Part shown: positions 1-64,000 of the stretch, in pieces
Layout of the letters: each line of letters opens with the position of its first letter
Position numbering within the stretch: the stretch's first letter is position 1
Origin: Escherichia coli
GTDB lineage: Bacteria; Pseudomonadota; Gammaproteobacteria; Enterobacterales; Enterobacteriaceae
Assembly (NCBI RefSeq): GCF_024502345.1
Contig: NZ_JALDNN010000001.1
Strand: one strand, 5' to 3'
Length of the DNA: 64,000 bases
Position numbers and translations under genes: made by a program
The notes under the pieces: model-generated
Databases searched by the model: none
What the model was told of the DNA's origin: nothing
Seen by the model: only the letters and a program-made list of their open reading frames with translations

Positions 1-161
1 ATTGCTATCGATGTTTTACCATATGTATTGAACGATATTCCTAAATTTGAAATAGATAATGAAATGGAAGCTCGCATTTGTGCCAGGATAGTGATGGAAC
101 GTTTTAAGCAAGATGCAAGTAGGCATATTAATAAGTATATATCACGTTATGAAAATGTTAG

Positions 162-1356
<1,195 letters not shown>

Positions 1357-1775
1357 TTAGTGCAGGGGTGGTGATAATGGCGATGATACCTGTTTGGTTG
1401 CGTGATGTTATATTACTTCATGTTAATGAAATAGCTCATGTAATTCCTCCATCAACTAACACAGAAGATGTAGGTGAAGTCATATTTTTAGCCGAGAAGT
1501 TAAGCTATCCGCTACTTCCTGATTTTTAGTGTGAGTTAAAAGTTGATAGATCAAAAGTGTGTTTTTTTAGATTATATACTTGGATCCAAGCAGTGCTAAG
1601 GTTATTTCCTTAGCTCACTCATAACTAAATAGATATTTAGCTAGGGGGGACGATCAAACGTTAGCTCCTAGCTCATAACGGACGAACTGAGATATTTGTG
1701 CCCTGTAGAAGAGCACATCGACAGATAAAATTTCGACTGATACGGGGTTCGCTAACTGATGCCAGACAGGGCCAC

Positions 1776-2105
1776 TCAGTTCTTTTTCCCGGCCAGCATA
1801 TCAATCATCATGGGATAAATCTTTTCGCACTTCATGCCCGGATTCTGTACTGCGAAACTCCACCCCTCGTCCATCGCCGCAGCAACCTCTGTTGTTGAGG
1901 CTATGGGCCAATCGCTCACGGTGTCGTAGACTTTACTGATAGCCTTGTTCTTATCCATGCCGGTGTGTTGCTGCTGGCACATTCTGACCATTACTTCTGC
2001 GGCCTGAGCAGGCTGGCTTGCCGGGTAAGCAGCCAGCGCCGGGGCGGATGTCGTTGTGATGAGCAGTGCGGTAATAATATGCTTCTTTATTGTGTTACCC
2101 TTCAT
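1776..2105 (-). CDS. small secreted protein of unknown function (N-terminal signal peptide)
   Basis: 109-aa ORF with hydrophobic N-terminus ending ...PALAA; start overlaps stop of upstream ORF (2102-2105), suggesting an operon. Confidence 0.55.
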   Translation of the reverse strand: MKGNTIKKHIITALLITTTSAPALAAYPASQPAQAAEVMVRMCQQQHTGMDKNKAISKVYDTVSDWPIASTTEVAAAMDEGWSFAVQNPGMKCEKIYPMMIDMLAGKKN

Positions 2106-2620
2106 TGAACCTGAATGCCCTGAACCGGGCTATTGTCCCATGTCATCGGTCGGTCTTCCGGAATTGCCGGGGCACTGTTAGTGGCCGGTTTATCAACAAC
2201 AGGTTTCGCGCTGGCGGGAAGGTCATCTGGTGAAATAACTCGGGTTATCACACCCATCTTCTCACCAACAGCGGAGTTCATCTGATCGCAGAGGGTTTTT
2301 ATCTGGAGCCGGATACCGCTCTGGTTTATTCCTTCGCTTTTGAATTGCTGCTCAAGAATAAAGCGGTCCTGAAGGGAATGGTAATAGTTAATATTGTCCT
2401 TCGTTAATATCATGATGTTGCCGGTATTATCCTGATAGCGATTGCTGCGGATAAGTTTATCCAGTGCGGTTAAAGCCTCATCGCCAGTGTAACCATACTG
2501 GTGGCAGGTATTCAGGGTGGCATAAGCCTCATACAGCCCCTGCAAATTTTCTGCGGGGAGTGTTTTTGCCCCGGCACAACCTGAAAATGCCAGAAGCAAC
2601 ATAGCAGCGGTTTTCCTCAT
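2102..2620 (-). CDS. putative lipoprotein of unknown function
   Basis: 172-aa ORF; N-terminus MRKTAAMLLLAFSGC resembles a signal peptide with lipobox cysteine. Confidence 0.55.
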   Translation of the reverse strand: MRKTAAMLLLAFSGCAGAKTLPAENLQGLYEAYATLNTCHQYGYTGDEALTALDKLIRSNRYQDNTGNIMILTKDNINYYHSLQDRFILEQQFKSEGINQSGIRLQIKTLCDQMNSAVGEKMGVITRVISPDDLPASAKPVVDKPATNSAPAIPEDRPMTWDNSPVQGIQVQ

Positions 2621-2672
2621 TTTAGGTAGTCTCCTTTCATTGACGTTTCATCATCCGTCATGCGCGTTACAG

Positions 2673-3200
2673 TTAACGGATGCGGATATTTCTGGTGATT
2701 TTTCCATGTGTCAACGGGCTGCGTTTTTCCACAAAGAAATACGCGACATTGAACGCGGATTTGCGATGGTTGCCCCGGCCCAGAGAAGGCCAGCTCCTGA
2801 AGGACTCAATTTGTTCTTCGGTATAGGGTGTGTCAGAAAAATCGAACAGTACAAGCAGGGCTTTGCCGTCATACTTCATCAGTTTCTTCACCTCCGTGCT
2901 GTTGACGGAGGCTGACAGCGCAGAACGGGCAGCTCCCGGCTTACGGACGGCGAACTCTACAGCCACATCGTCAATGACGAAATCAATGTAGCCATGTCCG
3001 GACAAACTGCCCGGTAGTTTTCCCCTAACCTCAGGTGAGAGGCTGTCAGCAAACCAGCCCAGTAGGTAGCAACGCACCAGCGGTAATAGCTCCCGCTCAT
3101 TGCATTCGTTAAGGCGCAGGGTTTTGACAAATGCTTTCCGGTAAAGGGAACTAAAAAGGTACTCAAAGCATTCCGTTACTTCAGTAATAGTGGTCGCCAC
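2673..3200 (-). CDS. hypothetical protein, 175 aa
   Basis: ORF follows the Ner-like gene after a 12-bp gap on the same strand; no recognised family. Confidence 0.5.
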   Translation of the reverse strand: MATTITEVTECFEYLFSSLYRKAFVKTLRLNECNERELLPLVRCYLLGWFADSLSPEVRGKLPGSLSGHGYIDFVIDDVAVEFAVRKPGAARSALSASVNSTEVKKLMKYDGKALLVLFDFSDTPYTEEQIESFRSWPSLGRGNHRKSAFNVAYFFVEKRSPLTHGKITRNIRIR

Positions 3201-3212
3201 TCTATGCTCCCT

Positions 3213-3491
3213 TCAGCTTTCCTTTTTGACAGACCTGCCTGCGTAGCGCTCAGGCCAGATAGTTTCGGGCGTGGTATCCAGTGCCTCAGCAATAATCTTT
3301 TCTGCCCGTGGATAGTGGCGCTCAAAAGCGTTACTCAGTGTCCTTGAGGCCAGCCCGTGATGCCGGGAGAGAGCAGACAGGGAAAGTCCCCGCTTGTGCA
3401 GGGCGGCGACAATATCAGCCCGGTGCCAGTTAACAGCACTTCCCTTACTTCGCTTTTTTTGCGAATCTGTTGAGTTACTCAATGTATTCAC
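3213..3491 (-). CDS. Ner/Nlp-family (phage Mu Ner-like) HTH DNA-binding regulator
   Basis: 92-aa protein; segment WHRADIVAALHKRGLSLSALSRHHGLASRTLSNAFERHYPRAEKIIAEAL...ETIWP resembles Ner/SfsB family. Confidence 0.7.
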   Translation of the reverse strand: MNTLSNSTDSQKKRSKGSAVNWHRADIVAALHKRGLSLSALSRHHGLASRTLSNAFERHYPRAEKIIAEALDTTPETIWPERYAGRSVKKES

Positions 3492-3603
3492 TCCGGGTTG
3501 TTAGTACTGGAGATATTAAAAGCGAACAAAGGGAAGTTATCAAGTTCCTTTTGTGGTTATTTGCGCTCATTTAACTAACGCTTTGATAAGAGGTGAAATT
3601 TTT

Positions 3604-3984
3604 ATGGGCAGTGAACAGATGACTGACCCCTGCGTTACCGGAATGACGGAGAGTGGGGGGTGGCTTACAGCAGAGCAGTTTGCCGGAATGGAAGGGATGC
3701 CGGGCACAGCGAAAGGGGCGCGACTACGTCTGGAAAAGCTCACTGCTCTGCACCCGGAAATCCGCCGCAAACGCACCAGTGGGAAGGGGTTTCTGTACCA
3801 TATCAGCGCGGCAGGGATGGCACTGAAAAGTGAGCGGGATGCGACAGATACCTCAGCAGACGAGCAGCTCAACCTCTGGATACAGCTGTTTCGCACAATG
3901 AAACCGGCCTCCAGGGATAAACTTTTGCAGCAGGCTCTGGCTCAGGTTGCGAGGGACCTGACTAAAGGAGACGTTAACCAGTAA
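3604..3984 (+). CDS. hypothetical protein, divergent from the Ner-like gene
   Basis: Track ORF 3553..3984; start moved to ATG 3604, which is preceded by AGAGGTG RBS. No recognised family. Confidence 0.45.
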   Translation: MGSEQMTDPCVTGMTESGGWLTAEQFAGMEGMPGTAKGARLRLEKLTALHPEIRRKRTSGKGFLYHISAAGMALKSERDATDTSADEQLNLWIQLFRTMKPASRDKLLQQALAQVARDLTKGDVNQ

Positions 3985-4067
3985 CAAGTGATAGATACTC
4001 TGGTTGCGCTGGAAGTGATAATAGGAATCATTTGCTTTAACAGTTTGATTTTGCTATAATTAATACA

Positions 4068-4691
4068 GTGGCAGTCATTGCGTACTCAGCCACTGTATTA
4101 ACCCATCCTGGCTTGTTCACAGCCATCACTTTTCCTGGAATAGCAACAATGACACTTCCCCGAGACGTTCATGCGTCCCGTCAGGGCCAGCATGACTACT
4201 TATGTGGCATCTACAGCTTGATTAACACCCTCAGTTACCTTTATGACGGCAGAGTACGGCGAGAAAAATTAATGTACCGCCTGCTTAGCAGCTATAAGCG
4301 ACGATGGGATTTATTTGATCTCCTGACGCTCGGTCTGGACGAGGAACAAATGGACCACCTGATTGGTGATGTTCTCCTGAAAGGGCATTACGCCCGGCAT
4401 TATCCCCTGAATTTTCATACCCCCTTCCGTTACCGCTCCCTGCGCAGCCGACAGATACTCAGCGACATCAGCGACTGGCTGGCGTTGCCGGAGAACCAGG
4501 CGCAGCGCGTGGTGATTCTGGGCACATCCTGGCACTGGTCTGTGGTAGTCCGTACCGATGCTACCCGGCTGTTCCTGTTTGACAGCTTGGGAATACGCAG
4601 CCAGCGCAGGGATACGTTCTCCGTACAGCCGGAGCTGAAGCGCCACACGCTGCTGCCGGACGCCATCTATTTCGTCGAACGTGAGTTCTGA
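4068..4691 (+). CDS. hypothetical protein with candidate Cys/His dyad (possible papain-fold or C39-like peptidase); start uncertain
   Basis: 207-aa ORF; motifs DYLCGIYSL and SWHWSVVV resemble cysteine and histidine segments of C39-type peptidases. Weak, by-eye call. Confidence 0.4.
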   Translation: MAVIAYSATVLTHPGLFTAITFPGIATMTLPRDVHASRQGQHDYLCGIYSLINTLSYLYDGRVRREKLMYRLLSSYKRRWDLFDLLTLGLDEEQMDHLIGDVLLKGHYARHYPLNFHTPFRYRSLRSRQILSDISDWLALPENQAQRVVILGTSWHWSVVVRTDATRLFLFDSLGIRSQRRDTFSVQPELKRHTLLPDAIYFVEREF

Positions 4692-4713
4692 CCCCTGCAG
4701 AAGGAGACTGACC

Positions 4714-5202
4714 ATGACTTTTACCGCCTGCGACCAGAGCGGTTTTTACCGGACCACCGGGCCGGTGTCCCGCGAGGATATTATCCGCTTTGCCCATACG
4801 CTGCTCTCCCGCCGGTTTCGCAATCGCCGAAAAATTACGTCCTCTAATGATGTTCACCAGTGGCTGGTGCTGAAGCTGGCAGAGGACACCCGGGAGAGCT
4901 TCGGAATGATACTGCTCTCGCAGCAGCACCATCTTCTGGGCTACCACATCCTGTTCACCGGGACGCTGAACCAGACCATGGTTTACCCCCGCGAAATTGT
5001 CGCTCTGGCGCTGACGCATCATGCAGCCGCAGTGATACTGGTCCATAACCACCCAAGCGGTGAGCCTGAGCCGAGCCAGGCCGATAAACTCATTACCCAA
5101 AAAATTACCGATGCGCTTTCACTCCTTGATATCCGCGTCGTGGACCACCTTATTGTGGGTGGTGACGATGCTTACTCCTTTGCAGAACACGGCCTGCTCT
5201 GA
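4714..5202 (+). CDS. RadC-like JAB/MPN-domain protein (YeeS/YfjY/YkfG family)
   Basis: C-terminal HNHPSG...D JAMM-like motif and ...DHLIVGG...SFAEHGLL tail typical of CP4-prophage RadC-like proteins. Start at ATG 4714, preceded by AAGGAG. Confidence 0.75.
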   Translation: MTFTACDQSGFYRTTGPVSREDIIRFAHTLLSRRFRNRRKITSSNDVHQWLVLKLAEDTRESFGMILLSQQHHLLGYHILFTGTLNQTMVYPREIVALALTHHAAAVILVHNHPSGEPEPSQADKLITQKITDALSLLDIRVVDHLIVGGDDAYSFAEHGLL

Positions 5203-5289
5203 GTGACCTGGTTTAATACACATTAACCACGGTAATCCACGTTCGCCTTATCCCTTCATTTTTAAACTGTAAATACTGAGGTTTTAACC

Positions 5290-5721
5290 ATGAACATCAA
5301 TGCCGTTATTCAGCCGGCAGGCTTTGTGCTGCCTGTCAGTCTGCAGCTGTTCGACATGCTGATGGTAGAAGCAGGCGAAAAAACCGCTAGTAAACATCGC
5401 ATTACCGCCGTTACGCTCAATTTCCGGGACCCGAACTACAGCGCGGAGCGGGGCGGCTATCACCCGGTGGAAATTCGGCTGGTTCACCAGGGGGATGAAT
5501 GGTGCCTGGACTACGCCACCGATTTTGGCTATGTCGGCAACGCTTACCCCGAGCTTGAGAAAATCATCGATATCAGTTGGTCGCAGGGCTACGTCTGGCA
5601 CTGCCGTACAGGGGATTTGTCCCCGTCTGAGGCGCGGGCGCTCTACACCCTGTGGGAGCGCAACTTCCTGAGCTATCACGCCAGTGGGGTCTACATCACC
5701 CGAGTGCTGTGGGAAAGCTGA
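5290..5721 (+). CDS. hypothetical protein in antitoxin position upstream of the CbtA-like toxin
   Basis: 143-aa ORF with GAGG RBS; no similarity I can recognise to CbeA/YeeU antitoxins, so function is inferred from position only. Confidence 0.45.
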   Translation: MNINAVIQPAGFVLPVSLQLFDMLMVEAGEKTASKHRITAVTLNFRDPNYSAERGGYHPVEIRLVHQGDEWCLDYATDFGYVGNAYPELEKIIDISWSQGYVWHCRTGDLSPSEARALYTLWERNFLSYHASGVYITRVLWES

Positions 5722-5864
5722 ACTACTGACCTGAGCTGCCGGGCGCACCGGTAAACATCCGTTCTCCCTTCTGGCGGGCGGGTTTCCATAAGCGCGGCTC
5801 GGGTTGCCGTTCATGTTCGCGCCCTCTTTTCAATACCATTCACATTACCCACGAGAATACTGTC

Positions 5865-6482
5865 ATGAAAAAACAACCTGTCTCACTGGCTCGGGAGACA
5901 TCGTGCTGCCTGTCGCCTGCTGATGTCTGGCGTACCCTGCTGACTCACCTGCTGGCACAGCACTATGGGCTTGCCCTCAACGATACGCCGTTTGGTGAGG
6001 AAGGCACCATTCAGGCGCATATTGACGCTGGTGTTACCATGATGGAAGCCCTGAATACCGTCGTTGAGAAGTATGATCTGGTACGTACAGATCGGGACAG
6101 TGTGGGCCTTCACCCTGGCTCCTCATTGATTACTGCTATTGATGTTCTCCGGGCGCGAAAAGCCACCGGGCTCCTGAAGCGGGGAGCATATCAGTTCGTG
6201 AGCCACATCACGCAGGGGCGCAGGCCCGCCCCGGACAGTGCAGTAACCGCCGGGCCCTCCGCGCCGTTACCATTGCTACCATCGGACACATTCACCCGAC
6301 AGGACGCGGTGTCCATTATGGCGGTGTATGACTGTGTGGCTATTGAGGATGACCAGCATACCCATTTCCGTCTGGCAATACGCGATGCTGAAGGTCAGCT
6401 TATCTGGCGGGCCTGGAACTTTGAGTCCGGAGCCGGGCAGGGGCTTAACCACTATCTGCAACGTTATGGTGTGAAAAAATGA
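5865..6482 (+). CDS. CbtA/YeeV-family type IV toxin homolog with ~80-aa C-terminal extension
   Basis: N-terminal ~125 aa (…VWRTLLTHLLAQHYGLALNDTPFGEEG...LVRTD...ILRARKATGLL...) resembles CbtA/YkfI/YpjF toxins; ORF continues to 205 aa. Confidence 0.65.
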   Translation: MKKQPVSLARETSCCLSPADVWRTLLTHLLAQHYGLALNDTPFGEEGTIQAHIDAGVTMMEALNTVVEKYDLVRTDRDSVGLHPGSSLITAIDVLRARKATGLLKRGAYQFVSHITQGRRPAPDSAVTAGPSAPLPLLPSDTFTRQDAVSIMAVYDCVAIEDDQHTHFRLAIRDAEGQLIWRAWNFESGAGQGLNHYLQRYGVKK

Positions 6483-6576
6483 CCACACAGGGCTGAATGG
6501 CATCCCCAGATGAATTGACTGCTTCCCCGGTCTGCATGGCCGGGATACTCCATTTTTAAGTATTGAGGATGATGTT

Positions 6577-7524
6577 ATGACCTCGAACCGCAAGGGCAGG
6601 CGTGCGGAAACTGTGCGCCAACAAAACGTCCCCACCATCAACCCGGCACAGCTTTGGCTGGCAGGTCTGACGCGCGCCGGGCGCAAGGGGATGCAAAGCC
6701 AGCTTCGGCGCTGTGCCGGTATCCTGCTTCCGGGCTCGGATACCGACAGCTACCCCTGGCAGATGCTGAACTACACGGGGATGATGCAGATCCGTGCGCA
6801 CATGCTGGATGCTGGCTATGCTGTCGCGACTGTCAACATGGCACTGTCGGCGCTGAAATCGGTTGCCTTTAGCGCGTTCAGTATGGGTCTGATGGATGCT
6901 GACACGCTTGCGCGCATACGCAACGTCAGGCGGGTCAGTGGTGACGGTTGTAGGCTGGGGCGTGCGCTGGCCCGCCATGAAATCCGGTCAATGCTGGCGG
7001 CGGCAGCGACGTTCTCCACTGTGCGCTGTCAGCGCGAACGGGCCATTTTGTTGCTTCTGTGTGGTGCCGGGCTGCGAGCGGGTGAGCTGGTTGCCCTGAA
7101 TGCGGAGGATATTGACGTTGCCGCAGGGATTGTCTGGGTCAGGGAGGGAAAAGGGCGCAAAAGTCGTGAAATTCACCTTGCCGCGAAGGTATGCACGCAG
7201 CTGCGCCGTTGGCTGAAGTGCCGTGGAGACCATGAAGGGCCGTTGTTCAGTCGTATCAGCCGGGCAGACCGGCCAGGGCCACACAGGCTTACCACGACTG
7301 GATTGACGGGGCTGTTGGCACAGCTACGCGAAGCCGCTGGCGTGGACTATTTCACCCCGCACGACCTCAGACGAACGTTCATCACACAGTTGCTGGAGCA
7401 GGGAACCGACCTCAACGTGGTACGCCAGCTTGCGGGGCATGCCGATATCGCCACAACCACCCGATATGACTACAGGGGCCGGGGTACGCAGGACAGAGCC
7501 TCCAGGGCTTTCTGTTGCTGGTAA
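6577..7524 (+). CDS. tyrosine-type site-specific recombinase (phage integrase family)
   Basis: 315-aa ORF with GAGGA RBS; C-terminal catalytic-domain signature HDLRRTF...LAGH...TTTRYDY (R-H-R-Y residues). Confidence 0.8.
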   Translation: MTSNRKGRRAETVRQQNVPTINPAQLWLAGLTRAGRKGMQSQLRRCAGILLPGSDTDSYPWQMLNYTGMMQIRAHMLDAGYAVATVNMALSALKSVAFSAFSMGLMDADTLARIRNVRRVSGDGCRLGRALARHEIRSMLAAAATFSTVRCQRERAILLLLCGAGLRAGELVALNAEDIDVAAGIVWVREGKGRKSREIHLAAKVCTQLRRWLKCRGDHEGPLFSRISRADRPGPHRLTTTGLTGLLAQLREAAGVDYFTPHDLRRTFITQLLEQGTDLNVVRQLAGHADIATTTRYDYRGRGTQDRASRAFCCW

Positions 7525-7823
7525 ATCTTCATGGGGTGGGGGATGGCCTTCGTCACCTGCTGATTAAATTCACCAGAGGGTCCCGGAGATATTTTTGATG
7601 CCCCAAAGGCACGTCCAGGGCGGGCTCAGTGCTATGGGGAGGCCGGGAAAGTACGACCAACTCACCACCCCTGCTGAATGACACTATCGTACTTCGCGGC
7701 GCGGAGAGTATAACTTGGTAGCTGAGTATTTCTCAGAGCGATTAAAGTAGTTGTCTGTATGCATGTAGCGTCGGGAAACCATGAAACTAAACTCTGAATT
7801 CATTTAGCTGAATTTGCAGGCAA

Positions 7824-8339
7824 CTACGCCGAAGGACTGTCTGCCCGCTCTGTGCCATCCAGCTTTTCCATTGTTTGGATTACCCAGCGAAAATCATTTA
7901 TTTTTTCAGTCGTTTCCTTGCTCCATGTTTTGCCCGTTACTGCTGTTTTTTTCTTCTCTATATCCACTGGCGATGGATATTTTTTACAAAATTTGAGCAT
8001 GATATCCTTCAGTTCACACTTTTCCTTCAACTCATGAAATTTCAGATAGAGTTCTTTCAGCAGTTTCGCTTCTTTCGATACAGGTTCATATAAGTAGTCG
8101 ATGTAGACCATGTTGATCATGTTATCCAGCGCCTGGCGATATACTTTTCCTCTTCCTTTCTTCAGCATTGAATAATCGTCGTCGTCAAGCCAGTTAGCGA
8201 TCTCCAGTAAACGCTCCTGGCTGTCTTCATGCAGGTTGATTTCAAACCGCTTTCCATATTTCTCCTCCAGCCCTTTGCGGCTTTTCTGCTTAGGCGTCCT
8301 GGGCTCCGCCTTAGCCATATTTTCTTCGTTTTTTCCCAT
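7824..8339 (-). CDS. hypothetical lysine/glutamate-rich protein in an AT-rich segment
   Basis: 171-aa ORF is the only long frame in the AT-rich 7.6-8.4 kb block; divergent from alpA; no recognised family. Confidence 0.45.
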   Translation of the reverse strand: MGKNEENMAKAEPRTPKQKSRKGLEEKYGKRFEINLHEDSQERLLEIANWLDDDDYSMLKKGRGKVYRQALDNMINMVYIDYLYEPVSKEAKLLKELYLKFHELKEKCELKDIMLKFCKKYPSPVDIEKKKTAVTGKTWSKETTEKINDFRWVIQTMEKLDGTERADSPSA

Positions 8340-8383
8340 AACTCATACCTCATTTCGGATTGCCACTATCAGAGATCTTTTTG

Positions 8384-8431
8384 GACCGTCATAAATCAAT
8401 GACGGTCATTCTACTCCAAAGAATGACCGTC
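8384..8431. promoter_or_regulatory. operator-like cluster of GACCGTCAT inverted/direct repeats between divergent genes
   Basis: GACCGTCAT (8384-8392) and its reverse complement ATGACGGTC (8399-8407) with 6-bp spacer; second inverted pair GACGGTCATTC (8401-8411) / GAATGACCGTC (8421-8431). Confidence 0.5.
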
Positions 8432-8545
8432 CAAAAGTGGGCCGCGAACACTTTGACCGGCGATCGCCATGAATAATCGGCCGAAATCAACTTTGTAAAG
8501 GGAGGGCTGGCCGCCCACTGGGGGTGGATAGATGGAGTTAAAAAT

Positions 8546-8752
8546 ATGAATAACTGCAGGCTGCTCGATATCAAGACTGTGCTCGGGATGTACCCAGTAT
8601 CACGCGCAACGTTATATCGCCAGATCAAGGCGGGGCTCTTTCCGGAGCCTGTACGCATCGGTGCCCGTCGGGTGGCATGGCGTATGGAGGATATCCACGC
8701 GCATATCAGTGGGCTGCCCAATGTTGAGCTGGCTGAAGCAGCTCGTCTGTAA
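8546..8752 (+). CDS. alpA: AlpA-family phage regulatory protein (excisionase-like HTH)
   Basis: 68-aa protein; LLDIKTVLGMYPVSRATLYRQIKAGLFPEPVRIGARRVAWRMEDI matches AlpA/Xis-like HTH pattern. Confidence 0.8.
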   Translation: MNNCRLLDIKTVLGMYPVSRATLYRQIKAGLFPEPVRIGARRVAWRMEDIHAHISGLPNVELAEAARL

Positions 8753-8853
8753 GCCTCATATAGCCCCTCGTACAGGGGTTCATTCACCATAGTCAGTAGC
8801 ACCTCTACGGATAGCTACTGACATGAATTGCCGTGAGGCTAAGGGAACTGGCG

Positions 8854-9948
8854 ATGATTACAGTTAATCGTGAGCGTGTGGACAATCTCTCCGGGTCTGT
8901 ATACCTGGGGCGAAATACTGACGGCAATAGGTGCTATGGGCGAATTGATAAACTCGCCTGGGTAATGGATTTGTCTGATGATAGCGAGAATGCAGTGCTG
9001 AGTGGGCGTCTGGCTGGGCTGAGAGCGGGAGGGAACTATATCGTGCGGTGCCGCCCTGCCGGTAAAGGGGAGTGTTCTGGCCTCTATCGATCCGTGGTGG
9101 AGATCCGTCTCAAGAGTAAATCCAGTCATCATCCGCTGATGCTGGTCATTTACTTTGCGCCGACGAATACGGTGCGGGGCTCAGTGCGTATGGAAATGAG
9201 TCCTCAGCACTATTCAGCAGAGCAGATCACAGGACTGTTCATCTGGCTTGGGCGTAAGGGACGTCTGGGGAAGTACCTGTACAGGGGCTTGCGCCAGGCA
9301 TGGGTGACGTCCATTCACTACGCACTGGATGTAAAGGGAATGAAACTTCATGACTACCTGATTGGTCTGGCAAAGGTTCATGATGGTGAGTTTTACGATT
9401 TGCATGGTGAACAGGAAGGGTTGCGTCTGGGCTCTGCCACGCTGGTAGCCTCTGTCTACGCCAAGGTCCATTCTCCGTCGTTGAGCGTGGAGGAGCGCTA
9501 TGCATCTCCAAAGATTACGCTGGAGGAGGCGCAATTCGAGCGTTTTTTACGTCTGGAACTCCGCCTGCAGCCGGGGCGCCAGCAATTGAAGCTAAGTCAG
9601 ATGACGAGTATGACCTGTCTGGTCAGCAGGCTGATGTTCTGGCGTCGGGAGGTACTCCAGGATCGTCGGCTGGATCCGGATTTTGCGCAGCGGCTGGCGT
9701 TGATGTCAGTACCACGTGCACGGGCCACGTTTGAGCCCGCGAGGAGTCTGAATGGCCACAGAGTCAGTGCAACCCCAAAGGCTGCCAGGAAACGCGTGGA
9801 CAAGGTCATGGCTAATTACCGGGCGGCATTGTTTGATTCTGCGGCTATCTGGGACCAGTTACCGGTCATTCTCGCAAAACTCGGGCTTCTCGCGCAGCCT
9901 CAGTACTGGATTTACCGTAATCGCGTGAAGTGGCGAGGGAGCCGCTGA
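8854..9948 (+). CDS. hypothetical island protein, 364 aa
   Basis: Track ORF begins at GTG 8833; ATG 8854 with upstream AAGGGA RBS preferred. No Walker or nuclease motif recognised. Confidence 0.5.
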   Translation: MITVNRERVDNLSGSVYLGRNTDGNRCYGRIDKLAWVMDLSDDSENAVLSGRLAGLRAGGNYIVRCRPAGKGECSGLYRSVVEIRLKSKSSHHPLMLVIYFAPTNTVRGSVRMEMSPQHYSAEQITGLFIWLGRKGRLGKYLYRGLRQAWVTSIHYALDVKGMKLHDYLIGLAKVHDGEFYDLHGEQEGLRLGSATLVASVYAKVHSPSLSVEERYASPKITLEEAQFERFLRLELRLQPGRQQLKLSQMTSMTCLVSRLMFWRREVLQDRRLDPDFAQRLALMSVPRARATFEPARSLNGHRVSATPKAARKRVDKVMANYRAALFDSAAIWDQLPVILAKLGLLAQPQYWIYRNRVKWRGSR

Positions 9949-10301
9949 AGATAAGCCAGAAGCATATTAGAGGGGGTGTGATGCCACCCTCGTCTGTGGC
10001 GACCAAAAAAATGGCTCCCCCTGATATGTTCTGTGAGGCACGCCTCATCACAGCTGAACAGGGGGTGTGGCTATAGTATGGTGTATACAGTACATACCAG
10101 TACCAGTCTGTTCCCCCTCTGGAACCCTCAATGAGATTGCGACAAGTCACAAGGCATTGTTTTGAGGAAAATTCAGATCCTGAGATAGCCCCCCAAAAAA
10201 TGCAGCCAGCCTGAGTCACATCACTCTGCGCAACCGTAATTCACTGTGCAAATGTACAGCCTGTAAACAGGCAGCATGTTCATAAAACGGAGCACAGTGA
10301 A

Positions 10302-11786
10302 ATGAAAGCCTACTGCACACAAAACAATATTCTCGTCACGGAAAGCACGATGAATGCTTTCAGGGAGGCCATTTTTAGCGTTCCATTCGACGACACATGT
10401 GACGGACGATGCAAGCCAACGTGGTATATGTCCATTGCTATTTTTTTGCAGCATCTTATTTGCAGCGCCACTGCGAGCCGTAACACGCGTAAGCGGTCGC
10501 AATTTAAGGGGAACCGACTATGGACCTGTTCAGTTCCGTTTCCTTATGCACTGGGAGAAAAAGTGGCTCCGGCAGTATTCAGACGCTCAAGAGAGCTACC
10601 GTTTGAAAGAGCGCTGGAAAAGCTGGAGGAAGTAGGGTTTATCAGAATCATTACACACGATGTTATACGTCACAAATGCCGGGAATTTGCGCTTTCTCGG
10701 CGGTTTCTCGACGTGCTGTTTCCCGGGGACAGAACTGCTTATCTCAACCTGGAAGATCGGTATGGCTATCTGACCGATGTTTACCGCAGACGTATGGGAC
10801 CGATGACGCTGGAAGAACGGCTTGCTCAGGCCATGTTACGAAAGTGCAAAGTCAGGCATTTAACGTCAACCCGGAATATACCTGATAAGGCCTTTCGTGA
10901 GCGGGTTGCAGCGGTGTATGACCGGCTTGAAGCGTTGCCGGTTAACATCGATGCGCTGAGGATGTACTGTAACGAGCAACCATCCACTGTGAACAGGGTT
11001 TATTATCACAATTTTATCAGCCATCTTTGTGAAGCCGGTGTTGAGGCTATCAGCCTGAGTCCGTTAATCGTCTCATATCGGCAGGTATATCGTACGGCTA
11101 GGCTGGGCGGGCGTTCGTTTGAGGTGGGGAAGGGGTTTCAGTATCTGCCAAAAGGCATGAAATGGGCATGTCTGGGGCAGGGCTATAACTACGATATAAA
11201 AAGCAGCCAGCTTGAGATACTGCGTCATGAGCTGCAGCGTATCGGATTATCCGATAAAAACCTGAAGCGGCTGGAAACGGATTACATTACAAAGAAACTG
11301 GGCGTCACCACGGATGAGGTAAAACAATTTAGGTTTGCTGCTGTCTTTAGCGCTGGTTCGGTCAGCCTTTCAGTGAAAAGTGGAGTAAGGAAGAGGCTGA
11401 ATAAAGTTCTCGGCGATAAGAGGGCAGAAAACGTGCTCAAACGCTGGAAAAAATTGATGCAACCGCTACGGGAAGATCTGAAGAGGCTGATCGAGGATTA
11501 TCTGGCGACGGGAACCACAAATCGATACGGGCTTTGCGTGAAAAATGCTGTGGGACAAAATTTTAACTGTAGCTGGAAGAATTTCAGCGCCAGACAGGCA
11601 TGGCAGCCAGCGCAGATGCACCGAAAGCTGCTTGCGCACATGTTACAGGGGCTGGAAAGTCAGGCTGTGTACGATTATGTTGCCAGCAATAAAGGCGTTT
11701 GTGCGCTAGAGCATGATGGGTTTGTTACATATGAAGAGATAACTGACTGGTCCCATCCATATCTTTTGATAGAGAAAAAGCATTGA
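10302..11786 (+). CDS. hypothetical island protein, 494 aa
   Basis: Long ORF directly upstream of hsdM; no helicase or nuclease motifs, so it is not HsdR. Confidence 0.5.
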   Translation: MKAYCTQNNILVTESTMNAFREAIFSVPFDDTCDGRCKPTWYMSIAIFLQHLICSATASRNTRKRSQFKGNRLWTCSVPFPYALGEKVAPAVFRRSRELPFERALEKLEEVGFIRIITHDVIRHKCREFALSRRFLDVLFPGDRTAYLNLEDRYGYLTDVYRRRMGPMTLEERLAQAMLRKCKVRHLTSTRNIPDKAFRERVAAVYDRLEALPVNIDALRMYCNEQPSTVNRVYYHNFISHLCEAGVEAISLSPLIVSYRQVYRTARLGGRSFEVGKGFQYLPKGMKWACLGQGYNYDIKSSQLEILRHELQRIGLSDKNLKRLETDYITKKLGVTTDEVKQFRFAAVFSAGSVSLSVKSGVRKRLNKVLGDKRAENVLKRWKKLMQPLREDLKRLIEDYLATGTTNRYGLCVKNAVGQNFNCSWKNFSARQAWQPAQMHRKLLAHMLQGLESQAVYDYVASNKGVCALEHDGFVTYEEITDWSHPYLLIEKKH

Positions 11787-11922
11787 AGCAAGTTATACAT
11801 TATCTAAATCTGAGGGCTCATAGATTGGGCTGTTGCTCGGTTAAATCATTGTATCTTTTCAGTATGTTATAGTGTATTCTCATTTAAAGTGAGCGTAACT
11901 ATATCCTGAGTCAATTGAAAAT

Positions 11923-13458
11923 ATGAAGCAAGAAACGATCGTTCAAAAAATTTGGAGTCTCTGCAACATACTAAGAGGTGATGGTATCACCTATTATCAG
12001 TATGTTTCTGAACTAAGTTATTTGCTTTTTCTGAAGATTGCTCAAGAAAATGGTTCAGAAAAGCTGATACCTCAAGGCTACCGCTGGGCTGATCTTGAAT
12101 CCCATCCAGAAGCAGGATTATTAGGGTTTTATCAAGAGATGCTCACTCACTTGGGTGCGCATGTTAAAAATGAAATCATAAGAGAGATTTACGCATTCCC
12201 TACAACCGTTTTCTCCCATTCTGAAAATTTAAAAGCTGTTGTAGATGGTATTTCGAAAATAGAGTGGCACCAAGTAGGAAAAGATGGGTTTGGCGACCTC
12301 TATAGTGGTTTAATTGATAAAAGTGCTCAAGATACGCGTTCGGGAGCCGGGCAGTATTTTACTCCACGCTCTTTAGTTAACACGATAGTGAGATTGATAA
12401 AACCGAGTCTTGGCGAATTGATTCAAGATCCTGCGTCAGGAAGTGGTGGCTTCTTAGTTTCTGCTGACAGCTATATTCGAGTCAAATATTCACGAAAAGA
12501 GTATCAATTGAACCCTCCTAAATATCAAGGAGTGGAAATAGAGAAAAATACTCGTCGAATTTGCTTAATGAATACCTTTTTACATGATTTAGATGCACAC
12601 ATTATCTATGGTGATGCACTGACTGATGACGTAGCAGGGTTGGATGAAGCCGATGTAATCTTAGCCAATCCCCCTTTTGGCAATAAGGCTGGGGGACAAC
12701 GTCCTTTACGTAACGATATTCCATTCCCCAATACAAATAAGCAATTAGCTTTTTTGCAGCATATTTATTTGAAGCTTAAAGCTGGCGGTCGAGCTGCTGT
12801 AGTGGTACCCGATAATGTACTATTCGAATCTGGGGTTGGTACCGATGTACGTCGTGACTTAATGAATAAGTGCAATCTTCATACTATCTTGCGACTGCCC
12901 ACTGGTATTTTTTACGCCCAAGGTGTTAAAACCAATGTTCTGTTCTTTACTAAAGGCTCTGACAAAGATAAATATCAACAAGATAGCTGCACTGAGAACG
13001 TCTGGGTATACGATCTACGTACCAATATGCCAAGTTTTGGTAAACGTACACCCTTCGGTAATTCAGATATTGGCTTTGCGGCAGAAGATTTCGGTACAGA
13101 TCAGCACCTCGGCGCGTTCGAAAAAGTGTTCGGAGATAATCCAGACGGCACCAGCAAGCGCACCGAAGGTGAATACAGCTTTGGTGCAACAGATATTGAA
13201 ATTGATACAGAAGCAGTAGAAGAAAACCTGAATGTTGATGAACAGCTAGCCCATTCTCGCTGGCGCTACTTCAGCCGTGAGTGGATAGCCAATAATAAAG
13301 GCGATTCGCTGGATATCTCATGGTTAAAAGACAAAAAGAGTGTCGATGCGGCTGGTTTATCCGAGCCAAACGTTCTCGCTCGCGAGGCAAAAGAAGAATT
13401 AGAAGCAGCATTGAGTGAGCTGGATAGTTTATTGATCGCATTGGAAGGGGCCGAATAA
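11923..13458 (+). CDS. hsdM: Type I restriction-modification N6-adenine DNA methyltransferase subunit HsdM
   Basis: 511 aa; SAM-binding and catalytic motifs (DPASGSGGFL; ANPPFG) typical of HsdM; AT-rich codon usage. Confidence 0.9.
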   Translation: MKQETIVQKIWSLCNILRGDGITYYQYVSELSYLLFLKIAQENGSEKLIPQGYRWADLESHPEAGLLGFYQEMLTHLGAHVKNEIIREIYAFPTTVFSHSENLKAVVDGISKIEWHQVGKDGFGDLYSGLIDKSAQDTRSGAGQYFTPRSLVNTIVRLIKPSLGELIQDPASGSGGFLVSADSYIRVKYSRKEYQLNPPKYQGVEIEKNTRRICLMNTFLHDLDAHIIYGDALTDDVAGLDEADVILANPPFGNKAGGQRPLRNDIPFPNTNKQLAFLQHIYLKLKAGGRAAVVVPDNVLFESGVGTDVRRDLMNKCNLHTILRLPTGIFYAQGVKTNVLFFTKGSDKDKYQQDSCTENVWVYDLRTNMPSFGKRTPFGNSDIGFAAEDFGTDQHLGAFEKVFGDNPDGTSKRTEGEYSFGATDIEIDTEAVEENLNVDEQLAHSRWRYFSREWIANNKGDSLDISWLKDKKSVDAAGLSEPNVLAREAKEELEAALSELDSLLIALEGAE

Positions 13459-15143
13459 TGATTGAGACTTCTTTACCATGGCTGAGAGTCCAGCTCGGTG
13501 ACGTAGTTCCCTATGGTAAAACCGAAAAATGCGAATTATCTGACGTTACAGGTAACACTTGGGTACTTGAGCTCGAAGATATAGAAAAAGATAGCTCGAA
13601 GATCATACAACGGCTAGATGCAACTGCACGACCATTTAAAAGCACGAAAAATAAATTCCGTAAAGGAGATGTCCTTTACGGGAAACTGCGACCTTACTTA
13701 AATAAAGTTGTCATTGCGGACAGTTCTGGCGTTTGTTCGACTGAAATCATGCCTCTAAATGCTGAGCCATTTATTGACAATAGGTACCTCTTTTACTGGT
13801 TGAAAACTGAAGTTTTTATTGATTTTGTAAATTCTGTAAGCTACGGCGTGAATATGCCTCGACTCGGAACTAAAGATGGATTAGCTGCTCCATTTATTGT
13901 AGCTCCGCTTGCTGAGCAAAAAGTTATTGCCGATAAACTTGATACCTTGTTGGTGCAGGTGGATGCCATTAAGGCTCGCCTCGAACGCATCCCAGAAATC
14001 CTAAAAACCTTCCGCCAATCGATCCTCACCGCCGCAGTTAGTGGGAAGTTGACGGAGGGATGGCGATTAAAGAATAAACTCAGTAATGTAGTTGTAAAAC
14101 AAAATATCAATCTACCAAAATTAACCCCAAATGAACACTACCTCGAACATGTTGAAGGATGGCAATGGGTAAGACTGGGTTCTGTTGTTAGTCTAATAAA
14201 CGGCGATAGAGGAAAAAACTACCCTAATAAAAATGAATATGTTAAGGATGGAATACCGTTCATAAATACAGGGCATATTAATTCAGATGGAACACTTTCT
14301 GATGAACGCATGAATTTTATTTCCAAGGATAAGTTTGACTCCTTAAGTGGGGGAAAGACGAAATCAACAGATCTAGTTTATTGCCTCCGAGGTGCAACTA
14401 TGGGAAAAACTGCACGTGTCCACTACAAAATAGGGGCAATAGCATCCTCTCTTGTAATTATCCGACCGAGTGATTACATAGACAGAGATTTCGCATATTA
14501 TTTTCTTATTAGCCCTCCGGCTAAAGATTTAATTAATGAATTTGATAACGGATCCGCTCAGCCAAATCTATCTGCAAAGAGTTTGTCTACATACCCTTTA
14601 CAACTCCCTTCGTTTAAAGAACAAATCGAAATCGTCAGTCGCGTCGAAGAAATGTTCAACTTTTCATCTCTTGCCGAAGCAAAAGCTAAAACTGCATTAG
14701 AGCGTGTCAATAAAATTACTCAATCAATCCTAGCCAAAGCTTTCCGAGGCGAACTCACTGCAGATTGGCGCGCCGCCAACCCGGATTTAATCAGCGAAGA
14801 GAAAAGTGCTGAAGCTTTGCTGGAAAAAATTAAGGCAGAACGTGAAGCCATCGAAAAACAACCTAAGCCAACACGTTCCGTTATAAAAAAAAATACAGGT
14901 GGCCGTATGAGTAAACAGATTATCAAAGTGGTTGAAGCGCTAAAACAAGCGGGAAAACCGCTTAGTGGCCAACAATTGTTAGCTGCAGCTGGTTACCCTA
15001 GTGATAGCAGTACTGAGCAACTGGAACAGTTCTTTCTGGATATACGTGACGCTCTTACCATAGAAGAGTCCATTGTAAAGCTTGAGCGCGGTGGCGACAG
15101 TCAAGATTGGTTCGCCTTGGCTAATAATAAAGCAAAGAACTAA
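13458..15143 (+). CDS. hsdS: Type I restriction-modification specificity subunit HsdS with ~120-aa C-terminal extension
   Basis: Start ATG overlaps hsdM stop (ATGA). Two variable target-recognition regions separated by conserved helical repeats (...PLAEQKVIADKLDTL... and ...LPSFKEQIEIVSRVEEM...ILAKAFRGEL), then an extra tail. Confidence 0.85.
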   Translation: MIETSLPWLRVQLGDVVPYGKTEKCELSDVTGNTWVLELEDIEKDSSKIIQRLDATARPFKSTKNKFRKGDVLYGKLRPYLNKVVIADSSGVCSTEIMPLNAEPFIDNRYLFYWLKTEVFIDFVNSVSYGVNMPRLGTKDGLAAPFIVAPLAEQKVIADKLDTLLVQVDAIKARLERIPEILKTFRQSILTAAVSGKLTEGWRLKNKLSNVVVKQNINLPKLTPNEHYLEHVEGWQWVRLGSVVSLINGDRGKNYPNKNEYVKDGIPFINTGHINSDGTLSDERMNFISKDKFDSLSGGKTKSTDLVYCLRGATMGKTARVHYKIGAIASSLVIIRPSDYIDRDFAYYFLISPPAKDLINEFDNGSAQPNLSAKSLSTYPLQLPSFKEQIEIVSRVEEMFNFSSLAEAKAKTALERVNKITQSILAKAFRGELTADWRAANPDLISEEKSAEALLEKIKAEREAIEKQPKPTRSVIKKNTGGRMSKQIIKVVEALKQAGKPLSGQQLLAAAGYPSDSSTEQLEQFFLDIRDALTIEESIVKLERGGDSQDWFALANNKAKN

Positions 15144-15152
15144 GGACAGCCC

Positions 15153-16757
15153 ATGAAAGTCGACAAACTGCATATTCGCTCACGCTTTAAAAATCTTGAA
15201 AACGTGAAAGTGGACTTTGACGAAAACCACCTGATGACCGTTATCGTAGGCCGTAATGGTTCCGGTAAGTCCAATGTTCTAGAAGCCTTGGTTGCTATAT
15301 TTCGCAATCTTGATTTAGGTGAAGCACCAACATTTTCTTATGAGTTGGACTATCAACTAGGTGAGGAAGCCGGGGTTAAGTGGTATGACGTCAAGGTTGA
15401 TGCAGATCCAGACCGCGGAACGCTAGCAAAGCAATACCAAGTTTATGTCAAAGATAAACACGATAGCAAAGCGGATTTCAAGCTTACACCCTTCTCCAAA
15501 GTGAAACGCGATAAGAAAACCAAACAAGCAGAGTTTCTTCCTAACTTTCTATTCGCCTATTATTCCGGACCATCGGATAGATTAGAAAAATACTTTCGAA
15601 AGCATCGTGATGATTATTATCGAAACCTACTCTACAACAAGCTTGACTTGAAAGCAGATATTCGTTCTCTATTTTATGCCAAACCCTATCACAGTCAGTT
15701 TGTGCTCTTGGCATTTTTCCTGTCAGATGAAAATAGTCCTCAGCGCAAGTTTATTAAGGAGCATTTGGGTATTGAGGGATTGGACAGTATTCATTTTGTG
15801 ATGCGCCAACCTGAGTGGGCTAAGCTGAAGGGGGAATTATTCTGGGGAGCACAAGGTGTAGTTCGTCGCTTTTTGGATGAATTGATACAGCACACATTGT
15901 CACCGATAAAAGTAACTCGTCAAGAAGATACGTCGTTAACGGGTAGTTATATTCGAAATGAGTTCTTTCATCTATTTTTACCTGACGTAAACGCACTACA
16001 TGAATTTGCTAGAGATCTCAGTGCTGACGAACTGTTTAAAATGCTTGAAAGCACTCTGCTGTCAGAAATTATCTCTGAGGTTAGCATACGGGTGAAAGTA
16101 ACCAGCAGCAGGGAGCCTCTCACTTTCCGTGAACTTAGCGAAGGTGAACAACAGCTATTAACCGTATTGGGCTTACTCTGGTTCACCGGTGGTAAAGATT
16201 CCTTATTTTTACTCGACGAACCTGATACCCACCTTAATCCGTCATGGGCCGTTAAATACCTTAAATTCCTGCGTGAATTCGTACCCAATCATGAAACCAG
16301 CCATTTACTAATGGTCACACACCATCCTTTAGCTATTGCCGAGCTGAAGAAACAACAAGTACAAGTCATGTGGCGTGACGATGAAAATAATGTTCACTCA
16401 CAAGAGCCTTATATAGATCCTCGTGGCGCTGGCTTTATGGCCACACTTACTGAGATTTTTGGTCTAAATACAACACTGGATCTGGAAACCCAAAAGTTAT
16501 TGGACGATAGGAACGAACTAGCCCATATCGAAAATCGAACAGAAGATCAGAACAACCAGCTTGACCTTCTTAATGATGAGTTAAACAGACTAGGATTTTC
16601 ACTTGAAAACAGGGACCCGTTATACAGCGAGTTTCTTTTAGCATGGCAAGACCTAAGATACAGCGATAAACCACCACTAACACCGGATAAAGCGGCTCAG
16701 AGACGAGCTGCTATGAAAAATGTAATTGAGGCGCTTAAAGCTAAGAAGGGTTGCTAA
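15153..16757 (+). CDS. ABC-type (AAA_15/AAA_21-like) ATPase, Septu PtuA-like
   Basis: 534 aa; Walker A GRNGSGKSN, signature-like LSEGEQ, Walker B LFLLDEPDTHLNP, H-loop VTHHP; starts 10 bp after hsdS with AAGGA RBS. Confidence 0.75.
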   Translation: MKVDKLHIRSRFKNLENVKVDFDENHLMTVIVGRNGSGKSNVLEALVAIFRNLDLGEAPTFSYELDYQLGEEAGVKWYDVKVDADPDRGTLAKQYQVYVKDKHDSKADFKLTPFSKVKRDKKTKQAEFLPNFLFAYYSGPSDRLEKYFRKHRDDYYRNLLYNKLDLKADIRSLFYAKPYHSQFVLLAFFLSDENSPQRKFIKEHLGIEGLDSIHFVMRQPEWAKLKGELFWGAQGVVRRFLDELIQHTLSPIKVTRQEDTSLTGSYIRNEFFHLFLPDVNALHEFARDLSADELFKMLESTLLSEIISEVSIRVKVTSSREPLTFRELSEGEQQLLTVLGLLWFTGGKDSLFLLDEPDTHLNPSWAVKYLKFLREFVPNHETSHLLMVTHHPLAIAELKKQQVQVMWRDDENNVHSQEPYIDPRGAGFMATLTEIFGLNTTLDLETQKLLDDRNELAHIENRTEDQNNQLDLLNDELNRLGFSLENRDPLYSEFLLAWQDLRYSDKPPLTPDKAAQRRAAMKNVIEALKAKKGC

Positions 16758-17599
16758 TGATTTACATCAAACGAGACGCCACGCTAATTCCTGCAAAGGT
16801 ACTTGCCGTTGCCCAACGCGCGCAAGATGCTCTGGAACAGCTTCCCGCTGAGCAGAGGAAAGGTTTCATCAAGAAAAAGTCTCATATATGGAGAGGCTTT
16901 TCTAAATACCTAGCCCAAATGTCTTATGGGAAGTGCTGGTATTCAGAAGCTAAAGATGCAGGTGCAAATTTCGATGTAGATCATTTCCGACCTAAGGCTG
17001 AAGCAAAGAGGACAGAAGATTTGGTCGATGCGGATGGTTATGCGTGGCTCGCATTTGATTGGGAAAACTTCAGGCTTTCTGCTCAGAATTGTAACCGTTT
17101 AAACACAGATGAATCAGGTAACACGGTAGGAAAAGGCAGTTGGTTCCCGCTGCTAGATGGTAGCCCTAAAGCCTGCTGGGATAATCGCTGTATTAACGAT
17201 GAAAAAGTCACTTTGCTAGACCCTGTAGTTAAAGCTGACCTCACCTATATAGACTACGACGACAGCGGTAGATTTACTTCAAGTAAGCTCTGCGTTGGTA
17301 AGGCAGCATTAAGGGTTAGGCAATCTGGCATTATTTATGGCCTCAATTTGGAGAAAATGCGTGAAGCACGATTTCAGGTTATGAGGGAGGCTAAAGAACT
17401 CCTTGAAACTATTCACCAATGTGCCGAAGACTTAGACCCTCTGGGCAATGAAGCCCCCATGAGAACTATTGAACGACAAATAGAACAACTCCAATCCAGA
17501 ACCCGGGCCGATGCACCATTTAGCCGTGCAGTAAGAACACAACTGATAAAACTCGGTGCAGAGGATTACTTAATTGATCGAAGTTTGGATGCAGCCTAG
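16757..17599 (+). CDS. HNH endonuclease-domain protein, Septu PtuB-like
   Basis: ATG at 16757 overlaps the upstream stop (TAATG); HNH-type motif CWYSE...DVDHFRPK...NFRLSAQNCNRLN. Confidence 0.7.
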   Translation: MIYIKRDATLIPAKVLAVAQRAQDALEQLPAEQRKGFIKKKSHIWRGFSKYLAQMSYGKCWYSEAKDAGANFDVDHFRPKAEAKRTEDLVDADGYAWLAFDWENFRLSAQNCNRLNTDESGNTVGKGSWFPLLDGSPKACWDNRCINDEKVTLLDPVVKADLTYIDYDDSGRFTSSKLCVGKAALRVRQSGIIYGLNLEKMREARFQVMREAKELLETIHQCAEDLDPLGNEAPMRTIERQIEQLQSRTRADAPFSRAVRTQLIKLGAEDYLIDRSLDAA

Positions 17600-17770
17600 T
17601 TGTTTATCTTTCTGATAATGGGGTTGTCCGTTAGCCAACCTGATATATTGCTTAAAGGGCTTGCCCGATGAGTGAGCCTTTGACGGGGCTTGATATGAAT
17701 TTGCGTAGAAGTTTTGGTATACTGTTTAAACGATGTCTTTCAGCCCAGATTCAACTTCTTAGGAGTGATT

Positions 17771-17941
17771 ATGAGCACCCACAAAAAAACTCAGGCAAGC
17801 TACGCTAAGCCATCTCGTGCTGACATTGTTCGCTCAGTAGCAACATCTACGGCTGTTGAAACAGGGCAGTCCTCCGCGAAGATCGAAGCTTCACTTGAAG
17901 CCACGCGCAAAAAATTTGCTCATTTGCGTCTTGCGGTTTAA
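17771..17941 (+). CDS. small protein of unknown function (56 aa), convergent with the Fic gene
   Basis: ATG preceded by AGGAG RBS 5 nt upstream; 3' end overlaps the Fic stop region by 4 bp. Confidence 0.5.
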   Translation: MSTHKKTQASYAKPSRADIVRSVATSTAVETGQSSAKIEASLEATRKKFAHLRLAV

Positions 17942-18555
17942 TCCCTTCTTAATGCTTCTCGCACCCAGTGTTTCATCGGCTCATAGTCCATTGATATGCC
18001 AGCATGGATGGCCGATATATACTGAGTTTTGTTTTGCTCCCAGCTTTGATAATCCAGCGGTTTGTATCCTCCCTGAACGGCCATCACGTCGGCTAGCAGT
18101 CGCGACAGGCGTCCGTTTCCCTCTCTGAATGGATGGATAAGTATTATCTCTACATGGGTTATGGCGATAGCGGTGATGAGTTGTTCTTCGTCCATGCCGC
18201 TACACGGTGTGTATTGAGCCAGATACTTAGTGTCGAATTCGTTCAGCAGTTTTGGCACCTGCGCTGAGGGGGCAAACATAAAGCCGCCTTTGCTAATATT
18301 CACCGCTCTTTCTTGTCCAGCCCACTCGTAGATGTTACCTAACCAGCGGCGATGCCAGCTTTTTAGCATGGCTACGCTGAGCTGTCCTTCCGGGAACTGC
18401 TCTTCAAAAACAGACTGGTAGAGTTGTTCTAACAGGACAAGTTCAGCCTCATCCATCTCATCAGAAGTCGCAATCCCCAGCTTATTAGCCAAAACCTGCT
18501 CGCCAGAGTCTTTCTCATACTGGCCTTCACTGCTGGATACATGGTATCGGCTCAT
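17938..18555 (-). CDS. Fic-domain protein (putative AMP-transferase)
   Basis: 205 aa with canonical Fic motif HPFREGNGRLSRLL. Confidence 0.85.
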   Translation of the reverse strand: MSRYHVSSSEGQYEKDSGEQVLANKLGIATSDEMDEAELVLLEQLYQSVFEEQFPEGQLSVAMLKSWHRRWLGNIYEWAGQERAVNISKGGFMFAPSAQVPKLLNEFDTKYLAQYTPCSGMDEEQLITAIAITHVEIILIHPFREGNGRLSRLLADVMAVQGGYKPLDYQSWEQNKTQYISAIHAGISMDYEPMKHWVREALRRD

Positions 18556-19053
18556 GGAGATGCCCTGTGTTATTAGAAGGAGGGGAAAACAGAGAGAGTA
18601 TAACGCTGGATGAGTACAGCAAACAATATTCTTAAAATCAGATAGTTACAAAAGTGTAGGTTAAAATGTATTTTTTATTCTCTGGTGGAAAATAATCTTT
18701 AATAATCAGCATTAACACACCAATGCATCATGGGCGTATGGGCGTCGAAATTTTCTATTGCACTCATGGGGTTATGTCCGGTTCCCTGATATTAAATGGG
18801 GTGTGATGGTTTTTATTTTCGTTGTAATCACATAAGGCGCACATGATACCGGAGTTAATCATTTCAGGGGAAGAAGCGAACGGCGAGTTCTTGATGTTGG
18901 TTCCGGGAAAGATGCTGTTTTGCAGCTTTTGCGTGATGCTTATGAAGCAAGTACGCAAAATTGCGTCGGTTGAATAAACCTCCTCCTTCAGAGCCATAGT
19001 CCCCTTTCAAATTAAGTTGTAGTATAAATACACCTTAAGAGTATGGAGGCAGT

Positions 19054-19407
19054 ATGTCCGGCAAGCGTATCTCTCGTGAAAAACTGACGATTAAAAAAAT
19101 GATCGATCTTTATCAAGCGAAATGCCCGCAGGCGTCAGCGGAGCCGGAGCATTACGAGGCGTTGTTTGTTTACGCGCAAAAGCGGCTGGATAAATGTGTG
19201 TTCGGCGAAGAGAAACCAGCCTGTAAGCAGTGTCCGGTGCACTGTTACCAGCCTGCAAAGCGTGAAGAGATGAAACAGATTATGCGTTGGGCCGGGCCGA
19301 GAATGCTGTGGCGTCATCCGATCTTAACCGTGCGTCATCTCATCGATGACAAGCGTCCGGTGCCAGAACTGCCGGAAAAATATCGTCCGAAAAAACCTCG
19401 TGAATAG
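19054..19407 (+). CDS. ygbA: YgbA (nitrosative-stress-inducible protein)
   Basis: 117-aa protein recognised as YgbA; convergent with fhlA as in K-12. Confidence 0.85.
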   Translation: MSGKRISREKLTIKKMIDLYQAKCPQASAEPEHYEALFVYAQKRLDKCVFGEEKPACKQCPVHCYQPAKREEMKQIMRWAGPRMLWRHPILTVRHLIDDKRPVPELPEKYRPKKPRE

Positions 19408-19410
19408 TAT

Positions 19411-19434
19411 GCCGGACAGTCAGATCTGTCCGGC
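19411..19434. terminator. hairpin between convergent ygbA and fhlA (candidate bidirectional terminator)
   Basis: GCCGGACAG-tcagat-CTGTCCGGC perfect stem-loop between two stop codons. Confidence 0.5.
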
Positions 19435-19443
19435 AATTTGCAG

Positions 19444-21522
19444 TTAAATCAATGCCGATTTATCAATTCCCAGTCGCTTCATCCGTGACAGCAGGGTCGT
19501 GCGTTTCAGCCCCAGACGTTGCGCAGCGCCTTTAGGCCCGGCAACCACGCCGTTAGTTTCTTTCAGCACGCGAACAATCAACTGATATTCATCTTCGCCC
19601 TCCTGAGCGACAACCGTTGCGGCAGGCGGCGTTTCAGGCTCCGGTAAAGCAATATCTGGCAATGACAACTGCAGCACGTTGCCGCGTGTTAGCAATACCG
19701 CGCGCTCAATGACGTTTTCCAGTTCGCGTACGTTACCCGGCCACTCCATATTGCTCAAGGTGCGCAACGTCTCGGCAGGAATGCTGTCGATATTGCGCCC
19801 CAGACGACGGGCAATTTTGAAGGTAAAGGCTTTCGCCAGCAGCGGAATATCTTCCGGACGCTCGCGTAGTGGCGGAAGGTGAATCGGGAATACGTTCAGG
19901 CGGTAATAGAGATCGCTACGGAACTCACGGTCGGCGACCATTTTTTTCAGATCGCGGTTAGTCGCGGCAATTAAACGTACGTCCGTCTGAATGATTTTGT
20001 TGCTGCCGAGACGTTCAAACTCCTGTTCCTGCAATACACGCAGCAACTTCGGCTGTAACTCCAGTGGCATATCGCCCACTTCGTCGAGGAACAGGGAGCT
20101 TTTATCCGCCAGTTCAAAACGACCAATGCGCTGGGCGCTGGCACCGGTAAAAGCCCCACGCTCATGACCAAACAGATCGCTTTCCAGTAATCCGGCAGGC
20201 ATCGCCGCGCAGTTCATTTTGACCATGCGGCGATTATTACGCCCACTGAGATTATGGATCGCGCGGGCAATCAGCTCTTTACCCGTGCCAGTTTCACCGA
20301 GGATCAGCACGGTACTGTCACTTTGCGCCACCATTTCAACTTGTTTAAGCACGCTGTACATGGCTTCGCTGCGGCCAATAATCTCGCCAAATTCACTATC
20401 AACATTGTTGAGCTGCTCGGTCAGGGCGAGGTTTTCATCAACCAGCCGTTCTTTCAGACGATGGATTTCCTGATAGGCGAGGGCGTTATCGACAGCGATT
20501 GCCACACGTTCGGCAATCTGGCGCAGTAAATTCAGATTGGTAGTGGTAAACACTTTCTCTTCGCATTGCGCCAGTTTCAGCACGCCCAGCATGGTGTCGC
20601 CAGACATCAGCGGTAACAGGCACAAGGTTTGAATCTGGTTGCCCCAGGTGTCGAACAACATGCGTTCATAGGGGGCTAAATCGTCCCGCTCGTGGAGATT
20701 GATCAGCAGCATCTCTTTACTTTTGAACACGCGTTCGGTGAGGGTTCCGGCTTCATCGACTTCGCTCTGTTCGTGGGCGGGATGTTGTTTATCAAGATAG
20801 TGAGTGGAGTAGATGTTGAGTTTGTTTTTACGGTGGCTGCGTAAGACAATGCTGATATCGTCAATGTCGAAATAGTAATGGATTTCTTTGGCGACTTCGC
20901 TGACCAGTTCGTCCATATCCAGGCGGGAAAGCACCGCGTTGGTGATGGCGACCAGGATGCGGAAGTTATCGCGTTCCCGGCATAACAACTCATAGTCGAC
21001 ATTGTTAACGACGCGACTCTGGATTTGTTCGGTGATGACAGAAACGATCTGCGTAAATGTTTGCAGACGATTGAACTCTTTTTCGCTCCAGGGGCGATCG
21101 TCATAACGAATAAATTCACAGCCACCAAAAATATGCCCTTCCGCCGCCAGTGGCATCAGGCAATAGTGACCAAATTTTGGGTATAGCCCACCTGCGGCCA
21201 GCTGCGGCCAGGTTTCACAAAATTCTTCGTAACTGCAATGCAGCGTATCAGGGCGCGACAAAATGCTGCGTACCGGACCGTGTGCCAGAACAGTTTCGTC
21301 TTCATATTTAATGGGGGTGTCTTTTTCACGCGATGCGTAATAAGACGCACGTTGAGTCTGCGCTTGCCACAACACAATAGCCGCGTTGTCGGCGAGCGCA
21401 GAACGCTTTACCAGTTGCGAAAGAGCCTCACACAGCGAGGCCAGATCGGGCTGCTGCAATAGTGTCCGAGTGATGTCGAACAACCCTTGCTGTCCGAGAT
21501 CACTCATCGGTGTATATGACAT
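19444..21522 (-). CDS. fhlA: formate hydrogenlyase transcriptional activator FhlA (sigma54-dependent)
   Basis: Protein MSYTPMSDLGQQGLF... with AAA+ sigma54-interaction domain ([14 protein letters not shown]) and C-terminal HTH; start 12 codons inside the track ORF. Confidence 0.95.
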   Translation of the reverse strand: MSYTPMSDLGQQGLFDITRTLLQQPDLASLCEALSQLVKRSALADNAAIVLWQAQTQRASYYASREKDTPIKYEDETVLAHGPVRSILSRPDTLHCSYEEFCETWPQLAAGGLYPKFGHYCLMPLAAEGHIFGGCEFIRYDDRPWSEKEFNRLQTFTQIVSVITEQIQSRVVNNVDYELLCRERDNFRILVAITNAVLSRLDMDELVSEVAKEIHYYFDIDDISIVLRSHRKNKLNIYSTHYLDKQHPAHEQSEVDEAGTLTERVFKSKEMLLINLHERDDLAPYERMLFDTWGNQIQTLCLLPLMSGDTMLGVLKLAQCEEKVFTTTNLNLLRQIAERVAIAVDNALAYQEIHRLKERLVDENLALTEQLNNVDSEFGEIIGRSEAMYSVLKQVEMVAQSDSTVLILGETGTGKELIARAIHNLSGRNNRRMVKMNCAAMPAGLLESDLFGHERGAFTGASAQRIGRFELADKSSLFLDEVGDMPLELQPKLLRVLQEQEFERLGSNKIIQTDVRLIAATNRDLKKMVADREFRSDLYYRLNVFPIHLPPLRERPEDIPLLAKAFTFKIARRLGRNIDSIPAETLRTLSNMEWPGNVRELENVIERAVLLTRGNVLQLSLPDIALPEPETPPAATVVAQEGEDEYQLIVRVLKETNGVVAGPKGAAQRLGLKRTTLLSRMKRLGIDKSALI

Positions 21523-21595
21523 TTTGTTCTTCCAGGAAAGCACCGCAAAGCGGTGCAAAAGGTCATTGACTAACTATAGGAGATTTAGAATTTTA

Positions 21596-22606
21596 TTAGC
21601 ATATACGCGGAAGCGGTTCGGCGTGTGGTAAATCGAGGGTTCGTTTCACGCCATACAGACCGGCAAGACGAACACCTTTACGTTCCACCACTTCACCAAT
21701 CAGCGCCGCGTCTTTCCCCAGTGGATGGGAATGTAACGCTGCCAGCACTTGCTCTGCCGCGTTGCGTTCAACGGCGATCACCAGTTTGCCTTCGTTGGCA
21801 AAGTTCAGGGCGTCCAGTCCCAGCAGTTCGCAAACGCCGCGCACGGCTGGTTTAACCGGCAGTGCCGCTTCTGAAATTTCAATACCACAACCGCAGGCTG
21901 CCGCGAACTCATGTACCACCGCGTTTACACCACCACGGGTGGCATCACGCAGCGCTTTCACGCCGGGAATGTCACGCAGCGTCTGAATAAGCGGCGTTAG
22001 TACCGCGCAGTCGCTGACCAGTTCGCCATCCAGCCCCAGCTGCTCACGCAAGTTAAGGATAGTCGCCCCGTGGTCGCCGAGTGTACCGCTAACCAGTAAT
22101 ACATCGCCTGCGGTTAGCGTCTGTGCGCCCCAGTGAATATTCGCCGGAATTGCGCCCATGCCAGCGGTGTTGATAAACAGTTTATCTGCCGCGCCGCGCT
22201 GCACCACTTTAGTATCGCCAGTGACGATGGCAATGCCTGCCGCGCGCGCGGTTTCTGCCATGCTGGTCACTACGGCTTTCAGTGTCTCCATCGGCAATCC
22301 TTCTTCGAGGATAAAGCCACAGGAGAGATAGCGCGGAATGGCACCACTGACCGCAACGTCATTGGCTGTGCCGCAAATCGCCAGCTTGCCGATATTACCG
22401 CCAGGAAAGAACAGCGGGTCAATGACGTAACTGTCGGTGGAGAACGCCAGACGGTCGCCTTCCGCTACCAGCTGCGCCAGATCAAGACGAGCCTGATCTT
22501 CCTGCTCTGCCAGCCACGGGTTGGCAAAGGCTTCCATAAACAGACTGTTGATTAATTGCTGCATCGCCTGGCCGCCGCTGCCGTGGGCGAGTTGGATATT
22601 ATTCAC
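21596..22606 (-). CDS. hypE: hydrogenase maturation protein HypE
   Basis: 336-aa protein recognised as HypE; ends ...PRIC. Confidence 0.95.
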   Translation of the reverse strand: MNNIQLAHGSGGQAMQQLINSLFMEAFANPWLAEQEDQARLDLAQLVAEGDRLAFSTDSYVIDPLFFPGGNIGKLAICGTANDVAVSGAIPRYLSCGFILEEGLPMETLKAVVTSMAETARAAGIAIVTGDTKVVQRGAADKLFINTAGMGAIPANIHWGAQTLTAGDVLLVSGTLGDHGATILNLREQLGLDGELVSDCAVLTPLIQTLRDIPGVKALRDATRGGVNAVVHEFAAACGCGIEISEAALPVKPAVRGVCELLGLDALNFANEGKLVIAVERNAAEQVLAALHSHPLGKDAALIGEVVERKGVRLAGLYGVKRTLDLPHAEPLPRIC

Positions 22607-23724
22607 GCTTCACTCTCCTGCTGACGATACTGATACCACGCGGCGCACGCTCCTTCGGAGGAAACCATCAGCGCACCAAACGCGGTTTGAGGATTACAGG
22701 TGTTACCAAACAGCGGGCATTGATGCGGCTTACATTTGCCCGTTAATACTTCACCACAACGCGCACGCGGGTCATCGCAGACCTGCTGCGGTGCCGGGCG
22801 GAAATGTGCTTCGGCATCGAATCGTTGATAATCCGGCGTCAGGTGCACGCCAGAAGATTCAATCACGCCTAAGCCGCGCCATTCGCTGTCGCCGTTGACA
22901 CAGAACACATCGGCAATCGCCTGTTGCGCCAGCAGGTTACCGGCATCCGGTACCACCCGACGATACTGATTCTCTACCTTGCTGTGGGCCGCTATTTTCT
23001 GCTCCACCAGCATGACCACGCCTTGCAGTAGATCAAGGGGTTCGAAACCAGCGACCACCAGCGGACGATGAAAATCGCTGGCGATAAAATTATAGGCATC
23101 AGTGCCGATAACCATACTAACGTGGCCCGGCGCGAGGAACGCGTCGATACCGTTATCCGGCTGTTCCAGCAAACTGCGAAGCGTCGGGATAAGCGTAATG
23201 TGCTGGCAGAAGAAGTAAAAATTCTGCACATCACGCGCTTTCGCCTGTTGCAGAGTGATGGCGGTGGTCGGCATGGTGGTTTCAAAACCTAAGCCGAAGA
23301 ACACCACTTTGCGGGTTGGATTCTCCTGCGCCAGTTTCAACGCATCCATCGGCGAGTAAACGATGCGCACATCGGCACCGCGTGCTTTTGCCTGCAACAG
23401 CGATCCCTGTTTCCCCGGCACGCGCATGGCGTCGCCAAAGGTACAGAAGATGACTTCCGGATGGCTGGCAATCTCCACGCAGGTGTCGATTCTGCCCATC
23501 GGCAGTACGCACACCGGGCAACCCGGACCGTGGATAAACTCAACATTTTCAGGCAGTAACTGGTCGAGGCCGAATTTAAAAATGGCGTGGGTATGACCAC
23601 CGCACACTTCCATAATCCGCAGAGGGCGTTCGGCGGTGTAAGAGAGATGTGAAGCACGTTCGCGCAGATGCTCAATTAACTGCATCACCTGTTCCGGCGC
23701 GCGATATTCATCAACAAAACGCAT
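22603..23724 (-). CDS. hypD: hydrogenase maturation protein HypD
   Basis: 373-aa protein recognised as HypD; overlaps hypE start. Confidence 0.95.
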   Translation of the reverse strand: MRFVDEYRAPEQVMQLIEHLRERASHLSYTAERPLRIMEVCGGHTHAIFKFGLDQLLPENVEFIHGPGCPVCVLPMGRIDTCVEIASHPEVIFCTFGDAMRVPGKQGSLLQAKARGADVRIVYSPMDALKLAQENPTRKVVFFGLGFETTMPTTAITLQQAKARDVQNFYFFCQHITLIPTLRSLLEQPDNGIDAFLAPGHVSMVIGTDAYNFIASDFHRPLVVAGFEPLDLLQGVVMLVEQKIAAHSKVENQYRRVVPDAGNLLAQQAIADVFCVNGDSEWRGLGVIESSGVHLTPDYQRFDAEAHFRPAPQQVCDDPRARCGEVLTGKCKPHQCPLFGNTCNPQTAFGALMVSSEGACAAWYQYRQQESEA

Positions 23725-23996
23725 TATTTTTCCTCGCCATACAACAGCGCGCCGACATCCGGCTCAACGTCAAACATGTTTTGTAAGGCGTCGAGAGTGT
23801 CGCGTGCTTCGGCTTCATTAATTACGCTCATGGCAAAGCCAACGTGTACCAGTACCCACTGGCCCACGCGCGGCTGACCGTTTTCATCGCAGCTGCCGAC
23901 TAACGTTAAATCGACATCGCGCTGAATGCCGCAGACGTCGACTTTCGCCTGGTTGCCGTCAATGGTGCGGATCTGGCCGGGAACGCCTATGCACAT
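23724..23996 (-). CDS. hypC: hydrogenase maturation chaperone HypC
   Basis: Starts MCIGVPGQI... (90 aa); track ORF has 9 extra upstream codons. Confidence 0.9.
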
Positions 23997-24859
23997 CGCT
24001 GTGTCTCCAGCCAGTTCAGCCACTGGTCCATCCCTTCACCGCTGGTGGCGGAAATAAGGATGATTTCAATTTCTGGATTGACTTCGCGGGCGCAGGCGAT
24101 GCACTTCTCAACGTCAAAGTTGAGATACGGCAACAGGTCAACTTTGTTGAGCAGCATCAGCGAGGCGGCGGCAAACATATGCGGATATTTCAGCGGTTTG
24201 TCTTCACCTTCGGTAACGGAAAGCACCGCCACTTTGTGTTTTTCACCGAGATCGAAGCTGGCCGGGCATACGAGGTTGCCAACGTTTTCGATAAACAGAA
24301 TACCGTTATCGTCCAGTGGCAGACGCGGTGCGGCGTCGGCAATCATCTGTGCGTCAAGATGGCAGCCTTTACCGGTGTTCACCTGAATCGCTGGTGTGCC
24401 GGTAGCGCGAATGCGTGCGGCATCGTTCACGGTTTGCTGATCGCCTTCAATAACCGCGCACGGAACGCTGTCTTTCAGGCGCATTAAGGTTTCCGTCAGC
24501 AGGGTGGTTTTACCGGAACCAGGGCTGGAAACCAGGTTGAGCACCAGTTGCTTGCGGGCAGCAAAGCGCGCGCGGTTGCGTTCAGCCAGACGGTTATTTT
24601 TGTCCAGCACGTCAATTTCGACTTCCAGCATCCGGCGCTGGCTCATGCCCGGCGCGTGAGTGCCCGCTTCGCCATGACCGTAATGCAGGTCGCCTTCTTC
24701 AGTCTGGCTGGGGGTAAATTCAGGCGTTTTAATGCCGGTGATTTTCATCTTCGGGCGTGCCGCCGGGGCAAATGGCGCGCTACGAAACGCGGAATGAGGG
24801 TTATGTTCATCACCCTCGATATACAGGTTGCCTTCACCGCAACCGCATGTTGTACACAT
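23987..24859 (-). CDS. hypB: hydrogenase nickel-incorporation GTPase HypB
   Basis: 290 aa with His-rich N-region and GSGKTT P-loop. Confidence 0.95.
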
Positions 24860-24862
24860 CGC

Positions 24863-25213
24863 TCACTCCTGGTCTATTTCTATCCGCCGAATCTGTAAAC
24901 CGTCGTCTGCCACAATCTGTAGCATGTCACCATGACACTGTGGACAGCGGCGGACTCGCTGGGTCAGTAGCGTCACATACTGTTGGCATGTTTCACACCA
25001 GCATTCGGCCTCTTGTTCTTCGAGGTGCAGTTTACAACCTTCCGCCACGCTGCCGCGGCAAACCAGATCAAAACAAAAGGCAAGAGAGCTGGTTTCGACA
25101 CAAGAAAATGCGCCAATTTTGAGCCAGACCCCAGTTACGCGTTTTGCGCCGTGTTTTGCGGCCTGCTGTTCGATCAATTCCAGTGCCCGTTGGCAGAGGG
25201 TTATTTCGTGCAT
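24863..25213 (-). CDS. hypA: hydrogenase nickel-insertion protein HypA
   Basis: MHEITLCQRALE... with two CxxC pairs; start 4 codons inside the track ORF. Confidence 0.93.
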   Translation of the reverse strand: MHEITLCQRALELIEQQAAKHGAKRVTGVWLKIGAFSCVETSSLAFCFDLVCRGSVAEGCKLHLEEQEAECWCETCQQYVTLLTQRVRRCPQCHGDMLQIVADDGLQIRRIEIDQE

Positions 25214-25242
25214 ATCGCCTCCCATTAACTATTGCCAGCTAC

Positions 25243-25259
25243 AAGCAATAATTGTGCCA
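25243..25259 (-). promoter_or_regulatory. sigma54 (-24/-12) promoter for the hyp operon
   Basis: Minus strand reads TGGCAC-aatta-TTGC (plus strand GCAAtaattGTGCCA) with correct GG-to-GC spacing. Confidence 0.75.
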
Positions 25260-25372
25260 GTGTTGATTATCCCTACAGTGAATAATGTCGATGATGTCGA
25301 AATGACACGTCGACACGGCGACGAAATTCACCAAAATCTTAAAAATCGCTTTAATAACAATAAATTAAAAGT

Positions 25373-25388
25373 TGGCACAAAAAATGCT
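25373..25388 (+). promoter_or_regulatory. sigma54 (-24/-12) promoter for the hyc operon
   Basis: TGGCACaaaaaaTGCT with correct GG-N10-GC spacing, ~40 bp upstream of hycA. Confidence 0.75.
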
Positions 25389-25424
25389 TAAAGCTGGCAT
25401 CTCTGTTAAACGGGTAACCTGACA

Positions 25425-25886
25425 ATGACTATTTGGGAAATAAGCGAGAAAGCCGATTACATCGCACAGCGGCATCGTCGCCTACAGGACCAGTGGCACA
25501 TCTACTGCAATTCGCTGGTTCAGGGGATCACGTTATCGAAAGCGCGCCTGCATCACGCCATGAGCTGCGCGCCGGACAAAGAACTCTGTTTCGTCCTTTT
25601 TGAACATTTTCGTATTTACGTCACCCTGGCGGATGGCTTTAACAGCCACACCATCGAGTATTACGTCGAAACAAAAGATGGCGAAGACAAACAGCGGATT
25701 GCGCAGGCGCAACTGAGCATTGACGGCATGATTGATGGCAAGGTCAACATCCGCGATCGCGAACAGGTTCTGGAACACTATCTCGAAAAAATCGCTGGCG
25801 TTTACGACAGCTTATACACCGCTATTGAAAACAATGTGCCGGTGAATTTAAGCCAACTGGTAAAGGGACAAAGCCCGGCAGCATGA
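25425..25886 (+). CDS. hycA: formate hydrogenlyase regulatory protein HycA
   Basis: 153-aa protein recognised as HycA. Confidence 0.95.
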   Translation: MTIWEISEKADYIAQRHRRLQDQWHIYCNSLVQGITLSKARLHHAMSCAPDKELCFVLFEHFRIYVTLADGFNSHTIEYYVETKDGEDKQRIAQAQLSIDGMIDGKVNIRDREQVLEHYLEKIAGVYDSLYTAIENNVPVNLSQLVKGQSPAA

Positions 25887-26010
25887 GCTGAGGCTTTGCC
25901 CGTTTTGCAGGCGTTACGCCTGTTTGGGGATGGGCGTGTCGATGAGTGTCGAAAATGACATTTCATCGGCATGTTTTCGTCAAAAATGACAATCACCTGA
26001 GGAATGCCTG

Positions 26011-26622
26011 GTGAATCGTTTTGTAATTGCTGACTCCACGCTCTGTATCGGCTGCCACACTTGTGAGGCCGCCTGTTCAGAGACGCATCGCCAGCACGGC
26101 CTGCAATCAATGCCGCGCCTGAGAGTGATGCTAAATGAAAAAGAATCTGCGCCGCAGCTCTGTCACCACTGTGAAGATGCACCCTGCGCGGTGGTCTGCC
26201 CGGTTAACGCCATCACCCGCGTTGATGGGGCCGTGCAGTTGAATGAAAGCCTGTGCGTAAGCTGCAAACTGTGCGGCATCGCCTGCCCGTTTGGCGCAAT
26301 TGAATTTTCCGGCAGCCGTCCGCTGGATATTCCGGCAAACGCCAATACCCCGAAAGCGCCACCGGCACCGCCTGCTCCGGCGCGTGTCAGCACATTGCTT
26401 GACTGGGTGCCAGGTATTCGCGCGATCGCCGTCAAATGTGACCTTTGTAGCTTTGATGAACAAGGTCCGGCCTGCGTGCGGATGTGCCCGACTAAAGCCC
26501 TGCATCTGGTGGATAACACCGATATCGCCCGCGTCAGCAAACGTAAGCGTGAGCTGACCTTTAACACGGACTTTGGCGATCTCACCTTGTTTCAGCAGGC
26601 TCAAAGTGGAGAGGCTAAATGA
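26011..26622 (+). CDS. hycB: formate hydrogenlyase subunit HycB (4Fe-4S ferredoxin-type)
   Basis: 203 aa with multiple CxxCxxCxxxCP clusters. Confidence 0.95.
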   Translation: MNRFVIADSTLCIGCHTCEAACSETHRQHGLQSMPRLRVMLNEKESAPQLCHHCEDAPCAVVCPVNAITRVDGAVQLNESLCVSCKLCGIACPFGAIEFSGSRPLDIPANANTPKAPPAPPAPARVSTLLDWVPGIRAIAVKCDLCSFDEQGPACVRMCPTKALHLVDNTDIARVSKRKRELTFNTDFGDLTLFQQAQSGEAK

Positions 26623-28445
26623 GCGCAATTTCCCTGATCAATAGCGGCGTGGCGTGGTTTGTCGCCGCCGCTGTTCTGGCATTTCTCTTTTCTTTTCAAA
26701 AGGCGCTAAGCGGCTGGATAGCCGGAATTGGCGGCGCGGTTGGTAGTCTGTATACGGCAGCCGCGGGCTTCACTGTACTGACTGGCGCGGTTGGCGTGAG
26801 CGGTGCGCTGTCGCTGGTAAGCTACGATGTGCAAATCTCTCCGCTTAACGCGATTTGGCTGATTACGCTCGGTCTGTGCGGTCTGTTTGTCAGCCTCTAC
26901 AACATTGACTGGCATCGCCACGCGCAGGTGAAGTGCAACGGCTTGCAGATCAATATGTTGATGGCTGCCGCCGTCTGCGCCGTCATTGCCAGCAACCTCG
27001 GCATGTTCGTGGTAATGGCCGAAGTCATGGCCTTGTGTGCGGTGTTCCTCACCAGCAACAGCAAAGAGGGCAAACTGTGGTTTGCGCTGGGGCGTCTTGG
27101 CACTCTGCTGCTGGCGATTGCTTGCTGGCTGCTGTGGCAGCGTTACGGCACGCTGGATCTGCGCCTGCTGGATATGCGTATGCAACAGCTGCCGCTCGGT
27201 TCCGATATCTGGCTGCTCGGTGTGATTGGCTTTGGCCTGCTGGCCGGGATTATTCCGCTGCACGGCTGGGTGCCGCAGGCACATGCGAACGCCTCTGCGC
27301 CAGCTGCCGCGTTGTTTTCTACGGTAGTCATGAAAATTGGCCTGCTGGGCATTTTAACCCTGTCGCTGCTGGGCGGTAATGCACCGCTGTGGTGGGGGAT
27401 CGCGCTGCTGGTGCTCGGCATGATCACCGCGTTCGTCGGTGGTCTGTATGCGTTGATGGAACACAACATCCAGCGCCTGCTGGCTTACCACACCCTGGAA
27501 AATATCGGCATTATCCTGCTGGGGCTGGGCGCTGGCGTAACGGGTATCGCGCTCGAACAACCGGCGCTGATTGCCCTTGGTCTGGTCGGTGGTCTGTACC
27601 ATCTGCTTAACCATAGCCTGTTCAAAAGCGTACTGTTCCTCGGGGCGGGGAGCGTCTGGTTCCGTACCGGTCATCGCGATATCGAAAAACTCGGTGGTAT
27701 TGGCAAGAAAATGCCGGTTATCTCCATCGCCATGTTAGTCGGGCTGATGGCAATGGCTGCGCTGCCGCCACTGAACGGTTTTGCCGGGGAATGGGTTATC
27801 TATCAATCCTTTTTCAAACTGAGCAATAGTGGCGCGTTTGTTGCCCGTCTGCTGGGGCCGCTGCTCGCTGTGGGTCTGGCAATTACCGGTGCGCTGGCGG
27901 TGATGTGTATGGCGAAAGTCTATGGCGTCACGTTCCTCGGCGCGCCGCGTACCAAAGAAGCCGAAAACGCCTCCTGTGCACCGATCCTGATGAGCGTAAG
28001 CGTAGTGGCACTGGCGATTTGCTGCGTAATTGGCGGTGTTGCTGCGCCGTGGCTGCTGCCGATGCTCTCTGCTGCTGTACCTCTGCCTCTGGAGCCTGCT
28101 AACACCACCGTTTCTCAACCAATGATCACATTGCTGCTGATTGCCTGCCCGCTGCTGCCATTCATCATTATGGCGATTTGCAAAGGCGACCGCCTGCCGT
28201 CACGTTCCCGCGGTGCGGCCTGGGTGTGCGGCTACGACCATGAAAAATCAATGGTGATTACCGCTCACGGTTTTGCCATGCCGGTGAAACAGGCGTTTGC
28301 GCCAGTGCTGAAACTGCGCAAATGGCTGAATCCGGTGTCGCTGGTGCCGGGCTGGCAGTGCGAAGGTAGTGCGTTGCTGTTCCGCCGGATGGCGCTGGTT
28401 GAACTGGCGGTACTGGTGGTGATTATTGTTTCACGAGGAGCCTGA
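26619..28445 (+). CDS. hycC: formate hydrogenlyase membrane subunit HycC
   Basis: 608-aa polytopic membrane protein; start overlaps hycB stop. Confidence 0.95.
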   Translation: MSAISLINSGVAWFVAAAVLAFLFSFQKALSGWIAGIGGAVGSLYTAAAGFTVLTGAVGVSGALSLVSYDVQISPLNAIWLITLGLCGLFVSLYNIDWHRHAQVKCNGLQINMLMAAAVCAVIASNLGMFVVMAEVMALCAVFLTSNSKEGKLWFALGRLGTLLLAIACWLLWQRYGTLDLRLLDMRMQQLPLGSDIWLLGVIGFGLLAGIIPLHGWVPQAHANASAPAAALFSTVVMKIGLLGILTLSLLGGNAPLWWGIALLVLGMITAFVGGLYALMEHNIQRLLAYHTLENIGIILLGLGAGVTGIALEQPALIALGLVGGLYHLLNHSLFKSVLFLGAGSVWFRTGHRDIEKLGGIGKKMPVISIAMLVGLMAMAALPPLNGFAGEWVIYQSFFKLSNSGAFVARLLGPLLAVGLAITGALAVMCMAKVYGVTFLGAPRTKEAENASCAPILMSVSVVALAICCVIGGVAAPWLLPMLSAAVPLPLEPANTTVSQPMITLLLIACPLLPFIIMAICKGDRLPSRSRGAAWVCGYDHEKSMVITAHGFAMPVKQAFAPVLKLRKWLNPVSLVPGWQCEGSALLFRRMALVELAVLVVIIVSRGA

Positions 28446-28447
28446 GA

Positions 28448-29371
28448 ATGAGTGTTTTATATCCGTTAATTCAGGCGCTGGTGTTATTTGCCTTTGCGCC
28501 GCTGCTCTCCGGTATTACCCGCGTGGCGCGCGCCCGTCTGCATAACCGTCGTGGGCCGGGTGTGTTGCAGGAGTATCGTGACATTTTCAAACTGCTGGGC
28601 CGCCAGAGCGTTGGCCCGGATGCCTCCGGCTGGGTGTTCCGCCTGACGCCGTATGTGATGGTGGGCGTCATGCTGACTATCGCTACTGCGCTGCCGGTGG
28701 TGACCGTCGGTTCTCCGCTGCCGCAACTGGGTGATTTAATCACCTTACTGTATCTCTTTGCCATCGCGCGTTTCTTCTTTGCCATTTCTGGTCTGGATAC
28801 CGGTAGCCCGTTTACCGCTATCGGCGCGAGCCGTGAAGCGATGCTTGGCGTGCTGGTCGAACCGATGCTTCTGCTTGGTCTGTGGGTTGCCGCACAGGTT
28901 GCCGGTTCCACCAACATCAGCAACATCACCGACACCGTTTATCACTGGCCGCTGAGCCAGAGCATCCCGCTGGTACTGGCGCATTGTGCCTGTGCGTTCG
29001 CCACCTTTATCGAAATGGGCAAACTGCCGTTCGACCTGGCGGAAGCCGAGCAGGAGCTGCAGGAAGGCCCGCTCTCTGAATACAGCGGCAGCGGCTTTGG
29101 CGTCATGAAATGGGGTATCAGCCTGAAACAGCTGGTGGTGCTGCAGATGTTCGTCGGCGTATTTATCCCGTGGGGACAGATGGAAACCTTCACCGCCGGT
29201 GGGCTGCTGCTGGCGCTGGTGATTGCCATCGTCAAACTGGTCGTCGGCGTCCTGGTTATCGCGCTGTTCGAAAACAGCATGGCCCGTCTGCGTCTTGATA
29301 TTACTCCGCGCATTACCTGGGCTGGGTTTGGCTTTGCATTTTTAGCGTTCGTCTCCTTGCTGGCGGCGTGA
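28448..29371 (+). CDS. hycD: formate hydrogenlyase membrane subunit HycD
   Basis: 307-aa membrane protein. Confidence 0.95.
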   Translation: MSVLYPLIQALVLFAFAPLLSGITRVARARLHNRRGPGVLQEYRDIFKLLGRQSVGPDASGWVFRLTPYVMVGVMLTIATALPVVTVGSPLPQLGDLITLLYLFAIARFFFAISGLDTGSPFTAIGASREAMLGVLVEPMLLLGLWVAAQVAGSTNISNITDTVYHWPLSQSIPLVLAHCACAFATFIEMGKLPFDLAEAEQELQEGPLSEYSGSGFGVMKWGISLKQLVVLQMFVGVFIPWGQMETFTAGGLLLALVIAIVKLVVGVLVIALFENSMARLRLDITPRITWAGFGFAFLAFVSLLAA

Positions 29372-29388
29372 TTAAAGAGAGTTTGAGC

Positions 29389-31098
29389 ATGTCTGAAGAA
29401 AAATTAGGTCAACATTATCTCGCCGCGCTGAATGAGGCATTTCCGGGCGTCGTGCTGGACCACGCCTGGCAGACCAAAGATCAGCTGACCGTGACCGTGA
29501 AGGTGAACTATCTGCCAGAAGTGGTGGAGTTTCTCTACTACAAACAGGGTGGCTGGCTGTCGGTGCTTTTTGGTAACGACGAACGCAAACTGAATGGTCA
29601 TTACGCCGTTTATTACGTGCTGTCGATGGAGAAGGGGACTAAGTGTTGGGTAACGGTGCGCGTCGAAGTTGACGCCAACAAACCGGAATATCCGTCCGTA
29701 ACGCCGCGCGTTCCGGCGGCGGTGTGGGGCGAGCGCGAAGTGCGCGATATGTACGGATTGATTCCGGTTGGTCTGCCGGATGAACGCCGTCTGGTGCTGC
29801 CGGATGACTGGCCGGATGAACTTTATCCGCTGCGTAAAGACAGCATGGATTATCGTCAGCGTCCGGCACCGACCACCGATGCTGAAACCTACGAGTTCAT
29901 CAACGAACTGGGCGACAAGAAAAACAACGTCGTGCCGATTGGTCCGCTGCACGTCACTTCTGACGAACCGGGCCACTTCCGTCTGTTCGTCGATGGCGAA
30001 AACATTATCGACGCCGACTACCGCCTGTTCTATGTCCATCGCGGCATGGAAAAACTGGCGGAAACCCGCATGGGTTATAACGAAGTGACCTTCCTCTCTG
30101 ACCGTGTGTGCGGGATCTGCGGCTTTGCTCACAGCACCGCCTACACCACGTCGGTGGAAAACGCGATGGGTATTCAGGTGCCAGAACGTGCGCAGATGAT
30201 CCGCGCCATTCTGCTGGAGGTGGAACGCCTGCACTCGCATCTGCTCAACCTCGGCCTCGTCTGCCACTTTACCGGCTTCGACTCCGGCTTTATGCAGTTC
30301 TTCCGCGTGCGTGAAACCTCCATGAAAATGGCAGAGATCCTTACCGGTGCGCGTAAAACCTACGGCCTGAACCTGATCGGCGGGATTCGTCGCGATCTGC
30401 TGAAAGATGACATGATCCAGACCCGCCAGCTGGCGCAACAGATGCGTCGTGAAGTGCAGGAGCTGGTGGATGTGCTGCTGAGCACACCGAACATGGAACA
30501 ACGCACCGTCGGCATTGGTCGTCTGGACCCGGAAATCGCCCGCGATTTCAGTAATGTCGGCCCGATGGTCCGTGCCAGCGGTCACGCCCGTGATACCCGT
30601 GCCGATCACCCGTTTGTCGGCTATGGCCTGCTGCCAATGGAAGTCCACAGCGAGCAGGGGTGCGACGTTATTTCCCGTCTGAAAGTGCGTATCAACGAAG
30701 TCTATACCGCGCTGAACATGATCGACTACGGTCTGGATAACCTGCCGGGTGGCCCACTGATGGTGGAAGGCTTTACCTACATTCCGCACCGCTTTGCGCT
30801 GGGCTTTGCCGAAGCGCCGCGCGGCGATGATATCCACTGGAGCATGACCGGCGACAACCAGAAGCTGTACCGCTGGCGCTGCCGTGCCGCGACCTACGCG
30901 AACTGGCCGACCCTGCGCTACATGCTGCGCGGCAACACCGTTTCCGATGCGCCGCTGATTATCGGTAGCCTGGACCCTTGCTACTCCTGTACCGACCGCA
31001 TGACCGTAGTCGATGTGCGTAAGAAGAAGAGCAAAGTGGTGCCGTACAAAGAACTCGAGCGCTACAGCATTGAGCGTAAAAACTCGCCGCTGAAATAA
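29389..31098 (+). CDS. hycE: hydrogenase 3 large subunit HycE
   Basis: Starts MSEEKLGQHYLAALNEAF...; NiFe-binding Cys motifs; start 7 codons inside the track ORF. Confidence 0.93.
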   Translation: MSEEKLGQHYLAALNEAFPGVVLDHAWQTKDQLTVTVKVNYLPEVVEFLYYKQGGWLSVLFGNDERKLNGHYAVYYVLSMEKGTKCWVTVRVEVDANKPEYPSVTPRVPAAVWGEREVRDMYGLIPVGLPDERRLVLPDDWPDELYPLRKDSMDYRQRPAPTTDAETYEFINELGDKKNNVVPIGPLHVTSDEPGHFRLFVDGENIIDADYRLFYVHRGMEKLAETRMGYNEVTFLSDRVCGICGFAHSTAYTTSVENAMGIQVPERAQMIRAILLEVERLHSHLLNLGLVCHFTGFDSGFMQFFRVRETSMKMAEILTGARKTYGLNLIGGIRRDLLKDDMIQTRQLAQQMRREVQELVDVLLSTPNMEQRTVGIGRLDPEIARDFSNVGPMVRASGHARDTRADHPFVGYGLLPMEVHSEQGCDVISRLKVRINEVYTALNMIDYGLDNLPGGPLMVEGFTYIPHRFALGFAEAPRGDDIHWSMTGDNQKLYRWRCRAATYANWPTLRYMLRGNTVSDAPLIIGSLDPCYSCTDRMTVVDVRKKKSKVVPYKELERYSIERKNSPLK

Positions 31099-31107
31099 GG
31101 AATCGCC

Positions 31108-31650
31108 ATGTTTACCTTTATCAAAAAAGTTATCAAAACCGGCACGGCGACCTCGTCTTATCCGCTGGAGCCGATTGCGGTTGATAAAAACTTCCGTGGT
31201 AAGCCAGAGCAGAACCCGCAGCAGTGCATCGGCTGCGCGGCCTGCGTCAATGCCTGCCCGTCAAACGCCTTAACGGTTGAAACTGACCTCGCCACAGGAG
31301 AGCTTGCGTGGGAGTTTAATCTCGGGCGTTGCATCTTCTGTGGACGCTGCGAAGAAGTTTGCCCGACGGCGGCGATCAAACTGTCGCAAGAGTACGAACT
31401 GGCGGTGTGGAAGAAAGAAGACTTCCTGCAACAGTCCCGCTTCGCGCTGTGCAACTGCCGCGTCTGCAATCGTCCTTTCGCCGTTCAGAAAGAGATCGAC
31501 TACGCCATTGCGCTGCTTAAGCACAACGGCGACAGCCGCGCGGAAAACCACCGCGAAAGCTTTGAGACTTGCCCGGAATGTAAGCGCCAGAAATGCCTGG
31601 TGCCGTCCGACCGTATTGAACTGACTCGCCATATGAAAGAGGCCATCTGA
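31108..31650 (+). CDS. hycF: formate hydrogenlyase iron-sulfur subunit HycF
   Basis: 180 aa with two ferredoxin-type Cys clusters. Confidence 0.95.
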
Positions 31651-32417
31651 TGAGCAATTTATTAGGCCCCCGTGACGCCAACGGCATTCCGGTCCCGATG
31701 ACGGTGGATGAATCCATCGCCAGTATGAAGGCGTCGTTACTGAAAAAAATCAAACGCTCTGCCTACGTTTACCGCGTGGACTGCGGCGGCTGCAACGGCT
31801 GCGAAATCGAAATTTTCGCCACGCTTTCGCCGCTGTTTGATGCAGAACGCTTCGGCATTAAAGTCGTTCCTTCACCGCGTCATGCGGATATTTTACTGTT
31901 TACCGGCGCGGTCACCCGTGCAATGCGATCCCCTGCGCTGCGTGCGTGGCAGTCCGCGCCGGACCCGAAAATTTGTATCTCCTACGGTGCCTGCGGTAAC
32001 AGCGGCGGGATCTTCCACGATCTCTACTGCGTGTGGGGCGGTACGGATAAAATCGTCCCGGTGGATGTTTATATCCCTGGCTGCCCGCCAACGCCTGCTG
32101 CCACGCTGTACGGCTTTGCAATGGCGCTCGGCCTGCTGGAGCAAAAAATTCACGCCCGTGGGCCGGGTGAGCAGGATGAACAACCGGCGGAGATCCTGCA
32201 TGGCGATATGGTGCAGCCGCTGCGTGTGAAAGTGGATCGCGAAGCACGTCGACTGGCGGGTTATCGTTACGGTCGTCAGATTGCCGATGATTACCTTACA
32301 CAGTTAGGGCAGGGCGAAGAACAGGTTGCACGCTGGCTGGAAGCGGAAAACGATCCGCGTCTGAACGAGATTGTCAGCCATCTGAATCATGTTGTTGAAG
32401 AGGCGCGTATCCGATGA
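31650..32417 (+). CDS. hycG: hydrogenase 3 small subunit HycG
   Basis: 255 aa; overlaps hycF stop. Confidence 0.95.
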
Positions 32418-32824
32418 GTGAAAAGGTGGTGTTCAGTCAACTGAGCCGTAAATTTATTGATGAGAACGATGCCACGCCCGCCGAGGCGCAGCAGGTGGTC
32501 TATTACAGCCTGGCGATTGGTCACCACCTTGGGGTTATCGATTGCCTGGAAGCGGCGCTCACCTGCCCGTGGGATGAATATCTGGCATGGATTGCCACTC
32601 TGGAGGCGGGCAGCGAAGCCCGCCGCAAAATGGAAGGTGTGCCGAAATATGGTGAGATCGTCATCGACATTAACCATGTGCCGATGCTGGCCAATGCATT
32701 CGATAAAGCCCGGGCAGCGCAAACTTCGCAGCAGAAGGAATGGAGTACAATGCTGTTAAGTATGCTGCATGATATTCATCAGGAAAACGCCATCTATTTG
32801 ATGGTGAGGAGACTGCGTGACTGA
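32414..32824 (+). CDS. hycH: formate hydrogenlyase maturation protein HycH
   Basis: 136 aa. Confidence 0.95.
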
Positions 32825-33287
32825 CGTTTTACTCTGTGTTGGCAATAGCATGATGGGTGATGATGGCGCAGGCCCGCTGCTGGCGGAAAAGTGCGCCGCC
32901 GCGCCGAAAGGCAACTGGGTGGTGATTGACGGCGGTAGTGCACCGGAAAACGACATCGTCGCCATCCGTGAACTGCGCCCTACGCGGTTACTGATTGTTG
33001 ACGCTACTGATATGGGGCTAAACCCCGGCGAAATCCGCATCATCGACCCGGATGATATCGCCGAGATGTTTATGATGACTACCCATAACATGCCGTTGAA
33101 CTACCTTATCGATCAGTTGAAAGAAGATATTGGCGAAGTGATTTTCCTCGGCATCCAGCCGGATATCGTCGGCTTTTACTACCCGATGACCCAGCCGATT
33201 AAAGATGCGGTTGAAACCGTTTATCAACGTCTGGAAGGCTGGGAAGGGAACGGCGGTTTCGCGCAGTTAGCGGTGGAAGAAGAGTAG
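32817..33287 (+). CDS. hycI: hydrogenase 3 maturation endopeptidase HycI
   Basis: 156 aa. Confidence 0.95.
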   Translation: MTDVLLCVGNSMMGDDGAGPLLAEKCAAAPKGNWVVIDGGSAPENDIVAIRELRPTRLLIVDATDMGLNPGEIRIIDPDDIAEMFMMTTHNMPLNYLIDQLKEDIGEVIFLGIQPDIVGFYYPMTQPIKDAVETVYQRLEGWEGNGGFAQLAVEEE

Positions 33288-33347
33288 TTTTTCAGTAAGG
33301 AATCAGGACAGGGATGTTCTTGATGAGGGAATCAGAACTGATAGCAA

Positions 33348-33550
33348 ACGCCAGATTGCCCGATGCGCTGCGCTTATCGGGCCTACCTGGTTCGTGCGAC
33401 ACTAGGCCCGATAAGGCATTCATCACGCCGCATCCGGCGCGGTTACTAACTGATGCCAAACGCCAAATTGCCCGATACGCTACGCTTATCGGGCCTACCT
33501 GGTTCGTGCGACATGTAGGCCGGATAAGGCGTTCACGCCGCATCCGGCAT
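33348..33550. repeat. REP/BIME-type palindromic repeat array (two tandem ~100-bp units)
   Basis: Two near-identical units each containing GCCGCATCCGGC / CTTATCGGGCCTAC REP-like palindromes between hycI and ascB. Confidence 0.85.
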
Positions 33551-33556
33551 GGTTAC

Positions 33557-36447
<2,891 letters not shown>

Positions 36448-36531
36448 CGGATTTTATCCTGTTATCAGTAGGGTAGATGTAGTTGTTATCAGTCGACGTG
36501 ACGGAAAAATGCCGATGCTGAAACGGAATTA

Positions 36532-36620
36532 AGAAACCGGTTTCACAAAATCATGAATAGTTGTCACCAAATAAGCAAGAGAGTTAATTGTTCATTTTTT
36601 ATATTTGTGAAACCGGTCAC
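36532..36620. promoter_or_regulatory. two LacI-type operator palindromes (candidate AscG sites) in the ascF-ascG divergent promoter region
   Basis: aGAAACCGGTTTCAc (36532-36546) and GTGAAACCGGTCAC (36607-36620). Confidence 0.65.
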
Positions 36621-36703
36621 CTGAATATTTTTCCCGCCAATTGCGCAAGGACAATCGGTAAACGGTGCAGTACACTGCGTTGATTGCGTGTAAAGGGATG
36701 AAA

Positions 36704-37717
36704 ATGATGACGACGATGCTGGAAGTGGCGAAGCGCGCCGGGGTTTCAAAAGCGACCGTTTCCCGCGTGCTTTCAGGTAATGGCTACGTCAGCCAGGAGA
36801 CTAAAGATCGCGTGTTTCAGGCGGTAGAAGAGAGCGGTTACCGTCCAAACTTGCTGGCGCGCAATCTGTCGGCGAAGAGTACTCAGACGCTGGGGCTGGT
36901 AGTGACCAACACGCTTTACCACGGCATTTATTTTAGTGAATTACTCTTTCATGCCGCGCGAATGGCGGAAGAGAAAGGGCGGCAGTTGCTATTGGCAGAT
37001 GGTAAACACAGCGCCGAAGAAGAGCGCCAGGCGATTCAGTATCTGCTGGATTTGCGCTGCGACGCCATTATGATTTACCCGCGTTTTTTAAGCGTGGATG
37101 AGATCGATGACATTATTGACGCGCACAGTCAGCCGATAATGGTGCTTAATCGCCGCCTGCGCAAAAATAGCAGCCATAGCGTCTGGTGCGATCATAAACA
37201 GACCAGCTTTAATGCCGTGGCAGAGTTGATAAACGCCGGGCATCAGGAGATTGCTTTCCTTACCGGCTCGATGGATTCCCCCACCAGCATTGAACGTCTT
37301 GCCGGGTATAAAGACGCGCTGGCGCAGCATGGTATTGCGCTCAATGAAAAACTTATCGCTAACGGTAAATGGACGCCTGCCAGCGGGGCCGAAGGGGTAG
37401 AAATGTTGCTCGAACGTGGGGCTAAATTTAGCGCGTTAGTTGCCAGTAACGACGATATGGCGATAGGTGCGATGAAAGCGTTACACGAGCGCGGCGTAGC
37501 GGTGCCAGAGCAGGTGTCAGTTATCGGATTCGATGATATCGCAATTGCCCCCTATATCGTTCCGGCGCTCTCCAGCGTAAAAATTCCGGTGACTGAGATG
37601 ATTCAGGAAATTATTGGACGGCTGATTTTTATGCTCGATGGCGGGGATTTCTCACCGCCGAAAACCTTCAGCGGAAAACTGATCTGCCGCGACTCACTCA
37701 TTGCTCTTTCGCGATAA
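36704..37717 (+). CDS. ascG: LacI-family repressor AscG
   Basis: MTTMLEVAKRAGVSKATVSRVLSG... HTH; start taken at the tandem ATG at 36704/36707. Confidence 0.92.
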   Translation: MMTTMLEVAKRAGVSKATVSRVLSGNGYVSQETKDRVFQAVEESGYRPNLLARNLSAKSTQTLGLVVTNTLYHGIYFSELLFHAARMAEEKGRQLLLADGKHSAEEERQAIQYLLDLRCDAIMIYPRFLSVDEIDDIIDAHSQPIMVLNRRLRKNSSHSVWCDHKQTSFNAVAELINAGHQEIAFLTGSMDSPTSIERLAGYKDALAQHGIALNEKLIANGKWTPASGAEGVEMLLERGAKFSALVASNDDMAIGAMKALHERGVAVPEQVSVIGFDDIAIAPYIVPALSSVKIPVTEMIQEIIGRLIFMLDGGDFSPPKTFSGKLICRDSLIALSR

Positions 37718-37865
37718 ACATTGTCATCACATGTCATCGTCACTAGTGTCGATGACATCTTTTTTCCTGCATTACAGAAATTAATTTCCTTAAATAACAG
37801 CAAATTAAAAACTGGCATGATTTGTGAATGTATCGGCGCATTAACTGTCATTGCTGGAGAATTTG

Positions 37866-38393
37866 ATGAACCGTTTCATCATTGCTGACGCGAGTAAATG
37901 TATTGGTTGCCGTACCTGTGAAGTGGCGTGCGTGGTTTCTCATCAGGAAAATCAGGACTGTGCATCGCTGACCCCGGAAACATTTTTACCGCGTATCCAT
38001 GTCATTAAAGGTGTGAACATTTCCACGGCGACAGTTTGCCGTCAGTGTGAAGATGCACCGTGCGCTAACGTCTGCCCGAATGGTGCTATCAGCCGTGATA
38101 AAGGGTTTGTTCATGTGATGCAGGAACGTTGCATTGGTTGCAAAACCTGCGTTGTGGCTTGCCCGTATGGCGCGATGGAAGTGGTGGTACGTCCGGTGAT
38201 TCGCAACAGCGGCGCGGGGCTGAATGTACGGGCTGACAAAGCCGAAGCCAATAAATGCGACCTGTGCAACCATCGTGAAGACGGCCCGGCGTGTATGGCG
38301 GCTTGCCCGACCCATGCGCTAATTTGTGTCGATCGCAATAAACTTGAACAACTGAGCGCAGAAAAACGCCGCCGTACGGCGCTGATGTTCTAA
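37866..38393 (+). CDS. hydN: electron-transport ferredoxin-like protein HydN
   Basis: [22 protein letters not shown]...; four Cys clusters. Confidence 0.93.
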
Positions 38394-38545
38394 AAATCTT
38401 ACAGAACTGTTCTGGCATCAAAGGAATTCCCGGAAATATTCGTAGAATACGGAGCGGGCGGTATCGCCGACCTGTGACTGCCGGATGCGACGCTGTCGTG
38501 TCCGGCTGGACGGGTTACGCAATTCATGATGGCGGGAATAACTCA

Positions 38546-40798
38546 ATGGCAAAAAACACATCTTGCGGTGTCCAACTGCGTATTCGTGGCAAAGTGCAGG
38601 GCGTCGGTTTTCGTCCGTTTGTCTGGCAGCTGGCACAGCAATTAAATCTTCACGGCGATGTCTGTAATGACGGCGATGGCGTAGAAGTCCGGCTGCGGGA
38701 AGACCCGGAAACGTTTCTTGTTCAATTGCATCAGCACTGCCCGCCGCTGGCGCGTATTGATAGCGTCGAGCGTGAGCCGTACATCTGGTCACAACTGCCC
38801 ACTGAGTTCACCATCCGCCAGAGCGCGGGAGGTGCCATGAATACGCAAATTGTTCCCGATGCCGCTACTTGCCCTGCTTGCCTTGCCGAAATGAATACCC
38901 CAGGCGAGCGGCGTTATCGTTATCCGTTTATCAACTGTACCCACTGCGGCCCGCGTTTCACCATTATTCGCGCCATGCCTTACGACCGCCCGTTTACCGT
39001 AATGGCGGCGTTTCCGCTGTGTCCAGCCTGTGATAAAGAGTACCGCGACCCGCTCGATCGTCGCTTCCACGCCCAGCCGGTGGCCTGCCCGGAGTGTGGC
39101 CCACATCTTGAATGGGTAAGTCATGGTGAACATGCGGAACAAGAGGCGGCATTACAGGCGGCTATCGCACAGTTAAAAATGGGCAACATTGTCGCCATCA
39201 AAGGGATTGGCGGATTTCATCTTGCCTGCGATGCACGTAACAGTAACGCGGTGGCGACACTTCGGGCGCGCAAACATCGCCCGGCGAAACCGCTGGCGGT
39301 CATGTTGCCAGTGGCTGACGGTTTACCAGACGCTGCGCGCCAGTTGCTTACCACGCCCGCTGCGCCGATTGTGCTGGTGGATAAAAAATACGTACCTGAG
39401 CTTTGTGATGATATCGCCCCTGGCCTTAACGAAGTCGGAGTGATGTTGCCTGCGAACCCGCTCCAGCATTTGCTGTTACAGGAACTGCAATGCCCTCTGG
39501 TGATGACCTCCGGCAACCTGAGCGGTAAACCACCGGCTATCAGCAACGAACAGGCGCTGGCGGATTTGCAGGGCATTGCCGACGGATTCTTGATACATAA
39601 CCGCGACATCGTGCAGCGGATGGATGATTCGGTGGTGCGCGAAAGCGGCGAAATGCTGCGCCGTTCGCGGGGGTATGTGCCGGATGCGCTGGCTTTGCCT
39701 CCGGGCTTTAAAAATGTTCCGCCTGTGCTGTGTCTCGGCGCGGATCTGAAAAATACCTTCTGCCTGGTGCGCGGTGAACAAGCGGTGTTGAGCCAGCATC
39801 TGGGCGATTTAAGTGACGATGGCATCCAGATGCAGTGGCGCGAAGCGTTACGCCTGATGCAAAACATCTACGATTTCACCCCGCAATACGTTGTGCATGA
39901 CGCGCATCCGGGCTATGTCTCCAGCCAGTGGGCGCGCGAAATGAATCTGCCGACACAAACGGTGCTTCATCATCATGCTCATGCGGCGGCGTGTCTGGCA
40001 GAGCATCAGTGGCCGCTGGATGGCGGTGATGTCATTGCGTTGACGCTCGACGGTATCGGTATGGGGGAGAACGGCGCTTTGTGGGGCGGCGAGTGCCTGC
40101 GGGTGAACTATCGCGAATGCCAGCACCTGGGCGGCTTGCCTGCAGTGGCGCTTCCGGGTGGCGATTTGGCGGCGAAGCAGCCGTGGCGAAACCTGCTGGC
40201 GCAGTGCCTGCGCTTTGTGCCGGAGTGGCAGAATTACTCTGAAACGGCAAGTGTGCAACAGCAAAACTGGAGCGTGCTGGCGCGGGCTATTGAGCGTGGA
40301 ATTAACGCGCCGCTGGCGTCATCGTGTGGGCGTTTGTTCGATGCTGTGGCGGCGGGACTGGGCTGTGCGCCAGCCACGTTAAGTTATGAAGGTGAAGCGG
40401 CTTGTGCTCTGGAGGCGCTCGCAGCCTCATGTGACGGAGTGACGCATCCGGTGACGATACCGCTGGTGGACAATCAACTGGATCTCGCCACTTTCTGGCA
40501 GCAGTGGCTGAACTGGCAGGCTTCGGTTAATCAACGCGCGTGGGCGTTTCATGATGCGCTGGCGCAGGGTTTTGCCGCGTTGATGCGTGAGCAGGCCACG
40601 ATGCGTGGTATCACTACGCTGGTATTTAGCGGCGGGGTTATTCATAACCGTTTGCTGCGTGCACGTCTGGCGCATTATCTCGCTGATTTCACATTGCTCT
40701 TTCCACAGAGTTTACCGGCGGGTGATGGCGGTTTGTCTTTGGGGCAGGGGGTTATTGCTGCGGCGCGTTGGTTAGCGGGTGAAGTCCAGAACGGATAA
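38546..40798 (+). CDS. hypF: carbamoyltransferase HypF (hydrogenase maturation)
   Basis: Starts [27 protein letters not shown] (acylphosphatase domain), two zinc-finger CxxC pairs, YrdC and Kae1-like domains. Confidence 0.93.
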
Positions 40799-40814
40799 AA
40801 CGTGTTGCATCTGA

Positions 40815-41120
40815 ACACCATTATTGCCGGATGCGGCATAAACGCCTTATCCGGCCTACACATGCGTCCCCGTAGGTCGGATAAGACGCGCCAGCGTCGC
40901 ATCCGACATTTTGGGCACAGTAGCTGTATGTGACATGAACGCATTATGTGACCAACACATGCGCTCCCCGTAGGTCGGATAAGACGCGTCAGCGTCGCAT
41001 CCGACATTTTGGGCACAGTAGCTGTATGTGACATGAACGCATTATGTGACCAACACATGCGCTCCCCCGTAGGTCGGATAAGACGCGCCAGCGTCGCATC
41101 CGACATTTTAGGCACAGTAG
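40815..41120. repeat. REP/BIME array: one REP followed by ~2.6 tandem copies of a ~98-bp unit
   Basis: Repeated CCCCGTAGGTCGGATAAGACGCGCCAGCGTCGCATCCGACATTTTGGGCACAGTAGCTGTATGTGACATGAACGCATTATGTGACCAACACATGCG units starting near 40861, 40958 and 41056. Confidence 0.85.
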
Positions 41121-41125
41121 CCCAC

Positions 41126-42259
41126 CTACACCGTCAACATTTTCAACAATCCAAATGCCTCTTTCATCCGATCCTCACTGACCACAAAGGCGCGAAGCTG
41201 GTCAGCATCGTCAACGCCGCGCGCCACCATTCCCTGGCGTTCGGTATTAATTTGCCAGCGTAAATCCTGACGCTGGGTTTCGCCTGCCAGATGCAGCGGT
41301 AATTCCGGCGTTTTGATTTTCACCAGCATCGCCGGGAGTTTCAGTGGCGTGTTATTGCCGAGAAGATTTTTTGCCAGCACCATCGCGCTAAGTTGAATCG
41401 GCTGGAGGAACGGCAATACCTGACCGTTAATTTCCGCGCAATCGCCCAGCGCGTAAATATCGGTATTACTGGTTTGCAGATAACTATCGACGCAAACGCT
41501 GCGATTAATCGTCAGCCCGGCGCGTCGTGCCAGGGCGGTTTCCGGGCGCAGTCCGGTGGCGGCAATTACCGCATCCACTTCGATGCTACGCTGGCGGTCC
41601 AGCGTTGCCAGAATGCCAGAATCCGTTTTTTCCAGCCCCTGTAACTGAGATTTCAACAGCAGATGAACGCCCATCTCCGTCAACCGATGCTGCAAGCGGC
41701 TGCTTACTTCCGGTGGCATTAACGACGCCAGAATACTGGCAGCGTTGTCGATTAGCGTGACCGCTTTGCCTGCACGACAAAAATCCATCGCCAGTTCGCT
41801 ACCAATCAAACCACCGCCAACAATCAACACGCGTCGGGCATCCCGCAGTTGCGTTTCACAGGCGCGATACTCTTGCTGACTATTTAACGTCAGCATTAAC
41901 TCACGCCCAGGCACAGGCGGGACAAAGGCACTGGCACCGGTTGCCAGTACTAGCTTGTCGTATTGCCACTGATTATTCTGGCTTTTCACCACACGGGCTT
42001 CGGCATCGATATCCGTCACCCAGGTTTGTGGAAACAGGTGCAGATTAAACTGCTCGGCAAATTCACCCGCCGTCTGGCGGGTAAGGTCATCGGCACGTTG
42101 CCCCTGACTGATAACATGGCTGAGGTCAGGTTTGTTGTACTCATCCATGCTGTCGGCGGCAATCAGGGTTAATGGAATAGTGGCGTCCTGTTTGCGAATA
42201 TTTTTCACCAGTTGGCGGGCGGCGAAGCCCGAACCGATGATCACAATGCCGTTACTCAT
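41126..42259 (-). CDS. norW: NADH:flavorubredoxin reductase NorW
   Basis: 377 aa with FAD/NAD GxGxxG motifs. Confidence 0.95.
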
Positions 42260-43695
42260 TTTGCCTCCGATGCCAGTTCGTCAAAGACGTCTTTGCCGAG
42301 GGAGCATTCCGGGCAGAGGAAGTTATCCGGGACTTCACTCCACGGCGTTCCTGGCGCAACGTCCTGCATTGGCTCGCCTTTTGCCGGATCGTAAATCCAC
42401 TGGCAGACGCTGCACTGCATTCGTGGGCCGAGGTCAGCCGTCGTCGTGGCAGAGGTTTCTTCTTTAACTACCGTATTCACCGTGCTCTGCGGCAGCGGCG
42501 CGAGCGCCCACTGACGGGCGATTTCGCGACCGTGTTCACGGCATAACTCCAGAGCGTCCTGGTCTGGTCGCCATTTGGCTTTCAGGCTGAGCGACATTTC
42601 GAAACCCGCATCCTGCAGGCGCGTGGAAAGGCGATCCACCGCACCGCCGCTCCAGCCGTGAGAGCCGAAAGCACTGGCGCGTTTGTTACGGAAGCGTAAT
42701 CCGGTCATCTCCTCCACCAGCCCGGCGATTTTCGGCATCATCACGTTATTCATCGTCGAAGTGCCGACCAGCACGCCTTTTGAGCGGAAGACATTGGTCA
42801 GGATTTCGTTTTTATCGCTTCGGGCGACGTTGAAAATTTTCACCGCCACGCGTGGGTCGGTTTCCGCAATCCCCTGGGCGATAGCGTCAGCCATCATGCG
42901 GGTGTTATTCGACATGGTGTCGTAGAAAATGGTGATTCTGTCTTCCTGATAATCAGCGGCCCACTTCAGGTACAGCTCGACAATTTGCGTCGGGTTATCG
43001 CGCCAGACCACGCCGTGGGAGGTCGCTATCATATCGACTGGTAAGTTAAAGCCCAGGATCTCGGTAATTTTCGGCGTTACCAGGCGGCTGAACGGCGTCA
43101 GGATATTGGCGTAGTAACGCTGGCACTGCTCGAAAAGCTCCGTCTGATCCACTTCATCGTTGAACAGATGCTCGTCGCAGTAGTGCTGACCGAAAGCATC
43201 GTTACTGAACAGCACCGCGTCGCCTGTCAGGTAAGTCATCATGCTGTCCGGCCAGTGCAGCATTGGCGTTTCGACAAAAATGAGCTGTTTGCCGTTGCCG
43301 ATATCCAGCGTGTCACCAGTTTTCACCACATTAAAATTCCACTCCGGATGATGGTGATGACCATTTATCGAGTCGATAGCGTTGGCAGTACAGTAAATCG
43401 GCGTATCGGGAATTTGCGCCATCAGTTCGGTCAGCGCCCCAGCGTGGTCCTCTTCTGCATGGTTAATCACGATGTAATCGATATCCGCCAGATCGATTTC
43501 ATTACGCAGGTTCTGCACAAATTCGCGGCTGAATTTATGGTCGACGGTGTCGATCAGCACGTTTTTTTCTTCGCGGATGAGGTAGCTGTTGTAACTGCTG
43601 CCGCGCAGCGTTTTATATTCCGTACCGTGAAAATCACGCACTTCCCAGTCACGTTGACCAACCCAATGAATGTTATTTTTCACCACAATAGACAT
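42256..43695 (-). CDS. norV: anaerobic nitric oxide reductase flavorubredoxin NorV
   Basis: 479 aa; metallo-beta-lactamase-like, flavodoxin and C-terminal rubredoxin (CxxC...CxxC). Confidence 0.95.
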
Positions 43696-43741
43696 AGCAA
43701 CCTCAATTTATTCAGCGTGTTCTAAAAAGATGTCTTGCTAA

Positions 43742-43758
43742 TTGCAGATTACGTGCCA
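43742..43758 (-). promoter_or_regulatory. sigma54 promoter of norVW
   Basis: Minus strand reads TGGCAC-gtaat-cTGCA with correct -24/-12 spacing. Confidence 0.75.
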
Positions 43759-43813
43759 GTTTTTTATCTGATTGTTTTTACTCTATAAATAAAATTATGC
43801 TCATTAATGAGTA

Positions 43814-43869
43814 GTCAAAATGACTATCAATCAAATGGTCGATATGACAATATCTATAGTCAAATTGAC
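43814..43869. promoter_or_regulatory. three NorR enhancer-binding sites (GT-N7-AC type)
   Basis: GTCAaaaTGAC (43814-43824), GTCgataTGAC (43838-43848), GTCAaatTGAC (43859-43869). Confidence 0.8.
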
Positions 43870-43881
43870 AGTGAGGCAAAG

Positions 43882-45396
43882 ATGAGTTTTTCCGTTGATG
43901 TGCTGGCGAATATCGCCATCGAATTGCAGCGTGGGATTGGTCATCAGGATCGTTTTCAGCGCCTGATCACCACGCTACGTCAGGTGCTGGAGTGCGATGC
44001 GTCTGCGTTGCTACGTTACGATTCGCGGCAGTTTATTCCGCTTGCCATCGACGGTCTGGCAAAGGATGTACTCGGTAGACGCTTTGCGCTGGAAGGGCAT
44101 CCACGGCTGGAAGCGATTGCCCGCGCCGGGGATGTGGTGCGCTTTCCCGCAGACAGCGAATTGCCCGATCCCTATGACGGTTTGATTCCTGGGCAGGAGA
44201 GTCTGAAGGTTCACGCCTGCGTTGGTCTGCCATTGTTTGCCGGGCAAAACCTGATCGGCGCACTGACGCTCGACGGGATGCAGCCCGATCAGTTCGATGT
44301 TTTCAGCGACGAAGAGCTACGGCTGATTGCTGCGCTGGCGGCGGGAGCGTTAAGCAATGCGTTGCTGATTGAACAACTGGAAAGCCAGAATATGATGCCA
44401 GGCGATGCCACGCCGTTTGAAGCGGTGAAACAGACGCAGATGATTGGCTTGTCCCCTGGCATGACGCAACTGAAAAAAGAGATTGAGATTGTGGCGGCGT
44501 CCGATCTCAACGTCCTGATCAGCGGTGAGACGGGAACCGGTAAGGAGCTGGTGGCGAAAGCGATTCATGAAGCCTCGCCACGGGCGGTGAATCCGCTGGT
44601 CTATCTCAACTGTGCCGCACTGCCGGAAAGTGTGGCGGAAAGTGAGTTGTTCGGGCATGTGAAAGGAGCGTTTACTGGCGCTATCAGTAACCGCAGCGGG
44701 AAGTTTGAAATGGCGGATAACGGCACTCTGTTTCTGGATGAGATCGGCGAGTTGTCGTTGGCATTGCAGGCCAAGCTGCTGAGGGTGTTGCAGTATGGCG
44801 ATATTCAGCGCGTTGGCGATGACCGTAGTTTGCGGGTCGATGTGCGCGTGCTGGCGGCGACTAACCGCGACTTACGCGAAGAGGTGCTGGCAGGGCGATT
44901 TCGCGCTGACTTGTTTCATCGCCTGAGCGTGTTTCCACTTTCGGTGCCGCCGCTGCGTGAGCGGGGCGATGATGTCATTCTGCTGGCGGGGTATTTCTGC
45001 GAGCAGTGTCGTTTGCGGCTGGGGCTCTCCCGCGTGGTATTAAGTGCCGGAGCGCGAAATTTACTGCAACACTATCGTTTTCCGGGGAACGTGCGCGAAC
45101 TGGAACATGCTATTCATCGGGCGGTAGTGCTGGCGAGAGCCACCCGCAACGGCGATGAAGTGATTCTTGAGGCGCAACATTTTGCTTTTCCTGAGGTGAC
45201 GTTGCCGCCGCCAGAAGCGGCGGCGGTGCCCGTTGTTAAGCAAAACCTGCGTGAAGCGACAGAAGCGTTCCAGCGTGAAACCATTCGCCAGGCACTGGCA
45301 CAAAATCATCACAACTGGGCTGCCTGCGCGCGGATGCTGGAAACCGACGTCGCCAACCTGCATCGGCTGGCGAAACGTCTGGGATTGAAGGATTAA
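43882..45396 (+). CDS. norR: NO-responsive sigma54-dependent activator NorR
   Basis: Starts [18 protein letters not shown]...; GAF domain, AAA+ domain ([14 protein letters not shown]), C-terminal HTH. Confidence 0.93.
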
Positions 45397-46358
45397 ATAA
45401 TCCCGGCCTGATAGAAATCCTGCAGGTTAATTGCGCCGGTGAGTTTGCCGTTTTCATCCACCACCGGTGCGGCAGTGATTTTGCGCTTCATCAGGATCTC
45501 TTTGGCGTCGATGGCGCGACTTTGCGCCTGTAACGTGGTGCCGCCTGTCGTCATCGCTTCATTAACTGGCGTGGTGAGTGCCCCGCCGCCTACCAGCCAG
45601 CGACGTAAATCGCCGTCGGTAAAGACGCCTTGTACCTGTTGTTGAGCGTCACATACCGCCACCAGCCCCAGACCGGTGCGGCTGAGTTCCAGCATCGCAT
45701 CCATCACGCTGGCGGTTAACGCCACCTGTGGGATGGCATCGTCACGGCGCATCAGATGATGCACTTTATTCAGCAAGCGAGCGCCCAGTGCCCCGGCTGG
45801 GTGGGAGCGGGCAAAATCTTCTTCATTAAATCCGCGCGCCTGCATGACCGCCATCGCCAGCGCGTCACCCATCATCAGGGTATTGACGGTGCTGGAGGTC
45901 GGCGCAAGGTGCATCGGGCAGGCTTCGCGTTCTACGGAGATATCCAGCACCGCTTTTGCCGCCAGGCCCAGCGGTGACGTCGGTTTGCCGGTCATCGCCA
46001 GCAGCGCGATAGATTTATCTTCCAGACGCGGAATAATCAGATCCAGTTCCTTCGCGCCACCGGAGTAAGAGATAAACAGCATCACATCGCGGCTTTCAAT
46101 CATCCCCAGATCGCCGTGCAGTGCTTCTGCCGGATGGACAAAAAAAGCCGGTGTGCCGGTACTGGCAAGTGTTGCGGCGATTTTCTTACCAATGTGGCCC
46201 GATTTGCCAATTCCCGAAACCACCACTTTGCCTTCGCAGTGCAGGATGATATTGGCGGCGCGAACAAAATCATCGCCCAGACGTTCCGGTAAACGGCTTG
46301 CTTCCTGCAACTCCAGCATTAACGTCTGACGTCCCGCGTTCAGTAGTGCTTCACTCAT
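45393..46358 (-). CDS. gutQ: D-arabinose 5-phosphate isomerase GutQ
   Basis: 321 aa; SIS domain plus tandem CBS domains. Confidence 0.93.
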
Positions 46359-47124
46359 TGCTCTCTCCGGTTATGATCACATCGATCCCTTTCTCTTCCA
46401 GCGCCTGACGAAACGCCGGATCGATACCTGCGTCGGTAATCAGCTTATCGACGCTTTCAAGACTGCAAACTACGTTGGGGCTTTTACGGCCAAACTTTGA
46501 TGAGTCCGCCATCAAAATCACTTCGCGCGCGGCATTGCACATTGCCTTACTGACGGTATAAACCTCGTTGAAGGTGGTTACGCCCGCATTGAGATCGATG
46601 CCGTCGGTGCCCATAAACAATTTATCGAAACTGAAATGTTCGAAGGCATTCTCTGCCAGCTGTCCGTGAAATGAGGCCGATTTTTTACGAAACGTTCCGC
46701 CTGGCATCAGGATAGTTTGTTCGTTATCCAGTTCGGATAGCGCATTGACGATATGCAGGCTGTTGGTCATCACCGTGATGTTATTAAAGCGCGAGAGCAG
46801 GGGAACCATCTGCAAAACGGTACTGCCAGCATCAAGAATGATCGAATCGCCATCATGGATAAAACTAACGGCAGCTTCTGCAATCAGCTCTTTCTTGTGG
46901 GTGTTGATGAGTGTTTTATGATCGATAGGCGGATCGGATTCCTCTTTATTCAACACCACTCCGCCATAAGTACGAATGACGGTTCCGGCATGTTCCAGAA
47001 TGACCAGATCTTTGCGAATGGTTGTGCCTGTGGTGTCAAAGTATTGCGCCAATTCTTCAACCGAGCATTTACCCTGCTTTTGCAGATACTCCAGAATGGC
47101 GGCCTGACGCTGACGAGGTTTCAT
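46351..47124 (-). CDS. srlR: DeoR-family glucitol operon repressor SrlR (GutR)
   Basis: 257 aa; N-terminal HTH, DeoR C-terminal domain. Confidence 0.93.
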
Positions 47125-47190
47125 GGGCGTGATTACCTGATTTAGGTTTCAAAATGATAACTTCGCAAGCAAGTAACATTCACAACGAAA

Positions 47191-47550
47191 TTATCCACGT
47201 TTCAGTTTAAGCGCCAATGATAGAGCATTCTGTGATAGTGGATCATGGGGAAAGATCACATCGGGCTGTAAATCACCCGCATGCATACCGGTAATTGCGG
47301 GAATTTTTTGCGGTCGGGCGAAGACGGTCAGTCCTTTCATAAACAAGGTGTCGACGATGCGCTGCTGATCGTCCAGCGCGATGGCGACCACGACCCGCGG
47401 TTTAAAGCGCCCGCTGGAACGGCCCACGCCAACCCGCCCTTGCTGGCATAGTGTGTCGAAGGCACGGTTAAAACGAGAAATTTGCCAGCCGCCTAAGGCC
47501 AGTTGCGCACACCAGGCGATAACGGCGACGGTGATGAGTGCGGATACCAT
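47191..47550 (-). CDS. gutM: glucitol operon activator GutM
   Basis: 119-aa protein with N-terminal membrane segment. Confidence 0.9.
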   Translation of the reverse strand: MVSALITVAVIAWCAQLALGGWQISRFNRAFDTLCQQGRVGVGRSSGRFKPRVVVAIALDDQQRIVDTLFMKGLTVFARPQKIPAITGMHAGDLQPDVIFPHDPLSQNALSLALKLKRG

Positions 47551-47654
47551 AACTTTTCCTTAATGTAGTGGCGGAAGTCCTGTATGCCTGATGAGCGTAG
47601 CGCATCAGGCATTCTATAGTCTCACGGAGATCCTTAATGGATCTCCGCTGTTGA

Positions 47655-48809
<1,155 letters not shown>

Positions 48810-48819
48810 GTTTCAGCCT

Positions 48820-50357
<1,538 letters not shown>

Positions 50358-50594
50358 TTATTGTTTTATTACCAAACGGCAACCTAATCTAATCAGATTG
50401 AAAGATTTAAAAGTGTTATTTTGATCGCAAAATGAAAGATAAATATTTTAATTTGAAAGTTTGAGTAAAAGGATAGCGAGGAGAATGAGTTGAGTTATGT
50501 AAAGTCCGTATCGGGCAGTGACTACCGCTTCCTTGTGCGGGGCGTGATGCTTTACCATACTTGCCCCTGGTTGAATCTGTTAAATGGACCCCTC

Positions 50595-51680
50595 ATGTTC
50601 AAGCGTCGTTATGTAACATTGCTTCCCCTTTTTGTGTTGCTTGCCGCCTGTAGCAGCAAGCCAAAACCTACTGAGACTGAAACGACCACCGGAACGCCGT
50701 CTGGCGGCTTCCTGCTTGAGCCGCAGCACAATGTGATGCAGATGGGCGGTGACTTCGCCAATAACCCGAATGCCCAGCAGTTCATCGACAAAATGGTGAA
50801 CAAACACGGTTTCGATCGTCAGCAGTTGCAGGAAATTCTGTCCCAGGCGAAGCGTCTGGATTCGGTACTGCGGCTGATGGATAACCAGGCACCAACGACA
50901 TCGGTGAAACCGCCATCAGGTCCGAACGGCGCATGGCTGCGTTATCGCAAAAAATTTATTACGCCGGACAACGTGCAGAACGGTGTGGTTTTCTGGAATC
51001 AGTATGAAGATGCGTTGAATCGCGCGTGGCAGGTGTATGGCGTACCGCCGGAAATTATCGTCGGGATTATCGGCGTTGAAACCCGCTGGGGGCGCGTGAT
51101 GGGGAAAACTCGCATCCTCGATGCGCTGGCAACGCTGTCATTTAACTACCCACGCCGCGCGGAGTATTTCTCTGGCGAGCTGGAAACCTTCCTGTTGATG
51201 GCGCGCGACGAGCAGGACGATCCGCTCAATCTGAAAGGTTCCTTTGCCGGGGCGATGGGCTACGGACAGTTTATGCCGTCGTCTTACAAACAATATGCAG
51301 TGGATTTCAGCGGCGATGGGCATATCAACCTGTGGGATCCGGTTGATGCGATCGGTAGCGTGGCGAATTATTTCAAAGCGCACGGCTGGGTGAAAGGCGA
51401 TCAGGTCGCGGTAATGGCAAACGGTCAGGCTCCAGGCTTGCCAAATGGCTTCAAAACCAGGTACAGCATTTCGCAGCTTGCCGCGGCAGGTTTAACGCCA
51501 CAGCAGCCGCTGGGCAACCATCAACAAGCCAGCCTGCTGCGTCTGGATGTTGGAACAGGTTACCAGTACTGGTACGGTCTGCCGAACTTCTACACCATTA
51601 CCCGTTATAACCACAGTACCCATTACGCAATGGCGGTCTGGCAGTTAGGACAAGCCGTGGCGCTGGCGCGCGTGCAGTAA
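50595..51680 (+). CDS. mltB: membrane-bound lytic murein transglycosylase B
   Basis: Starts MFKRRYVTLLPLFVLLAACSS (lipoprotein signal); track ORF has an upstream in-frame extension. Confidence 0.92.
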   Translation: MFKRRYVTLLPLFVLLAACSSKPKPTETETTTGTPSGGFLLEPQHNVMQMGGDFANNPNAQQFIDKMVNKHGFDRQQLQEILSQAKRLDSVLRLMDNQAPTTSVKPPSGPNGAWLRYRKKFITPDNVQNGVVFWNQYEDALNRAWQVYGVPPEIIVGIIGVETRWGRVMGKTRILDALATLSFNYPRRAEYFSGELETFLLMARDEQDDPLNLKGSFAGAMGYGQFMPSSYKQYAVDFSGDGHINLWDPVDAIGSVANYFKAHGWVKGDQVAVMANGQAPGLPNGFKTRYSISQLAAAGLTPQQPLGNHQQASLLRLDVGTGYQYWYGLPNFYTITRYNHSTHYAMAVWQLGQAVALARVQ

Positions 51681-51824
51681 CTATTTGCAAGAGGGGGGCG
51701 TGAGCTTCCCTCTGGCTAATCAGCTTTTTTCTGAATCCTCCTCGTAAAATTGCAACGCCAACACCATCTTCCTGACGAAAGTGCTATCTTGTCCGGCATA
51801 AATTTTTGACTGACAGAGGTTGTG

Positions 51825-52322
51825 ATGACTGACAGTGAACTGATGCAGTTAAGCGAACAGGTTGGGCAGGCGCTGAAAGCCCGTGGCGCAACCGTAACAA
51901 CTGCTGAGTCTTGTACCGGCGGTTGGGTAGCGAAAGTGATTACCGATATTGCCGGTAGCTCCGCCTGGTTTGAACGCGGATTTGTCACCTACAGTAACGA
52001 AGCCAAAGCGCAGATGATCGGCGTACGCGAAGAGACGCTGGCGCAGCATGGCGCGGTGAGCGAACCCGTCGTGGTGGAAATGGCGATAGGCGCCCTGAAA
52101 GCGGCTCGTGCTGATTACGCCGTGTCTATTAGTGGTATCGCCGGGCCGGATGGCGGCAGTGAAGAGAAGCCTGTCGGCACCGTCTGGTTTGCTTTTGCCA
52201 CTGCCCGCGGTGAAGGCATTACCCGGCGGGAATGCTTCAGCGGCGACCGTGATGCGGTGCGCCGTCAGGCTACTGCGTATGCATTGCAGACCTTGTGGCA
52301 ACAATTTCTACAAAACACTTGA
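51825..52322 (+). CDS. pncC: NMN amidohydrolase PncC (CinA-like, YgaD)
   Basis: 165 aa starting MTDSELMQLSEQVGQ... Confidence 0.92.
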   Translation: MTDSELMQLSEQVGQALKARGATVTTAESCTGGWVAKVITDIAGSSAWFERGFVTYSNEAKAQMIGVREETLAQHGAVSEPVVVEMAIGALKAARADYAVSISGIAGPDGGSEEKPVGTVWFAFATARGEGITRRECFSGDRDAVRRQATAYALQTLWQQFLQNT

Positions 52323-53463
<1,141 letters not shown>

Positions 53464-53500
53464 TCGTTCGTTATTGATGATAATAGATAATGTGTGCACG

Positions 53501-53550
53501 GACGGTCCCCTCGCCCCTTTGGGGAGAGGGTTAGGGTGAGGGGAACAGGC
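53501..53550 (+). terminator. GC-rich imperfect hairpin between recA and recX (partial terminator/attenuator)
   Basis: GGTCCCCTCGCCCCTTTGGGGAGAGGGTTAGGGTGAGGGGAAC can fold into long stems. Confidence 0.45.
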
Positions 53551-53705
53551 CAGCACTGGCGTGAAAAATTACTCTCACCTCGATCCTCTAACGAATTGGG
53601 CCTGCGGGAACATTCTGCACACTCATTGACTATTAAATCTGTTTATCAGCAAAACCTGGGTCGCATCTGCGGCCCTTTTGCTTTTTTAAGTTGTAAGGAT
53701 ATGCC

Positions 53706-54206
53706 ATGACAGAATCAACGTCCCGTCGCCCGGCATATGCTCGCCTGTTGGATCGTGCGGTACGCATTCTGGCGGTGCGCGATCACAGTGAGCAAGAACT
53801 GCGACGTAAACTCGCGGCACCGATTATGGGCAAAAATGGCCCAGAAGAGATTGATGCTACGGCAGAAGATTACGAGCGCGTTATTGCCTGGTGCCATGAA
53901 CATGGCTATCTCGATGACAGCCGATTTGTGGCGCGCTTTATCGCCAGCCGTAGCAGCAAAGGTTATGGACCTGCGCGTATTCGCCAGGAACTGAATCAGA
54001 AAGGTATTTCCCGCGAAGCGACAGAAAAAGCGATGCGTGAATGTGACATCGACTGGTGCGCACTGGCGCGCGATCAGGCGACGCGAAAATATGGTGAACC
54101 TTTGCCAACTGTCTTTTCAGAAAAAGTTAAGATCCAGCGTTTTCTGCTCTATCGTGGCTATCTGATGGAAGATATCCAGGATATTTGGCGAAATTTTGCC
54201 GACTGA
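53706..54206 (+). CDS. recX: RecA regulator RecX
   Basis: 166 aa. Confidence 0.93.
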
Positions 54207-54333
54207 ACGCATACGGTATTTTACTTCCCAGTCAAGAAAACTTATCTTATTCCCACTTTTCAGTTACCAGCCCGGCGGTTAAGACACGCTGGAGCTGGTG
54301 GCGATATTTCGTTAGCTTGATTTCAGGATAATT

Positions 54334-56964
54334 ATGAGCAAGAGCACCGCTGAGATCCGTCAGGCGTTTCTCGACTTTTTCCATAGTAAGGGACATCAGG
54401 TAGTTGCCAGCAGCTCCCTGGTACCCCATAACGACCCAACTTTGTTGTTTACCAACGCCGGGATGAACCAGTTCAAGGATGTGTTCCTTGGGCTCGACAA
54501 GCGTAATTATTCCCGCGCTACCACTTCCCAACGCTGCGTGCGTGCGGGTGGTAAACACAACGACCTGGAAAACGTCGGTTACACCGCGCGTCACCATACC
54601 TTCTTCGAAATGCTGGGCAACTTCAGCTTCGGCGACTATTTCAAACACGATGCCATTCAGTTTGCATGGGAACTGCTGACCAGCGAAAAATGGTTTGCCC
54701 TGCCGAAAGAGCGTCTGTGGGTTACCGTCTATGAAAGCGACGACGAAGCCTACGAAATCTGGGAAAAAGAAGTAGGGATCCCGCGCGAACGTATTATTCG
54801 CATCGGCGATAACAAAGGTGCGCCATACGCATCTGACAACTTCTGGCAGATGGGTGACACTGGTCCGTGCGGCCCGTGCACCGAAATCTTCTACGATCAC
54901 GGCGACCACATTTGGGGTGGCCCTCCGGGAAGTCCGGAAGAAGACGGCGACCGCTACATTGAGATCTGGAACATCGTCTTCATGCAGTTCAACCGCCAGG
55001 CCGATGGCACGATGGAACCGCTGCCGAAGCCGTCTGTAGATACCGGTATGGGTCTGGAGCGTATTGCTGCGGTGCTGCAACACGTTAACTCTAACTATGA
55101 CATCGACCTGTTCCGCACGTTGATCCAGGCGGTAGCGAAAGTCACTGGCGCAACCGATCTGAGCAATAAATCGCTGCGCGTAATCGCTGACCACATTCGT
55201 TCTTGTGCGTTCCTGATCGCGGATGGCGTAATGCCGTCCAATGAAAACCGTGGTTATGTACTGCGTCGTATCATTCGTCGCGCAGTGCGTCACGGTAATA
55301 TGCTCGGCGCGAAAGAAACCTTCTTCTACAAACTGGTTGGTCCGCTGATCGACGTTATGGGCTCTGCGGGTGAAGACCTGAAACGCCAGCAGGCGCAGGT
55401 TGAGCAGGTGCTGAAGACTGAAGAAGAGCAGTTTGCTCGTACTCTGGAGCGCGGTCTGGCGTTGCTGGATGAAGAGCTGGCAAAACTTTCTGGTGATACG
55501 CTGGATGGTGAAACTGCTTTCCGTCTGTACGACACCTATGGCTTCCCGGTTGACCTGACGGCTGATGTTTGTCGTGAGCGCAACATCAAAGTTGACGAAG
55601 CTGGTTTTGAAGCAGCAATGGAAGAGCAGCGTCGTCGGGCGCGCGAAGCCAGCGGCTTTGGTGCCGATTACAACGCAATGATCCGTGTTGACAGTGCATC
55701 TGAATTTAAAGGCTATGACCATCTGGAACTGAACGGCAAAGTGACCGCGCTGTTTGTTGATGGTAAAGCGGTTGATGCCATCAATGCAGGCCAGGAAGCT
55801 GTGGTCGTGCTGGATCAAACGCCATTCTATGCGGAATCCGGCGGTCAGGTTGGTGATAAAGGCGAACTGAAAGGCGCTAACTTCTCCTTCGTGGTGGAAG
55901 ATACGCAGAAATACGGCCAGGCGATTGGTCACATCGGTAAACTTGCTGCGGGTTCTCTGAAAGTGGGCGACGCTGTGCAGGCTGATGTTGATGAGGCTCG
56001 TCGCGCCCGTATTCGTCTGAATCACTCCGCAACGCACCTGATGCACGCTGCGCTGCGCCAGGTTCTGGGTACTCATGTATCGCAGAAAGGTTCACTGGTT
56101 AACGACAAGGTGCTGCGCTTCGACTTCTCACACAACGAAGCGATGAAACCAGAAGAGATTCGTGCGGTCGAAGACCTGGTGAACGCACAGATTCGTCGCA
56201 ATTTGCCGATCGAAACCAACATCATGGATCTCGAAGCGGCGAAAGCGAAAGGTGCGATGGCGCTGTTCGGCGAGAAGTATGATGAGCGCGTACGCGTGCT
56301 GAGCATGGGCGATTTCTCCACCGAGCTGTGTGGCGGTACTCACGCCAGCCGCACTGGTGATATTGGTCTGTTCCGCATCATCTCTGAATCGGGTACTGCT
56401 GCAGGCGTTCGTCGTATCGAAGCGGTAACCGGAGAAGGTGCTATCGCCACCGTTCATGCAGACAGCGATCGCTTAAGCGAAGTCGCACATCTGCTGAAAG
56501 GCGATAGCAATAATCTGGCTGATAAAGTGCGCTCAGTACTGGAACGTACGCGTCAGTTAGAAAAAGAACTACAACAGCTTAAAGAACAAGCTGCCGCACA
56601 GGAGAGCGCAAATCTTTCCAGTAAGGCAATTGATGTTAATGGTGTTAAGCTGTTGGTTAGCGAGCTTAGCGGTGTTGAGCCGAAAATGTTGCGTACCATG
56701 GTTGACGATTTAAAAAATCAGCTGGGGTCGACAATTATCGTGCTGGCAACGGTAGCCGAAGGTAAGGTTTCTCTGATTGCAGGCGTATCTAAGGACGTCA
56801 CAGATCGTGTGAAAGCAGGGGAACTGATTGGTATGGTCGCTCAGCAGGTGGGCGGCAAGGGTGGTGGACGTCCTGACATGGCGCAAGCCGGTGGTACGGA
56901 TGCTGCGGCCTTACCTGCAGCGTTAGCCAGTGTGAAAGGCTGGGTCAGCGCGAAATTGCAATAA
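54334..56964 (+). CDS. alaS: alanine--tRNA ligase
   Basis: 876 aa starting [24 protein letters not shown]... Confidence 0.98.
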
Positions 56965-57198
56965 TATAAGCGTCAGGCAATGCCGTGGACTCGCTTCACG
57001 GCATTCGCATTAACGCTATCGACAACGATAAAGTCAGGTTGAAGTTGTGTATATCGGCTAAACTTAGGTTTAACAGAATGTAATGCCATGACTGCTTAGA
57101 TGTAATGTGTTTGTCATTGCTTACTTTTTGGCGTTATATGATGGATAATGCCGGGATACAGAGAGACCCGACTCTTTTAATCTTTCAAGGAGCAAAGA

Positions 57199-57384
57199 AT
57201 GCTGATTCTGACTCGTCGAGTTGGTGAGACCCTCATGATTGGGGATGAGGTCACCGTGACAGTTTTAGGGGTAAAGGGCAACCAGGTACGTATTGGCGTA
57301 AATGCCCCGAAGGAAGTTTCTGTTCACCGTGAAGAGATCTACCAGCGTATCCAGGCTGAAAAATCCCAGCAGTCCAGTTACTAA
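57199..57384 (+). CDS. csrA: carbon storage regulator CsrA
   Basis: 61 aa [61 protein letters not shown]. Confidence 0.98.
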
Positions 57385-57699
57385 TCTTTCCGCGTCTCAT
57401 CTTTATCGGTGAGACGCACCCTCAAAATTTCTCCTTCACTCTATAGTCTTTTCGCTTTACTCCCGTTCATTCAACTTAAGTCTCCATTTTTTTACATTAC
57501 TGCTATCTGTCAGACCTCCGTTTTTCTGTTGATAAAACACTCTTTTTGACGTTTTTACAGACTAATTGAGCGTGAAGTGTGCAAACGATAAAAGTGTGGG
57601 AAAAATTGTTTGACTTATAAGTCTCAGAAAGTAATATGTGCGCCACGCAGCGACGATGAGCGATAAACAAGTTCTTCGAAGCACTCGTAAGAGGCGTGT

Positions 57700-57792
57700 G
57701 GTGAGGTGGCCGAGAGGCTGAAGGCGCTCCCCTGCTAAGGGAGTATGCGGTCAAAAGCTGCATCCGGGGTTCGAATCCCCGCCTCACCGCCA
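57700..57792 (+). tRNA. serV: tRNA-Ser (anticodon GCU)
   Basis: GGTGAGGTGGCCGAGAGG...CTGCTAA...GGTTCGAATCC...CACCGCCA; long variable arm. Confidence 0.95.
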
Positions 57793-57795
57793 TTT

Positions 57796-57872
57796 GCATC
57801 CGTAGCTCAGCTGGATAGAGTACTCGGCTACGAACCGAGCGGTCGGAGGTTCGAATCCTCCCGGATGCACCA
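57796..57872 (+). tRNA. tRNA-Arg (anticodon ACG), copy 1
   Basis: GCATCCGTAGCTCAGCTGGATAGAGTACTCGGCTACGAACCGAGCGGTCGGAGGTTCGAATCCTCCCGGATGCACCA. Confidence 0.95.
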
Positions 57873-58007
57873 TATTCTCCGTAACCTTCAGCGATGAAGG
57901 TATGGAAGAGGTGGCGGTACTAACCGCAGGCACCAGGGAGAATAACGTTGCTTTAGCAACGGCCCGAAGGGCGAGCCGCAAGGCGAGTAATCCTCCCGGA
58001 TGCACCA
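57873..58007 (+). repeat. ~135-bp spacer repeat unit ending in a duplicated tRNA-Arg 3' fragment (unit 1)
   Basis: Ends ...AATCCTCCCGGATGCACCA, identical to the T-arm/acceptor 3' end of tRNA-Arg. Confidence 0.8.
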
Positions 58008-58071
58008 TCTCTTACTTGATACGGCTTTAGTAGCGGTATCAAAAAATCTGCAGTAAAGTAAGTTTCCCGAT

Positions 58072-58148
58072 GCATCCGTAGCTCAGCTGGATAGAGTACT
58101 CGGCTACGAACCGAGCGGTCGGAGGTTCGAATCCTCCCGGATGCACCA
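58072..58148 (+). tRNA. tRNA-Arg (ACG), copy 2
   Basis: Identical 77-nt sequence. Confidence 0.95.
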
Positions 58149-58210
58149 TCTCTTACTTGATATGGCTTTAGTAGCGGTATCAATATCAGCAGTAAAATAA
58201 ATTTCCCGAT

Positions 58211-58287
58211 GCATCCGTAGCTCAGCTGGATAGAGTACTCGGCTACGAACCGAGCGGTCGGAGGTTCGAATCCTCCCGGATGCACCA
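58211..58287 (+). tRNA. tRNA-Arg (ACG), copy 3
   Basis: Identical 77-nt sequence. Confidence 0.95.
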
Positions 58288-58422
58288 TATTCTCCGAAAT
58301 CTTCAGCAATGAAGATATCGAAGAGGTAGCGGAATTAACCGCAGGCACCAGGGAGGATAACGTTGCGCCAGCAACGGCCCGAAGGGCGAGCCGCAAGGCG
58401 AGTAATCCTCCCGGATGCACCA
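58288..58422 (+). repeat. spacer repeat unit with tRNA-Arg 3' fragment (unit 2)
   Basis: Near-identical to unit 1. Confidence 0.8.
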
Positions 58423-58485
58423 TCTCTTACTTGATATGGCTTTAGTAGCGATATCAATATCAGCAGTAAAATAAATTTTCCCGAT

Positions 58486-58562
58486 GCATCCGTAGCTCAG
58501 CTGGATAGAGTACTCGGCTACGAACCGAGCGGTCGGAGGTTCGAATCCTCCCGGATGCACCA
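58486..58562 (+). tRNA. tRNA-Arg (ACG), copy 4
   Basis: Identical 77-nt sequence. Confidence 0.95.
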
Positions 58563-58695
58563 TATTCTCCGAAATCTTCAGCAATGAAGATATCGAAGAG
58601 GTAGCGGAATTAACCGCAGGCACCAGGAAGGATAACGTTGCTTTAGCAACGGCCCGAAGGGCGAACGCCAGTGAGTCATCCTCCCGGATGCACCA
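58563..58695 (+). repeat. spacer repeat unit with degenerate tRNA 3' fragment (unit 3)
   Basis: Related to units 1-2; ends ...CATCCTCCCGGATGCACCA. Confidence 0.75.
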
Positions 58696-58842
58696 TCTTC
58701 TCCAAAAAATTTCCTTCAAAAATATCTCATTTTTAAATAACTACTTTATCCATTTCCTGAATTTTCTTCTCCTTCGCCATCAGCGACAAAATCAAGCAAT
58801 TACGCTAAAGTAGCGTCATATTTTTCGACTTGCGAGAAGACC

Positions 58843-59409
58843 ATGTACGAGCGTTATGCAGGTTTAATTTTTGATATGGATGGCACAATCCTGGATACGG
58901 AGCCTACGCACCGTAAAGCGTGGCGCGAAGTATTAGGGCACTACGGTCTTCAGTACGATGTTCAGGCGATGATTGCGCTTAATGGATCGCCCACCTGGCG
59001 TATTACTCAGGCAATTATTGAGCTGAATCAGGCCGATCTCGACCCGCATGCGTTAGCGCGTGAAAAAACAGAAGCAGTAAGAAGTATGCTGCTGGATAGT
59101 GTCGAGCCGCTTCCTCTTGTTGAAGTGGTGAAAAGTTGGCATGGACGTCGGTCAATGGCGGTAGGAACGGGGAGTGAAAGCGCCATCGCTGAGGCATTGC
59201 TGGCTCACCTGGGATTACGCCGTTATTTTGACGCCGTCGTCGCTGCCGATCACGTCAAACACCATAAACCCGCGCCAGACACATTTTTGTTGTGCGCGCA
59301 GCGTATGGGCGTGCAACCGACGCAGTGTGTGGTCTTTGAAGATGCCGATTTCGGTATTCAGGCGGCCCGTGCAGCAGGCATGGACGCTGTGGATGTTCGC
59401 TTGCTGTGA
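58843..59409 (+). CDS. yqaB: HAD-family sugar phosphatase YqaB
   Basis: 188 aa; HAD motif I FDMDGT near N-terminus. Confidence 0.92.
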   Translation: MYERYAGLIFDMDGTILDTEPTHRKAWREVLGHYGLQYDVQAMIALNGSPTWRITQAIIELNQADLDPHALAREKTEAVRSMLLDSVEPLPLVEVVKSWHGRRSMAVGTGSESAIAEALLAHLGLRRYFDAVVAADHVKHHKPAPDTFLLCAQRMGVQPTQCVVFEDADFGIQAARAAGMDAVDVRLL

Positions 59410-59834
59410 GTGAAGCGTTATCGCTTTTCTCGTTGTTTGCCAGTAGTTTTCTCAGCGCTACACTATTACCCGGCAACTCCGAAGTCGTGCTGGTGGCAAT
59501 GTTGCTTTCCGGGATCAGTCATCCCTGGGTTTTAGTTTTAACAGCAACAATGGGTAATAGCCTTGGAGGGTTAACTAACGTTATCCTTGGGCGTTTCTTT
59601 CCATTGCGTAAAACATCGCGCTGGCAAGAGAAAGCTACCGGCTGGCTGAAACGCTATGGTGCAGTCACGCTATTATTAAGCTGGATGCCCGTGGTTGGCG
59701 ATTTACTGTGTCTGTTAGCGGGATGGATGCGCATCTCCTGGGGGCCGGTAATCTTTTTTTTGTGCCTTGGTAAAGCGTTACGCTATGTTGCAGTTGCAGC
59801 AGCGACCGTTCAGGGCATGATGTGGTGGCACTAA
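59406..59834 (+). CDS. yqaA: DedA/SNARE-associated inner membrane protein YqaA
   Basis: 142-aa membrane protein; overlaps yqaB stop. Confidence 0.9.
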   Translation: MSEALSLFSLFASSFLSATLLPGNSEVVLVAMLLSGISHPWVLVLTATMGNSLGGLTNVILGRFFPLRKTSRWQEKATGWLKRYGAVTLLLSWMPVVGDLLCLLAGWMRISWGPVIFFLCLGKALRYVAVAAATVQGMMWWH

Positions 59835-59879
59835 TTGTAGGCCTGCACATATGGTCACCATTACAGTTATGCTAATTAA

Positions 59880-61463
<1,584 letters not shown>

Positions 61464-61470
61464 CAGAAAA

Positions 61471-61543
61471 GAAAAAGGCCACTCGTGAGTGGCCAAAATT
61501 TCATCTCTGAATTCAGGGATGATGATAACAAATGCGCGTCTTT
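61471..61543 (-). ncRNA. micA: small RNA MicA (SraD)
   Basis: Minus strand reads GAAAGACGCGCATTTGTTATCATCATCCCTGAATTCAGAGATGAAATTTTGGCCACTCACGAGTGGCCTTTTT. Confidence 0.9.
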
Positions 61544-61612
61544 CATATACTCAGACTCGCCTGGGAAGAAAGAGTTCAGAAAATTTTTAAAAAAATTACC
61601 GGAGGTGGCTAA

Positions 61613-62128
61613 ATGCCGTTGTTAGATAGCTTCACAGTCGATCATACCCGGATGGAAGCGCCTGCAGTTCGGGTGGCGAAAACAATGAACACCCCGCATG
61701 GCGACGCAATCACCGTGTTCGATCTGCGCTTCTGCGTGCCGAACAAAGAAGTGATGCCAGAAAGAGGGATCCATACCCTGGAGCACCTGTTTGCTGGTTT
61801 TATGCGTAACCATCTTAACGGTAATGGTGTAGAGATTATCGATATCTCGCCAATGGGCTGCCGCACCGGTTTTTATATGAGTCTGATTGGTACGCCAGAT
61901 GAGCAGCGTGTTGCTGATGCCTGGAAAGCGGCAATGGAAGACGTGCTGAAAGTGCAGGATCAGAATCAGATCCCGGAACTGAACGTCTACCAGTGTGGCA
62001 CTTACCAGATGCACTCGTTGCAGGAAGCACAGGATATTGCGCGTAGCATTCTGGAACGTGACGTGCGCATCAACAGCAACGAAGAACTGGCGCTGCCGAA
62101 AGAGAAGTTGCAGGAACTGCACATTTAG
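61613..62128 (+). CDS. luxS: S-ribosylhomocysteine lyase LuxS
   Basis: 171 aa [14 protein letters not shown]... with HTLEH metal-binding motif. Confidence 0.97.
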
Positions 62129-62154
62129 TCAGTAAACTATCTTCACAATTAATT

Positions 62155-62181
62155 GAAAAAAGCCAGTTCAAATGAACTGGC
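62155..62181 (-). terminator. rho-independent terminator after emrB (hairpin shared with the luxS 3' end)
   Basis: GCCAGTTCA-aa-TGAACTGGC stem-loop followed on the minus strand by TTTTTTC. Confidence 0.7.
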
Positions 62182-62191
62182 TTAGTTGTAC

Positions 62192-63730
62192 TTAGTGCGC
62201 ACCGCCTCCGCCGCCACCTGCGCCAAAGGGCGGTTTAGCAAACCACACCAGCCCCAGCAAGACGAGGAATATCCCGGCTGACATCCAGAAGATCTCATTT
62301 GCGGAAATAATCAGCCCCTGATTGGTGATCTGTTGGGCAATCCAGCCTGATGCCTGCTGTTGTGTCATCCCAAGCCCTTCCAGTTGACTGTACATCGCCT
62401 GGGCGTTTGGGTTAAACGGGTTTACCGACTCGGTTAACTGCGCATGGTGCATCGACTCGCGGTTGGTCCACATGGTCGTGGTTATCGACGTGCCGATAGA
62501 CCCCGCCAGCGTACGCGTAAAGTTGGAGAGGCTCGATGCCGCCGCCAGTCGTTCCGGTGGCAAACCAGACAGCGTAATGGTGGTCAGCGGCATAAAGAAG
62601 CAGGCCACCGCAAACCCCTGGATAAACTGCGGCCAGGCCGACGCGCCAAAATCCATGCCCGGTTCAAAGGTATAGGCACGCCAGTAGAAGCAGACGGCAT
62701 ACATAATAAAGCTGAAGGTTACCAGCCGCCGCATATCCAGTTTATGCGCGAAGCGGCCGATAATCGGCGACAGTATCACTGGAATAATCCCTACCGGCGC
62801 AGAGGCCAAACCTGCCCAGGTCGCCGTGTAACCGTAGACCTCCTGCAACAACTGCGGCAGCAGAACAATCGCGCCGAAGTAGAGCATATACGCGAGGCTG
62901 ATACACAAACAGCCGATGGTGAAGTTGCGCGACTTAAACAACGACAGATCGACTATCGGGTTATCGTCGGTCAGCTCCCAGACAATCAGGAAGCAGATAG
63001 CCACCACCGCCACCACGGTAAGGATGATAATTTCCTGTGATGAAAACCAGTCCAGCTCTTTACCGCGGTCGAGCATAATCTGCAGGCTGCCGATACCAAT
63101 AACCAGCAGTGCCAGCCCCACGGCATCAATCCGCCGCCGTTCGGTGCGGGTTTCACGTCCGCGCAGGGTTTGCAGGGTCATCAACACCACCGCCACGCCA
63201 ATCGGCACGTTGATGAAGAATATCCAGCCCCAGTGGTAATTATCGCTGATATACCCGCCGAGGATTGGGCCGCAAATTGGCGCGACAATCACCGTCATCG
63301 ACCACAACGCCAGCGCGATTGAGCGTTTGGCTGGCGGGTAATTATTCAGCAATAGACTTTGCGAAAGCGGGATCAACGGCCCGGCGACAATCCCCTGAAT
63401 CACGCGGAAGAAGATCAGCATATTCAGGCTGCTGGAGACACCACACGCCCACGACGCAATAGCAAAGGCGATGGTTGACCAGAGGAACAGTTTCACTTCC
63501 CCGACGCGCTTTGCCAGCCAGCCGGTAAGCGGGATCGAGATGGCATTCGCCACCCCGAAAGAAGTGATTACCCACGTTCCCTGGCTGAGCGATGAGCCCA
63601 GATTCCCGGCGATAGTGGGGATCGCCACGTTAGCAATGGTGGAGTCCAGCACCTGCATGAATGTCGCTAGTGACAGCGCAATCGTCATAATGACCAGTTG
63701 CGCGCCTTCCAGCGGTTTTTGCTGTTGCAT
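62192..63730 (-). CDS. emrB: multidrug efflux MFS transporter EmrB
   Basis: Starts MQQQKPLEGAQLVIMTIALSLATFMQ...; 14-TMS MFS; track ORF has 3 extra upstream codons. Confidence 0.95.
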   Translation of the reverse strand: MQQQKPLEGAQLVIMTIALSLATFMQVLDSTIANVAIPTIAGNLGSSLSQGTWVITSFGVANAISIPLTGWLAKRVGEVKLFLWSTIAFAIASWACGVSSSLNMLIFFRVIQGIVAGPLIPLSQSLLLNNYPPAKRSIALALWSMTVIVAPICGPILGGYISDNYHWGWIFFINVPIGVAVVLMTLQTLRGRETRTERRRIDAVGLALLVIGIGSLQIMLDRGKELDWFSSQEIIILTVVAVVAICFLIVWELTDDNPIVDLSLFKSRNFTIGCLCISLAYMLYFGAIVLLPQLLQEVYGYTATWAGLASAPVGIIPVILSPIIGRFAHKLDMRRLVTFSFIMYAVCFYWRAYTFEPGMDFGASAWPQFIQGFAVACFFMPLTTITLSGLPPERLAAASSLSNFTRTLAGSIGTSITTTMWTNRESMHHAQLTESVNPFNPNAQAMYSQLEGLGMTQQQASGWIAQQITNQGLIISANEIFWMSAGIFLVLLGLVWFAKPPFGAGGGGGGAH

Positions 63731-63746
63731 CACACGCACCTCTGGA

Positions 63747-64000
63747 TTAGCCAGCGTTAGCTTTTACGATATCGTCGATCAGTTTATTGACAGGTGCCAG
63801 GCTGATTTCACGCGCGGTACTTACCGCAACCGGTGTGGAACGTACTTTATTTGCCAGTACCTGACCGTCACGGTTAGTGGTATTGACGCTCACCAGCGTG
63901 GACAAACCGATACGCAGCGGATATTGCTCCAGCTGTTTCTGGTCCAGTTCGATACGCACAGGCAGACGCTGAACGACTTTGATCCAGTTACCGGTCGCAT
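63747..64000 (-). CDS. emrA: multidrug efflux membrane-fusion protein EmrA, C-terminal part (5' end beyond window)
   Basis: Protein ends ...LAPVNKLIDDIVKANAG; the reading frame continues past position 64000. Confidence 0.9.
   Translation of the reverse strand, partial: ATGNWIKVVQRLPVRIELDQKQLEQYPLRIGLSTLVSVNTTNRDGQVLANKVRSTPVAVSTAREISLAPVNKLIDDIVKANAG

What the first reader, a model, noticed from the sequence alone, without database searches (positions are those of the whole stretch)
11923..17599. Four-gene operon: Type I HsdM-HsdS with no HsdR, coupled to a Septu-like ABC ATPase and HNH nuclease
hsdM and hsdS overlap (ATGA). The ATPase gene starts 10 bp after hsdS with its own RBS, and the HNH gene start overlaps the ATPase stop (TAATG), so all four look co-transcribed and translationally coupled. 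No ORF in the window resembles HsdR: there is no ~1000-aa SF2 helicase/nuclease, and the gene upstream of hsdM is a 494-aa protein without helicase motifs. The position where a restriction subunit would be expected is occupied by a PtuA-like ATPase (Walker A GRNGSGKS, LSEGEQ, Walker B LLDEPD, H-loop) and a PtuB-like HNH nuclease (DVDHFRPK...NCNRLN). Either the ATPase/HNH pair acts as a methylation-guided effector replacing HsdR, or this is a defence islet where an orphan Type I M/S module and a Septu-type system share a transcript.
Basis: partly seen in the sequence, partly recalled or inferred. Interest (0 to 1): 0.85.

Follow-up and report, generated by a model that had tools for sequence, protein, structure and literature searches.

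The report
Type I methylase wired to Septu nuclease
This E. coli island carries a four-gene defence cassette in which a Type I DNA methylase and its specificity subunit are permanently joined to a Septu-type ATPase and nuclease, and comparison with about 60 other genomes shows that the classical restriction subunit is an optional extra.

Summary
The four genes are real and tightly packed: hsdM, hsdS, a PtuA-type ABC ATPase and a PtuB-type HNH nuclease. No hsdR lies in the window.

61 related loci from many phyla changed the picture. In every locus that could be evaluated down to about 36% PtuA identity, ptuA starts within 26 nt of the hsdS stop codon. 32 of these loci also carry a full-length hsdR just upstream, and 27 have none within 10 kb. 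So PtuAB is not a general substitute for HsdR. It is an obligate partner of HsdM/HsdS, and HsdR has been lost or gained at least 8-15 times.

All linked HsdS proteins carry an extra C-terminal winged-helix domain on a flexible linker. EcoKI HsdS lacks this domain, and its divergence tracks PtuA rather than HsdM. In the lineage without hsdR, HsdM is under strong purifying selection (dN/dS about 0.07), its catalytic motifs are intact, and the target-recognition domains are swapped.

My best reading is a single composite system: the methyltransferase core senses DNA and marks self, and PtuAB is the effector. A PrrC-like guard model is the main rival. I found no published description. I rate it a new variant of a known kind, of moderately high interest.

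The parts
11923..13458 (+). hsdM: Type I N6-adenine DNA methyltransferase subunit (511 aa)
   Evidence: PADLOC MTase_I PDLC03026, 3e-190. 50% identical to EcoKI HsdM. Motif I (DPASGSGGF) and motif IV (NPPFG) are intact and conserved in 60 of 60 related loci. dN/dS is 0.04-0.09 within the lineage that lacks hsdR.
13458..14852 (+). hsdS body: two target-recognition domains plus two conserved helical regions (residues 1-465)
   Evidence: PADLOC Specificity_I, 8e-114. Two Pfam Methylase_S domains. Aligns to the solved EcoKI HsdS up to its C-terminus at query residue 465. The target-recognition domains are only 17-26% identical among cassettes whose HsdM is 74-88% identical (85-88% for all but one, L018), so they have been swapped.
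14853..14927 (+). hsdS linker: Lys-rich and predicted disordered (residues about 466-490). It contains an A9 homopolymer at 14885-14893.
   Evidence: AlphaFold2 pLDDT is below 50-66 in this stretch. Sequence read. A Klebsiella allele with A10 at the same place is frameshifted, which splits the tail into a separate 80-aa ORF.
14928..15143 (+). hsdS C-terminal winged-helix domain (residues about 491-561, plus the stop codon). EcoKI HsdS has no such domain.
   Evidence: A 64-96 aa tail beyond the end of EcoKI HsdS is present in all 57 linked HsdS proteins examined. It is predicted as helix-helix-helix-beta-beta with pLDDT 83-89. Foldseek gives only generic winged-helix matches. It is the best conserved part of HsdS, at 68-97% identity. 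Its pairwise distances correlate with PtuA (rho 0.82) more than with HsdM (0.45). Profile hits across 1.8 billion proteins sit almost always at the extreme C-terminus of HsdS-sized proteins or in small ORFs; all six such small ORFs whose context was looked up lie directly upstream of a ptuA.
15153..16757 (+). ptuA-like ABC/SMC-type ATPase (534 aa)
   Evidence: PADLOC PtuA PDLC00293, 2e-215 over the full length. Pfam AAA_15, AAA_21 and SMC_N. Best NCBIfam hit is TIGR04435, 'restriction system-associated AAA family ATPase', at 163 bits, below the cut-off of 300. Only remote sequence similarity to solved PtuA and AriA chains, E about 1e-7. Walker A, Walker B and signature motifs are conserved in 61 of 61 loci. 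The start lies 9 nt after the hsdS stop; this spacer ranges from -26 to +26 nt in 58 of 58 loci.
16757..17599 (+). ptuB-like HNH nuclease (280 aa from the ATG at 16757)
   Evidence: PADLOC PtuB PDLC00343, 1e-99. No Pfam hit and no sequence hit in the PDB. The AlphaFold2 model has pLDDT 93. Its nine best Foldseek PDB matches are all PtuB chains of Septu or retron Ec78 (E 5e-6 to 1.5e-4, probability 1.0). Residues K59, C60, D75, H76, N104 and N113 are invariant in 59 homologues.

Best explanation
The four genes form one composite defence system.

Shown:
- A clade of PtuA/PtuB pairs is always encoded immediately after an hsdS gene.
- That HsdS always carries an extra C-terminal winged-helix domain on a flexible linker.
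- hsdM is always present.
- hsdR is present in only about half of the loci and has been lost or gained many times.
- In lineages without hsdR, HsdM, PtuA and (for the one comparable pair) PtuB stay under strong purifying selection with catalytic motifs intact.
- The target-recognition domains of HsdS keep being exchanged.

Inferred:
- HsdM2-HsdS1 methylates the host at a bipartite target and acts as the sequence- and methylation-sensing module.
- The winged-helix tail of HsdS tethers or regulates the PtuA oligomer. This would parallel the way the retron RT-msDNA holds PtuAB in retron Ec78, and perhaps the way a kleisin winged helix sits on an SMC head.
- When the methylase core engages unmodified target sites on incoming DNA, PtuA releases or activates the PtuB HNH nuclease.
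- PtuB then cuts nucleic acid. Both DNA and tRNA-Tyr are reported targets for other PtuB proteins.
- Where HsdR is present it provides classical Type I cleavage in parallel. In the window's version the system works without it.
For: - Obligate linkage. 61 loci were retrieved using PtuA peptides only, so the sample is unbiased with respect to neighbouring genes. hsdS-ptuA-ptuB is contiguous in all evaluable loci with PtuA identity of 36-86%, spanning Proteobacteria, Firmicutes, Actinobacteria, Fibrobacteres and Nitrospinota. The hsdS-to-ptuA spacer is -26 to +26 nt in 58 of 58 loci. Three plasmid examples show the same arrangement, two of them in the order S-A-B-M.
- hsdR is optional. 32 loci have hsdR and 27 do not. 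Only one locus (L048) shows a remnant of hsdR. At least 8 state changes are needed on the HsdM tree and at least 15 on the PtuA tree. Large neighbouring ORFs in hsdR-less loci are unrelated to nucleases or helicases.
- A domain specific to HsdS in this context. The tail is present in all linked HsdS proteins. It is predicted to be a winged helix. It co-varies with PtuA (rho 0.82) rather than with HsdM (0.45) or the adjacent HsdS conserved region (0.46). In plasmids it is found only where PtuA is found.
- The methylase stays functional without HsdR. dN/dS is about 0.07 at dS about 1. NPPFG and motif I are intact in 28 of 28 hsdR-less loci. Target-recognition domains are swapped while the tail is conserved.
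- The cassette is mobile without hsdR. It occurs on E. coli islands at two different insertion sites, on an ICE and on plasmids, so dependence on a resident HsdR is unlikely. The closest complete genome lacks the mrr-hsdRMS-mcrBC region.
- Precedents. PtuAB is co-opted by retrons as an effector held in check by a sensor (abstracts listed). MADS is a methylation-based defence with HsdM- and HsdS-like parts and effectors that are not HsdR.
Against: - No experiment or complex prediction was possible, so the contact between the winged-helix tail and PtuA is an inference.
- Co-variation of the tail with PtuA could reflect physical adjacency on the DNA. In the close subset of loci the correlation is no better than that of the neighbouring conserved region (0.65 against 0.67).
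- The Foldseek matches of the tail are weak and generic (E 0.02-0.3).
- Half of the loci keep HsdR. If PtuAB cut unmodified DNA, it would be redundant there.
- Other ABC ATPase-nuclease pairs (PrrC, PARIS, retron-Septu) act as guards that cause abortive infection. They do not act as methylation-guided restriction enzymes.
- An hsdR elsewhere in the host genome was excluded only at the canonical locus, and only in a close relative of the window's genome (99.6% identical over 95% of the first 24 kb).
- Gene calls in related loci come from a crude ORF caller, with flanks limited to 10 kb.
Confidence: 0.5

Rival explanations
1. Guard or abortive-infection model, like PrrC-EcoprrI or PARIS. The methylase core, with or without HsdR, is a bait that keeps PtuAB latent through the HsdS tail. 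Phage anti-restriction proteins that bind the M2S1 DNA groove (Ocr- or ArdA-type DNA mimics, or Stp-like peptides) dislodge or activate PtuAB. PtuAB then destroys tRNA or DNA and aborts the infection. Methylation specificity is irrelevant to triggering.
For: - The same linkage evidence as for the best explanation applies.
- The model explains naturally why PtuAB co-exists with HsdR in 32 loci.
- Family precedent is strong. PrrC is embedded in a Type I system and is kept inactive by it (text quoted). PARIS is an ABC ATPase-nuclease pair triggered by Ocr. Retron-bound PtuAB is a latent toxin (abstracts).
- The ATPase also gives weaker hits to AriA models.
Against: - A bait would not need catalysis or changing specificity. 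Yet NPPFG and motif I are invariant in 28 of 28 hsdR-less loci.
- The whole HsdM protein has dN/dS of about 0.07.
- Target-recognition domains keep being exchanged among hsdR-less cassettes.
- None of these points is decisive. Catalytic motifs may be needed for folding or DNA binding, and the swapped domains may be imported from systems that have hsdR.
Confidence: 0.27
2. There are two independent systems that travel together. Septu PtuAB works on its own and has become genetically hitch-hiked to hsdMS operons, either as a 'genomic sink' effect or through selfish co-transfer. No physical or regulatory coupling exists, and the HsdS tail has a function unrelated to PtuAB.
For: - Defence genes are often embedded in or appended to Type I, BREX and Hma loci, in the same orientation in 96.7% of cases.
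- The PtuAB module has clearly moved between different hsdMS lineages. PtuA is 81% identical between two loci whose HsdM proteins are only 49% identical.
- PtuB types are exchanged independently.
- At 35% PtuA identity, the pair is found next to kinases instead of hsdMS.
Against: - No locus with PtuA identity of 36% or more lacks an adjacent hsdS, out of 58 evaluable loci across phyla. By contrast, most known embedded systems also occur free-standing. Payne et al. single out PrrC as the one almost exclusively embedded in Type I systems.
- The junction is always within 26 nt of the stop codon.
- The HsdS tail exists only in this context and tracks PtuA.
- hsdMS is retained with PtuAB after repeated loss of hsdR.
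Confidence: 0.15
3. The window holds a decaying Type I system. hsdR was recently deleted, and the remaining hsdMS is an orphan methylase kept for epigenetic regulation or by inertia. Only PtuAB still defends.
For: - Loss of hsdR is the one harmless way for a Type I system to decay (established knowledge).
- One related locus (L048) keeps a C-terminal hsdR remnant, which shows that deletion does occur.
Against: - The HsdM clade that lacks hsdR spans E. coli, Providencia, Lelliottia, Acinetobacter, Trabulsiella, Advenella, Vibrio and Enterobacter. It shows synonymous divergence of about 1 and dN/dS of about 0.07, so it is old and under selection.
- No hsdR remnant exists in the window or in the other hsdR-less loci.
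- In other E. coli strains the same island slot holds a complete, unrelated Type I system, which suggests the slot takes self-sufficient defence cargo.
Confidence: 0.06

Closest known systems
Septu type I (PtuA + PtuB; E. coli ATCC 25922 complex, PDB 8EEA)
   Same: Both have an ABC-type ATPase followed by a translationally coupled HNH nuclease. PADLOC files both proteins under PtuA and PtuB. The predicted PtuB fold matches solved PtuB chains best.
   Different: Sequence similarity to characterised PtuA and PtuB is remote (E about 1e-7 for PtuA, none for PtuB). Canonical Septu is a free-standing two-gene system. This clade is never found without hsdM and a tailed hsdS.
Retron-Eco7 / Ec78 (type I-A retron, also called Septu type II)
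   Same: A PtuAB effector pair is co-opted by an upstream sensor module encoded in the same operon. This is the closest precedent for how the cassette probably works.
   Different: In the retron the sensor is a reverse transcriptase with msDNA, whereas here it is a Type I methyltransferase core. NCBIfam retron-type PtuA and PtuB equivalog scores are far below their cut-offs (63 against 500, and 38 against 150).
PrrC-EcoprrI (anticodon nuclease embedded in a Type Ic R-M locus)
   Same: An ABC-ATPase-regulated nuclease is genetically locked to hsd genes and controlled by the R-M proteins (quoted).
   Different: PrrC is a single polypeptide with its own anticodon-nuclease domain and sits within a complete hsdMSR locus. 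Here there is a separate HNH subunit, a dedicated HsdS tail, and HsdR is dispensable.
MADS (methylation-associated defence system, mad1-8)
   Same: Self and non-self are distinguished by methylation using HsdM-like, HsdS-like and ABC-ATPase-like parts, with no HsdR. Weak PADLOC and NCBIfam hits to mad2, mad3 and mad5.
   Different: The mandatory MAD6, MAD7 and MAD8 are absent. Scores are far below the NCBIfam cut-offs. The cassette has four genes, against eight in MADS.
EcoKI-family (type IA) restriction-modification
   Same: HsdM is 50% identical to EcoKI HsdM, and the HsdS body aligns to the EcoKI HsdS structure. One related locus (L005) has HsdR 89% and HsdM 93% identical to EcoKI plus the same PtuAB add-on.
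   Different: The window has no HsdR. HsdS has an extra 96-residue linker plus winged helix. Two extra genes are fused to the modification operon.
Septu embedded in Hma systems (Payne et al. 2021, 2024)
   Same: Septu genes are nested in the operon of a methylase-containing defence system.
   Different: Hma has an m5C methylase, a helicase and an ATPase, and none of these is present here. According to those papers, Hma-linked Septu also occurs apart from Hma.

Membership tests
Septu (PtuAB) | PtuA: ABC/AAA_15-AAA_21 type ATPase with Walker A, Walker B and signature motifs | tested here: met
   PADLOC PDLC00293, 2e-215 over the full length. Pfam AAA_15 and AAA_21. Motifs conserved in 61 of 61 loci.
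Septu (PtuAB) | PtuB: HNH nuclease of the PtuB fold, encoded directly after ptuA | tested here: met
   PADLOC PDLC00343, 1e-99. AlphaFold2 model pLDDT 93, and the top nine Foldseek PDB hits are all PtuB chains. D75, H76, N104 and N113 are invariant. Start and stop overlap as TAATG.
Septu (PtuAB) | Two genes form a self-contained, free-standing system | tested here: not met
   In 58 of 58 evaluable related loci the pair directly follows a tailed hsdS, with hsdM present. Functional autonomy cannot be tested with these tools.
Septu (PtuAB) | PtuA6:PtuB2 complex with ATP-regulated nuclease activity | not testable with these tools
   This needs biochemistry or multimer modelling.
Retron type I-A effector PtuA/PtuB (NCBIfam NF041760, NF041761) | Score above the curated equivalog cut-off, with an adjacent reverse transcriptase and ncRNA | tested here: not met
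   Scores are 63.5 against a cut-off of 500, and 37.6 against 150. No reverse transcriptase gene is in the locus.
Type I restriction-modification system | HsdM with N6-adenine methyltransferase motifs | tested here: met
Type I restriction-modification system | HsdS with two target-recognition domains and conserved helical spacers | tested here: met
Type I restriction-modification system | HsdR helicase-nuclease subunit | tested here: not met
   None in the window. None in the island of the closest genomes. The canonical hsd region is absent from strain ET490. HsdR is present in 32 of 59 evaluable related loci. The rest of the host genome was not scanned.
TIGR04435 restriction system-associated AAA family ATPase | Score at or above the curated cut-off of 300 bits | tested here: not met
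   163.5 bits, E 8e-48. This is the best NCBIfam hit but is below the cut-off, so the protein is a related family rather than a member.
MADS | Presence of the mandatory MAD6, MAD7 and MAD8 | tested here: not met
   No such genes are in the locus. Hits to mad2, mad3 and mad5 are weak and far below the NCBIfam cut-offs.
PrrC / RloC anticodon nucleases | ABC ATPase fused to an anticodon-nuclease domain, embedded in a complete hsd locus | tested here: not met
   No PrrC model appears among the 25 best PADLOC hits shown, out of 140 families matched. The nuclease is a separate HNH protein, and hsdR is absent. The resemblance is functional only.

The most novel reading that the evidence does not exclude
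This is an HsdR-independent, methylation-guided restriction mechanism. The HsdM2S1 core recognises unmodified bipartite sites. Through a kleisin-like winged-helix tail on HsdS, it loads or licenses a PtuA ABC-ATPase/PtuB HNH complex that cuts the invader. The cassette would then be a new class of R-M-like enzyme, in which an ABC ATPase-HNH module takes the place of the SF2 motor-nuclease HsdR.
Probability: 0.3. Interest if true: 0.85.

Novelty: new variant of a known kind. Interest (0 to 1): 0.68.

Why it matters
Standard defence-finding pipelines would split this locus into a 'Septu' system and an 'incomplete Type I R-M' system, and so miss that they form one unit.

If the coupling is real, it has three consequences:
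- It would add another sensor module found to co-opt the PtuAB effector, after retrons.
- It gives a defined, testable adaptor, the HsdS winged-helix tail, for studying how a DNA-sequence and methylation sensor talks to an ABC-ATPase switch.
- It explains why a widespread class of apparently orphan Type I methylases is maintained without HsdR.

It also bears on practical work. Such cassettes would restrict or abort infection in strains that look free of Type I restriction, which matters for phage therapy and for the transformability of Enterobacterales, Acinetobacter, Pseudomonas and Vibrio.

Tried and rejected
- Looked for hsdR in the window, and for hsdR remnants in all loci, by tblastn and an HMM built from 28 of the related HsdR proteins (those over 1000 aa). 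Nothing was found except one remnant in L048.
- Checked whether large ORFs next to hsdR-less cassettes could be substitute motor-nucleases. They are adhesins, autotransporters, glycosyltransferases or unknowns.
- Tested whether EcoKI HsdR could be supplied by the host. The canonical region is deleted in the closest complete genome. That genome is only 99.6% identical over 95% of the first 24 kb of the window. A whole-genome scan was not feasible.
- Considered membership in MADS, retron-Septu, Hma and PrrC. Each is rejected on a defining feature (see the membership table).
- Stand-alone 66-84 aa 'tail' proteins first suggested a trans-acting adaptor gene. On inspection they are frameshift products in a poly-A tract, miscalled ORFs, or low-coverage metagenome contigs. 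All six whose context was looked up lie directly upstream of ptuA. I do not count them as evidence for a separate gene.
- The Foldseek search with the tail gave only weak, generic winged-helix matches. The kleisin resemblance is kept as a lead and is not counted as evidence.
- The promoter and terminator scan was uninformative, with counts equal to those in shuffled sequence.
- The phage collection has no PtuA relative.
- Six literature searches and several full-text look-ups found no description of hsdMS-PtuAB coupling. The library lacks most subscription journals, and the Septu structure paper could not be opened.
- A chimeric single-chain AlphaFold run of tail plus PtuA was not attempted, because the tool returns no inter-residue error or contact information.

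Full report
**Observation.**
The window matches E. coli chromosomes. The 5.7-kb finding is 100% identical in five complete genomes and 99.1% identical in a sixth. The first 24 kb of the window is 99.6% identical to the best of them over 95% of its length.

The region is the cargo end of an integrative island between mutS and ygbA-fhlA. Four same-strand ORFs occupy 11923-17599. Against PADLOC they match as follows:
- Type I methyltransferase, 3e-190.
- Type I specificity subunit, 8e-114.
- PtuA, 2e-215 over the full length.
- PtuB, 1e-99 over the full length.

Pfam gives AAA_15/AAA_21/SMC_N for the ATPase and two Methylase_S domains for HsdS. It gives nothing for the fourth protein.

The junctions, read directly from the sequence, are:
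- TAATG, a one-base overlap between hsdM and hsdS.
- A 9-nt spacer with AAGGA between hsdS and ptuA.
- TAATG between ptuA and ptuB.

No HsdR is encoded in the window. The upstream 494-aa protein has no recognisable domain.

**Related loci.**
I aligned 15 PtuA homologues, drawn from 5774 proteins with E of 1e-20 or better. I then used two PtuA peptides to pull loci from one genome per species in GTDB. This gave 61 loci with PtuA identity of 34-86%. They come from Gamma-, Beta- and Alphaproteobacteria, Firmicutes, Actinobacteria, Chloroflexi, Fibrobacteres, Nitrospinota and others.

The selection did not depend on neighbouring genes. A simple ORF map, annotated by phmmer against the window's proteins, shows hsdM-hsdS-ptuA-ptuB in essentially every locus. 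A few loci have the order hsdS-ptuA-ptuB-hsdM, which also appears on two plasmids. The distance from the hsdS stop to the ptuA start is -26 to +26 nt in all 58 loci where both genes are present. The association ends only at the most distant member, a Chloroflexi locus with PtuA at 35% identity, where protein kinases lie upstream.

**HsdR is optional.**
- In 32 loci a 1080-1210 aa ORF lies just upstream on the same strand. In a few of these it is truncated, split or cut by a contig end.
- Three representatives match the PADLOC Type I REase model PDLC03042, with E from 0 to 3e-203.
- One of them (L005, Enterobacter) is 89% identical to EcoKI HsdR. Its HsdM is 93% identical to EcoKI HsdM.
- Eleven loci have a SoFic gene between hsdR and hsdM.
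- 27 loci have no HsdR within the fetched flanks. Only L048 has a remnant detectable by tblastn.
- Large ORFs near these hsdR-less cassettes are adhesins, glycosyltransferases or unknowns.
- On neighbour-joining trees the presence or absence of hsdR needs at least 15 changes on the PtuA tree and at least 8 on the HsdM tree.

The window belongs to a coherent hsdR-less HsdM clade, 74-88% identical to the window's HsdM. The clade is found in E. coli, Providencia, Lelliottia, Acinetobacter, Trabulsiella, Advenella, Vibrio and Enterobacter. Three further E. coli islands carry divergent four-gene cassettes without hsdR: two at a second insertion site, yicC-dinD, and one at the same ygbA site. So does a conjugative Vibrio plasmid.

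In strain ET490, a close relative of the window's genome, the canonical mrr-hsdRMS-mcrBC region is replaced by BrnTA and IS1.

**The methylase core stays functional.**
- Within the hsdR-less clade, HsdM has dN/dS of 0.04-0.09 at dS of about 1. PtuA has dN/dS of 0.05-0.24.
- Motif I (DPxxGxxGF) and motif IV (NPPFG) are intact in all 28 hsdR-less and all 32 hsdR-containing loci.
- The PtuA nucleotide-binding motifs are intact in all 61 loci.
- Among hsdR-less cassettes with nearly identical HsdM, the HsdS target-recognition domains are only 17-26% identical. Specificities are therefore being exchanged, as in classical Type I systems.

**A context-specific domain on HsdS.**
- The window's HsdS aligns to the solved EcoKI HsdS up to that protein's C-terminus and then continues for 96 more residues.
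- Every PtuAB-linked HsdS examined (57 of 57) has such a tail, 64-96 aa long.
- AlphaFold2, run with a 58-sequence alignment, predicts a disordered Lys-rich linker followed by a three-helix, two-strand winged helix with pLDDT 83-89.
- Foldseek against the PDB returns only weak generic winged-helix matches (E 0.02-0.3). Several of the top hits are the C-terminal winged helices of the kleisins ScpA, Scc1 and RAD21 bound to SMC ATPase heads. I treat this as a lead only.
- The tail is the best conserved part of HsdS, at 68-97% identity.
- Across 52 loci its pairwise distances correlate with PtuA (Spearman 0.82) far better than with HsdM (0.45) or with the adjacent conserved region of the same protein (0.46). 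That conserved region tracks HsdM instead (0.65). The contrast disappears in the subset of close relatives, so physical adjacency may contribute.
- In the plasmid collection the tail occurs only in the two records that also carry a close PtuA.
- A tail profile searched against 1.8 billion representative proteins finds 619 proteins. Among the 150 best listed, with one repetitive exception, the match sits at the extreme C-terminus of HsdS-sized proteins or fragments, or in 56-103 aa ORFs.
- All six small ORFs whose context I looked up lie directly upstream of a ptuA. They are best explained by frameshifts or miscalls.

**The effector pair.**
- PtuA has only remote sequence similarity to solved PtuA and AriA chains.
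- Its best NCBIfam hit is TIGR04435, 'restriction system-associated AAA family ATPase', below the cut-off.
- PtuB has no sequence match in Pfam or the PDB.
- Its model (pLDDT 93) has solved PtuB chains from E. coli Septu and retron Ec78 as its nine best structural matches.
- The HNH residues are invariant.
- PtuB exists in at least two types, about 30% identical to each other, that are exchanged between otherwise similar cassettes.
- PtuA that is 81% identical is attached to HsdM lineages only 49% identical. The tail-PtuA-PtuB end of the operon is therefore itself modular.

**Interpretation.**
Three lines of evidence argue that these genes form one system with two optional layers:
- the strict linkage of ptuA to hsdS;
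- the dedicated HsdS domain;
- the retention of an apparently active methylase with PtuAB after many independent losses of hsdR.

I favour a model in which M2S1 is the sequence and methylation sensor and self-marker, the winged-helix tail couples it to PtuA, and PtuB is the nuclease output. I give this a confidence of about 0.5.

The main rival is a PrrC- or PARIS-like guard, in which anti-restriction proteins attacking M2S1 unleash PtuAB (about 0.27). It explains the co-existence with HsdR more naturally. It predicts no need for catalysis or for changing specificity, which fits less well.

Mere co-travelling of two independent systems (about 0.15) is hard to square with 58 of 58 adjacency and the PtuA-tracking tail. 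A recently decayed R-M system (about 0.06) is contradicted by the age of the hsdR-less clade and by the selection acting on it.

The target of PtuB is open. Papers in the library report DNA for E. coli Septu, and tRNA-Tyr for retron-Eco7 and for a Septu acting on T6.

**Comparison with the literature.**
Known contexts for PtuAB are free-standing Septu, retron type I-A, and embedding in Hma. PrrC-EcoprrI and MADS are the nearest functional analogies. Six searches of the held library found no paper describing an hsdMS-PtuAB unit, a tailed HsdS, or the optional status of HsdR in this family. The library lacks most subscription journals. I therefore rate this a new variant of a known kind.

**Limits.**
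- Gene maps of related loci rest on a crude longest-ORF caller and 10-kb flanks.
- hsdR elsewhere in the genomes was not excluded.
- The neighbour-joining and Fitch counts are approximate and are confounded by recombination.
- No complex modelling or experiment was possible.

Noticed in passing
window 17938-18555 (- strand); also L006, L066, L080: A 205-aa Fic-family gene lies convergent to ptuB. It matches PADLOC candidate PDC-S04 (1e-101) and is preceded by a 56-aa ORF. It stays in place when the cargo upstream is a different cassette or a complete Type I system, so it belongs to the island and is not part of the four-gene unit. Separately, a SoFic gene sits between hsdR and hsdM in 11 related loci and upstream of hsdM on a Vibrio plasmid.
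   Followed up: partly
window 14885-14893; L075 7980-8000: There is an A9 homopolymer in the Lys-rich linker between the HsdS body and its winged-helix tail. A widespread Klebsiella pneumoniae allele has A10 at the same place. The resulting frameshift cuts the tail off as a separate 80-aa ORF directly upstream of ptuA. This could be a slippage-prone switch that uncouples the tail from HsdS, or simply a common pseudogene allele.
   Followed up: partly
window 6577-11786; L002, L066, L080: A conserved backbone precedes the defence cargo at two different E. coli insertion sites (mutS-ygbA and yicC-dinD). It consists of a 315-aa tyrosine recombinase, a small reverse-strand ORF, an AlpA/HTH gene and a gene of about 290-370 aa. 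The ygbA-site islands that carry this cassette also have a 476-494 aa gene. The 371-aa and 494-aa proteins have no PADLOC or NCBIfam match, and the 494-aa protein has no Pfam match. In other strains the same slot carries a complete, unrelated hsdM-hsdS-DUF5655-hsdR system, so it behaves as a defence-cargo hotspot.
   Followed up: partly
L001-L018 (ptuB genes); window 16757-17599: PtuB comes in at least two types that are only about 30% identical. The window's 280-aa type is shared with Providencia L004 (86%), Enterobacter L005 (78%) and Pseudomonas L008 (71%). Cassettes with almost the same HsdM and a 71-86% identical PtuA carry the other type. The nuclease subunit is therefore exchanged independently of its ATPase.
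   Followed up: partly
L069 (E. coli ET490, 4185080-4186704 of NZ_CP100947.1): The closest complete genome lacks the whole immigration control region (mrr-hsdRMS-symE-mcrBC). A BrnT/BrnA toxin-antitoxin pair and an IS1 lie between yjiA and mdtM instead.
   Followed up: yes
window 19444-21558 (- strand) compared with L001 21522-23599: fhlA is an intact 704-aa ORF in the window but is annotated as frameshifted in ET490. No complete genome in the collection matches the first 24 kb of the window over more than 95% of its length or at more than 99.6% identity. The window therefore comes from a sibling strain that is not in the collection.
   Followed up: no
L057 6488-12450 (Tengunoibacter tsumagoiensis): The most distant PtuAB pair retrieved (35% PtuA identity) is preceded by two Ser/Thr-kinase-like genes instead of hsdMS. 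These genes match PADLOC mad6 and PD-T4-6 models (E 1e-50 to 1e-66). This suggests yet another sensor module paired with this effector.
   Followed up: no

What the first reader, a model, noticed from the sequence alone, without database searches (positions are those of the whole stretch)
14770..15143. HsdS carries an unusual ~120-residue C-terminal tail
The protein is 561 aa. After the conserved distal helical region ending ...ILAKAFRGELTADWR, the ORF continues with a charged linker and a small predicted-helical domain (...IIKVVEALKQAGKPLSGQQLLAAAGYP...EQFFLDIRDALTIEESIV...). This extension sits at the protein end that abuts the ATPase gene and could be an adaptor for the downstream ATPase/HNH pair.
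Basis: partly seen in the sequence, partly recalled or inferred. Interest (0 to 1): 0.5.

Follow-up and report, generated by a model that had tools for sequence, protein, structure and literature searches.

The report
HsdS winged-helix tail tied to Septu
The DNA-recognition subunit of this restriction-type methylase ends in a small extra domain found only where a Septu-like ATPase/nuclease pair follows, so the domain is probably the link between a DNA or anti-restriction sensor and a separate phage-defence effector.

Summary
The ORF is real: hsdS 13458-15143, 561 aa, operon-coupled to hsdM and to a PtuA-like ABC ATPase and a PtuB-like HNH nuclease (Septu type). The "120-residue tail" is only partly unusual. 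Residues 439-465 match the normal C-terminus of EcoKI HsdS. The extra part is about 96 aa: a basic, low-confidence linker (468-490) and an acidic winged-helix (WH) domain (484/491-558).

The WH family is rare: 128 of 1.84 billion representative proteins, almost always at the C-terminal end of HsdS-sized proteins. In every locus examined (about 30 reached through the tail alone) it is followed directly by the PtuA-like ATPase and, where sequence continues, the HNH gene. These loci span alpha-, beta- and gammaproteobacteria, a Tn7-like element and a conjugative plasmid. HsdR is present in 7 loci and absent from the rest, including this window.

The tail is under strong purifying selection (dN/dS about 0.09). 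It tracks the ATPase rather than HsdM. In E. coli MB06233, at the same site, HsdM is 89% identical but the ATPase only 42%, and the tail is correspondingly diverged.

Best reading: a flexible tether docking PtuAB onto the HsdM2S complex, giving a PrrC- or Ronin-like composite system. Physical binding is inferred, not shown. This is a new variant of a known kind.

The parts
11923..13458 (+). hsdM, type I N6-adenine DNA methyltransferase, 511 aa. Its stop overlaps the hsdS start (ATGA).
   Evidence: PADLOC MTase_I PDLC03026, E=3e-190. Motif I DPASGSGGF and motif IV NPPF are intact. All loci examined that carry this 511-aa HsdM clade lack an adjacent HsdR.
13458..15143 (+). hsdS, specificity subunit, 561 aa. 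Layout: TRD1 (aa 9-148), long helix CR1 (151-195), TRD2 (236-383), long helix CR2 (386-429), EcoKI-type terminal helix, linker, WH domain.
   Evidence: Pfam Methylase_S twice. EcoKI HsdS 2y7c, E=4e-55. AF2 full-length model has mean pLDDT 91.3.
14772..14858 (+). aa 439-467: ordinary EcoKI-type C-terminal segment (NPDLIS...SAEALLEKIKAEREAIE), with a helix at 451-467. It lies inside the reported tail but is not unusual.
   Evidence: Aligns to EcoKI HsdS residues about 428-454. A similar motif is present in O157 type IB HsdS.
14859..14927 (+). aa 468-490: basic, Lys/Pro-rich flexible linker (KQPKPTRSVIKKNTGGRMSKQII).
   Evidence: pLDDT 62-66, below 50 at residues 481-484. The segment IEKQPKPTRSVIKKNTGGR has net charge +5.
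14885..14893 (+). A9 homopolymer inside the linker. It is followed by SD-like AGGTGG (14897-14902) and an in-frame ATG (14907, Met484) at the start of the WH domain.
   Evidence: A-runs of at least 7 nt lie in the 75 nt upstream of the WH start in 12 of the 27 loci surveyed. Length polymorphism: K. pneumoniae A7/A8/A10 (out of frame) and E. cloacae A8 (out of frame) versus A9 (in frame).
14907..15140 (+). aa 484-561: acidic winged-helix domain, the truly novel part of the tail. Conserved motif: PLSGQQLLxAAGYPxDSxTExLExFFLDIR...R..D.QDWF.L.
15153..16757 (+). ptuA-like ABC/SMC-type ATPase, 534 aa, starting 9 nt after the hsdS stop.
   Evidence: PADLOC PtuA PDLC00293, E=2e-215. TIGR04435 'restriction system-associated AAA' at 163 bits, below its cutoff. 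Walker A GRNGSGKS and Walker B LFLLDEP. Only distant from solved PtuA structures, E about 1e-7.
16757..17599 (+). ptuB-like HNH endonuclease, 280 aa from ATG 16757 (TAATG overlap with ptuA). The ORF listing gives an alternative TTG start at 16751.
   Evidence: PADLOC PtuB PDLC00343, E=1e-99. HNH motif FDVDHFRPK is conserved in all loci. RefSeq start taken.

Best explanation
The last ~96 residues of HsdS are a flexible basic linker plus an acidic winged-helix domain. I propose this domain is a protein-protein docking module that tethers the Septu-type PtuA ATPase, and through it the PtuB HNH nuclease, to the HsdM2-HsdS recognition/methylation complex.

On this reading the four genes form one composite defence system. 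HsdM2S is the sequence-specific DNA reader and methylase, and also the natural target of anti-restriction proteins. PtuAB is the effector. Coupling the two places PtuAB under control of the state of the type I complex.

Two sub-modes remain open:
(a) Guard or decoy. PtuAB is held inactive on M2S and released or activated when a DNA mimic such as Ocr or ArdA, or another inhibitor, engages M2S. This parallels PrrC-EcoprrI, Ronin, and retron Eco7 sequestering PtuAB.
(b) Effector recruitment. M2S bound to unmethylated target sites activates PtuAB in place of HsdR.
I favour (a) slightly, because the cassette also exists alongside a complete HsdR.

Shown: the domain architecture, the operon coupling, the strict co-occurrence, the covariation and the purifying selection. 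Inferred: physical binding, the trigger and the substrate.
For: 1. Strict linkage. All 18 species genomes found with the tail alone have the order hsdM-hsdS(tail)-ptuA-ptuB. The same holds for K. pneumoniae, A. baumannii (Tn7-like cargo), Salmonella, E. cloacae and a V. vulnificus conjugative plasmid. It also holds for the most distant detectable tails and for contig-end fragments. In the reverse direction, three sampled PtuA homologues (69-75% identity) all sit after a 535-545-aa HsdS.
2. Rarity and position. Only 128 of 1.84e9 representative proteins carry the domain. Nearly all place it at the extreme C-terminus of HsdS-sized proteins or their fragments; one 479-aa repeat protein is a weak exception.
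3. The tail follows the ATPase. Distance-matrix correlation is r=0.62 for tail-PtuA and 0.41 for tail-HsdM. The partial correlation tail~PtuA|HsdM is 0.56, against 0.27 for tail~HsdM|PtuA. In E. coli MB06233, same island and site, HsdM is 89% identical but the ATPase is 42% identical (a different PADLOC clade, PDLC00302), and the tail has diverged to 18 bits against the tail HMM.
4. Function is maintained. dN/dS is about 0.09. NPPF, Walker A/B and HNH motifs are intact in nearly all loci surveyed, and the few regex misses fall in truncated or disrupted genes.
5. Physical plausibility. The linker is low-confidence and the WH domain is well folded. The WH is acidic, with an acidic 'recognition' helix, which fits protein binding better than DNA reading. 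A GFP fused to the C-terminus of EcoKI HsdS still assembles with HsdM and methylates (abstract of PMC2914225).
6. Precedents. Ronin is HsdMS without HsdR plus an effector, triggered by ArdA/Ocr (10.1101/2023.04.06.535777). Retron Eco7 sequesters PtuAB (PMC12819146). Kleisin C-terminal WH domains bound to SMC-type ABC heads are among the top fold matches, although the match is not discriminating.
Against: - No direct evidence of binding. No complex model or co-purification could be done with these tools.
- The tail lies physically next to ptuA, so co-inheritance and the Mantel signal could reflect linkage alone.
- The fold matches are generic WH proteins (MarR, Fur, histone H5 score as well as kleisins).
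- Foldseek on AFDB50 shows other long HsdS proteins with structurally similar WH tails at 16-28% identity. Their contexts were not checked, so the rule 'WH tail means PtuA partner' is proven only for the sequence-defined family and one divergent allele.
- TRDs are highly diverse and the methylase motifs are intact. That fits a real sequence-specific enzyme and does not by itself discriminate between sub-modes (a) and (b).
Confidence: 0.6

Rival explanations
1. Hitch-hiking fusion. A small gene or domain became fused to hsdS once, in the ancestor of this cassette. It is carried along because it lies between hsdS and ptuA, and it does not mediate any HsdS-PtuA coupling.
For: The family is small and all members share one gene order. 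Adjacency alone can produce the tail-PtuA distance correlation.
Against: dN/dS is about 0.09 with saturated dS. The domain is retained across alpha-, beta- and gammaproteobacteria while HsdM clades, HsdR presence, TRDs and PtuB clades are shuffled around it. In MB06233 it changed together with the ATPase.
Confidence: 0.1
2. The winged helix is a DNA-binding or regulatory module. It either extends the DNA footprint of the methylase or acts as a controller-type autoregulator of the operon. It could possibly be made as a free 78-aa protein from the internal ATG.
Against: The domain is acidic (median pI 5.0). The would-be recognition helix carries net charge -2 and the wing -0.6. This reading does not explain why the domain occurs only next to PtuA. 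The promoter scan is at background level.
Confidence: 0.1
3. The tail acts within the type I enzyme itself, independently of PtuAB. It could, for example, modulate HsdM2S assembly, HsdR docking or restriction alleviation.
For: It is part of HsdS, and 7 loci keep an EcoKI-type HsdR directly upstream.
Against: Most loci, including the window, have no HsdR within 7-10 kb. The domain was never found in an hsd locus lacking PtuA. The canonical EcoKI and O157 type IB HsdS proteins lack it.
Confidence: 0.1
4. Switchable third component. The poly-A tract in the linker is a slippage site, genomic or transcriptional, that toggles between HsdS-WH fusion and tail-less HsdS plus a separately translated WH protein. 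This would tune the coupling of PtuAB to the methylase. It modifies the best explanation rather than replacing it.
For: A9 lies at 14885-14893, followed by an SD-like site and an ATG. A-runs of at least 7 nt occur upstream of the WH start in 12 of 27 loci. Length polymorphism is seen in K. pneumoniae (A7/A8/A10) and E. cloacae (A8 versus A9). Split tail ORFs are annotated in many genomes.
Against: The tract can be a by-product of AAA Lys codons in a Lys-rich linker. Several frameshifted loci carry other disruptions or come from error-prone assemblies. Some 'tail-only' ORFs are merely extra gene calls inside an intact hsdS (L038).
Confidence: 0.1

Closest known systems
PrrC-EcoprrI (anticodon nuclease embedded in a type I RM locus)
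   Same: An ABC-type ATPase effector is encoded inside or next to hsdM/hsdS. The effector is thought to be kept latent by association with the type I enzyme and unleashed when a phage inhibitor hits that enzyme (as summarised). Characterised PtuAB systems also target tRNA, specifically tRNA-Tyr.
   Different: Here the effector is a two-protein PtuA/PtuB (HNH) pair, not a single PrrC polypeptide. HsdR is usually absent. HsdS carries a dedicated extra domain that could make the contact; no such domain is known for EcoprrI.
Ronin (HsdM + HsdS without HsdR + RonA; decoy immunity)
   Same: An HsdR-less hsdMS pair on a mobile island in E. coli is tightly linked to a toxic effector. The proposed logic is that HsdMS senses anti-restriction proteins.
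   Different: The Ronin effector is a 61-aa membrane peptide, whereas here it is an ABC ATPase plus an HNH nuclease. This cassette also occurs with HsdR. All HsdM proteins retain NPPF and the TRDs are diverse. The WH tail has no counterpart described for Ronin.
Septu (PtuA-PtuB) and retron type I-A (Eco7/Ec78)
   Same: PtuA and PtuB are recognised at full length by PADLOC Septu models. The retron example shows that PtuAB can be co-opted and sequestered by an added sensor module.
   Different: This PtuA clade is very distant from the solved PtuA proteins (E about 1e-7). The added module is a type I methylase rather than RT-msDNA. The candidate contact element sits on the partner (HsdS) rather than on PtuA.
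Canonical type IA HsdS (EcoKI)
   Same: Two TRDs, two long conserved helices, and the same C-terminal NPDLIS..ALLEKIKAER segment.
   Different: EcoKI HsdS stops about 10 residues after that segment. This protein continues for about 96 more residues (linker plus WH).
Kleisin C-terminal winged-helix domains (ScpA, Scc1, MukF) bound to SMC ABC heads
   Different: Scores are no better than for MarR, Fur or H5 WH proteins. There is no sequence similarity and the interface was not tested. This is an analogy only.

Membership tests
Type I RM specificity subunit (HsdS) | Two target-recognition domains separated by two long conserved helices | tested here: met
   Pfam Methylase_S at aa 11-178 and 233-415. 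The AF2 model has helices at 151-195 and 386-429. EcoKI HsdS matches at E=4e-55.
Type I RM specificity subunit (HsdS) | Adjacent, co-transcribed HsdM with intact catalytic motifs | tested here: met
   hsdM 11923-13458 overlaps hsdS by ATGA. NPPF and DPASGSGGF are present.
Complete type I RM system (hsdRMS) | An HsdR helicase-nuclease subunit in the locus | tested here: not met
   tblastn with an EcoKI-type HsdR (PDLC03042) finds nothing in the 64-kb window, and none is annotated within 9 kb in the identical strain ET490. An HsdR of another family, or one encoded elsewhere in the genome, was not excluded. Related cassettes L015, L017, L018, L020, L024, L025 and L041 do have HsdR.
Septu (PtuA/PtuB) | ABC-type ATPase PtuA with Walker A/B, followed by HNH nuclease PtuB | tested here: met
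   PDLC00293 E=2e-215 and PDLC00343 E=1e-99. GRNGSGKS, LFLLDEP and DVDHFRPK motifs are present.
Septu (PtuA/PtuB) | Stand-alone two-gene system conferring phage resistance | not testable with these tools
   In every locus seen, this PtuA clade sits directly after hsdS. Activity was not assayed.
Retron type I-A (Septu type II) | Reverse transcriptase and msr/msd ncRNA next to PtuAB | tested here: not met
   No RT gene is in the cassette. The neighbours are hsdM/hsdS and fic. NF041760 PtuA scores 63 bits against a cutoff of 500.
Ronin | HsdMS without HsdR, linked to the 61-aa transmembrane effector RonA | tested here: not met
   The HsdR-less hsdMS condition is met, but the linked effector is PtuAB and no RonA-like small gene lies between or beside the genes.
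Ronin / PrrC-type guard of type I RM | Effector activated by anti-restriction proteins (Ocr, ArdA, Stp) | not testable with these tools
   Requires expression of Ocr or ArdA in a strain carrying the cassette.
PrrC | Single polypeptide with an ABC ATPase N-domain and a C-terminal anticodon-nuclease domain | tested here: not met
   The best PADLOC and NCBIfam matches for the ATPase are PtuA families, and the nuclease is a separate HNH protein.
Kleisin C-terminal WHD | WH domain that binds the cap of an SMC-type ATPase head | tested here: inconclusive
Phase-variable type I RM (SSR in hsdS) | Simple-sequence repeat whose length changes switch the reading frame within a population | tested here: inconclusive
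   An A9 tract is present. Tract lengths differ between strains in two species. Within-strain variation was not testable, and assembly error is not excluded.

The most novel reading that the evidence does not exclude
This is an undescribed composite defence system. A type I methylase (HsdM2S) physically carries a Septu PtuAB ATPase/HNH effector through a dedicated winged-helix domain on HsdS. Depending on the locus, PtuAB then serves either as an HsdR substitute acting on unmethylated DNA or as a hard-wired backup that fires when anti-restriction proteins disable the type I complex. A slippery poly-A tract in the tether could let cells switch the coupling on and off.
Probability: 0.3. Interest if true: 0.75.

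Novelty: new variant of a known kind. Interest (0 to 1): 0.55.

Why it matters
Defence genes embedded in type I RM loci are usually read as neighbours that may or may not cooperate. A domain on HsdS that exists only when a particular PtuA clade follows, and that changes when the ATPase changes, is a concrete and mutable handle for physical coupling between a restriction-type sensor and an abortive or nuclease effector.

It would give a testable mechanism for how Septu-type PtuAB, whose trigger is poorly understood, is controlled. It would extend the PrrC/Ronin/retron-Eco7 principle of an effector held by a sensor complex. It would also explain a widespread class of "orphan" hsdMS pairs on mobile islands, Tn7-like elements and plasmids in Enterobacterales, Acinetobacter, Vibrio, Shewanella and Pseudomonas.

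Tried and rejected
- Frameshift or missed-stop artefact: rejected.
- "Stand-alone" 67-83-aa homologues of the tail. I checked whether the domain is a separate gene elsewhere. Those examined were poly-A frameshifts or disrupted hsdS (L004-L009, L020, L040-43), contig-end fragments (L035, L036), or extra calls inside an intact hsdS (L038).
- "Long HsdS proteins generally have such tails": rejected for the canonical type IB HsdS of O157 Sakai. It is 584 aa because of N-terminal and central repeats and has no WH.
- Kleisin-specific homology: not supported, because the matches are generic WH.
- Pfam on the tail gave nothing. Pfam, PADLOC and NCBIfam on the upstream 494-aa and 371-aa island ORFs gave nothing.
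- The search for related loci with the diverse alignment A2 failed for lack of a conserved stretch, so the narrower A3 was used.
- The search for homologous proteins on the tail is biased to short proteins and added little.
- Seven literature searches found no description of an HsdS-WH/PtuAB system.
- A fused tail-PtuA AF2 run was considered and dropped, because the tool returns no coordinates or PAE and an interface could not be read.
Full report
**Locus.** The window is E. coli chromosome, 100% identical over the cassette to strains ET490, ET665, KMi029, MSB1_9D and ES10. A low-GC (41-44%) mobile island carrying an integrase and AlpA sits beside ygbA-fhlA-hyp. It contains four tightly packed genes on the + strand:
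- hsdM, 11923-13458
- hsdS, 13458-15143 (ATGA overlap with hsdM)
- an ATPase, 15153-16757 (9-nt gap after hsdS)
- an HNH protein, 16757-17599 (TAATG overlap with the ATPase)

PADLOC assigns them to type I MTase (3e-190), type I specificity subunit (8e-114), Septu PtuA (PDLC00293, 2e-215) and Septu PtuB (PDLC00343, 1e-99). NCBIfam gives a sub-threshold hit of the ATPase to TIGR04435, "restriction system-associated AAA family ATPase". No EcoKI-type HsdR is detectable anywhere in the 64-kb window. Promoter and terminator scans inside the cassette are at background, consistent with one operon.

**Checking the observation.** HsdS is 561 aa and ...TADWR ends at residue 438. No other frame is open across the tail. 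By base composition, an accidental 96-123-codon read-through has P about 0.002-0.0003.

The reported tail is heterogeneous. Residues 439-465 align to the natural C-terminus of EcoKI HsdS (PDB 2y7c, 464 aa). A similar DPNDEPASELLKRI motif is part of the conserved regions of a canonical type IB HsdS. The genuinely additional part is about 96 residues.

An AF2 model of the full protein, built from 59 family sequences, has mean pLDDT 91. It shows a textbook HsdS: TRD1, a 45-residue helix, TRD2, a 44-residue helix, then the EcoKI-type terminal helix at 451-467. After that comes a low-confidence segment at 468-490 (pLDDT 62-66, below 50 at 481-484), and then a compact domain at 491-558 (pLDDT 91-96).

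**How common is the domain, and where does it occur?** A profile of the domain was searched exhaustively against 1.84 billion representative proteins. It found only 128 with E up to 1e-3. Nearly all carry the domain at the extreme C-terminus of 490-600-aa proteins or fragments of them, and most of the full-length ones have the HsdS AFxGxL motif upstream. One weak hit, a 479-aa repeat protein, does not fit this pattern.

They come from Lelliottia, Providencia, Vibrio, Shewanella, Advenella, Aeromonas, Enterobacter, Pseudomonas, Robiginitomaculum, a betaproteobacterial MAG, Methylobacter, Methylomicrobium and Undibacterium. In all 18 the tail-bearing hsdS is followed within a few bases by a PtuA homologue (62-86% identity). 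Wherever sequence continues, a PtuB-like HNH gene follows.

The same arrangement holds in these further cases:
- two diverged E. coli alleles
- K. pneumoniae and A. baumannii, the latter as cargo of a TnsB/TnsD/TnsE element
- Salmonella and E. cloacae
- a conjugative V. vulnificus plasmid
- the three most distant tails detectable, P0154, P0165 and P0167
- two contig-end fragments

Going the other way, three sampled PtuA homologues from Pectobacterium, Pseudomonas and Aliivibrio all lie behind a 535-545-aa HsdS. The cassette is rare in E. coli: 10 of 5,426 complete genomes.

**Relation to HsdR.** An EcoKI-type HsdR (PDLC03042, up to 2,530 bits) lies directly upstream of hsdM in L015, L017, L018 and L025. 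It is also present, frameshifted or interrupted, in L020 and L024, and present in L041. The other loci have no HsdR within 7-10 kb. This includes every locus carrying the 511-aa HsdM clade of the window. The tail is therefore not a marker of HsdR loss. It is a marker of PtuAB presence. All HsdM proteins keep NPPF. Walker A/B in PtuA and DH(F/Y)RPK in PtuB are found in nearly all loci, and the few misses fall in truncated or disrupted genes.

**Does the tail belong with the ATPase?** Modules have been shuffled. Relative to the window, HsdM identity ranges from 46 to 88%, PtuB from 29 to 86% and PtuA from 62 to 86%, in different combinations.

Across 21 complete loci, tail distances correlate with PtuA distances (r=0.62) better than with HsdM (0.41) or PtuB (0.16). 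The partial correlation tail~PtuA|HsdM is 0.56, against 0.27 for tail~HsdM|PtuA. Physical adjacency is a confounder here.

A sharper natural experiment is E. coli MB06233. It has the same island at the same chromosomal site, with HsdM 89% identical. Its ATPase, however, belongs to a different PADLOC PtuA clade (PDLC00302; 42% identity; 582 aa) and its PtuB to PDLC00330. Its HsdS ends in a strongly diverged WH tail (MMANKLISVLEDASDWITAQEAFRLCGV...) that scores only 18 bits against the family HMM. The tail changed with the ATPase and not with the methylase. The tail is also under strong purifying selection: median dN/dS is 0.09 over 66 pairs, with dS saturated.

**Controls.** The long (584-aa) HsdS of the canonical type IB hsdRMS locus of O157 Sakai has no WH tail. 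EcoKI, and the other solved HsdS proteins of 383-476 aa, lack it too.

One open point remains. Foldseek against AFDB50 returns the sequence family first. It then returns many other 520-620-aa HsdS proteins with a structurally similar WH at 16-28% identity. MB06233 suggests these may be partners of other PtuA clades, but their contexts could not be retrieved.

**Mechanism.** The best-supported reading is a tether. A flexible basic linker presents an acidic WH domain that docks the PtuA ABC ATPase, and with it PtuB, onto HsdM2S.

C-terminal fusions to HsdS are compatible with assembly and methylation in EcoKI (abstract of PMC2914225, seen). Three precedents exist for an effector held by a sensor:
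- PrrC held by EcoprrI
- Ronin, where HsdMS without HsdR senses ArdA/Ocr and releases RonA (bioRxiv 10.1101/2023.04.06.535777)
- retron Eco7/Ec78, where RT-msDNA sequesters PtuAB (PMC12819146)

Characterised PtuAB systems cleave tRNA-Tyr (PMC11555353 and PMC13096335).

Whether this system is a guard fired by anti-restriction proteins or an HsdR-like effector recruited at unmethylated sites cannot be decided here. Coexistence with HsdR in 7 loci leans towards the guard mode. Intact methylase motifs and diverse TRDs fit either mode. Binding, trigger and substrate are all inferred.

**Novelty.** Embedding of defence genes in type I RM loci is known (10.1101/2024.01.29.577857). Seven literature searches found no description of an HsdS-borne WH domain specific to PtuAB-linked loci. 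I class it as a new variant of a known kind, namely a type I-coupled effector system.

**Side observation on the linker.** An A9 run at 14885-14893 is followed by AGGTGG and an in-frame ATG (Met484) at the start of the domain. A-runs of at least 7 nt lie just upstream of the WH start in 12 of the 27 loci surveyed. K. pneumoniae loci carry A7, A8 or A10, all out of frame, giving a 488-aa HsdS plus an 80-aa WH ORF. E. cloacae carries A8 (out of frame) or A9 (in frame). This may be a slippage switch, or merely a fragile Lys-codon run. Several shifted loci are otherwise decayed or come from error-prone assemblies.

Noticed in passing
window 14885-14909: An A9 homopolymer in the HsdS linker is followed by SD-like AGGTGG and an in-frame ATG at the start of the WH domain. 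A-runs of at least 7 nt lie just upstream of the WH start in 12 of the 27 loci surveyed. Tract length differs between strains: K. pneumoniae A7/A8/A10, E. cloacae A8 versus A9. The shifted versions split HsdS from the WH ORF. This could be phase variation, transcriptional slippage or internal initiation.
   Followed up: partly
window 17938-18555 (-); also L010, L022, L029, L030, L038, L044, L045: A Fic-domain gene recurs next to the cassette. It is convergent downstream in E. coli, Salmonella and Lelliottia (PADLOC candidate PDC-S04, 1e-101). It lies directly upstream of hsdM in Pseudomonas, Aliivibrio and the V. vulnificus plasmid (SoFic-like). It may be a fifth associated component.
   Followed up: partly
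window 8833-9948 and 10302-11786 (+): Two island ORFs (371 aa and 494 aa) just upstream of hsdM have no PADLOC or NCBIfam match, and the 494-aa ORF also has no Pfam match. A homologue or remnant of the 494-aa ORF is also upstream of hsdM in Lelliottia (L010), a similar-sized ORF sits there in Salmonella (L038), and a 476-aa ORF in E. coli MB06233.
   Followed up: partly
L044 (E. coli MB06233, NZ_CM129883.1 3565524-3583024): An allelic cassette lies at the same ygbA-fhlA site. Its HsdM is near-identical (89%), but it has a different PtuA clade (582 aa, PDLC00302), a different PtuB clade (PDLC00330) and a strongly diverged WH tail. It is present in only 1 of 5,426 complete E. coli genomes.
   Followed up: yes
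AFDB50 hits (e.g. A0A0H3A5Z8, K9P6A0, N8U0F1, A0A0H3H2K3): Many other 520-620-aa HsdS proteins contain a structurally similar winged helix at only 16-28% identity. This hints at a wider class of WH-tailed HsdS proteins. Their gene neighbourhoods could not be retrieved.
   Followed up: no
L008 (A. baumannii CP196888.1), L045 (V. vulnificus plasmid NZ_CP012741.1), L031: The cassette travels as cargo of a Tn7-like element (TnsB, TniQ/TnsD, TnsE directly upstream) and on a conjugative MOBF plasmid. In one metagenomic contig (L031) the order is hsdS-ptuA-ptuB-hsdM.
   Followed up: partly
window 19444-21558 (-): RefSeq marks the formate hydrogenlyase activator gene (fhlA, labelled 'flhA') as frameshifted in the identical strain ET490. 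The ORF listing shows a continuous 704-aa ORF from a TTG start in the window.
   Followed up: no
window 17771-17941 (+): RefSeq annotates a 56-aa hypothetical ORF whose end overlaps the 3' end of the convergent fic gene. The same small ORF is annotated in Salmonella (L038) and E. coli MB06233 (L044).
   Followed up: no

Follow-up and report, generated by a model that had tools for sequence, protein, structure and literature searches.

We conclude, with a probability of roughly 85%, that a fic gene and a short convergent ORF at the edge of a genomic island in Escherichia coli form a two-gene class I Fic toxin-antitoxin module of the FicY-AntY type. The pair lies in a window of 64,000 nucleotides, which is the whole stretch of DNA that was analyzed (contig NZ_JALDNN010000001.1 of assembly GCF_024502345.1). 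Its assignment to the FicY-AntY type is not alignment-based but relies on the shared H141, similar size, the motif string, and the gene layout as the paper on the Yersinia pair describes them. The 56-aa product of the convergent ORF is likely to be the antitoxin of the Fic protein.

The mechanism of such a module is an ordinary one. Only the layout of the two genes is unusual, and this layout has already been published. What is added here is the breadth of the antitoxin family and its lack of a family model, the family-wide invariance of the Ser and Glu residues of the inhibitory motif together with a Thr at position 6, the finding that the tail-to-tail gene overlap is deeply conserved, and the association of the pair with islands that target mutS. 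The coordinates of the features are collected in Table 1.

Table 1. Features of the fic locus and its surroundings, in window coordinates.
Feature	Position	Strand	Basis
Putative extended -10 promoter of the small gene, TGGTATACT	17715..17723	plus	consensus match, conservation in upstream alignment
Shine-Dalgarno sequence AGGAG of the small gene, 5 nt ahead of ATG	17761..17765	plus	sequence; position conserved in upstream alignment
antY-like gene, likely antitoxin, 56 aa, predicted two-helix hairpin	17771..17941	plus	ORF and RBS, homologues, dN/dS, AF2 fusion models
S-T-A-V-E-T, codons 26-31 of the small gene, inhibitory-motif variant	17846..17863	plus	family alignment, AntY
TTAA palindrome, overlapping stop codons of fic and the small gene	17938..17941		sequence; conserved overlap
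fic, probable toxin gene, 205-aa class I (FicT/FicY-like) Fic AMP-transferase	17938..18555	minus	ORF list, homology
Fic active-site motif HPFREGNGRLSR, codons 141-152	18100..18135	minus	read from sequence; invariant in orthologues
Putative fic promoter: -35 TTGTTT (18621-18626), 18-nt spacer, -10 TATACT (18597-18602)	18597..18626	minus	conservation
mutS 5' remnant, first 14 codons MSAIENFDAHTPMM then divergence, island right junction (attR side)	18724..18767	minus	E. coli genome comparison, translation

The Fic protein is a class I enzyme with a canonical active site

The 205-aa protein matches the Fic family in a Pfam scan (PF02661, E=1.1e-18), and its residues H141-P-F-R-E-G-N-G-R149-L-S-R152 fit the motif HxFx(D/E)GNGRxxR exactly, so that the canonical active site claimed in a first-pass annotation of this DNA is confirmed. 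H141 is the catalytic histidine, and the catalytic histidine of FicY carries the same number. R152 is the equivalent (His+11) of R146 in Fic-1, which is the arginine engaged by the inhibitory Glu in homologues. When compared with seven orthologues, the gene has dN/dS values of 0.05-0.09.

By sequence, the best solved relative of the protein is Fic-1 of Pseudomonas (8wt0_A, E=1.2e-18), and VbhT is next. A structure comparison aligned the modeled Fic protein with class I chains over nearly their whole length, with 194/198 residues aligned for VbhT, 187/188 for EcFicT and 180/182 for Fic-1. The protein nevertheless falls far under every cut-off of the NCBIfam equivalogs VbhT, EcFic, NmFic, SoFic and mobile mystery protein B, including those of the two founding class I families (scores of 71 versus 800 for VbhT and 64 versus 181 for EcFicT). 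Thus, it represents a distinct subfamily.

Class I Fic proteins are those whose polypeptide includes no inhibitory helix or motif of its own, and this is what we find for the window protein. There is no N- or C-terminal inhibitory helix of the kind that defines classes II and III, and the chain stops short of the place where class III proteins carry theirs. A regex scan of both the Fic protein and the 56-aa protein for [ST]xxxE[GN] returned no match, and the closest strings in Fic are SVFEEQ (48), SGMDEE (119) and SMDYEP (188).

The last of these strings was considered as a class III motif near the C terminus ('YEPM') and rejected. Its Glu is not conserved, given that Xenorhabdus and Pragia have YDPM, and the string aligns to about residue 153 of NmFic, away from the inhibitory helix of that protein, which we take to be at residues 182-186. 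An identity as mobile mystery protein B (TIGR02613) or Doc was also rejected, with a score under the family cut-off and no fit to the Doc-type motif HxFxDANKR.

The convergent ORF codes for a widespread small protein with a variant inhibitory motif

The first-pass annotation described a convergent 56-aa ORF that overlaps the end of fic by 4 bp and has a strong ribosome binding site, and each of these elements is present (Table 1). A word-indexed search uncovered 140 clusters of homologous proteins, all from Enterobacterales, with 73-98% identity and all labeled 'hypothetical'. The dN/dS values for the gene are 0.04-0.32 relative to seven orthologues, with dS saturated. Given this many homologous clusters and these dN/dS values, the small ORF is a real gene. 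An exhaustive profile search yielded 141 representatives of the family at the 50% level, and a further search added members from sources named Pseudomonas, Rhodanobacter, Alcaligenaceae, Chitinibacter and Methyloprofundus.

In an alignment of 82 family members with 34-69% identity to the window protein, S26, E30 and L54 alone are invariant. S26 and E30 are therefore the sole invariant polar residues of the family, and their spacing is that of the inhibitory motif. Conservation reaches 90% or more at R21, T27, A28, T31, E39, L42 and A55, and the consensus of the alignment is PSxxxIxRAVASSTAIETGQ...E..L......F..L.LA. The arrangement of S26 and E30 in a protein of 56 aa mirrors that of S24 and E28 in the 55-aa YhfG and in AntF.

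The string S26TAVET31 departs from (S/T)xxxE(G/N) solely at position 6, where a T, followed by G32, takes the place of G or N. The Ser and Glu residues are in register with those of the canonical motif and invariant throughout the family, and AntY, which is active in experiments, deviates from this motif at the same position. One family member (P0245) reads SSCAIEGN, which includes a canonical SxxxEG motif (SCAIEG). The first-pass annotation had reported that neither protein carries an inhibitory motif. This still holds for the strict pattern, but a version that is off by one residue had gone unnoticed, and this degenerate motif resides in the neighboring ORF rather than in Fic.

Scans of Pfam, NCBIfam and PADLOC with the small protein by itself and with the 82-member alignment found no family model. 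Likewise, sequence and profile searches with the small-protein family detected no similarity to VbhA, YhfG or AntF, and among PDB sequences gave chance matches alone. Little weight attaches to this failure to detect a PDB relative by sequence, as YhfG used as a query finds neither VbhA nor AntF.

The tail-to-tail layout of the two genes is deeply conserved

The two genes converge and overlap by 4 bp at nested stop codons. We assembled 32 distinct intact pairs through look-ups of diverse family members and a scan of one genome per species. The genes are convergent in all 32 of these pairs, and 29 have the identical 4-bp overlap. The layout with overlapping ends extends from E. coli to Aeromonas and also to metagenomic relatives. 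For example, the chromosomes of Proteus mirabilis and Aeromonas caviae each carry the pair with the 4-bp overlap, in both cases without an annotation for the small ORF.

Three distant pairs, in which the small protein has about 45% identity to that of the window, show how far the arrangement can vary. One is convergent with the same 4-bp overlap (L048), another has a 17-bp overlap and a Fic protein of 213 aa (L045), and the third has a 23-bp overlap (L053). A separate observation is that a distant family member (L051/L052) adjoins a zeta-toxin-like gene and not a fic gene.

In several loci the fic gene has decayed while its partner has not. The small gene is intact in each of four loci with a frameshifted fic (L003, L004, L040 and L042), and in L046/L047 it faces a decayed C-terminal remnant of Fic. 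A small gene that stays intact where fic is broken is the pattern expected of an antitoxin.

In the classical FicTA arrangement, the antitoxin gene is directly upstream of the toxin gene and is co-transcribed with it, whereas the small gene described here is downstream and convergent. The idea that an antitoxin gene had been missed upstream of fic did not hold up, as positions 18556-19050 include no conserved small ORF and the neighboring genes in this direction vary between genera. No copies of the pair were found on phages or true plasmids, and three 'plasmid' matches in PLSDB proved to be mislabeled chromosomes of 4-5 Mb.

Each gene has its own promoter-like sequence

The putative extended -10 element of the small gene reads TTGGTATAAT or TTGGTATACT in E. 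coli, Xenorhabdus, Rosenbergiella and Rouxiella, where the surrounding upstream DNA is divergent, and TTGATATAAT in Serratia. Upstream of fic, an alignment of 10 genera reveals an invariant -10 element (TTATAnT) preceded by a conserved block. A generic promoter scan did not call this putative fic promoter.

We found no terminator-like site between or near the ends of the two genes. The overlap region has no Rfam match and no unusual RNA structure (z = -0.49). Judged from these sequence features, independent or antisense-type regulation from the separate putative promoters and the overlapping 3' ends is plausible. Separate transcription and overlapping 3' ends would permit the ratio of toxin to antitoxin to be set independently.

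Fusion models place the small protein at the site of the inhibitory helix

Two fusions of the proteins joined by a 30-residue Gly/Ser linker were modeled with AF2 (AlphaFold). The input was a 76-row block alignment composed of 14 paired rows plus unpaired rows for Fic and for the small protein. The Fic-linker-small model has a pLDDT of 83.4 and a pTM of 0.81, and the small-linker-Fic model has a pLDDT of 84.9 and a pTM of 0.82. In both models, the small protein is predicted to form one helix from residue 16 to 31, which ends at E30-T31, and a second from residue 35 to 48, with pLDDT values of 88-96 (about 90).

When the fusions were compared with solved Fic structures, the fits to class II proteins improved, whereas those to class I proteins did not change (Table 2). 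With Foldseek alignments spanning the linker of the C-terminal fusion, TMt rose for two class III proteins, from 0.67 to 0.75 for EfFic and from 0.70 to 0.81 for NmFic. Class II and class III structures were fully aligned solely when the small protein was fused on the matching side. Thus, the model puts the small protein at the site that the inhibitory helix occupies in class II and III proteins.

Table 2. Change in fit to solved Fic structures in the fusion comparison.
Structure	Class	First measure	Second measure
FICD (4u04_A)	class II	14.8 to 19.3	171 to 194
BT_2513 (3cuc_B)	class II	12.8 to 18.0	168 to 196
CdFic (4x2c_A)	class II	10.7 to 15.4	149 to 178
SoFic (3zcn_A)	class II	11.5 to 16.2	173 to 191
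VbhT, EcFicT, Fic-1	class I	unchanged	essentially unchanged
NmFic-delta8 (3se5_A)	class III, truncated, helix-less	13.7 to 14.3	153 to 153
8idv_B		14.5 to 10.9	169 to 149

Comparison with known Fic systems

The closest counterpart by description is FicY-AntY of Yersinia pseudotuberculosis YPIII (Lu et al. 2020, Front Microbiol 11:2084; PMC7479194). FicY (ACA66911) is a class I Fic protein that is inactive as the H141A mutant, and AntY (ACA66912) is a small protein that is encoded by a downstream convergent ORF and carries the string S22TAIET27. AntY inhibits AMPylation by FicY in vitro in a dose-dependent manner, and inhibition is complete at a FicY:AntY ratio of 1:3. The target of FicY is Tyr106 of ParE and not GyrB. 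FicY blocks relaxation by Topo IV, arrests the growth of E. coli, and causes filamentation. The same paper gives 37.44 kDa for His6-SUMO-FicY, compared with 37.14 kDa for a Fic-1 construct (PMC7479194).

The window pair has three sets of characteristics in common with FicY-AntY. The first is a class I Fic protein with catalytic His141 and, by the paper's description, similar size. The second is an inhibitor with the string S-T-A-[I/V]-E-T, in which T replaces G/N. The third is a downstream convergent inhibitor ORF with independent promoters, which are putative in the window. The motif spans S22-T27 in AntY and S26-T31 in the window protein, which therefore has four more residues on the N-terminal side. 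It also has V for I (STAVET versus STAIET), and the family consensus in this region is SSTAIETG. An approximate query, built from the cloning primers of Lu et al. (MTKKTVH...VGLAR, ficY or antY) and the family consensus, had no Yersinia protein among its matches.

Fic-1-AntF of Pseudomonas bijieensis 2P24 (PDB 8WT0; PMC13327609) differs in its gene order, as antF is upstream of fic-1 in one operon, whereas the small gene of the window is downstream and convergent. AntF is a two-helix hairpin whose S24 and E28 contact R146 of Fic-1 (PMC13327609). Its motif is canonical, and no sequence similarity could be detected between AntF and the small protein of the window. The Fic-1-AntF complex deAMPylates GyrB in a manner that depends on AntF E28 (PMC13327609). 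Fic-1 prefers GyrB as its substrate, and among these three pairs deAMPylase activity has been shown for Fic-1-AntF alone.

In the founding class I FicTA systems, VbhT-VbhA of Bartonella and EcFicT-YhfG/EcFicA of E. coli K-12, the antitoxin genes are upstream of the toxin genes and co-transcribed with them. Their antitoxin motifs are canonical (SQRLEG and SRRLEG), unlike the window motif with its T at position 6. The active site of EcFicT is degenerate, whereas that of the window Fic protein is fully canonical.

Proteins of class II (FICD/HYPE, SoFic, CdFic) and class III (NmFic, EfFic) have the same Fic core as the window protein. Their inhibitory helix is intramolecular and is either N- or C-terminal, whereas in the window pair it would be supplied by a separate gene product that is modeled in the same place.

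Proposed mechanism

The small protein is predicted to fold as a two-helix hairpin, the first helix of which would dock over the ATP site of Fic. From homologues and the models, we infer that E30 contacts R152. This engagement, in which S26 would also take part, would force ATP into a non-productive pose and thereby block AMPylation. When free of its partner, Fic would AMPylate a conserved tyrosine of the ATPase domain, in ParE (Topo IV) and possibly in GyrB, the choice of target being extrapolated from related systems. By the same analogy, AMPylation of ParE would stop decatenation and would lead to filamentation and growth arrest.

Other steps are more speculative. The complex might also remove AMP again, as has been seen with Fic-1-AntF, and an antisense effect could contribute to the ratio of toxin to antitoxin. 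The pair probably serves as an addiction or stabilizing module of the island in mutS.

Implications for annotation of Fic proteins

The basic mechanism that has been published is unchanged by the present findings. Their relevance lies partly in annotation, as the 56-aa partner either carries the label 'hypothetical' or is missed by gene calling altogether, as happens in Proteus and Aeromonas. Because the partner has no annotation or family model, Fic proteins of the FicY-AntY type look unregulated or look like single-gene 'defence candidates' (PDC-S04). The SxxxE-T family comprises no fewer than 141 clusters at 50% identity, and recognizing it would put right the Fic class assigned in many genomes. 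In addition, the pair offers a natural case of a type II toxin-antitoxin system with separate convergent transcription, wherein the ratio of toxin to antitoxin can be studied without operon coupling.

Alternative explanations

The alternative that fares best overlaps with the toxin-antitoxin reading. It holds that the pair is a reversible regulator, in which a bifunctional AMPylase/deAMPylase switch tunes the activity of Topo IV or gyrase. We regard this as a tentative proposal that is more doubtful than not. The closest solved relative, Fic-1-AntF, deAMPylates GyrB via AntF E28 (PMC13327609), the corresponding E30 is invariant here, both proteins show conservation comparable to that of housekeeping genes, and a fixed position beside mutS is common for the pair. 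However, deAMPylation is so far known for Fic-1-AntF and not for FicY-AntY. Moreover, the frequent decay of fic with survival of the small gene, and the patchy occurrence of the pair in E. coli (13 of 5,426 complete genomes), fit a selfish toxin-antitoxin module better than a core regulator.

A role in anti-phage defense is unlikely, though it would be compatible with the mechanism of a toxin-antitoxin module. In this scenario, infection by a phage frees Fic from the small protein, and abortive infection follows from the shutdown by Fic of DNA topology in the host or the phage. The Fic protein matches the PADLOC model PDLC04839 of the phage-defense candidate PDC-S04 over essentially its full length (residues 1-203 of 205, E=1e-101). 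In the window, the pair adjoins a cluster with type I MTase/S genes and Septu PtuA/PtuB on the island, and a complete type I RM system adjoins it in other E. coli strains. All five examples examined (ET665, PEC122, MB06233, OW1E2 and this window) have a type I RM-like cluster to the left of the pair.

However, PDC-S04 is a computational candidate only. It is defined as a single-gene system, with a model set that ignores the small partner gene, and the only native-host test of PDC-S04 that was found saw no defense (bioRxiv 10.1101/2024.12.20.629700). Furthermore, the pair stands beside mutS with no other defense genes in Serratia, Xenorhabdus, Pragia and the minimal cassettes described below, and it was not found on phages or true plasmids.

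Control exerted by RNA alone is very improbable. Here the convergent transcript would act as an antisense RNA against fic mRNA, in the manner of type I or type III systems, and the ORF would be incidental. Such a reading would accommodate the conserved overlap of the 3' ends, the promoter-like sequence for each gene, and the absence of a terminator-like site between or near the gene ends. Against this, conservation acts at the level of the protein (dN/dS of 0.04-0.32 with saturated dS), and the amino acid motif is kept at 35-45% identity despite diverged DNA. The overlap varies among 4, 17 and 23 bp but the protein motif does not, and the overlap has neither a structured RNA (z = -0.49) nor an Rfam match. 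Also, the AntY protein by itself inhibits FicY in vitro (PMC7479194).

The weakest proposal, that Fic is an unregulated orphan toxin beside an unrelated or spurious ORF, can draw on the absence of a strict [ST]xxxE[GN] motif from both proteins and of Pfam, NCBIfam or PADLOC matches for the small one, but is barely credible given that inhibition of Fic by the small protein has already been demonstrated for the Yersinia homologue. The first-pass annotation had offered an unregulated toxin-like Fic as one of two possibilities, and this one is not supported. The other possibility, an unconventional antitoxin arrangement, is supported: the convergent ORF has an SxxxE-T variant with invariant Ser and Glu, and its counterpart AntY inhibits FicY (PMC7479194).

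The pair is located at the end of an island inserted in mutS

From position 18724 onward to the right, the window has the mutS-ygbA intergenic DNA that is usual in E. coli. Of 5,426 E. coli genomes, 5,419 share this DNA and almost none of these has this fic gene; mutS is annotated under the match. The island therefore ends at 18723/18724, in agreement with the placement of the pair at an island edge by the first-pass annotation. In the collinear strain ET665, an intact mutS and a gene for a 428-aa integrase are found about 19.7 kb to the left. The mutS 5' remnant at the right together with the intact mutS and integrase at the left indicate an integrative island with its insertion site at mutS codon 14/15, in which fic and its partner form the terminal pair of genes. 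As the pair sits at the end of islands in a mismatch-repair gene, one may ask whether these islands affect how mutS is expressed.

A mutS remnant upstream of fic is also found in many other genera. Serratia, Xenorhabdus and Pragia each have mutS no more than 3 kb from the pair, and the same proximity holds for at least 11 of the 31 species genomes. In Buttiauxella, an Enterobacter sp. and one further locus (L033), fic and the small gene are alone between direct repeats of 211-300 nt that correspond to the mutS 5' region.

A joint proposal, which we consider speculative and probably too strong as a whole, is that the overlapping layout is itself functional and that the pair anchors the islands. 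The locus would then be a hybrid RNA-plus-protein toxin-antitoxin system that acts in part by antisense or transcriptional interference, and would serve as the addiction module of an undescribed family of islands at mutS codon 14/15. If this were true, the pair would persist after island loss as a minimal cassette of 1.4-2 kb between mutS 5'-end repeats of 200-300 bp. The SxxxE-T antitoxin family would also mark a large hidden set of FicTA systems that has been missed by motif-based surveys of classes I, II and III.

A 5' remnant of fic is present in a further 26 E. coli genomes. In strain B27, one of these 26 that was examined, the remnant is carried by another island near ychF.

The island junction at mutS

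Codon 14/15 of mutS is the insertion point of the island that carries fic and its convergent small gene, and a 5' remnant of mutS is still recognizable in the window (see table). The far end of the island, located about 19.7 kb away in the collinear E. coli strain ET665, has an intact mutS gene and an integrase gene. We know of no description of islands that target the 5' end of mutS. In some genera, direct repeats of the mutS promoter/5' region (211-300 nt, 97-99% identical) enclose only fic and the small gene.

A short ORF annotated as coding for a hypothetical protein is located between the mutS start and ygbA (18843-18977, +). Its product is 44 aa in the window and 44-59 aa in RefSeq annotations. 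This ORF is retained in nearly all E. coli and has no relation to the Fic module.

Features of the window and of related loci (L-numbers) from other genomes
Feature	Locus	Position	Strand	Remark
Type I methyltransferase	window	11923-13458	+	
Type I specificity subunit	window	13458-15143	+	
Septu-type PtuA	window	15153-16757	+	PADLOC E=2e-215
Septu-type PtuB	window	16751-17599	+	PADLOC E=1e-99
mutS 5' remnant	window	18724-18767	-	first 14 codons, then divergence; directly upstream of fic
mutS 5' direct repeats	L016	2547-2832 and 4038-4323		
mutS 5' direct repeats	L034	2623-2833 and 4055-4265		
mutS 5' direct repeats	L033	2400-2699 and 4433-4732		
Second, larger Fic with C-terminal HTH domains	L007	5040-6092		
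Second, larger Fic with C-terminal HTH domains	L010	2722-3732		
Second, larger Fic with C-terminal HTH domains	L059	2194-3231		

Neighboring putative defense genes

To the left of the pair (11923-17599, +), the type I methyltransferase and specificity subunit are followed by PtuA and PtuB rather than by HsdR. The arrangement in the window resembles a hybrid defense cluster of the M/S plus ATPase/HNH kind. In other E. coli strains, the type I RM system at this position is complete. The Fic protein itself (17938-18555, -) matches the PADLOC 'phage defence candidate' PDC-S04 over its full length (E=1e-101); PDC-S04 is a single-gene model whose definition leaves out the conserved small partner gene.

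Other contexts of the two families

A fic remnant is present in 26 E. coli genomes, with its surroundings described from one, strain B27. There, a related fic gene (88% nt identity) is represented near ychF by a remnant of its 5' third (L056:5001-5291). The remnant is in a different island, where it adjoins a decayed integrase and IS100/IS1 copies and lacks the small gene. A second, larger Fic protein (336-350 aa) adjoins the pair in Xenorhabdus, Pragia/Limnobaculum and Aeromonas.

A distant relative within the small-protein family (L051:3001-3920, L052) is convergent not to a Fic gene but to a 56-aa ORF and a zeta-toxin-like P-loop protein, and this arrangement adjoins a type I HsdR. The antitoxin there may be orphaned or re-partnered.

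Records and published labels

Loci L058 and L059 derive from PLSDB entries of 4-5 Mb labelled as plasmids (NZ_OL790811.1 and NZ_AP026896.1), which evidently are chromosomes, and the small ORF is unannotated in both.

In the supplementary primer table of the FicY-AntY study (PMC7479194), the primers marked FicY/YPK_0608 encode MTKKTVH... and ...VGLAR*. This label may be swapped, because the encoded C-terminus is closer to the small-protein family (..L.LAR) than to the window-type Fic family (..ALRRD). The main text of that study describes antY both as 'convergent' and as 'divergently transcribed'.

Follow-up and report, generated by a model that had tools for sequence, protein, structure and literature searches.

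The divergent sigma-54 promoters of the hyc operon and the hyp operon in Escherichia coli and the control region that surrounds them

The spacer between hypA and hycA of Escherichia coli almost certainly carries two divergent sigma-54 (RpoN) promoters of the formate regulon, P-hyp at 25260..25244 on the minus strand and P-hyc at 25372–25388 on the plus strand. The hyc genes form the hydrogenase-3 operon and the hyp genes the hydrogenase-maturation operon of E. coli, both controlled by formate and FhlA; their promoters are textbook cases of how formate, FhlA and sigma-54 control fermentative hydrogen production. The divergent promoters have been known since 1990 and have been re-confirmed genome-wide, and the finding is correct and ordinary. 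The present analysis covers the motifs, their rank in the window (the whole stretch of DNA that was analysed, 64,000 nucleotides), their conservation, the accompanying enhancer motifs and the intactness of fhlA, hycA and hypA.

The hyp-hyc Locus

The window is from E. coli and the region under study is the hypA-hycA spacer at the hyp–hyc junction; a 1.1-kb query (24800–25900) was matched in 5,425 of 5,426 complete E. coli genomes at an identity of at least 95%, with hypB, hypA and hycA annotated. The genes of the window follow the order mutS, ygbA, fhlA, hypEDCBA, hycA–I, ascBFG and hydN. The spacer measures 211 bp (25214–25424) from the hypA ATG at 25213 on the minus strand to the hycA ATG at 25425 on the plus strand; the preliminary description had given a hycA-hypA intergenic region of 200 bp, and the genome matches and annotation agree with its identification of the locus. 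The first gene of the hyp operon, hypA (24863..25213, minus strand), is identified by its open reading frame and annotation and by the Pfam family HypA (E = 7.6e-31); hycA (25425..25886, plus strand), the first gene of the hyc operon, encodes an antagonist of FhlA and is identified in the same manner, with a match to Pfam HycA_repressor (E = 1.3e-90). The cognate enhancer-binding activator is encoded by fhlA, which lies downstream of hypE (19444..21522, minus strand) as an uninterrupted open reading frame of 692 aa containing GAF, Sigma54_activat, AAA lid and HTH_8 domains; FhlA, HycA and HypA are all intact as encoded in the window.

The K-12 locus (Lutz et al. 1990; OS27/OS28 of Bonocora et al. 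2015) is none other than this one in a different E. coli strain, with identical -24/-12 17-mers, flanking genes, orientation and ATG distances; the predicted +1 stands 26 nt before the hycA ATG and 20 nt before the hypA ATG in both. Between the window and K-12 the spacer shows 8 substitutions in 211 bp (25275, 25277, 25331, 25333-25335, 25337 and 25348), all of which fall outside the promoter elements and the core of UAS1, the putative enhancer cluster between the promoters. Five of the substitutions are clustered at 25331-25337, between UAS1 and an IHF-like site, where conservation of the spacer across genera is also lowest. A further strain, NZ_CP065615.1 (FDAARGOS_943), shows no difference from the window within the 1.1-kb query region. 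In its annotation fhlA is a pseudogene with a frameshift and hycC is truncated, whereas in the window both genes are intact, at 692 aa for fhlA and 608 aa for hycC; the alignment is interrupted at the junction of hycC and hycD, and 28400-28473 of the window (74 bp) is left unaligned. A strain such as NZ_CP065615.1 would have both promoters without the activator.

The -24/-12 Elements and Predicted Transcription Starts

The promoter of hypABCDE(-fhlA), CTGGCACAATTATTGCT, faces hypA, with the -24 GG at 25258-25257 and the -12 GC at 25246-25245; it reads 5'-CTGGCAC-AATTA-TTGCT-3' and has 0 mismatches to the consensus TGGCAC-N5-TTGCW. The promoter of hycABCDEFGHI, TTGGCACAAAAAATGCT, faces hycA, with the -24 GG at 25374-25375 and the -12 GC at 25386-25387; it reads 5'-TTGGCAC-AAAAA-ATGCT-3', 1 mismatch from the same consensus. 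In both elements the GG and GC doublets are exactly one helical turn apart, as expected of sigma-54 -24/-12 promoters. Back-to-back elements, one on each strand, had been proposed in the preliminary description, and both are present where it placed them; its interval of 25243–25388 runs from the -12 element of one promoter to that of the other and is correct to the base.

Transcription starts were predicted by the rule of the sigma-54 ChIP-seq paper, which sets the +1 at motif centre +19. By this rule we infer a hyc +1 at ~25399 on the plus strand, 26 nt before the hycA ATG and equivalent to 2,850,461 of NC_000913.3, and a hyp +1 at ~25233 on the minus strand, 20 nt before the hypA ATG and equivalent to 2,850,627. 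Among the starts listed in the Cappable-seq supplement none is near the predicted hyc or hyp +1, a comparison that is uninformative. The Cappable-seq cultures were reportedly aerobic, and hyc and hyp would be silent there.

Both predicted starts coincide with the last A of the same octamer, AGCTGGCA, found at 25392-25399 (plus strand) and 25240-25233 (minus strand); this sharing is specific to E. coli, as the stretch varies in other genera, and is probably a coincidence. The 5' leader of hycA, TCTCTGTTAAACGGGTAACCTGA (25400-25422), is conserved across genera to a degree that is unusually high for a 26-nt untranslated region; this may reflect translational control or downstream promoter contacts.

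Motif Strength Against Chance

Taken over the whole window, the bare consensus shows no enrichment: TGGCAC-N5-TTGCW with up to 1 mismatch is matched 4 times, against 3.63 expected; significance comes from score, placement and conservation. A position-specific scoring matrix (PSSM) was built from 38 sigma-54 ChIP-seq sites, with the hyc, hyp, hydN and norV sites withheld, and applied to 127,968 positions of the window; the hyp site ranks 1 (21.0 bits) and the hyc site ranks 3 (17.0 bits). When the spacer was shuffled 20,000 times, a plus-strand score equal to or above that of hyc arose at a frequency of 0.00025, and a minus-strand score equal to or above that of hyp arose 0 times. With a published RpoN matrix based on 186 promoters, hyp ranks 1 and hyc ranks 4 in the window. 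Rank 2 of the 38-site matrix is CTGGCACGTAATCTGCA at 43743–43759 on the minus strand, one base off the K-12 norV site OS25; from the K-12 gene order we take this motif to be the norV promoter.

Sigma-70-like promoters in the region are at chance level, with 2 weak matches (9/12) against 1.3 expected in shuffles, and a competing sigma-70 -35/-10 promoter is not needed to explain expression. An Rfam scan of the hypA-hycA spacer returned no RNA family. Elsewhere in the window the same database places five tRNA genes clustered at 57700-58559 (plus strand), of which four score identically, together with the MicA sRNA at 61473-61544 (minus strand); the tRNA cluster and MicA are ordinary E. coli features, unrelated to the hyc and hyp promoters.

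Published Binding and Expression Evidence

Sigma-54 occupancy, rpoN dependence and FhlA/formate dependence of these promoters are drawn from the literature. In the K-12 sigma-54 ChIP-seq study of Bonocora et al. (2015) the identical 17-mers are OS27 (hycA, FAT 91) and OS28 (hypA, FAT 201, PSSM 14.09); OS28 has the top FAT and the top PSSM score among the intergenic sites of Table 1, both sites bear the flag 'C' for a promoter experimentally confirmed in EcoCyc, and activation of hypA by FhlA/formate is stated in the same paper. By gSELEX the RpoN holoenzyme alone selects the spacer in vitro, and it is classed by the authors of that work as divergent hycA<>hypA. In Salmonella Typhimurium LT2 sigma-54 was seen by ChIP-chip to bind at both of the orthologous sites, and rpoN-dependent induction is 26-fold for the hyc operon and 5.6-fold for the hyp operon (Samuels et al. 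2013); as cited by Samuels et al. 2013, the promoters are attributed to Lutz et al. 1990 (Mol Microbiol 4:13).

Published work reports formate- and FhlA-dependent transcription of hypA, hyc and fdhF, and FhlA is described as binding formate with its N-terminal domain. The general sigma-54 mechanism as described involves a bEBP at a UAS, looping and IHF; IHF itself figures among the recorded activators of the hyc and hyp genes. The preliminary description had viewed the hyc and hyp promoters as divergent and FhlA-dependent, a reading supported by the K-12 ChIP-seq and EcoCyc records, gSELEX, the rpoN dependence in Salmonella, the intact FhlA and the FhlA-type enhancer motifs.

Conservation Across Enterobacteriaceae

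Conservation was followed in a scan of one genome per species, which covered 80 HycA-encoding loci from Escherichia to Kosakonia. All 80 species retain the divergent hypA/hycA pair, its two genes separated by 188–223 bp, and both motifs are present in every one of them with invariant GG and GC doublets at the same spacing; the lowest PSSM score of the hyp motif over these species is 16.7. The distance from predicted +1 to ATG is 24–27 nt for hycA and 18–24 nt for hypA (32 in one case). The N5 bases inside both motifs drift freely among the 80 species, and fixed GG/GC doublets around a drifting N5 are what selection acting on the promoter elements themselves leaves behind.

Phylogenetic footprinting of the spacer revealed three further conserved blocks, namely the hypA Shine–Dalgarno sequence, UAS1 and the IHF-like site; conservation of the first of these is no more than expected for a ribosome-binding site. 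The promoter motifs are separated, centre to centre, by 128-130 bp in 57 species, 116-117 in 19, 106 in 3 and 126 in 1. UAS1 lies 50–52 or 60–63 bp from the centre of the hyp motif and 54, 65–69 or 76–77 bp from that of the hyc motif; these shifts in ~10-12 bp steps on both sides suggest helical phasing, with few independent indel events underlying them.

FhlA-type Enhancers and an IHF-like Site

UAS1, ATGTCGATGATGTCGAAATGACACGTCGACA (25285..25315), is a putative FhlA-type enhancer cluster of TGWCR/YGWCA repeats between the promoters, and is the most conserved block of the spacer among 81 sequences. Relative to the predicted starts it is positioned at ~-84 to -114 for hyc and at ~-52 to -82 for hyp. 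When the density of TGWCR/YGWCA pentamers is followed over the 64 kb, the upstream region of hydN (37721–37760) comes first and UAS1 second; the region upstream of K-12 fdhF is alike.

UAS2, GTGTCGATGAGTGTCGAAAATGACA and TTTTCGTCAAAAATGACA (25937..25991), is a putative second FhlA-type enhancer in the hycA-hycB spacer and is probably the known hycA-hycB FhlA site; measured from the predicted starts, it lies downstream of the hyc +1 by ~550-590 bp and upstream of the hyp +1 by ~720-750 bp. It is nearly invariant in the 81 sequences while the length of the hycA-hycB spacer varies from 67 to 146 bp. UAS2 is a near-duplicate of UAS1, the enhancer between the promoters.

A published 14-mer matrix for FhlA rests on 13 characterised sites with the consensus TGWC-RAWRAT-GWCA. 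Over the whole window its best match is 25947–25960, in UAS2, and its second is 25286–25299, in UAS1; 25978-25991 also scores. The 13 sites probably include the present ones, so these matches are partly circular. Enhancer sites of the TGWC-RAWRAT-GWCA type, probably themselves part of the matrix, are found within looping distance of the promoters. The idealised FhlA 16-mer CATTTCGTACGAAATG, in the form in which it is quoted elsewhere from Leonhartsberger 2000, has no match at up to 5 mismatches in the hypA-hycA spacer; only CGAAAT half-sites are found there, at 25298 and 25322. The 16-mer is an idealised consensus, and the missing match does not exclude membership of the FhlA regulon.

The IHF-like site, TAACAATAAATTA (25355..25367, plus strand), matches WATCAANNNNTTR at 12 of 13 positions, a weak and A/T-rich motif; it is preceded by an A/T-rich tract, abuts the hyc -24 element and sits between UAS1 and P-hyc, the place that an IHF site would take at an IHF-assisted sigma-54 promoter. 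The consensus of other genera at this site is AATCAATnAnTTA, and in 56 of 81 sequences a degenerate IHF pattern recurs at 25-26 bp upstream of the centre of the hyc motif. A half-site resembling that of ModE, ATCGCTTTAAT at ~25345, was considered and dropped, since K-12 differs at 25348 (G to T) and there is no conservation of the block.

How the two enhancers are shared out between the promoters is a matter of inference, and the arrangement preferred here, with modest confidence, is one of dedicated enhancers, in which UAS1 would activate P-hyc from ~-100 with the help of an IHF bend, and UAS2 would activate P-hyp from ~-720 to -750, across hycA and P-hyc. Two separate and strongly conserved FhlA-type clusters argue for this arrangement, and the succession of UAS1, IHF-like site and P-hyc is the textbook sigma-54 geometry. 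It also agrees with the primary literature: FhlA footprinting reportedly assigns hyc to UAS1 and hyp to the hycA–hycB site, the latter in the work of Schlensog in 1994 and Leonhartsberger in 2000. Against it, no sequence feature assigns either enhancer to a promoter, and the quantised 10-12 bp spacing holds for UAS1 and P-hyp as well.

A shared enhancer is less likely: UAS1 would activate both P-hyc and P-hyp, and UAS2 would be auxiliary, for instance by increasing the concentration of FhlA locally or by forming a loop with UAS1. UAS1 is conserved and lies between both promoters, and its distance to each steps by ~10-12 bp, as if the helical face mattered for both; however, the ~52-82 bp between UAS1 and the hyp +1 leave little length for looping unless the DNA is bent, the IHF-like site is on the hyc side, and UAS2 is conserved at least as well as UAS1 with a higher score. 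The footprinting reports mentioned above, which are said to give the hycA-hycB site to hyp, likewise speak against sharing.

A Sigma-54-like Motif Inside hycA

A strong sigma-54-like motif, GTGGCACATCTACTGCA, is located inside hycA at 25493–25509 on the plus strand, where it scores 16.1 bits and ranks 4 with the 38-site PSSM and 3 with the published RpoN matrix. It is very unlikely that this motif is a third sigma-54 promoter, that is, a real holoenzyme site fed by UAS2 and producing hycB-I transcripts that bypass hycA, the gene of the repressor and anti-activator. Beyond its rank of 3-4 in the window, the motif is in sense orientation ~490 bp upstream of hycB, and intragenic sigma-54 sites are reported to be enriched at such distances from the next gene; yet the tables and supplements of the K-12 study contain no ChIP-seq peak for it, though they separate the peaks of hyc and hyp, which are ~130 bp apart. 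The motif is moreover spelled by the invariant residues W24, Y27 and C28, and the only free base of the GC doublet, the third position of Cys28, reads C in 62 of 81 sequences and T in the other 19, identical to the unrelated Cys48; as the TGC/TGT ratio is the same at both residues, there is no constraint beyond coding. An adaptive role of the motif was rejected, its free positions following ordinary codon usage. If true, a third site within hycA would uncouple structural-gene expression from negative feedback.

It is extremely improbable that other promoters transcribe hyc and hyp: the chance-level count of the consensus at up to 1 mismatch, the emphasis of Bonocora et al. that many sigma-54 binding sites may not be promoters, and an FNR-dependent route to hyp expression described in the literature speak in its favour, but it is opposed by the top-ranked scores with shuffle frequencies of at most 0.00025, by the correct orientation of the motifs and their distance from both start codons, which hold in 80 of 80 species despite drift of the spacer bases, by the record of both promoters as experimentally confirmed, by rpoN-dependent induction of both Salmonella operons and by the chance level of sigma-70-like matches.

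Proposed Mechanism and Related Systems

For the two divergent sigma-54 promoters the proposed mechanism is as follows. RNA polymerase-sigma-54 on each -24/-12 element would form a closed complex, unable to open alone; FhlA, the product of the gene at the end of the hyp cluster, would bind the enhancers of the TGWC-N6-GWCA type, UAS1 between the promoters and UAS2 between hycA and hycB. With formate on the N-terminal domain, the AAA+ ATPase of FhlA would remodel the closed complexes through DNA looping, which an IHF-induced bend beside P-hyc may aid. Transcription is predicted to start ~12 nt downstream of the -12 C, at ~25399 for hyc and ~25233 for hyp. HycA, the first product of hyc, would then exert negative feedback on FhlA, and the position of fhlA downstream of hyp would allow positive feedback.

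The hycA/hypA region of Salmonella Typhimurium LT2 is an orthologous divergent pair in which both promoters are sigma-54-bound and both operons are rpoN-dependent (Samuels et al. 2013); it differs in the spacer and flanking bases, TGGCATGGAAAATGCT and TGGCATAAATATTGCT. The FhlA-dependent promoters of fdhF and hydN-hypF likewise combine a -24/-12 element with an upstream cluster of TGWCR/YGWCA repeats; unlike hyc and hyp, they are single, unidirectional and without a back-to-back partner, and the hydN promoter has a weaker -12 element (GTGAA). The apparent hydN-hypF sigma-54 promoter of the window, CTGGCATGATTTGTGAA (~37813-37829, plus strand), is identical to the K-12 site OS26; a dense cluster of TGTCA/TGACA enhancer repeats (37721-37760) is found ~60-110 bp upstream of it. 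The zraP-zraS region of E. coli also features two opposite-strand sigma-54 sites in one short spacer, ~160 bp apart and both bound in vivo (OS38, OS39); it differs from hyc/hyp in its activator, the two-component response regulator ZraR, in its signal and in its enhancer sequence.

The analysis also yields an 80-species comparative map of the control region, which comprises the two promoters, two putative FhlA enhancers and an IHF-like site; this map could guide the engineering of formate-responsive expression or of hydrogen production.

Follow-up and report, generated by a model that had tools for sequence, protein, structure and literature searches.

The region between the divergently transcribed norR and norV genes raises the question whether this Escherichia coli strain carries the complete set of control elements for norVW, whose products remove host-produced nitric oxide (NO), and whether these elements can be expected to work as they do in the K-12 strain. 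The stretch of E. coli DNA which was analysed as a whole, referred to here as the window, comprises 64,000 nucleotides. Within it, norV and norW make up one transcription unit and norR the unit diverging from it, and the gap between norV and norR (43696-43881) is 186 bp long. A preliminary description made from the sequence had placed a σ54 promoter and three NorR sites between positions 43742 and 43869 and had concluded that the NO-responsive regulation is intact in this strain. From the evidence given below, we are almost certain that we are dealing with the E. coli norVW control region and that it is of the K-12 type.

Genes of the locus and their products

The NorV, NorW and NorR proteins were assigned by the NCBIfam equivalog cut-offs, which all three passed across their full length (Table 1). 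NorV residues 1-479 align to profile positions 1-479 of 479 (NF003954). NorR differs from the K-12 protein in seven amino-acid substitutions, none of them in a residue with a known function. It keeps R75, D96, D99, C113 and D131, which we take to be the iron-site residues (Tucker et al. 2008), and retains GAFTGA at 262-267 and the Walker A motif GETGTGKE at 215. A cognate AAA+ enhancer-binding protein with a GAFTGA loop is consequently encoded next to the promoter. The residue numbering is consistent with the published one, in which G266 falls within GAFTGA (PMC2941729).

In the best public match to the window, NZ_CP027544.1 (strain 2013C-3264), norR and hypF are annotated as frameshifted pseudogenes, whereas norR of the window is an intact frame of 504 aa. 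This discrepancy in norR is likely to reflect either indel errors in the assembly of that record or a genuine strain difference. An Rfam scan found no RNA families in the norR-norV region; elsewhere in the window, it detected a cluster of five tRNA genes at 57700-58559 (+) and the MicA sRNA at 61473-61544 (-).

Table 1 Genes and control elements of the norW-norV-norR locus, with positions in the window
Feature	Position	Strand	Remarks
norW, NADH:flavorubredoxin reductase	41126-42259	-	377 aa, full-length; NCBIfam NF003437, 679 bits (cut-off 392)
norV, flavorubredoxin NO reductase	42256-43695	-	479 aa, full-length; NCBIfam NF003954, 1047 bits (cut-off 711)
Putative norV transcription start	43732	-	12 nt downstream of the -12 C; 37-nt leader
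σ54 promoter of norVW (predicted), TGGCACGTAATCTGCA	43743-43758	-	Pattern match to TGGCACNNNNNYTGCW
Candidate IHF core site (WATCAANNNNTTR, norV strand)	43765-43777	-	2 mismatches in E. coli; degenerate
NorR enhancer site 1, GTCAAAATGAC	43814-43824		Centre at about -87; nearest to the promoter
NorR enhancer site 2, GTCGATATGAC	43838-43848		Centre at about -111
NorR enhancer site 3, GTCAAATTGAC	43859-43869		Centre at about -132; ends 12 nt before the norR ATG
norR, NO-sensing σ54 enhancer-binding protein	43882-45396	+	504 aa, full-length; NCBIfam NF003451, 827 bits (cut-off 476)

The σ54 promoter and the NorR sites

The norVW promoter TGGCACGTAATCTGCA faces norV and lies 48 bp upstream of its ATG. 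It consists of the -24 element TGGCAC (43753-43758 in plus-strand coordinates), the spacer GTAAT and the -12 element CTGCA, with G and C at 43745 and 43744. The spacing of the GG and GC dinucleotides is exactly 10 bp, as expected of a σ54 promoter with the context TGGCAC-N5-TTGCW. The pattern TGGCAC-N5-YTGCW occurs three times in the whole window, where 0.25 matches were expected, and none of 100 shuffles reached this number; the remaining two matches fall in the hypA/hycA region, one being the hypA promoter at 25244-25259 and the other lying inside hycA. In K-12, a σ54 ChIP-seq peak was assigned to the motif CTGGCACGCAATCTGCA upstream of norV, which is flagged as experimentally confirmed in EcoCyc (PMC4591121). 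The spacer base at 43751 is the single difference between this motif and TGGCACGTAATCTGCA. Occupancy by the σ54 holoenzyme was thus demonstrated on the K-12 sequence, and the promoter of the strain studied here is a predicted site.

The standard geometry of σ54 promoters would place the norV transcription start at 43732. This position agrees with the value of 37 which Bonocora et al. (2015, Table 1; PMC4591121) give as the norV distance. The hexamer AAGATG around it (43727-43732) is 80-99% conserved.

The divergent hypA/hycA control region (25226-25424) also carries σ54 promoters. That of hypA is on the minus strand, and the hycA promoter, TTGGCACAAAAAATGCT, lies at 25373-25389 (+); neither differs from its K-12 ChIP-seq motif. 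The palindrome GTCGAAATGAC (25296-25306) is located between them. A σ54-like motif, TGGCACATCTACTGCA, is present at 25494-25509 (+) inside the hycA coding sequence, approximately 70 bp past its start; it did not turn up in the main text of the σ54 ChIP-seq paper (Bonocora 2015; PMC4591121).

Upstream of the norV promoter, three GT-N7-AC inverted repeats form the triad characteristic of NorR enhancers, and each of them conforms to GTC-N5-GAC (Table 1). Such short repeats might be chance matches in AT-rich intergenic DNA with no regulatory role, and GTC-N5-GAC by itself is indeed not over-represented in the window (14 copies found, 11 expected). The clustering of the repeats argues against this explanation: the three copies lie within 56 bp, and mononucleotide shuffling of the window, repeated 2,000 times, produced three copies within 60 bp in only 3 cases (Poisson expectation approximately 6e-4). 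Moreover, exact matches to the stricter consensus RGTCRAWWTGACW were found at the three NorR sites only in the whole 64 kb. Another copy of GTC-N5-GAC, GTCACGTTGAC at 43648-43658, was considered as a fourth NorR site and rejected, as it falls inside the coding sequence of norV and downstream of the start.

The identity of the repeats with experimentally essential sites is a further argument against chance. The mutagenic primers Site1, Site2 and Site3 of Tucker et al. (2010) turn GT-N7-AC into GG-N7-CC (PMC2831303). Each of these primers matches the window once, with exactly two mismatches, which correspond to the engineered changes GT to GG and AC to CC. Since only the engineered bases mismatch, the repeats in the window are base-for-base the K-12 NorR sites 1-3, for which footprints as well as mutants have been published. 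Site 1 is also identical to the published 21-bp site 1 oligonucleotide (PMC2831303). In K-12, disrupting any single site abolished the induction of norV-lacZ in vivo and resulted in the loss of both the enhancer-stimulated ATPase activity and open-complex formation, and a 266-bp fragment with the three NorR sites was found to stabilise a ring-shaped higher oligomer (PMC2831303). NorR binding and NO-dependent activation have been published for K-12 (PMC2831303, PMC2941729); with identical sites, both would be expected in this strain as well.

For E. coli, IHF is reported to bind in the stretch from the start site to the enhancers (Tucker 2004, cited in PMC2831303). The consensus WATCAANNNNTTR did not match anywhere within 43760-43812 at one mismatch or fewer, and the scan of the window with the IHF consensus gave 57 matches against 48 expected. 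A candidate was suggested by comparison with other species: at the aligned position of 43765-43777, directly upstream of the -24 element, YAAN4TTGATW, which reads WATCAANNNNTTR on the norV strand, is perfectly matched in 27 of 79 Enterobacterales species and has two mismatches in E. coli, and the columns 43766 and 43773 are invariant across the 79 intergenic regions compared. IHF may therefore be tentatively placed at 43765-43777.

All the elements named in the preliminary description were thus located where it had put them, and the limits which it gave, 43742 and 43869, enclose the stretch from the -12 element to the final base of site 3. Its statement that an enhancer-dependent architecture can be read from the sequence is well founded, as the promoter and site matches are well above chance and the sites are identical to those of K-12. 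The comparison with the characterised norV promoter which it had proposed showed sites 1-3 to be identical and the promoter to match CTGGCACGCAATCTGCA except for one spacer base. Dispensability of the sites, named there as the result that would speak against this interpretation, is contradicted by the K-12 data, according to which each site is essential for norV activation (PMC2831303).

Conservation in Enterobacterales and variation within E. coli

A scan based on the NorR protein yielded 80 loci in species-representative genomes of Enterobacterales. In 78 of them, norV is located divergently upstream of norR with an intergenic distance of 179-192 bp; the sequence examined at the remaining two loci yielded no norV. 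The window and these 78 loci provided an alignment of 79 distinct norV-norR intergenic regions. The half-sites were invariant against the background of their surroundings: the 18 half-site columns (GTC and GAC in three sites) showed 99.9% identity and the columns of the -24 TGGCAC and the -12 TG 99.4%, whereas the mean identity of all other intergenic columns was 64.1%. Without any prior input, this pattern recovered the promoter core together with all three NorR sites. Apart from the IHF site, which is placed tentatively, the cross-species footprint covers every element that has been defined by experiment. Taking together the shuffling statistics, the identity to the tested sites and the conservation pattern, we consider a chance origin of the motifs to be excluded for all practical purposes.

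The conservation also extends to the geometry of the region. Three strict NorR sites are present in 77 of the 79 sequences, and the remaining two carry a one-base change in one site. The start-to-start spacing of the sites is 24 and 21 bp in 76 of these 77 sequences, and the distance from the centre of site 1 to the GG of the -24 element is 60-63 bp in all 77. The half-sites of site 1 are invariant across the species, and site 2 is the most conserved of the three, with GTC and ATGAC invariant or nearly so. In other Enterobacterales, such as Salmonella, Citrobacter, Enterobacter and Klebsiella (for the NorR regulon, see Rodionov et al. 2005), the norR-norVW region resembles that of E. coli in the three tandem sites, their 24 + 21 bp spacing and their distance to the promoter. 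In contrast, many genera have TTGATA as the -12 element instead of CTGCAA, and a perfect IHF consensus instead of the degenerate one of E. coli. Escherichia, Citrobacter and Salmonella share CTGCA as the -12 element (43743-43747 in the window), and TTGATA is found in genera such as Enterobacter, Klebsiella and Kosakonia; more than half of the species lack the C of the canonical -12 GC, whereas the TG is invariant.

The locus, the gene order and the intergenic length of 186 bp are the same as those of the K-12 norVW promoter (Tucker et al. 2004, 2010; Gardner et al. 2003), with NorR sites 1-3 and the -24 and -12 elements identical and 184 of the 186 bases matching. The two differences from K-12 MG1655 are a C to T change at 43751 on the norV strand (TGGCACG-T-AAT here, TGGCACG-C-AAT in K-12) and a C to T change at 43801, within the AT-rich DNA that separates the promoter from site 1. 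Both fall outside the recognition elements.

We have also considered that the architecture is present but that these two changes measurably alter the output of norVW. The rarity of the promoter variant would be in favour of this: the exact 66-bp promoter segment 43725-43790 with the spacer T is limited to 57 of the 5,426 complete E. coli genomes, and the promoter variant of the window is unique among the 79 intergenic regions. However, the base at 43751 comes first in the non-specific spacer that follows TGGCACG, and a T at this position occurs in several other species (TTGGCACGTAACTTGATA and similar) and is therefore tolerated. Position 43801, for its part, lies in a poorly conserved stretch with a column identity of 30-50%. 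An altered output thus seems quite unlikely to us, and the region is best regarded as K-12-like in its sequence and probably also in its function. Strains of O121 and O121:H19 STEC were among the top matches for the 66-bp promoter segment. It might be speculated that the rare spacer change, together with the change at 43801 in the bend region, tunes norVW induction in an O121-type STEC lineage, which we consider decidedly improbable. The rarity of the spacer variant in E. coli is a new observation.

Within E. coli, the 381-bp segment around the control region is 100% identical to that of strain 2013C-3264 and has at least 95% identity in 5,425 of the 5,426 complete genomes, and 3,735 records contain the 66-bp enhancer block in identical form. 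In the blood isolate AF3 (NZ_OZ547117.1, retrieved segment 397-537), a 45-bp deletion fuses site 1 to site 3, leaving a single NorR site; this deletion, also newly observed here, was seen in the one most divergent match retrieved and may be an assembly error. Considering the published mutagenesis (PMC2831303), norVW should be silent and non-inducible in this isolate.

Activation of norVW and control of norR

The individual steps of norVW activation have been demonstrated in K-12 by others and would apply to this strain on the grounds of its near-identical sequence. Three NorR dimers would occupy the three GT-N7-AC inverted repeats approximately 87, 111 and 132 bp upstream of the putative start, and the enhancer DNA itself would drive the assembly of a NorR hexamer, which would be poised but inactive. 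The binding of NO to the non-haem iron of the GAF domain would release the AAA+ domain from repression. IHF would bend the AT-rich segment that separates the enhancers from the promoter, and the resulting loop would allow the hexamer to reach the σ54 RNA polymerase waiting in a closed complex at TGGCAC-N5-CTGCA. ATP hydrolysis would then open the promoter and norVW would be transcribed. The intact NO-responsive regulation claimed in the preliminary description holds for the cis elements and for the norR, norV and norW reading frames; for the strain itself, with rpoN and the IHF genes (ihfAB) situated outside the window, it is to be expected by analogy with K-12.

Alternatively, the three sites could serve mainly as operators for the negative autoregulation of norR, with the activation of norV being secondary. 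The distance from the end of site 3 to the norR ATG is 12 nt in 67 of the 79 sequences, and the norR promoter must therefore overlap the sites; NorR is also annotated as a "dual regulator" in K-12. On the other hand, every site is needed to activate norV as well as for ATPase activity and the formation of open complexes (PMC2831303), and the distance to the -24 element, fixed at 60-63 bp, points to selection on the activation geometry. No convincing σ70 promoter of norR was located either, the search having produced one minus-strand match with 1.4 expected. A primarily autoregulatory function of the sites is highly improbable, and we regard them as activator sites of norVW. Owing to the position of site 3, the same sites probably also repress norR. 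Autoregulation of norR and activation of norV are compatible roles and do not exclude each other.

The system resembles nifH/NifA, glnAp2/NtrC and Pu/XylR in having an activator bound approximately 100 bp upstream, IHF-assisted looping and ATP-dependent opening of a -24/-12 closed complex. Unlike the activators of these systems, NorR needs three dimer sites, the enhancer DNA is a ligand for hexamer assembly, and NorR is regulated while assembled on DNA and not via control of its oligomerisation (PMC2831303).

The norVW control region as such is already known and ordinary, and nothing about it is conceptually new. NorR is a model for the enhancer-DNA-dependent assembly of a σ54 activator, and the norV status has been linked to the survival and virulence of EHEC. 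If the induction of norVW were tuned by the two base changes, this could, in view of that link, bear on NO resistance during infection. The intact region itself shows only that the strain carries the standard NO-defence circuit.

Follow-up and report, generated by a model that had tools for sequence, protein, structure and literature searches.

The window, a stretch of 64,000 nt of an Escherichia coli contig (NZ_JALDNN010000001.1), contains the serV-argV-argY-argZ-argQ tRNA operon, placed as in strain K-12 with alaS and csrA upstream and yqaB downstream. ARAGORN and Rfam called one tRNA-Ser(GCU) gene and, after it, four tRNA-Arg(ACG) genes that are 100% identical to one another, as the initial annotation had described. 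Two types of intervening sequence were distinguished: (i) three longer units (A1, A2 and A3) and (ii) a second spacer type (B) of 62-64 nt, which precedes tRNA-Arg copies 2, 3 and 4 and was absent from the initial annotation. The full order is Ser-Arg-A-B-Arg-B-Arg-A-B-Arg-A-tail, and the individual features are as follows.

57610..57637, + strand: promoter-like site TTGACT-16-TAATAT, about 60 nt upstream of serV (consensus scan; pattern match only)
57700..57792, + strand: tRNA-Ser(GCU) gene, serV (ARAGORN, Rfam; K-12 synteny)
57796..57872, + strand: tRNA-Arg(ACG) copy 1, argV position (ARAGORN, Rfam)
57873..58007, + strand: unit A1, raV position, 135 nt (fold z = -4.55; Rfam RtT 29-31.2 bits)
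57876-57909, + strand: predicted 5' hairpin domain of A1
near 57914-57927, + strand: predicted hairpin 2 of A1
57930-57943, + strand: predicted P1 5' strand of A1
57946-57984, + strand: predicted core hairpins P3-P5 of A1
57989-58007, + strand: tail of A1, identical to the tRNA
58008..58071, + strand: B1, ordinary inter-tRNA spacer, 64 nt
58072..58148, + strand: tRNA-Arg(ACG) copy 2, argY position (ARAGORN, Rfam)
58149..58210, + strand: B2 spacer, 62 nt
58211..58287, + strand: tRNA-Arg(ACG) copy 3, argZ position (ARAGORN, Rfam)
58288..58422, + strand: unit A2, raZ position, 135 nt (fold z = -6.91; Rfam RtT 26.9 bits)
58345-58358, + strand: predicted P1 5' strand of A2
58404-58422, + strand: 19-nt tail of A2
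58423..58485, + strand: B3 spacer, 63 nt
58486..58562, + strand: tRNA-Arg(ACG) copy 4, argQ position (ARAGORN, Rfam)
58563..58695, + strand: unit A3, raQ position, 133 nt, with a variant P5 hairpin (fold z = -4.45; Rfam RtT 22 bits)
58620-58633, + strand: predicted P1 5' strand of A3
58678-58695, + strand: 18-nt tRNA-identical tail of A3
58802..58826, + strand: terminator-like hairpin with T-run, between A3 and yqaB, whose start is at 58843 (pattern match only)

Each A unit begins one base past the CCA of a tRNA-Arg gene. At their 3' ends, A1 and A2 carry the exact 19-mer of the tRNA end (AATCCTCCCGGATGCACCA), and A3, in which CATCC replaces AATCC, shares only the last 18 nt with it. The initial annotation had reported units of about 135 bp ending in tRNA 3' ends after copies 1, 3 and 4, and this description stands, the exact lengths being 133-135 nt. 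The 18-mer of the tRNA end occurs seven times in the window, compared with 0.00 copies expected from 100 shuffles, and the mean column identity of the three aligned A units is 95%. The promoter-like and terminator-like sites flank the array, which places all three A units within the presumed transcription unit; the units are thus presumably co-transcribed with the operon.

The three A units are the already known tRNA-linked repeats (TLRs) raV, raZ and raQ of Rudd (1999). The assignment follows from the K-12 serV-arg locus, which has the same order and near-identical A units, and from the names in a published strain table, in which an "argY/Z/Q, raQ/Z/V" deletion is entered among the 22 K-12 TLRs (PMC8144298). 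TLRs were first described in 1978 (Egan and Landy), and the catalogue of Rudd (1999) counts 22 of them, distributed over ten loci of K-12; what defines them is that their last 18-19 nt are identical to those of the preceding tRNA or rRNA, and no TLR of a tRNA operon has an assigned function (PMC8144298). Units A1-A3 show the traits of the class: they lie directly downstream of a stable-RNA gene, have tail identities of 19, 19 and 18 nt, respectively, and are orthologous to raV, raZ and raQ. As such, the finding re-discovers a catalogued repeat class and adds little. The additions that we consider of value concern (i) the tail, which forms one strand of a helix mimicking the tRNA acceptor/T arm, (ii) the core, which is common to many tRNA identities and to many orders of Gammaproteobacteria, and (iii) the genus Photorhabdus, in whose otherwise intact tRNA-Lys genes this core is inserted precisely into the T loop.

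The unit downstream of tRNA-Arg(ACG) is also present in Salmonella, Klebsiella, Enterobacter, Kosakonia, Phytobacter and Brenneria. RNAfold z-scores of A1-A3 range from -4.5 to -6.9, and none of 200 shuffled sequences folds as well. When 27 distinct Arg units from eight genera were fitted to a six-helix model, 91% of the cells were paired, compared with 30-47% with the partners slid. Compensatory changes were found at ten pairs, in H1, H2 and P5, and several positions alternate between G-C and G-U (e.g., UG:16/CG:11), which points to pairing on the sense strand, i.e., in RNA. Helices P1, P3 and P4 are invariant among the Arg units and are supported only by folding energy and by the units of other tRNA types. 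In an alignment of 55 distinct cores from many tRNA types, which was fitted to the model and whose loci were mostly picked with a pattern that fixes P4, five of six P3 pairs and three of three P5 pairs covary, with 97-99% of the cells paired. The Arg units are conserved, structured RNA-type elements.

Neither ARAGORN nor Rfam calls a tRNA within the A units, which, in the absence of body similarity, were rejected as genuine tRNAs or tRNA pseudogenes. Their 5' half was likewise considered as a decayed tRNA-Arg body, with hairpins that to the eye plausibly resembled the D arm and the anticodon arm, and this candidate was also discarded: the cognate alignments gave z values of -1.2 to 0.7, and the local alignment score against the tRNA-Arg body was 10-14, compared with a non-cognate mean of about 12-13. 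Similarity to the body of the cognate tRNA was observed only in the Lys units of Photorhabdus (z of 6-15) and, with z values reaching about 5, in the Tyr units of enterobacteria.

The tail is predicted to take part in the fold. In every Arg unit, GCACCAGGGAGGAU, located about 46 nt upstream of the tail, would pair with AUCCUCCCGGAUGC of the tail to form helix P1, leaving ACCA free at the 3' end. This 5' strand of P1, which stands just upstream of the core, matches the 5' strand of the tRNA-Arg acceptor stem fused to the 5' strand of the T stem at 10 of 12 bases, indicating that P1 imitates an acceptor/T-arm minihelix of tRNA-Arg. P1 contains two conserved mismatches or bulges, and instead of a T loop it encloses a conserved core, about 46 nt long, with three small hairpins. 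Across 101 units, pairing of the tail with the unit's own upstream sequence was stronger for cognate (-14.4 kcal/mol) than for non-cognate tails (-11.2 kcal/mol; Wilcoxon p = 3e-10, a value that is indicative only, since the kinship of the units overstates their independence). In 36 of these units, among them all but one Arg(ACG) unit, the cognate tail ranked first among all tails. The signal was strong for Arg-ACG, Arg-CCG, Gln, Tyr and Lys units and for one Asp unit, and not significant for Ser units, Glu units and most Pro units. Identity to the fused acceptor and T-stem strands across tRNA types was weak, with the cognate tRNA strictly best in 16 of 69 cases; the complementarity test was the stronger of the two.

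The closest Rfam family is RtT (RF00391), whose model aligns end to end with A1, A2 and A3 (E of 6e-4 to 0.4), with all scores below the gathering score of 45 bits; elsewhere the same model gives 80-89 bits for the Photorhabdus Lys units, 54.8 for an Arg(CCG) unit and 52.8 for a Gln unit. RtT and the Arg units have in common a 3' core composed of a CGUUGC-loop-GCAACG hairpin, CCCGAAGGGCGA, a second small hairpin, GAGUAAUCC and the local tRNA tail. A reciprocal covariance model (R1), built from 19 Arg cores only with the tRNA-specific strands left out, finds the RtT copies of K-12 tyrT (40.7 bits, E = 7e-9) and the TLRs of the E. coli Lys operon (E about 1e-21). The inner helix of the RtT 5' domain, in which pairing with CGAAGGGCG occurs, is not found in the Arg units, where cmscan placed non-canonical pairs and gaps over RtT model positions 15-60. 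The Arg units are a divergent, short-form branch of the RtT/TLR family, outside Rfam's criterion for RtT.

A scan of a genome collection found the core at no fewer than 120 loci, and among these it lies 50-135 nt downstream of tRNAs for Lys, Tyr, Arg (four anticodons), Pro, Gln, Ser, Asp and Glu. Among the matches listed, its hosts belong to Enterobacterales, Chromatiales, Salinisphaerales, Alteromonadales and other Gammaproteobacteria, and mostly the 14 nt past ...AUCC are the end of the upstream tRNA. A terminator-like hairpin separates tRNA and unit in 19 of 54 cases in other lineages, which argues against high expression in the lineages that have it. The Photorhabdus unit, present in 12-15 tandem copies, consists of a 34-nt spacer, positions 1-58 of tRNA-Lys(UUU) (55 of 58 identical), a 64-nt insertion and an 18-nt tail. 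The insertion lies exactly between A58 and A59 of the T loop, suggesting that the core sits within a copy of a tRNA, at the position of the T loop. Dispersed core copies unlinked to any tRNA, several per genome and on different contigs, were found in Rhodanobacteraceae, in Tahibacter and in two metagenome-assembled genomes, and none of these unlinked copies matched an Rfam family at the gathering threshold.

The array differs among strains. In 13 E. coli genomes whose arrays were compared in detail, the number of tRNA-Arg genes is 2-4; each tRNA-Arg gene other than the last is followed by B alone (62-64 nt) or by A and B (197-199 nt), and the last one by the operon tail, either directly (147 nt) or with A in between (280 nt). 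Where A is absent, the CCA of the tRNA is joined exactly to the sequence that otherwise follows the CCA of A, so that the boundary falls on the 19-nt repeat. Odd forms include a 102-nt hybrid in O157:H7 and one A unit with an internal deletion of 22 nt. Unit counts were obtained from 5426 complete genomes, of which 5356 (98.7%) contain the Arg-specific first 75 nt of A, in 1-6 places per genome (median of 3); of the 5425 genomes with a match, only 2480 have a single place at which 80% or more of the array layout seen in the window aligns. Both copy number and unit arrangement, whose comparison among strains had been proposed at the outset, are therefore variable. In the window itself, A3 shows no differences from A2 over the first 57 aligned positions, whereas toward its 3' end it is of the type found in A3 of K-12. 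From this mosaic, which indicates gene conversion or unequal exchange, it follows that the units exchange sequence. The array is reshaped by recombination in E. coli. The past unequal recombination read from the repeated tRNA 3' ends in the initial annotation is supported by this reshuffling, by the boundaries at the 19-nt repeat and by the mosaic copies. That the repeated tRNA ends are merely scars of it is, at the same time, not supported: the tail belongs to a conserved helix, in which a matching partner strand faces it, the units are conserved across genera of Enterobacterales with compensatory changes, and the core is common to RtT and to repeats behind many other tRNAs.

We consider it probable that the A units, i.e., raV, raZ and raQ, are folded mimics of a tRNA end, located in the operon transcript and cut out of it by tRNA maturation enzymes. 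Each unit would be read on the tRNA-sense strand as part of this transcript and would fold into two 5' hairpins followed by P1, which closes around the three-hairpin core. Because the 3' end of the unit looks like a tRNA end, the maturation enzymes acting on the neighbouring tRNAs could excise the unit and trim it: RNase E would cut after CCA, the 3' exonucleases would halt at CCA and RNase P might cut at the start of P1, releasing a stable, CCA-ended small RNA. In the DNA itself, recombination acts on the 18-19-nt tails, on the B spacers and on the identical tRNA genes, adding, removing and homogenising units, and this accounts for the differences in the array among the strains. A literature search on the expression of the Arg units returned nothing; in a mobilome preprint, coverage of rttR is noted only as something that is probably an artefact of RNA/DNA hybrids. 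A K-12 strain with all 22 TLRs deleted has been constructed (PMC8144298); together with the dispensability of the units, position by position, in natural strains, this makes any TLR function non-essential.

The same dispensability would be expected if the units were ordinary spacer whose tRNA 3' ends are junctions of unequal crossing-over and whose RNA has no function. The highly polymorphic array, with indel boundaries on repeats, and the mosaic or homogenised copies fit this explanation, as does the strain lacking all 22 TLRs (PMC8144298). Nevertheless, we regard it as unlikely, given that the unit has been kept from E. coli to Brenneria with compensatory changes, that the tail has a matching partner strand, that the same core is found behind at least eight other tRNA identities, mostly with the local tRNA tail, and that nearly all of the E. 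coli genomes retain at least one unit match. Much the same observations at the boundaries could be read as the footprint of integration, the unit being the remnant of an element inserted at the T loop or the 3' end of a tRNA gene, with the tRNA as attL and the 19-nt fragment as attR, or the fragments being secondary attachment sites. A 116-bp segment between 19-bp direct repeats of the tRNA 3' end does have attL/attR geometry, and A is precisely present or absent among strains. The segment, however, is short, has no conserved ORF and contains no integrase or cargo; yqaB follows directly in all strains examined, and the same conserved core adjoins many different tRNAs. A search of 50,697 phage records for an attP-like copy of the tRNA-Arg(ACG) 3' end gave no match. 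A phage or plasmid origin of A1 was rejected because the BLAST matches of the unit were mostly misfiled chromosomal records, and the pattern matches on viral contigs either belonged to tRNA operons of the host or were due to chance: six contigs carry a total of seven TLR-like copies, a Val/Lys tRNA operon being visible next to three of these, and all other matches fall by chance in coding sequence. Integration is therefore highly improbable, and the proposal that the tRNA 3' fragments serve as integration targets is not borne out at this locus, which has no island.

A coding role, in which the units encode basic peptides like Tpr, as annotated for the tyrT repeat, was considered since the K-12 annotation places tpr, a "protamine-like protein", inside rttR. 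A1 contains a 42-codon ORF starting with ATG (57902-58030), and A2 a 23-codon ORF starting with TTG, which reads RQQRPEGRAARR, a peptide that presumably resembles the Tpr sequence. However, the ATG of A1 is ATC in A2, in A3 and in most strains, at one other locus TAA comes directly after it, and the variation tracks helix pairing rather than codon positions. Across genera, neither the ORFs nor the start codon or the frame is conserved; coding potential was thus rejected and this role appears improbable in the extreme. Of a different kind is the suggestion that the core, of about 60 nt, is or was a selfish module, mobile or transplantable by recombination, which inserts itself into the T loop where a tRNA gene has been duplicated, the disabled tRNA copy then decaying to a minihelix-like remnant; the units would persist by propagating and not through any use to the cell. 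It is a statement on origin, compatible with the processed tRNA-end mimics that we prefer, and we judge it rather unlikely, though less so than the neutral scars. The near-intact tRNA-Lys of Photorhabdus with its precise T-loop insertion argues for it, as do the cores dispersed away from tRNAs in Rhodanobacteraceae, Tahibacter and other genomes, and the Arg and Lys units of E. coli, whose cores are nearly identical despite differences in both P1 strands. Against it, no transposase, integrase or target duplication was identified, the Arg units have no significant similarity to the tRNA-Arg body (z about 0), and the intact tRNA body, found only in Photorhabdus, may be a secondary hybrid formed via the shared GGTTCGA motif.

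At the level of the family, we tentatively propose, as a possibility with the odds somewhat against it, that RtT and the TLRs, including the Arg units, constitute one class across Gammaproteobacteria, "T-loop-expanded tRNA minihelices", whose products would be CCA-ended mimics of tRNA ends. Such products would be matured by the tRNA-processing or tRNA-binding machinery and might compete for it. In this class, a conserved three-hairpin module of about 60 nt would sit in the T loop of a copy of whichever tRNA precedes it, an arrangement still visible in Photorhabdus, where the 64-nt insertion cleanly interrupts tRNA-Lys genes that are intact in other respects. The dispersed copies not linked to tRNAs in Xanthomonadales-like genomes suggest that the module may be able to move. 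If the units are true tRNA-end decoys or processing modules, the biology of tRNA operons would have a layer that is widespread and has been overlooked; otherwise, the units are a selfish repeat of unusual durability. This family-level picture is the part worth following. For annotation, the locus teaches that A units should not be taken for prophage attachment scars, and that the tRNA-Arg copy number at this locus differs among E. coli strains.

Compared with raV, raZ and raQ of K-12, the units of the window occupy the same locus in the same order and differ by a few substitutions, and the 5' halves of A2 and A3 are homogenised. RrA, RrB and RrF (of rrnA, rrnB and rrnD) belong to the same repeat class, and their 3' end also copies the upstream stable RNA; they copy the end of 5S rRNA, whereas the A units copy that of a tRNA, and they sit between two terminators. 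They are the sole TLRs with experimental evidence of transcription and processing, and they bind Hfq and CsrA; for the 19 TLRs of tRNA operons, the CsrA-binder prediction is below 0.01 (PMC8144298). RtT, encoded by rttR in the tyrT-tyrV operon, resembles the Arg units in its location directly downstream of the tRNA whose end it copies. The Arg units lack its 5' domain (GGAUGAGAAC...GGUUCGA and one more hairpin) and have instead two unrelated 5' hairpins of their own outside P1. tRNA acceptor/T-arm minihelices are classical minimal substrates of RNase P and of the CCA-adding enzyme. P1 has in common with them a helix of about 13 bp, built of acceptor-like and T-stem-like strands, and an end formed by a discriminator base and CCA; unlike them, it contains two irregularities and a three-hairpin domain of about 46 nt in place of the T loop, and the resemblance is a structural one only.

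RtT-family units (RtT RNA, Rfam RF00391) occur in tandem arrays of 12-15 units in Photorhabdus, of which the following is an example:

L037 5460-7866: RtT-family tandem array of Photorhabdus caribbeanensis

The same organization was found at six further loci (L042, L129, L130, L133, L134 and L141), and at all seven every array unit consists of a nearly intact tRNA-Lys(UUU) gene into which 64 nt are inserted, precisely between positions 58 and 59 of the T loop.

Several unusual forms were distinguished in the tRNA-Arg arrays of enterobacteria. In E. coli O157:H7 (L007 and L010) the third spacer is a 102-nt hybrid, in which an A unit (the 133-135-nt tRNA-linked repeat) contributes its first hairpin, joined directly to a B spacer (the ordinary spacer preceding tRNA-Arg copies 2-4); this hairpin has compensatory changes and a GUGA loop, and the hybrid contains neither the conserved three-hairpin core nor the tRNA-derived tail. 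The terminal A unit of E. coli A3, a bat isolate (L014), has a 22-nt internal deletion, which removes most of the predicted tail-pairing strand and the first bases of P3, the first core hairpin. Two Klebsiella loci (L155 and L156) carry, in the spacer following the first tRNA-Arg gene, a core copy that is short and degenerate and whose tail (TCACTCTACCGATTACTCCA) mismatches tRNA-Arg, and in K. pneumoniae some A units are followed by a truncated extra unit. Partial matches to the core were also observed in Klebsiella records filed as plasmids (NZ_CP093469.1, of 14 kb, NZ_OP378648.1, NZ_CP079601.1 and CP052389.1), which may represent tRNA arrays genuinely carried by plasmids or errors of assembly.

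The conserved core was also identified as a dispersed, multi-copy repeat with no adjoining tRNA gene:

L092-L096: dispersed core copies, Rhodanobacteraceae MAG
L110-L113: dispersed core copies, Tahibacter soli
L145-L152: dispersed core copies, MAG 48_S62
L033-L036: dispersed core copies

REP-like palindromes (GTCATTCCCGCG...CGGGA) are often located beside these copies, none of which reached the gathering threshold of any Rfam family.

The tRNA array of the window is overlapped by long open reading frames (ORFs) on the opposite strand:

57503-58719, minus strand: long antisense ORFs of 98, 74, 156 and 138 codons

These ORFs, which repeat one 14-residue motif across the array, are translations of the antisense strand of the tRNA genes, and their annotation as genes should be avoided.

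In other lineages, a strong terminator-like hairpin followed by a T-run separates the tRNA gene from the repeat unit in 19 of the 54 long-form units analyzed (e.g. L046, L054, L072, L086 and L116), as counted within the first 50 nt past the tRNA. This placement of units behind a terminator-like hairpin recalls rrA/B/F, the repeats located behind 5S rRNA genes, which lie between two rRNA terminators.
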